A stretch of 16,549 bases of DNA from NCBI GenBank assembly GCA_001179505.1, contig CDMY01000829.1:1-16549 (forward strand), read 5' to 3'. Both the position numbers and the translations under genes were made by a program. Positions 1 to 16,549 of this stretch are shown here, in pieces (the stretch's first letter is position 1; each line of letters opens with the position of its first letter). The notes beneath the pieces are model-generated. The model saw only the letters and a program-made list of their open reading frames with translations. It ran no database searches and was not told the origin of the DNA. The DNA is from Vitrella brassicaformis CCMP3155. Taxonomy: Eukaryota; Protista; Chromerida.

Positions 1-1240
1 AGGCAGACAGAGGGAGGGAGGGAGAGAGAGAGAGAGAGAGGAGATGCTTTCATTGGCACCCATGCTTGTGGTGTGCGCGTGTATCATTTTCTGCAGGTCT
101 GGGTACGATGAAGCTGCAGATGGATTGGATTGGCCTCGATGTGTACGGCCACGTCGGTTACGGCAACTCGTACGCCTTCTACTCGCAGAAACGCAAACTG
201 GCGGTGGTGGGCACTGTCAACAATGAGGGCCGGGGGCTTTGGACTCGCAGCGTGGTGCCCATCCTCGAGGCCGTCGAGGCCTTCCTGCAGCGACACTCGC
301 CGCAGGCCTCTGAGTCATGACTGATATGAATGCAACGTGTGACGTGTGGGCATTTATCTGTCTGTCTGTCTGTCTTTTATTGGTCATTTCTCCAGCGAGG
401 CTGCATGACGCACACACTGACAGACAGGCGGTCGTCAGCCGGTGTGTGTGGCTTGTTGCGTGGCGGGACGGGAGTGTGTGTGTGTGTGTGTGTTTGCGTG
501 TATGTATGTGTCGTTGAAAGGTGTTGCCAGCGCAGCACTTGACATGGATGGCTGGGTGGGACTCTCACCTCCGTGTGGGAGTTAGTTTTGACGGCCCGTG
601 AGCTGCACGAGTTGCATCGCGGGCGGCGTCGGTCGGTGGATTTTTGATCATTGCTATGTTGATAGCATGTGGGTGGACGAACAGTTTTCGGTTATGTGTC
701 TTCAGGACATCATCATTTTGTAGCTTACCAGGTCCCTATCACTTAGCCGGGCACGCAGCAGCTTGTCTCAGTCCGTCGTGCCGCAGAATTGCGTGTCTGT
801 GTGTGTGTGTGTGTGTGTGTATGTGTGTCTGTCCGTTGTTGATGTGAGCGTGTCTGAGTGTATCTGTTTGGGTGCGTTTCTCTGTCTGTCAGTGCGTTTC
901 TGTGTCTGTCTGTCTACTGTGTGTTTATCTGTTTGTGTATGTGTGGCTGATTCAGCCAAAGCGTGTCCTACTCACGCATCGCACGTGCCAAAGGCTGAGG
1001 CGCGGGCATCGATGTGCCTGCCTCGGCCATGCTCTGTGCATGTCGCCAGTCATGTTAGCTGTGTTTGGGAGAGTGGACTATGTGAAACTGCCGTGGGGCA
1101 TTAATTAAGGTGGCTGCTACACGCATCGCAAAGAAGGAGGCTTGGTAATGTCTTCAAGCAAACAGTGCCGATGGCCTGGTGTCGGAACGATTCTGTGCGT
1201 CGAGAGCGGGTGTGTCTGCCACGTGCTGCCGCACACCAAC
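1..1240 (+). repeat. Tandem segmental duplication: 1-~1240 is homologous to 5074-~6273 (last intron, last exon and 3' flank of the hydrolase gene)
   Basis: Direct visual alignment: AGGCAGACAGAGGGAG at 1 and 5074, colinear through GGTGTGTCTGCCACGTGC (~1209-1226 vs 6244-6261). Scattered substitutions, indels and microsatellite length differences; end point approximate. Confidence 0.92.
97..320 (+). CDS. Last exon of beta-lactamase/DD-peptidase-family serine hydrolase, tandem paralog copy A (rest of gene lies upstream of the window)
   Basis: Acceptor TTTTCTGCAG ends at 96. The phase-1 exon reads (G)LGTMKLQMDWIGLDVYGHVGYGNSYAFYSQKRKLAVVGTVNNEGRGLWT...HSPQASES, stop TGA 318-320. Near-identical to exon 7 (5178-5398) of copy B and contains the HxG motif III. 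Confidence 0.88.
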
Positions 1241-2453
1241 CGCATTCACTGAGTTTCCATACCCCATGCGTCAGCAGCGCTCAGATGAGCACGGCAGCCG
1301 CCTCAAGACGCACTTGCAATGGGAAGAATGCCTCTCAGCTCAGGACCAGCTCAGCGATCGCGATGAGCGAATGTTAGAAGCGCAAAAGGAGGAGAGAGAG
1401 CCCTCAGGAGATCTGCAGCAGAGAGGCTCACAAGTGCACTGCCTCATCGCACCACNNNNNNNNNNNNNNNNNNNNNNNNNNNNNNNNNNNNNNNNNNNNN
1501 NNNNNNNNNNNNNNNNNNNNNNNNNNNNNNNNNNNNNNNNNNNNNNNNNNNNNNNNNNNNNNNNNNNNNNNNNNNNNNNNNNNNNNNNNNNNNNNNNNNN
1601 NNNNNNNNNNNNNNNNNNNNNNNNNNNNNNNNNNNNNNNNNNNNNNNNNNNNNNNNNNNNNNNNNNNNNNNNNNNNNNNNNNNNNNNNNNNNNNNNNNNN
1701 NNNNNNNNNNNNNNNNNNNNNNNNNNNNNNNNNNNNNNNNNNNNNNNNNNNNNNNGCAGCTTGTCTCAGTCCGTCGTGCCGCAGAATTGCGTGTCTGTGT
1801 GTGTGTGTGTGTGTGTGTATGTGTGTCTGTCCGTTGTTGATGTGAGCGTGTCTGAGTGTATCTGTTTGGGTGCGTTTCTCTGTCTGTCAGTGCGTTTCTG
1901 TGTCTGTCTGTCTACTGTGTGTTTATCTGTTTGTGTATGTGTGGCTGATTCAGCCAAAGCGTGTCCTACTCACGCATCGCACGTGCCAAAGGCTGAGGCG
2001 CGGGCATCGATGTGCCTGCCTCGGCCATGCTCTGTGCATGTCGCCAGTCATGTTAGCTGTGTTTGGGAGAGTGGACTATGTGAAACTGCCGTGGGGCATT
2101 AATTAAGGTGGCTGCTACACGCATCGCAAAGAAGGAGGCTTGGTAATGTCTTCAAGCAAACAGTGCCGATGGCCTGGTGTCGGAACGATTCTGTGCGTCG
2201 AGAGCGGGTGTGTCTGCCACGTGCTGCCGCACACCAACCGCATTCACTGAGTTTCCATACCCCATGCGTCAGCAGCGCTCAGATGAGCACGGCAGCCGCC
2301 TCAAGACGCACTTGCAATGGGAAGAATGCCTCTCAGCTCAGGACCAGCTCAGCGATCGCGATGAGCGAATGTTAGAAGCGCAAAAGGAGGAGAGAGAGCC
2401 CTCAGGAGATCTGCAGCAGAGAGGCTCACAAGTGCACTGCCTCATCGCACCAC
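758..2453. other. Scaffold gap (300 N, 1456-1755) flanked by an apparently identical 698-bp direct duplicate (758-1455 = 1756-2453); probable unmerged contig overlap
   Basis: Constant offset of 998 in sequence and ORF track (768/1766, 872/1870, 1165/2163). The (GT)11 run has the same length in both copies. Duplicate ends coincide exactly with the gap edges. Confidence 0.9.
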
Positions 2454-3343
2454 ATCGAGCGCATCTGCAGATGCAAAGGGATTTTTAGTTGGCTTACACG
2501 GAAGCATGGGCCAGCACGTCTGATCTAGAGTCGGTACATGTATGGATTTTCACACACGCAAAGACACAAGCAATCGCAGAAACACATGCGCACCATACGA
2601 CATGGATGATAGCAGCAGTCTGACATAAACCGAACAGCCCATCAAACGCAATCACACAAGGAAAGGGATGAGTCGGCATCCGATGGTGATTCCTCTCCGT
2701 GCTTCATTTCTTTTCCTCTCATCGTCGCTCGTGGCTTGCTCGCCCCTCCAGCGCATCTTGCAGCCCGCCAACGATACGTGGAGATTTCCCCCTTCTCTCC
2801 CTCACCCTCTTCGTTTTTTTTTGTTTGTCTTTTTCACCCTCTTCGTTCCCTCTGCACCTCTTCGTTATCCGGATTTTCTGACCGTGCCTCTTTCTTGTGA
2901 AATCGGCGCGTGGGGCGTTGCTGTGACCTCTCAGCGGACCAAAGTAAGCAGCGGAGATCTCTTCACTTCGAAGGTCACAAGGGCTTCGGTTAGGGTGTTG
3001 CGCGTGAAACCGCTGCTGCTTCAACTCCAAGCTCGCACGTTTCGGAGGAGATCGGGAGGGTCTCTCCCTTTGAGCGACAGATCTGGTGACGGAGAAGGGT
3101 CGTGGGACAAGAGCTGCACGAAAACCCCCCCTCACTGCCTCTCTCCTCGCTGCATCTGACTCTCGACCTCTCCTGATCTCCACAAGGCGGCAACTCCCCG
3201 AAGAGATCTCGTGTGCGAACCGCACCCCCGAAGCAGCGACTCTGCAACTCTCTCCTGGTGGTTTGGCATGTCATCGTCTTCATCCCCCCCCCTCGCAGGT
3301 CGCATCTGACCAAACCGACGTTTCCGCAGCCGCAACGTTCGAC

Positions 3344-5398
3344 ATGCCGACAGCCATCGCGTCAGACGGCGCCAGCAAGATGACCAAGCGTGGGGTGAGT
3401 TCTTCTGGGACCACCACCGTGTGCCGCCAGCGCATGTGGAGGTGGCTGGGGGGAGGTGCGGTGGCTGTGGTGCTGACGGTGGTGGTGGTGTTCTTGGCTG
3501 TCTGGCAAACGCGTAAGAGCTGGGAGAGTGGGGACCAGGATGGCAGGGTGGATGAGGGAGATGCGGTGAGGGGCGAGAGTTTGGTTGGGAGTGACACCCT
3601 CCTGCCACAAGTGCTCGAAGAGTTCGTCGTCGAAACCCAGTGCGACTCGCTGTTCGACTGCTGTGACTTCTTCCCGTCCGACAACATCACTGAATCCGCT
3701 GAGGTAGCACCGACGCACACGCACACACGAGTACGGGTTGGAGGATTGTCACCGTGTGGCTGTCTTGCGTGTCTACCTGTCTGTGTGTGGTCTCGCCAGG
3801 CATGCATCGCGCTCTTCAACGCCCTGCAGGTAGATAGAGGCATCACAGACAGTCACACCAGTCACACACAAAGCACCCGCCCAGCTACGCTCACTTCTTG
3901 TGTTTCCTCGTCCCTCAGAAAGTGCTGGACAAACAAGTGCGACGCAACCGCGGCAAGGGTGGCGGCGTCGCGCGCGTCGAGTCCACCGACAAGGGCATCC
4001 TCTGGCAGTCAACCTCCGGCCGCCTGTACGGGGGGGCAGACGCACCCGACATGACCCTTGACACGCTCTTCGAGATCGCCAGCATCACCAAGACCGTCAC
4101 GGCAGCCGTGGTGCTGAAGCTCGTTGAGGCGGGGAGGATCTCTTTGCGGGACGAGGTGGTGGACCTGCTGCCCGACGGTGCGGTTCCCGAGGGCCTGCTG
4201 ACTGTCAACGGGACGGACGGGACGGTCAACCTGACCGTGTGGCACCTGCTGTCGCACCGGGGAGGGCTGCCCGACTTCTGGGACAACTGGAACTTCCTGG
4301 AAGAGTACGACGCCGACCCCAACTATGACTGGACGCCGCAGGAGACCATCGCCTGGGCCGCCGCAATGGACAAGGAATTCCCGCCACAGACGTCAATTAA
4401 GGGTGGGTGGTGATCTCGATGCACACACGAAGGACGATGGAAACATACGCAGTACAGCCGCACACCCGTACAAGAGCTGTGTGCATGATGATGATCAACA
4501 GGCAACTTTGCGTACGGCGACACCAACTATGTGATTTTGGGTCTGCTGGTGGAGCACCTCACCGGCAAGGCGCTCCACAAGGTCTTCAGGGAGGCCATCT
4601 TCGACCCACTGGACATGAACTCCACTTACATGAGCTACAAGGAAGAGCCCAGGTGAGCTGCCCTGACAAACCAGACGACCTGACAAACCACCCACACGCA
4701 TCGGGGGTATGTTTGTGCATGTGTTGGGTCGGCAGGACGGATGCGCCTCTGTCGCACCGGTATGGATATGACTCGGAAGACCTGCACAACGTCACAAGGC
4801 AGGCGGCCGACTGGGCCAGCGGAGGACTCATCAGGTAATGAATACTACACACGAATGACAACCTTGCTGTGTCCCGGCCCCATTGCGTACACCTGCGATG
4901 GTTTCGTATGACTGATGCAGTGACGTGCATGACACGAGCATCTTCATCCGCGGCTTCATGGAGGGCCGCATTATCAGCCCCGACACACTGGCAAACGCCC
5001 TCGACGCGGGGCAGGCAGCTTCCTCCTTCAGCAATGCTGAATGGATCTACTACGGTAAAACGACCACTGACACAGGCAGACAGAGGGAGAGAGAGAGAGA
5101 GAGAGAGAGAGGAGATGCTTTCATTGGCACCCATGCTTGTGGTGTGTGGGTGTGTGCGCGTGTATCACTTTCTGCAGGTCTGGGTACGATGGAGCTGCAG
5201 ATGGATTGGATTGGCCTCGGCTATGTTTACGGCCACGTCGGTTACGGCAACTCGTACGCCTTCTACTCGCAGAAACGCAAACTGGCGGTGGTGGGCACTG
5301 TCAACAATGAGGAGGGGGCTTGGACTCGCAGCGTGGTGCCCATCCTCGAGGCCGTCGAGGCCTTCCTGCAGCGACAGTCACCTGCCTCTGAGTCATAA
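3344..5398 (+). CDS. Type II membrane-anchored beta-lactamase/DD-peptidase-family (PF00144-like) serine hydrolase, copy B, 7 exons, ~492 aa
   Basis: Exons 3344-3703, 3800-3829, 3919-4402, 4502-4652, 4736-4834, 4921-5054, 5178-5398. All introns GT-AG with consistent phases; total 1479 nt. Motifs: FEIA-SITK (SxxK, 4081-4092), LLSHRGGL, YGDTNY (motif II, 4513-4530), WASGGLIS, YYGLG, GHVG (motif III, 5231-5242). Hydrophobic segment at residues 34-54 (3443-3505). Start codon is the least certain part. Confidence 0.88.
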
Positions 5399-6568
5399 CT
5401 GATATGAATGCAACGTGTGACGTGTGGGCATTTATCTGTCTGTCTGTCTGTCTTTTATTGGTCATTTCTCCAGCGAGGCTGCATGACGCACACACTGACA
5501 GACAGGCGGTCGTCAGCCGGTGTGTGTGGCTTGTTGCGTGGCGGGACGGGAGTGTGTGTGTGTGTTTGCGTGTATGTATGTGTCGTTGAAAGGTGTTGCC
5601 AGCGCTCTGAATGGATGGCTGGGTGGGACTCTCACCTCCGTGTGGGAGTTAGTTTTACGGCCCGTGAGCTGCACGAGTTGCATCGCGGGCGGCGTCGGTC
5701 GGTGGATTTTTGATCATTGCTATGTTGATAGCATGTGGGTGGACGAACAGTTTTCGGTTATGTGTCGTCAGGACATCATCATTTTGTAGCTTACCAGGTC
5801 CCTATCACTTAGCCGGGCACGCAGCAGCTTGTCTCAGTCCGTCGTGCCGCAGAATTGCGTGTCTGTGTGTCTGTCCGTTGTTGATGTGAGCGTGTCTGTG
5901 TGTATCTGTTTGGGTGCGTTTCTCTGTCTGTCAGTGCGTTTCTGTGTCTGTCTGTCTACTGTGTGTTTATCTGTTTGTGTATGTGTGGCTGATTCAGCCA
6001 AAGCGTGTCCTACTCACGCATCGCACGTGCCAAAGGCTGAGGCGCGGGCATCGATGTGCCTGCCTCGGCCATGCACTGAGTGTCTGTGCATGTCGCCAGT
6101 CATGTTAGCTGTGTTTGGGAGAGTGGACTATGTGAAACTGCCGTGGGGCATTAATTAAGGTGGCTGCTACACGCATCGCAAAGAAGGAGGCTTGGTTACC
6201 CCTTCAACAGTGCCAATGGCCTGCTGAACGATTCTGTGCGTCCGGTGTGTCTGCCACGTGCAGCCCAGCACCATCCATACATCCTATCCTCGCCCACCTT
6301 GATCACTGTCGCAATGCCTGGACGGCCTTCCGAGAGCTGGAGAATGTGTGTAGGAGGTGGACTGACGAACGCACTGAGGTTTCACCGGAAAGTCCAGAGG
6401 GTAAGCACCAGCCCAGCTGACTCACTGACGACAGGTCCCACCTCCGGTGAAGGCCAGAAGGTATCCTCCAGGCCCAGTCAACCAAGTTTCAACACACTGG
6501 CCGGAAAACGGGAAAATTTACAGAGCCGTTTGCAGTTGTACGGCCCTGGCTTTCCTCGCGCTGCGTGC

Positions 6569-8507
6569 ATGTCGTCCTTCCTACCTATGCTAGGCCGCCT
6601 GTGCGGCACTGTCCAGTTCCTCTGTTTCTTCATCTACTCGCTCCTCATCTCAGTCTGGGAGACATTCGGCGGCTGCAAAGTGAGGCGGCGACGCGTTACA
6701 CACAACACACCTTCGCCGGAGGATCAGCAGGACGGCAAGCAGCAGCTTGACACGGGAAAGGCCACCATCCAGCAGCAGCAATCGACGTGTATTTCCATCA
6801 ATGACGACTCCACCACTCTCGACGACCCCGGCAGCCCCTCGTCCATCCCCTCAACTGCCACCCACACATGGGCCTCCCCCCCACGACCCTCCTCGCCCGA
6901 CAAATCCAAGAAGCAGCAGCAGCAGGGACAGCAGTCGGCGTCAGAGAAGCCACCGTGCGGCGATCGGTACAACGTGTTCGGCGGTCCCAAACGAGAGGGT
7001 GTGAGGCGCATTCTCATCGTCCTCTCGGACACGGGCGGCGGACACAAGACGGCCGCCCTCTCTCTGGAGCAGGCATTCGACCACCTCTACGGCAACAATG
7101 GCGACGATGCCGATGCCGCTGCTGCGCGGCAGGTGAAGAGGGTGCTCATGGAGGAGTGGGAGGGCGGCGAGGGGGTGCAGCTGGAGATCAGGGCCGTCGA
7201 CGTCTGGACGGACTTCGCCAGATACCCCTTCAACGAGTTCGTGTGGTACTTCCGCTTCTATGCTGCAAGGCCACAGGTGGGTGGGATGGGGCGGACACGG
7301 AACGAGGAATGCTTACTCACCTTGGTATCTCTCTCTCTCTCTCTGTGTGGCTTGTGTGTGCGTATGTCAGCTGTGGGTGTTCTTCTACTCGCTGTTCACC
7401 CTATGGCCATTCAAGCGCTTCGCCGAGGCGTGGGGTTTCCACCACAACTACGACCACTTCGCCAGGCTCCTCCAGGCGTCCCAGCCCGACCTGCTTCTGT
7501 CCGTCCACCCCCTCTGCCAACACCCCTTCCTCCGCACCATGGCCACCATCGGCATGCACAACGTCCCCCTCGTCACCGTCGTCACTGACCTCCAGACACC
7601 ACACATCTTCTGGTGGGCGCCCGGCGTCCACACCTACTTCGTCCCCTCCGACGCCGTCCGGACCCTCGCACTCAAGCAGCCCTTCATCGACGAGTCGCAA
7701 GTCAGAGTCCGCGGCCTGCCTCTGCGCAAGGGCTTCTGGAGCACCGAGCGATCGACGAGCAAGCAGGCGATGCGCGCGGCTTTGGGGTGGAGGGAGGACG
7801 CCGCCACGTGTCTGGTGATCGGCGGGGGTGAGGGCATCGGCGGCCTCGCGGCAACGGTGCGTGCCATCGTCAGCCAGCTCAAGCGCCACAAGAGCCCCCC
7901 CATCAGCACCAGCAACAAGGGCGGCGATGAGGAGAAGGGCAGCGGCATTCCCTCGTCTTCGCCGGCCTCGTACCAGCTGATCGTCGTGTGTGGTCGCAAC
8001 GACGGCGTCAAGAACAAGCTGGAGCGGCTCTTCCCGCCCAAATCGCATCATCATGCGTCCAGAAGGCCTCATCTCTCAAAGTCAGAGAAGAAGCCTCTGG
8101 TGTCCCAGCGCGCCAAGGCGGGCGCCGTGTGGGTGGGCATCTACGGCTTCGTCGACAACATGTCCGACGTCATGGCCGCCGCAGACTGCCTCGTCACCAA
8201 GGCGGGGCCAGGCACCATCGCCGAGGCCTGCACACAGGGCCTCCCAGTGCTGCTGTCGTCCTACCTTCCGGGGCAGGAGACGGGCAACATTCCTTTTGTC
8301 GAGGACGGCAGGTTCGGCGCGTATGCGCCGAGAAAGGACGCCTTGGGGCGGGCGGTGCGGCGGTGGCTGGATGACCCCGACATGCGGGATGAGATGGGGA
8401 GGAGGGCCATCGAGAAGGCCACGCCCAGCGCCACCCTCCAGATCGCCAGGGAGATCGGCGACGGCATCGTGGGACTCAGACCGCAGCAACAGCAGCCACA
8501 GCAATAG
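6569..8507 (+). CDS. MGD: Monogalactosyldiacylglycerol synthase (GT28 family), 2 exons, ~614 aa
   Basis: Exons 6569-7276 and 7371-8507, phase-0 GT-AG intron of 94 nt. Hallmark MGD motifs: ILIVLSDTGGGH, DVWTD..YPFN, QPDLLLSVHPLCQH, TVVTDL, GLPLRKGF, GGGEGIG, VVCGRN, GFVDNM, DCLVTKAGPGTIAEA, GQETGNIPFV. An upstream in-frame ATG exists at 6314. Confidence 0.93.
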
Positions 8508-11500
8508 ATGGGTGTGAGAGGATGAGGGGGGAGGGGAAGGGTGGGTCGTTTCTCCTGTGTACTGCTGCTGTATGATGTTTTCTTGCCGTCTGTCTCTCCC
8601 TCCCTCTCTCTGTGCTCACGTGTGTGTATTTCTTCCTTCTGCGCTGGTTGATTGACTGAAATGCATTCTTTGTCGCTATGGCGGTCGGTGAGCCAGTGGG
8701 CGGCAGACACTCCCCCACTCTGTCTGTATCTGTCTGAGTGGGGACCACCGCCTAGCTGCGGCTGACTGACTGACCGTGCATACAGACATCCATACACATA
8801 CATGTGTACATCCATACCCACTACTGTTGTCATTGACTGAAGAGTCATTTTTCCTAGACCTTTCATTGGTAGTCACAGATAGACAGGGACGGGAGGGGGG
8901 AGAGGAGGGGTGGGGTAGGTGCAATTAGTGAATGAGGGAGTGCTCCATGCATGGTTCATGCCGTGCTGGGCGTCACGCGCGAGTCGGGGTGATGTCAGGC
9001 AGTGTATTTGGCTCATTCGGGTGTGGCTGTGTCTGTATTAAGCGATTGGATGCTTGGATGGTTGGATGGTTGGGTGGGTGGGTGGGTGGTGATCGGTGTA
9101 TTATATTCTAATGCGTGTAACAAGAACGACGGGAATGATGACGATCGCACCCCCCGTGTGTGTGTGCGTGTGTGTGTGGACAGTGAATTCGGTGTATGCG
9201 TGTGTGCGTGGGCTGGGCAGCGACAGACAGACAGACCGATTGATCGGCTTGATTCAATTCGATTCAACTCAGTTCATCCAGCAACAATACACAGCACACG
9301 ACGGCACAACGACACGACCAGTGCACTGACTGACTGTACAATTAAGGCTATTGGTGGATATGTGTGATGCAAAAGTGTGGTGTGGTATGGCTTACAAAAT
9401 CAATCACTCACACGTACGACAAGGTGACGACACCAACACCCGATCGACCGGCGCGAGACGCATGCGACAAGACGCAATAGCGTCGCTACAGTTAGCTACA
9501 CCGATCCACCGTTCTCTCTCCTTCCGACGGCAACGTCTGTATGTACATTCCGCGAACGCTCAGACAACCACAGACAGACGAAGAGTGCCAAGCTGAGATA
9601 CGACGACAGACGAGACGTATCTACAGGGAGGCAGACACCAAAGACAGACAGACAGACAGACAGTCAGATCGACAGCAGCTGAATTCCCTACGAGTACCAT
9701 TCATTCATCCATTCCGACACCTCTCATCCATCACAGCGCCACCCGCAGTAGCCATCCATCCATCCCGTCCGTCCAGATGCCCTTCTTTCGGACATCGGCA
9801 CACCCTTCTCTGTCCTTACCTTTCCTTACCACGCCACACCCACACGACACGCGCAAACCCTCCAAGCAAGTCAGCACCACCATATCGTCGAATACAGGCA
9901 GACAGCGAGACAGACAGACAGACAGTGATGCGGACAAAATATGGAATTTGTACGGGGGAGGGAGTAGAGCAGGCGAGCTGATGAAGACAGACAAACACCA
10001 CACACAGAAGAAGCAGCAACGGGAGAAGGGAAGGAAGTATCGACAGACAGATAAGGCGAACGGGCAAAGCACACCGAGAATCAGAGGGAGATAGGGAGCT
10101 GCTGAGGCCCATTTCCCTCCTTGGCTGGTCGTTTAGCCACTAGGACACACACATACACAGACAGACAGACAGACAGACATCCACACGCAGCACTGCACAA
10201 ATATCGACCCACCCACCCACTCCCTACCGCCCACCGAGCTGTAGACAGCTTACCCCTTACCCCTCCCCAACCCTCAACTCAGCCACGTGTGCAATACACA
10301 CGCACACACACGTGCACATCCATCCATCCAGACCTCATAGGAGAAGACAATCGTTTGCACGCAAGCCGCCATCCAAGGCATGAAAAACTGGCGCGGTGCT
10401 GGCTCGACAGCCAGCGTTCGAGAAAGGGGCACGAAGAGAAGCACCACACATGGCAGAGCTTGTGAGCGCATGTATGTATGTGCATCATCAGCAGCAAGAT
10501 CGTAGTGGAGGGGACAGGCGCGAGAATGGAAAACCGCCCGCACATCCACCACACACATAACAGCAGGCTTGCTCGCGTCGAGTGCCACTTATGTACACAC
10601 ATGACATGTACACGGATAGACAGACAGACAGACAGACAGGGAGGGAGGGAATGAATGGATGGATGGATGGACGTGTGGAGGTCCAAAAAATAAAGCAGAG
10701 GGAGGTCAGTCGGTCGGTCGGTCAGTCAGTCAGTCAAGAGTACGCACTACGCAGCCGCTTGCTGGTCACCCATCCCAACCGCCACACACGCCCATTGCCT
10801 CACTGTACACCACGTACGCATCCATCCATGGGCAGATGCAGGAAGGGAAAATTGCGATGCATTAGTACGTGAAAGGATGAGTGGATGGATTACCGCACGC
10901 GTCTTGTGTGGGAGCGTGGGGGGGTGGGTAAGCGGCCGAAGAAGGCAAGCAACCAAGCAAGCAAGCAAGCAAGAGAAAGCAAATAAGCAAATAAGTACAT
11001 ACATACAGGTGGATAAATGGTACACAAATACACAATACACACTACATATGTACACAGCCATGGGCGTATACACACACACATACACATACATACATACACA
11101 TACATACAAACAGGTACGGCAGTTTGAAAATCCTCCCCATTCCTTCGTTCCCTCGACACTTCGGTCGCTGCTATGCTATGCTATCCTACGCCTCAATTAG
11201 TCAGGCCACACACACACACACACATATACACACACAACCACAAGCAGCCAACCCAACCACCAGCCAACCAGCCAGGGTAGCCAGCCAAGAAGACAACGAG
11301 AATAAGCGAGAGAAACCACCCACCACAGCAGACCACAGGCAGCAGCAAGACACACAGGCAGGAAGGCAGGCAGGCAGGCAGACAGTCAGCCAGCCAGCCA
11401 AATGAATGACAACCAGGCAAGCCAACGCACACATGACACCACAGACAGGAAAACAGCACCAGACACCAACACCGGTCCCTTACACACAATGGGATGGGAT

Positions 11501-11597
11501 GGGGTGGCATGGGATCAGATTGCATGTGCAGTGCGCCGTGATGTGTCTGAGTGTGATGTGTGTGTGTGTGTGTGTGTGTAATGGGTGCGTTGGTTAC
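8508..11597. repeat. Microsatellite-rich intergenic / 3' UTR region between convergent genes
   Basis: Many short arrays, e.g. (GT)n, (GGTG)n, (GGAT)n, (CAGA)n, (GCAA)n, (TACA)n, (GTCA/GTCG)n, (GGCA/GCCA)n, (CTATG)n. No coherent coding exons found; ORFs here translate the repeats. Confidence 0.75.
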
Positions 11598-13361
11598 TCA
11601 GAAGGATCGGCACTCGAATCGTGTGCCGAGGCACCTGCCGCGCACCGCCAGCACCTGGAACCGCTCGGCTGATATGTCGATGAAACCGTTGTCTATCAAA
11701 CGACCTGCACACGCAACCCAGCACACAGACAGATAGATACATATCGATGAGCCCGCAGTGGATGGATGGATGGATGAGTACGTACCGACGTTGAAGAATA
11801 CGTTTTTGGCTCTGCCGCCCTGCACGCCGAACCTAGTGCCCGGCTGCAGCTGACGATTGCCGTCACTCCCACTGCCACTGCTACCGCTGCCAACACCGCC
11901 ATCATCACCTGACATACACACCATACACAGAAAGCATTTCGTCCATCCACCCACCGCCCCTCTCGGCCTGTCTGTCTGTCTGTCTGGTGTGTTGGATTTG
12001 ATCTGCGCACCTGTGAGTTTGTTGGCGTCTATGTCAAGGCTGGTGTGTCTTATGAGTTTGTTGGCCTCCTCCGTCTTGCCCTCGTTGTATGCGGGGCCCT
12101 TGAAGACCGCCAATGGGGTGGTACGGGACACGTCACCCTTGTCGTACAGATTCGCACCCTCCTGTATGTGTGTGTGTGCAACAAGCCGAGTACTACAACA
12201 GCGCTCTCTGCGTGTGTGTGTACGAGTTAGTCGGGTGCTTACGGGTATCATGGTCATGGTGTCGCCGTTGGCGAAGGCGATCTCGACGATGTGTTTGTCG
12301 GTGTTGCGTGTGACCTCGTTGATCTTGTAGAACTTCTCTAGAGATCAACACGGTCACAAGTTGATCTTGTAGAACTTCACTTGTTCGTACTCGATCTTGT
12401 ACCTATGTGCTCGCCGCTCGACTTGAACTCGAGGTAGAGGGCCTCCACCTTGTAGAGGTCCGCCAGGTCCACCTCGAGCATCTCAAACATACCCAGGCTG
12501 TCCAACGTCTCCTTGGCCGACACATCCACGGCACGACCTGCACACACAACACACACAGACACAGACACAGACACACACAGACACAGAGCATGTGTATGTG
12601 TAATTTGCCCGGGCCCTCTCTCTTTTTTCTCGCTGGTATCGGCTTGTGTGATGCGCCGACCATCGATGGTGGCGACTTCGATGAGGCGGCCATCCTTGTC
12701 GGGCCTGAAGTCTTTTGAGATCTCGTTGGCGCCCAGACAGACGCCCAAGAAGATGGCCAGCGTCGCAAGATACAGCAGCGCGATGCCCGCCAGTATCACC
12801 GACAAATGGCGGGACCGACGCTGCTCCTGCTGCAACGCACGAGCCGCACGCGCCACGTCCTCGATGCTGAACTTGCCTGGTTGGTACACATACACATAAC
12901 AAGCCAGAGAGCAGAAATCGTCTCTCTGTCGCTCTCTCACCATCACACCCCTCCCTCCCCTGCTCACCATCGCCATCTGAGTCCCATGACTTGAGCACAC
13001 GCACGAGCAGGTCCGAGTCGCCGCCCCGCCCCCCGCCCGTGATGGTCACAGCAGCCCGCCGGAAGTTCTCTGTCCGGTTGGTGGGGATACCGCTGCTGCC
13101 ATTGGGGCTGAAACCGTCCACACCACCACCACCGCCGCCGCCGAACCGCAGATGGTGTGTGGCAGGGGGAAGGGCCAGCTTGGGCACGGGTGTGTTGGTG
13201 TTGGTATTGGTGCCGAGCTTGGATGGCGGGGCGGACGAGGACGACATACTCGACGGCGATGTCTGCTCGCCGAAGTGGGGCGTCGGCTGCTGTGTGGCTG
13301 TGGCTGTGAGGGAGAAGAGCTTGGGAATGGGGAAGCCGAAGCTGCGAACGGCTTCACTCAT
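11598..13361 (-). CDS. Uncharacterised single-pass membrane protein with N-terminal low-complexity region and one EF-hand, 7 exons, ~406 aa
   Basis: Exons (minus) 13361-12968, 12876-12661, 12537-12403, 12337-12243, 12161-12011, 11908-11786, 11704-11598. GT-AG introns with consistent phases; total 1221 nt. Splicing exons 1-2 creates the EF-hand loop DSDGDGKFSIED, followed by a short helical stretch and the TM LSVILAGIALLYLATLAIFLGVCLGA. The intron 12402-12338 is atypical (see findings). Confidence 0.75.
12338..12402 (-). other. Putative 65-nt intron made largely of direct and inverted copies of the adjacent exon
   Basis: Minus strand GTACAAG...GATCTCTAG. Removal joins EHI-E-KFYKINEVTR in frame; retention gives a stop at 12379-12377. 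19-bp direct repeat at 12318-12336 and 12360-12378; inverted copy 12338-12358 of 12309-12330. Confidence 0.6.
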
Positions 13362-13602
13362 TATTTCGTACCCACTATTCGTGGATGGACGGAAGGCCAC
13401 CACCACAGGCGATCTGGCTATCCAATAGCTACAGTAATGCTCTTCTCTCCCCAAATGGCATGATCGGCGATATTTCTGAGCTCGCACGGAAAGAGGCCGA
13501 CCATTCGCAGGCCACGAAAGAGGCATCCACCTGGAGATCCTCGAGCGATGACGTCATTGTGAGTGAAGATCTTGGAGATCTTGGAGAGTGGTTGAAGGAA
13601 GC
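13362..13602. promoter_or_regulatory. Compact divergent (bidirectional) promoter / 5' UTR region
   Basis: Only 241 bp separate the inferred ATGs of the minus-strand gene (13361) and the plus-strand gene (13603). Positional inference only; no specific motif identified. Confidence 0.5.
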
Positions 13603-15793
13603 ATGGCAGTGGCTCATCTGAAGGACAAGTGGGGCATCAGCCTGTCAGAAGGTAACCACAGCAGGCTTCAGCATCATGGCTACCTTATCGCTGATGAACC
13701 ATGTCTGTGTTTGTTGTCGTCTTATCACCAGATGGCGTGGATGAGTGTCTGAATCACGTGGAGGCCGACTCGATGGACGCCGTGCACCCAAAGGCCGCAG
13801 AAGAGTATCTCCTCAACACTGACATCAGGTATGTACACGATATGGGCCAGCATCTGTATTGTCTGAATGTGGGTGCCTGTCTGTCTGTCTGTGTGCGGAT
13901 TCAGGAAGGCTGGTGTGCTGTCGACCATTCCTGAGAACCTCCAGAGGGCAGGCAGCACACAACTCGACGTACAAAACGTGACGCACGGCAGATGCTCGCA
14001 CATCCACTGGTGTCTTGGGGTGTGCTTGGCTGTGTGTATGCGGGTTGATAGGGTCCGCATTTCGTGCAAGTCATCAAGATAGTGGACACCACCCAGCCGT
14101 CGAGGAAGGCCGAGGAAACGGAGAGTGAGTCAAGTGACACTCTCACACAAACACTAGGCACTGCCGTGTCATGTACTGTTTGTTTGCTACATACAGGTTA
14201 CAATCGTCTGCTGCTGTTGACACTCCATGACGGCCAGCAGCGCATCGCCGCCATTGAGTACCAAACCATCGACCAACTCAGGTCGGTAACACACCCACAT
14301 GCCCACCCACCACATCACCCACAGACACACGGCGACACTCTCTTCTCCACCGCAGTTTGAATGTCCCCCCCGGCACCAAGCTGCTCCTGGGTGGTCGTGG
14401 CCGCTCGCCCGTCGGTGTGCGCAACGGTGTTGTGCTGCTCGACCCCTCGTGTGTCATCGTCCTGGGCGGCTACGTCGAGCGCATGGTCGAGGCATGGAAG
14501 GTACCCACTCATCCATACAGCACCACAGACAGACAGACAGACAAATGTGCATGGACCTCTCTGTCTGTCTGTCTGTCTGTGTGCGTGTGTCTGTGTGTGT
14601 GCAGGTGAATCAGGAGGTGCAGGCGTCGCGCCTGTGGCTCAAGTCAGCAAAGCCGCAAGACGCCGGTGGCAGTGGTGGGCAGGACCCCCAGCGGCCGAAC
14701 CGCAACTTTGCCGACGACGACGGACCGCCGAGGTTCCAGCCCTTCAAACAGGTGGCTGAACCAAACGGAGGAAGGGAAAAAAGGCTCCCTGTTCAACCCT
14801 GCGTATCTCTCTGTGTGGCTATGTGTTGCCAGGGCATGGCGACTGACCAGCGGCAAGGCAAGGCTCGCCCCTCTCCCTCTCCTCTTCCCCCACCATCCCA
14901 GGCCACATCAGCCGCTCCACCTGACTCCAACAGCAGGGCACCAGACGACGAGCAGCAGCCAGACGAAGGCCCAAGATTCGACATTGCTGAGCTCGGAGGG
15001 GCGGGAAACAAGCCACAGGTGAATTGGCAGGAATGGACACAAAAAGCAAATGGAATCTCTCTCTCTGTCCTTCCCCGACAGACGCACATCAGTGCGAGTG
15101 CATTCAAGGCGGCCGAGCAGGGTGGGAGAGGTGGCCGCGGGCAGCGGGGGAGGCGCGGCCGTGGACGTGAGGGGGACGAAGACTTTGTGGATCGCGACCT
15201 GCAGCATTATGTGGCCGACAACCGTCGGGGTCATTCGGGCGGTATGTCGCTCGACATGTTCATCAAGAAGGACAAGAGGGCGGAGGCAGCGGCAGCAGCA
15301 GGGCCGTCGCATCAGGAGGATGAAGGCGAGGGCGAGGAGGAGTGGGAGGACTGGCCAGAGGCATACCAACAGCCACAACCATCACAGCCACCATACTCCA
15401 CACCAGGTGGGTGGCGAATCACTCCAAACCAAGGACGCACTCTACACCTTGGCTACTCGGGGCTCTCTCGCTGTGTCTGTGTGGTCTCATCAATCTAATG
15501 CAGGCCCACCGCCGCACAACGGCTTCTCCCAAGACCGCCGGAGGAGCTACCCGGCGGACAGCAACTCTTATGACTACCAGCAGCAGCAGCAGCAGGCGTC
15601 ATACAGAGGTGGGAGAGGTGGATCCTTCGACAGCATGCCCACTGGTGGTGGTGGTGGTGGTGGTGGTGGGCGTGGATGGAGGGGTGGCGGTGGCCATTAT
15701 GGCCGCGGCGGGCGTGGGAGAGGTGGAGGGGGGAGGGGCAGAGGGGGGAGGGGCAGAGGGGGGAGGGGAGGAGGAGGGCACAGAAGATGGTAG
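13603..15793 (+). CDS. DUF1767/OB-fold protein (TDRD3/RMI1 N-terminal-like) with low-complexity, RGG-rich C-terminus, 10 exons, ~486 aa
   Basis: Exons 13603-13651, 13732-13828, 13905-13968, 14052-14124, 14197-14281, 14356-14500, 14605-14751, 14833-15018, 15082-15406, 15504-15793. All introns GT-AG with consistent phases; total 1461 nt. Motifs: LLNTDIR, LDGPHFVQVIKIVD, RLLLLTLHDG, AIEY, SLNVPPGTKLLL, VRNGVVLL, VLGGYVERMVEAWK, GPPRFQPF. These follow the TDRD3/RMI1 OB-fold order as I recall it. Confidence 0.85.
14524..14581 (+). repeat. Perfect 20-bp inverted repeat of complementary (CAGA)n/(TCTG)n arms inside intron 14501-14604
   Basis: CACAGACAGACAGACAGACA (14524-14543) and TGTCTGTCTGTCTGTCTGTG (14562-14581) with an 18-nt loop. 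Confidence 0.85.
15726..15768 (+). repeat. 15-bp G-rich tandem repeat (about 3 copies) encoding RGG/GRGG; potential G-quadruplex
   Basis: GAGGGGGGAGGGGCA at 15726 and 15741, partial copy at 15756; six G-runs of 4-6 nt. Confidence 0.8.
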
Positions 15794-16321
15794 GCAGCAA
15801 AGAGAGGCACGACTGGCCCGTCAATGGGTGAGGTGACTGGGTGGGTGACTGAGAGAGGGGCACCCATGCATACTGCTATTTGTCTTATGGATGGATGGAT
15901 GGATGGCAATGGGTTGTGTATTGTGTGTGCCGGTTGTGGAGTTGGTCATTGCACGCATTCATCCCTTCATCGCGTGACTGACAGTAGTTGCCAGCATTAA
16001 ACTCAGCGTAGCGTCAAAAGACGAGACCAATCATGGGGGGAGGTCCCCAGGTTAAGGCACCGCGATCGTTGCACCGTTTCACGTGCGACCAGGCTCTAGA
16101 ACATCCCGCGCAACCGTATCTTTGCCTGACGAACCCGTTGAGCATTCATCCGCTGAGAGCTGAAAGGAATACCACACGTCCGTTCCACAAAAGAAAGGCG
16201 CAGTCAGAAAGTCTCGGACGAAAAGAAAATGGTGAGGGAGAGAAAGGGGAGATCTTCACGCCTTGTCTACGTCGCTCGTTGCTTACCGTCTGTTTCAGAA
16301 ATTGCCAAGCCGATTGGTGTG

Positions 16322-16549
16322 ATGTGTGATTTGGTGCCTGAGGAGCTCTGGCGTGAGCGGATTCTCTCCTGCCTTCTCTCTGTGACATCATTGCCCTGCG
16401 AGCCGGCAGCAGGGCCAAGGCGGCCCTCGTGACGTCCGATGTGCCGCTACAGCGCATCGATGCGTCCATCGACTTCAATGAAGTCAGAGGCCTCATCGAT
16501 GTCGACCGCACCCCCACACACCTCGGTTATCTGCTGAGGTGCGCCTATG
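16322..16549 (+). pseudogene. 5' part of an F-box-like, probably lineage-expanded family gene with a frameshift near 16373-16380 (truncated by the window end)
   Basis: Frame 1 gives MCDLVPEELWRERILSCL. After a -1 shift, a stop-free 56-codon frame runs to the window end: CDIIALRAGSRAKAALVTSDVPLQRIDASIDFNEVRGLIDVDRTPTHLGYLLRCAY. Unshifted, the frame stops at 16430-16432. Family call is from recall only. Confidence 0.55.

What the first reader, a model, noticed from the sequence alone, without database searches (positions are those of the whole stretch)
12309..12402. Candidate intron birth: a 65-nt intron assembled from direct and inverted copies of its downstream exon
Seen (minus strand): GTACAAGATCGAG-TACGAACAAGT-GAAGTTCTACAAGATCAAC-TTGTGACCGTGTTGATCTCTAG|AG-AAGTTCTACAAGATCAACGAGGTCACA. 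It holds a perfect 19-bp copy of the exon start (12360-12378 = 12318-12336), a 9-bp copy (12393-12401), and an inverted copy (12338-12358) matching 12309-12330 at about 18 of 22 positions. The inverted copy supplies the TAG acceptor, which sits at the stem-loop boundary of a roughly 21-bp hairpin. It has no microsatellite, unlike most introns here. Splicing restores the frame; retention stops the protein at 12377. Established: forward-inverted-forward templated insertions are typical of polymerase-theta end joining and short-range template switching, and break repair is a proposed route of intron gain. Inference: a recent repair scar rescued by splicing, possibly with structure-dependent splicing; alternatively an inactivating lesion.
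Basis: partly seen in the sequence, partly recalled or inferred. Interest (0 to 1): 0.75.

Follow-up and report, generated by a model that had tools for sequence, protein, structure and literature searches.

The report
Young intron built from neighbouring exon
A 65-base interruption in a Vitrella brassicaformis gene is made mostly of forward and backward copies of the next 30 bases of coding sequence and can be cut out exactly as an intron, so it looks like an intron caught soon after its birth, but nobody has yet shown that the cell splices it.

Summary
The window is a whole 16,549-nt scaffold of Vitrella brassicaformis CCMP3155. On the minus strand, 12402-12338 is a GT..AG interval in gene CEM34605.1. 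It holds an exact 19-nt direct copy, a 9-nt direct copy and a 15/17 inverted copy of the start of the next exon. These copies cover 46 of its 65 nt, which none of 20,000 shuffles reached.

The public protein model removes exactly this interval. The result is GEHIEKFYK, the same peptide as in a paralog. Eight paralogs, including the two nearest on the tree, have no intron at this site. One distant paralog has an unrelated intron 7 nt upstream. The insert is single-copy, so it is not a mobile element.

Six paralogs carry 35 introns at 33 different positions, so intron gain has been common in this family.

Against a working intron:
- the donor is weak (GTACAA);
- a predicted 20-bp hairpin covers the acceptor;
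- no transcript-derived protein of this gene exists in the databases, although five paralogs have one.

Splicing, age and the enzyme involved are all untested. My verdict is a probable lineage-specific intron gain by local templated DNA synthesis (about 0.6). The main rival is an unspliced inactivating insertion (about 0.25). It would be a new variant of a known kind.

The parts
11601..13361 (-). Coding region of gene CEM34605.1 / A0A0G4GVA2 (P0001, 406 aa). It has an EF-hand motif, one membrane span and a conserved C-terminal domain with no Pfam family. It has seven exons.
   Evidence: Found by protein search; sequence; accession. Exact spliced mapping of the public protein on the window gives exons 13361-12968, 12876-12661, 12537-12403, 12337-12243, 12161-12011, 11908-11786 and 11704-11601. 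No Pfam match for the ectodomain.
12403..12537 (-). Exon 3. It ends ..GAGCACATAG, with the first base of the Glu249 codon as its last base.
12338..12402 (-). The candidate intron: 65 nt, GT..AG, phase 1, the shortest of the gene's six introns.
   Evidence: Single-copy in the 72.7-Mb genome.
12393..12401 (-). 9-nt direct copy (TACAAGATC) of exon 4 positions 12321-12329. Together with the preceding G it forms the donor GTACAA.
   Evidence: The donor scores 0.3 bits, second weakest of 21.
12379..12392 (-). 14 nt with no clear local template. It may be a copy of GTACGACAAG in exon 5 (12147-12138) with a 1-nt indel. The in-frame TGA met on intron retention (12377-12379) overlaps the last base of this stretch.
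   Evidence: the exon-5 source is a post hoc guess.
12360..12378 (-). 19-nt exact direct copy of the start of exon 4 (12318-12336).
12338..12358 (-). Inverted copy of exon 4 positions 12309-12325 (15/17). It runs on into CTAG, which supplies the acceptor.
   Evidence: I1; (pieces 12352-12358, 12342-12349, 12339-12344)
12335..12344 (.). 10-nt perfect palindrome TCTCTAGAGA centred on the 3' splice site.
   Evidence: read; one search shows TCTCTA is the reverse complement of the pre-insertion junction TAGAGA.
12309..12358 (-). Predicted 20-bp hairpin (7+9+4 bp, 5-nt loop). It pairs the 3' end of the intron with the start of exon 4 and encloses the acceptor AG.
12243..12337 (-). Exon 4. Its first 29 nt (12309-12337) are the template for the copies in the intron.

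Best explanation
The 65 nt are a real insertion that arose in the lineage of this one gene, after it split from its nearest paralogs.

Inferred origin: a break or a stalled replication fork occurred at the codons for Glu-Lys-Phe-Tyr (GAG AAG TTC TAC), which carry a small inverted repeat of their own. A DNA end then primed several short rounds of synthesis on nearby sequence. One round copied the opposite strand, giving the inverted copy next to its template. At least two rounds copied the same strand, giving the 19-nt and 9-nt direct copies. A short unexplained filler lies between them.

Shown: the product begins with GT, ends with AG and has TAG on both borders, so the spliceosome can remove it exactly. 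Removal gives back the original reading frame and the conserved peptide.

Inferred function: it now acts as a young, weak GT-AG intron.

Shown: the anatomy, the absence of an intron at this site in relatives, the single-copy status and the exact restoration of the peptide. Inferred: the break, the polymerase, the order of the copying steps and the splicing itself.
For: - Repeat anatomy and its non-randomness.
- The borders are GT/AG, and removal gives GEHIEKFYKINEVTRN, as in the public model. The paralog P0002 reads GEHIEKFYKVAEITRN.
- Eight paralogs have an uninterrupted reading frame across the site: C259, C802, C543, C1040, C260, C584, C821 and C964.
- On the tree, P0001 is sister (94/91) to C259+C802, followed by C543+C1040. 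One gain is therefore simpler than two or more losses.
- Both intron borders are themselves made of exon-derived sequence, which a remodelled old intron would not show.
- The insert occurs nowhere else in the genome.
- The copies are imperfect and there is a unique filler, which an assembler would not invent.
- Gains are common in this family: 35 introns sit at 33 positions in six paralogs, and two transcript-verified paralogs (P0120, P0003) share no position.
- The other six exons are intact, with canonical splice sites.
- The length of 65 nt lies within the family's range of 56-147 nt.
- The sister paralog has an independent 9-nt tandem duplication at the same spot, so the site is prone to slippage.
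Against: - There is no RNA evidence.
- The public model comes from Augustus. RNA-seq was used only as hints, and 5,263 of the 23,503 predicted genes had no detected expression (PMC4501334).
- No transcript-derived protein of this gene turned up in MMETSP, JGI or Logan. Paralogs P0003, P0120, P0008, P0014 and P0015 do have MMETSP transcripts.
- The donor lacks the usual G at +5 and is second weakest of 21.
- The hairpin (z = -5) buries the acceptor and a likely branch site.
- There is no ortholog outside Vitrella closer than 39% identity, so absence of the intron is shown only in paralogs.
- Age cannot be fixed. If the few mismatches arose during synthesis, the intact reading frame says nothing about selection.
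Confidence: 0.6

Rival explanations
1. Inactivating lesion. The same templated insertion is real but is not spliced, or only rarely. Transcripts then stop at TGA 12379-12377. The gene is a fresh pseudogene, or a dispensable member of a large family, and the gene predictor merely found a GT..AG pair that hides the damage.
For: - Weak donor.
- Strong hairpin over the acceptor.
- No transcript-derived protein for this gene, while five paralogs have one.
- The model is an Augustus prediction.
- Many paralogs could cover a loss.
Against: - An insertion whose borders happen to be GT and AG in a register that restores the exact conserved peptide is expected in only about 1-2% of random insertions (my estimate from base frequencies and four sliding registers).
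- All other exons and splice sites are intact.
- Similarly weak donors (GTATAC, GTAGCC) occur in annotated family introns.
Confidence: 0.25
2. Old intron, new filling. An intron already sat at this position, and a later repair event replaced its interior with copies of the exon.
For: - All six introns of this gene are absent from the sister paralog, so lineage-specific introns of unknown age are the rule here.
- A distant paralog has an intron 7 nt upstream.
Against: - Both borders, including the donor and the acceptor, are themselves exon-derived, so nothing of an older intron is left.
- The interval has none of the microsatellite tracts, and not the 52-54% GC, of the gene's other introns.
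- It has no similarity to the P0002 intron (score 12 against a shuffle mean of 13.4).
- A 7-nt shift with an unchanged peptide cannot come from simple sliding.
Confidence: 0.07
3. Assembly or library artefact. The 65 nt are not in the genome.
For: Short local direct and inverted repeats can confuse short-read assembly. I could not inspect reads.
Against: - The copies are imperfect and are joined by a unique 14-nt filler.
- The site lies about 4 kb from the scaffold end.
- The borders are exact GT/AG in the frame-restoring register.
Confidence: 0.05
4. Mobile intron-like element (introner or miniature transposon) inserted with a TAG target duplication.
For: There is a 3-nt TAG on both borders, and the region contains an inverted repeat.
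Against: - The insert is single-copy in the genome.
- The partner of the inverted repeat lies in the exon, not at the other end of the insert.
- 71% of the insert is a copy of the adjacent 40 nt.
Confidence: 0.02

Closest known systems
Intron gain during double-strand-break repair, as in Daphnia pulex neointrons (PMC4202315; PMC3020277; review PMC3443670)
   Same: A short insert (65 nt here; Daphnia mean 77.7 nt) sits in a previously continuous exon. A short direct repeat marks the two borders (TAG here; 4-12 bp in Daphnia). The insert is more AT-rich than the exons. The spliced message is unchanged.
   Different: The papers I read do not trace Daphnia inserts to a local template. Here 46 of 65 nt are copies of the adjacent 40 nt on both strands. 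Daphnia gains are backed by cDNA and by presence/absence polymorphism, and this one by neither.
Intron gain by tandem duplication of an exon segment containing AGGT (listed among the models in PMC3443670)
   Same: The intron contains a direct copy of neighbouring exon sequence, and splicing leaves the protein unchanged.
   Different: The splice sites do not come from a duplicated AGGT. The copy does not reach the intron borders. There is an inverted copy and a filler.
Templated insertions of polymerase-theta end joining, and short-range template-switch mutations (established knowledge; the Schimmel 2019 review is cited in PMC8469720)
   Same: There are forward and inverted copies of sequence within tens of bases of the junction. 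The inverted copy lies next to its template, as in snap-back synthesis. Short shared bases occur at the joins (TAG, TCT, GTTG).
   Different: These are general mutation signatures. In the searchable library I found no paper linking them to the birth of an intron. Polymerase theta has not been shown in Vitrella.
Introners and symmetrical proliferating introns (fungal sister stwintrons, PMC8469720; Amoebophrya intronic elements, PMC7789003, title and abstract only)
   Same: A young intron with inverted-repeat structure and a seamless fit into an exon.
   Different: Those are multi-copy families whose inverted repeats lie at the two ends of the element. This insert is single-copy and pairs with its own exon.

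Membership tests
U2-type GT-AG spliceosomal intron | GT at the 5' end and AG at the 3' end | tested here: met
   GT 12402-12401, AG 12339-12338
U2-type GT-AG spliceosomal intron | Removal restores the reading frame and the conserved protein sequence | tested here: met
   The exact spliced mapping of the public protein uses these borders. The peptide GEHIEKFYK is identical to that of paralog P0002.
U2-type GT-AG spliceosomal intron | Splice signals comparable to other introns of the organism | tested here: inconclusive
   The donor scores 0.3 bits, second weakest of 21. The acceptor scores 3.7 bits, in the lower half of the range. The sample is only 21 introns. A possible branch site GTGAC lies 16 nt from the AG (read).
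U2-type GT-AG spliceosomal intron | Removed from the transcript | not testable with these tools
Lineage-specific (gained) intron | Absent at the homologous site in the nearest relatives | tested here: met
   Absent in eight paralogs, including the sister pair C259/C802. This is shown only in paralogs, because no close ortholog exists in the databases.
Lineage-specific (gained) intron | Presence/absence polymorphism, or absence in sister strains or species | not testable with these tools
   The metagenome scan was empty, and no second Vitrella genome was available to these tools.
Tandem-duplication intron (AGGT model) | The intron's 5' end equals the downstream exon's start, and its 3' end equals the upstream exon's end | tested here: not met
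   Only TAG is shared at the 3' end. The intron starts GTACAAG while the exon starts AGAAGTT.
Introner / transposon-derived intron | Many similar copies in the genome | tested here: not met
   The only matches are the insert itself and the adjacent exon copy. A 601-nt query found only microsatellite matches.
Templated insertion of end joining / template switching | Insert traceable to nearby sequence in direct and inverted orientation | tested here: met
   46/65 nt trace to a 40-nt template, and none of 20,000 shuffles matched this.
Templated insertion of end joining / template switching | A polymerase-theta-type enzyme is present in the organism | tested here: inconclusive
   The genome has six or more family-A polymerase loci. 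The three I checked match bacterial-type Pol I or apicoplast PREX best. The other three were not checked.

The most novel reading that the evidence does not exclude
Vitrella is in an active phase of intron gain. Short fold-back or templated insertions at hairpin-prone codons seed new introns, which later lose their exon-like sequence and fill up with microsatellites. This intron is the youngest visible stage of that process. Recurrent breakage at the same spots would explain why paralogs carry introns a few bases apart: 13 pairs lie within 1-7 nt against 5.9 expected, including the intron 7 nt upstream in P0002 and the 9-nt duplication at the same site in the sister gene.
Probability: 0.15. 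Interest if true: 0.85.

Novelty: new variant of a known kind. Interest (0 to 1): 0.6.

Why it matters
How new spliceosomal introns arise is an old open question. Cases where the source of the intron's sequence can still be read are rare. Here more than two thirds of the intron can be traced base by base to the next 30-40 nt of its own exon, on both strands. That points to local error-prone copying at a break or fork, not to a mobile element.

The gene family around it shows almost complete turnover of intron positions among paralogs. Vitrella may therefore be a workable system for studying intron gain. Existing public reads could settle within a day whether this intron is spliced. If it is not spliced, the case is an ordinary disabling insertion that a gene predictor papered over.

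Tried and rejected
- DNA paralogs: a 601-nt query and the 65-nt insert found only microsatellites and the insert itself. This rejects a mobile element or gene conversion from elsewhere.
- Protein family scan: no family for the ectodomain.
- Transcript-derived proteins: three word searches and two cluster look-ups found nothing for this gene.
- Metagenome scan with the protein: no relative found. A second scan would have repeated the same peptides, so I did not run it.
- Sliding of the P0002 intron: rejected. The peptide is unchanged across a 7-nt, phase-changing offset, and the two introns share no similarity.
- Classical tandem duplication: rejected (see the membership test).
- Polymerase theta: three of six family-A polymerase loci were checked and none is theta-like. 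I left it at that.
- Search for the spliced exon3-exon4 junction as DNA or peptide in public collections: left out. I used a joined 40-nt junction only inside local scripts, to trace templates.

Full report
**What the window is.** The genome has 72.7 Mb in 1064 contigs. A protein search with the upstream open frame returned one exact hit, CEM34605.1 / A0A0G4GVA2 of Vitrella brassicaformis CCMP3155. It has 406 aa and is labelled an EF-hand domain-containing protein. Its only contig is 16,549 nt long, so the window is the whole scaffold.

I mapped this protein exactly onto the minus strand. It has seven exons: 13361-12968, 12876-12661, 12537-12403, 12337-12243, 12161-12011, 11908-11786 and 11704-11601. 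The introns are 91, 123, 65, 81, 102 and 81 nt long. The finding is intron 3, at 12402-12338.

**The observation.**
- The 19-nt exact direct copy is 12360-12378 = 12318-12336 (22 nt at 95%).
- The 9-nt copy is 12393-12401 = 12321-12329.
- The inverted copy is 12342-12358 against 12309-12325, 15 of 17.
- RNA folding gives a 20-bp hairpin (7+9+4 bp, 5-nt loop) that pairs the 3' end of the intron with the start of exon 4 and encloses the acceptor. Its z-score is -5.0, or -3.8 as DNA.
- A perfect 10-nt palindrome, TCTCTAGAGA (12335-12344), is centred on the splice site.
- Read-through stops at TGA 12379-12377.

Exact matches of 6 nt or more to a 40-nt template around the junction cover 46 of the 65 nt, and none of 20,000 shuffles reached this. 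Among 21 annotated introns of three family genes, this is the only one with more than 11 nt of a flanking exon.

It has no tandem-repeat array, whereas introns 2, 5 and 6 do. Its GC content is 0.42, against 0.52-0.54 for the other introns and 0.61 for the coding sequence.

**Is it an intron?** It starts with GT and ends with AG. Removing it gives ..SSGEHIEKFYKINEVTRN.., which is what the public model reads. The paralog on contig C311 (P0002) reads ..LAGEHIEKFYKVAEITRN.., so removal restores a conserved peptide with no residue lost or added. The exon ends in TAG and so does the insert, which gives a 3-nt direct repeat at the borders.

The evidence against splicing is as follows.
- The donor GTACAA lacks the G at +5 that 18 of the 21 family introns have. 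It scores 0.3 bits, second weakest, while the acceptor is in the lower half of the range.
- The hairpin covers the acceptor and a possible branch site.
- The public model is an Augustus prediction. RNA-seq served only as hints, and 18,240 of 23,503 predicted genes were detected as expressed (PMC4501334).
- No transcript-derived protein of this gene is in the protein collections, although paralogs P0003, P0120, P0008, P0014 and P0015 have MMETSP transcripts.

Splicing is therefore plausible but unproven.

**Is it derived?** The gene belongs to a family with 118 representatives at E<0.001. Most are Vitrella paralogs. There are also one Alphamonas member, one Chromera member and some environmental members. 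Nothing outside Vitrella is closer than 39% identity, so only paralogs can be compared.

The reading frame is uninterrupted across the homologous site in C259, C802, C543, C1040, C260, C584, C821 and C964. On a maximum-likelihood tree, P0001 is sister (94/91) to C259+C802, followed by C543+C1040, with C311 outermost in the clade.

C311 has an intron 7 nt upstream, in phase 0, between Glu and His. The peptide is the same in both genes, the phases differ and the two introns share no similarity (score 12 against a shuffle mean of 13.4). They are therefore not the same intron shifted along. One gain on the P0001 branch is the simplest reading. That branch is long (0.52 changes per site), so the tree does not date the event.

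**Family context.** Six paralogs mapped exactly to their loci carry 35 introns at 33 distinct alignment positions. Only two positions are shared. P0001 shares none of its six introns with its sister P0120. P0120 and P0003, both confirmed by identical MMETSP proteins, share none either. A loss-only history would need more than 30 introns in about 1.2 kb, so many gains must have happened since these genes duplicated.

Pairs of introns 1-7 nt apart are about twice as common as under random placement (13 against 5.9, P about 0.01). The sister gene C259 has an independent 9-nt tandem duplication (Ile-Glu-Lys twice) at exactly this spot. The site looks prone to slippage or breakage.

**How it was probably made.** The inverted copy lies directly next to its template with a short loop. 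That is what a DNA end produces when it folds back or switches strands and primes on itself. The direct copies need synthesis on the other strand or on a sister molecule.

The pieces are, in order:
- the 9-nt direct copy;
- 14 nt of filler, possibly from GTACGACAAG in exon 5 at 12147-12138 with one extra base (a post hoc guess);
- the 19-nt direct copy;
- one T;
- inverted pieces 12352-12358, 12342-12349 and 12339-12344, which overlap by 3 nt.

The two mismatches in the inverted arm can also be read as a jump through a second CAAC-containing template (12301-12306). If so, there are no post-insertion mismatches and no basis for dating. The 19/19 identity only bounds neutral divergence to roughly below 0.12 per site (my estimate).

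This pattern fits both polymerase-theta end joining and replication template switching, and I cannot tell them apart. The genome has six or more family-A polymerase loci. The three I checked look like Pol I or PREX, not theta.

**Rivals.**
- Unspliced lesion (0.25). This fits the weak donor, the hairpin and the missing transcripts. It has to accept as coincidence that the borders are GT and AG in the register that restores the peptide, which I estimate at 1-2% for a random insert.
- Old intron with new filling (0.07). This is unlikely because both borders are themselves exon-derived.
- Assembly artefact (0.05). This is unlikely given the imperfect copies, the unique filler and the position 4 kb from the scaffold end.
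- Mobile element (0.02). This is excluded by the single-copy status.

**Known mechanisms.** The case combines features of intron gain by break repair (Daphnia; PMC4202315, PMC3020277) and of the tandem-duplication model (PMC3443670). It meets the defining test of neither pure model. The library searches found no paper that links templated insertions or template switching to intron birth. The nearest is a fungal study of symmetrical proliferating introns, which invokes microhomology-mediated end joining and polymerase theta for deletions inside introns, not for their origin (PMC8469720).

**Limits.**
- No reads could be inspected.
- The search for the joined exon3-exon4 junction in public collections was left out.

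**Verdict.** This is a real and highly non-random structure. It is most likely a lineage-specific intron gain by local templated synthesis, and a new variant of a known kind. Confidence that it works as an intron is 0.6, and interest is 0.6.

Noticed in passing
P0001, P0120, P0003, P0121, P0002, P0009 (window; L028, L057, L035, L012, L017): Six paralogs of this family carry 35 introns at 33 different positions. Sister genes share none. Pairs 1-7 nt apart are about twice as frequent as under random placement (13 against 5.9, P about 0.01).
   Followed up: partly
L014:1573-1600 (contig C259): The sister paralog has a 9-nt tandem duplication (ATCGAGAAG / ATTGAGAAG, Ile-Glu-Lys twice) at exactly the site where the window's gene has its 65-nt insert.
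   Followed up: no
window 758-1157 and 1756-2155; window 1-2200 and 5080-6210: There is a 998-nt tandem repeat with 100% identical copies, which is either a recent duplication or an assembly artefact. There is also a second copy of the first 1.2 kb or so, about 5.07 kb downstream, at 78-99% identity.
   Followed up: no
L012:2372-2489 (P0002 intron 7): This 118-nt intron holds an 11-nt inverted copy of its upstream exon. It is the next-best exon-derived match among the 21 introns checked, but it is not significant after allowing for the number of tests.
   Followed up: no
P0011 (CEM34006.1, contig C802): The public model joins a family domain that lacks the EF-hand and membrane span to about 400 aa named 'Oxidation resistance protein 1'. 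It may be a fused or mis-joined gene model.
   Followed up: no
P0012 (contig C420 end) and P0122 (JGI): The Vitrella model is cut off at the end of its contig at 172 aa. A JGI sequence on a contig of about 2 kb has an identical start and continues to 343 aa. This suggests that transcript-like Vitrella sequences sit in a JGI data set.
   Followed up: no
window 12138-12147: GTACGACAAG in exon 5 resembles the otherwise unexplained filler of the intron (GTACGAACAAG) except for one extra base. It is a possible third template about 190 nt from the junction.
   Followed up: no
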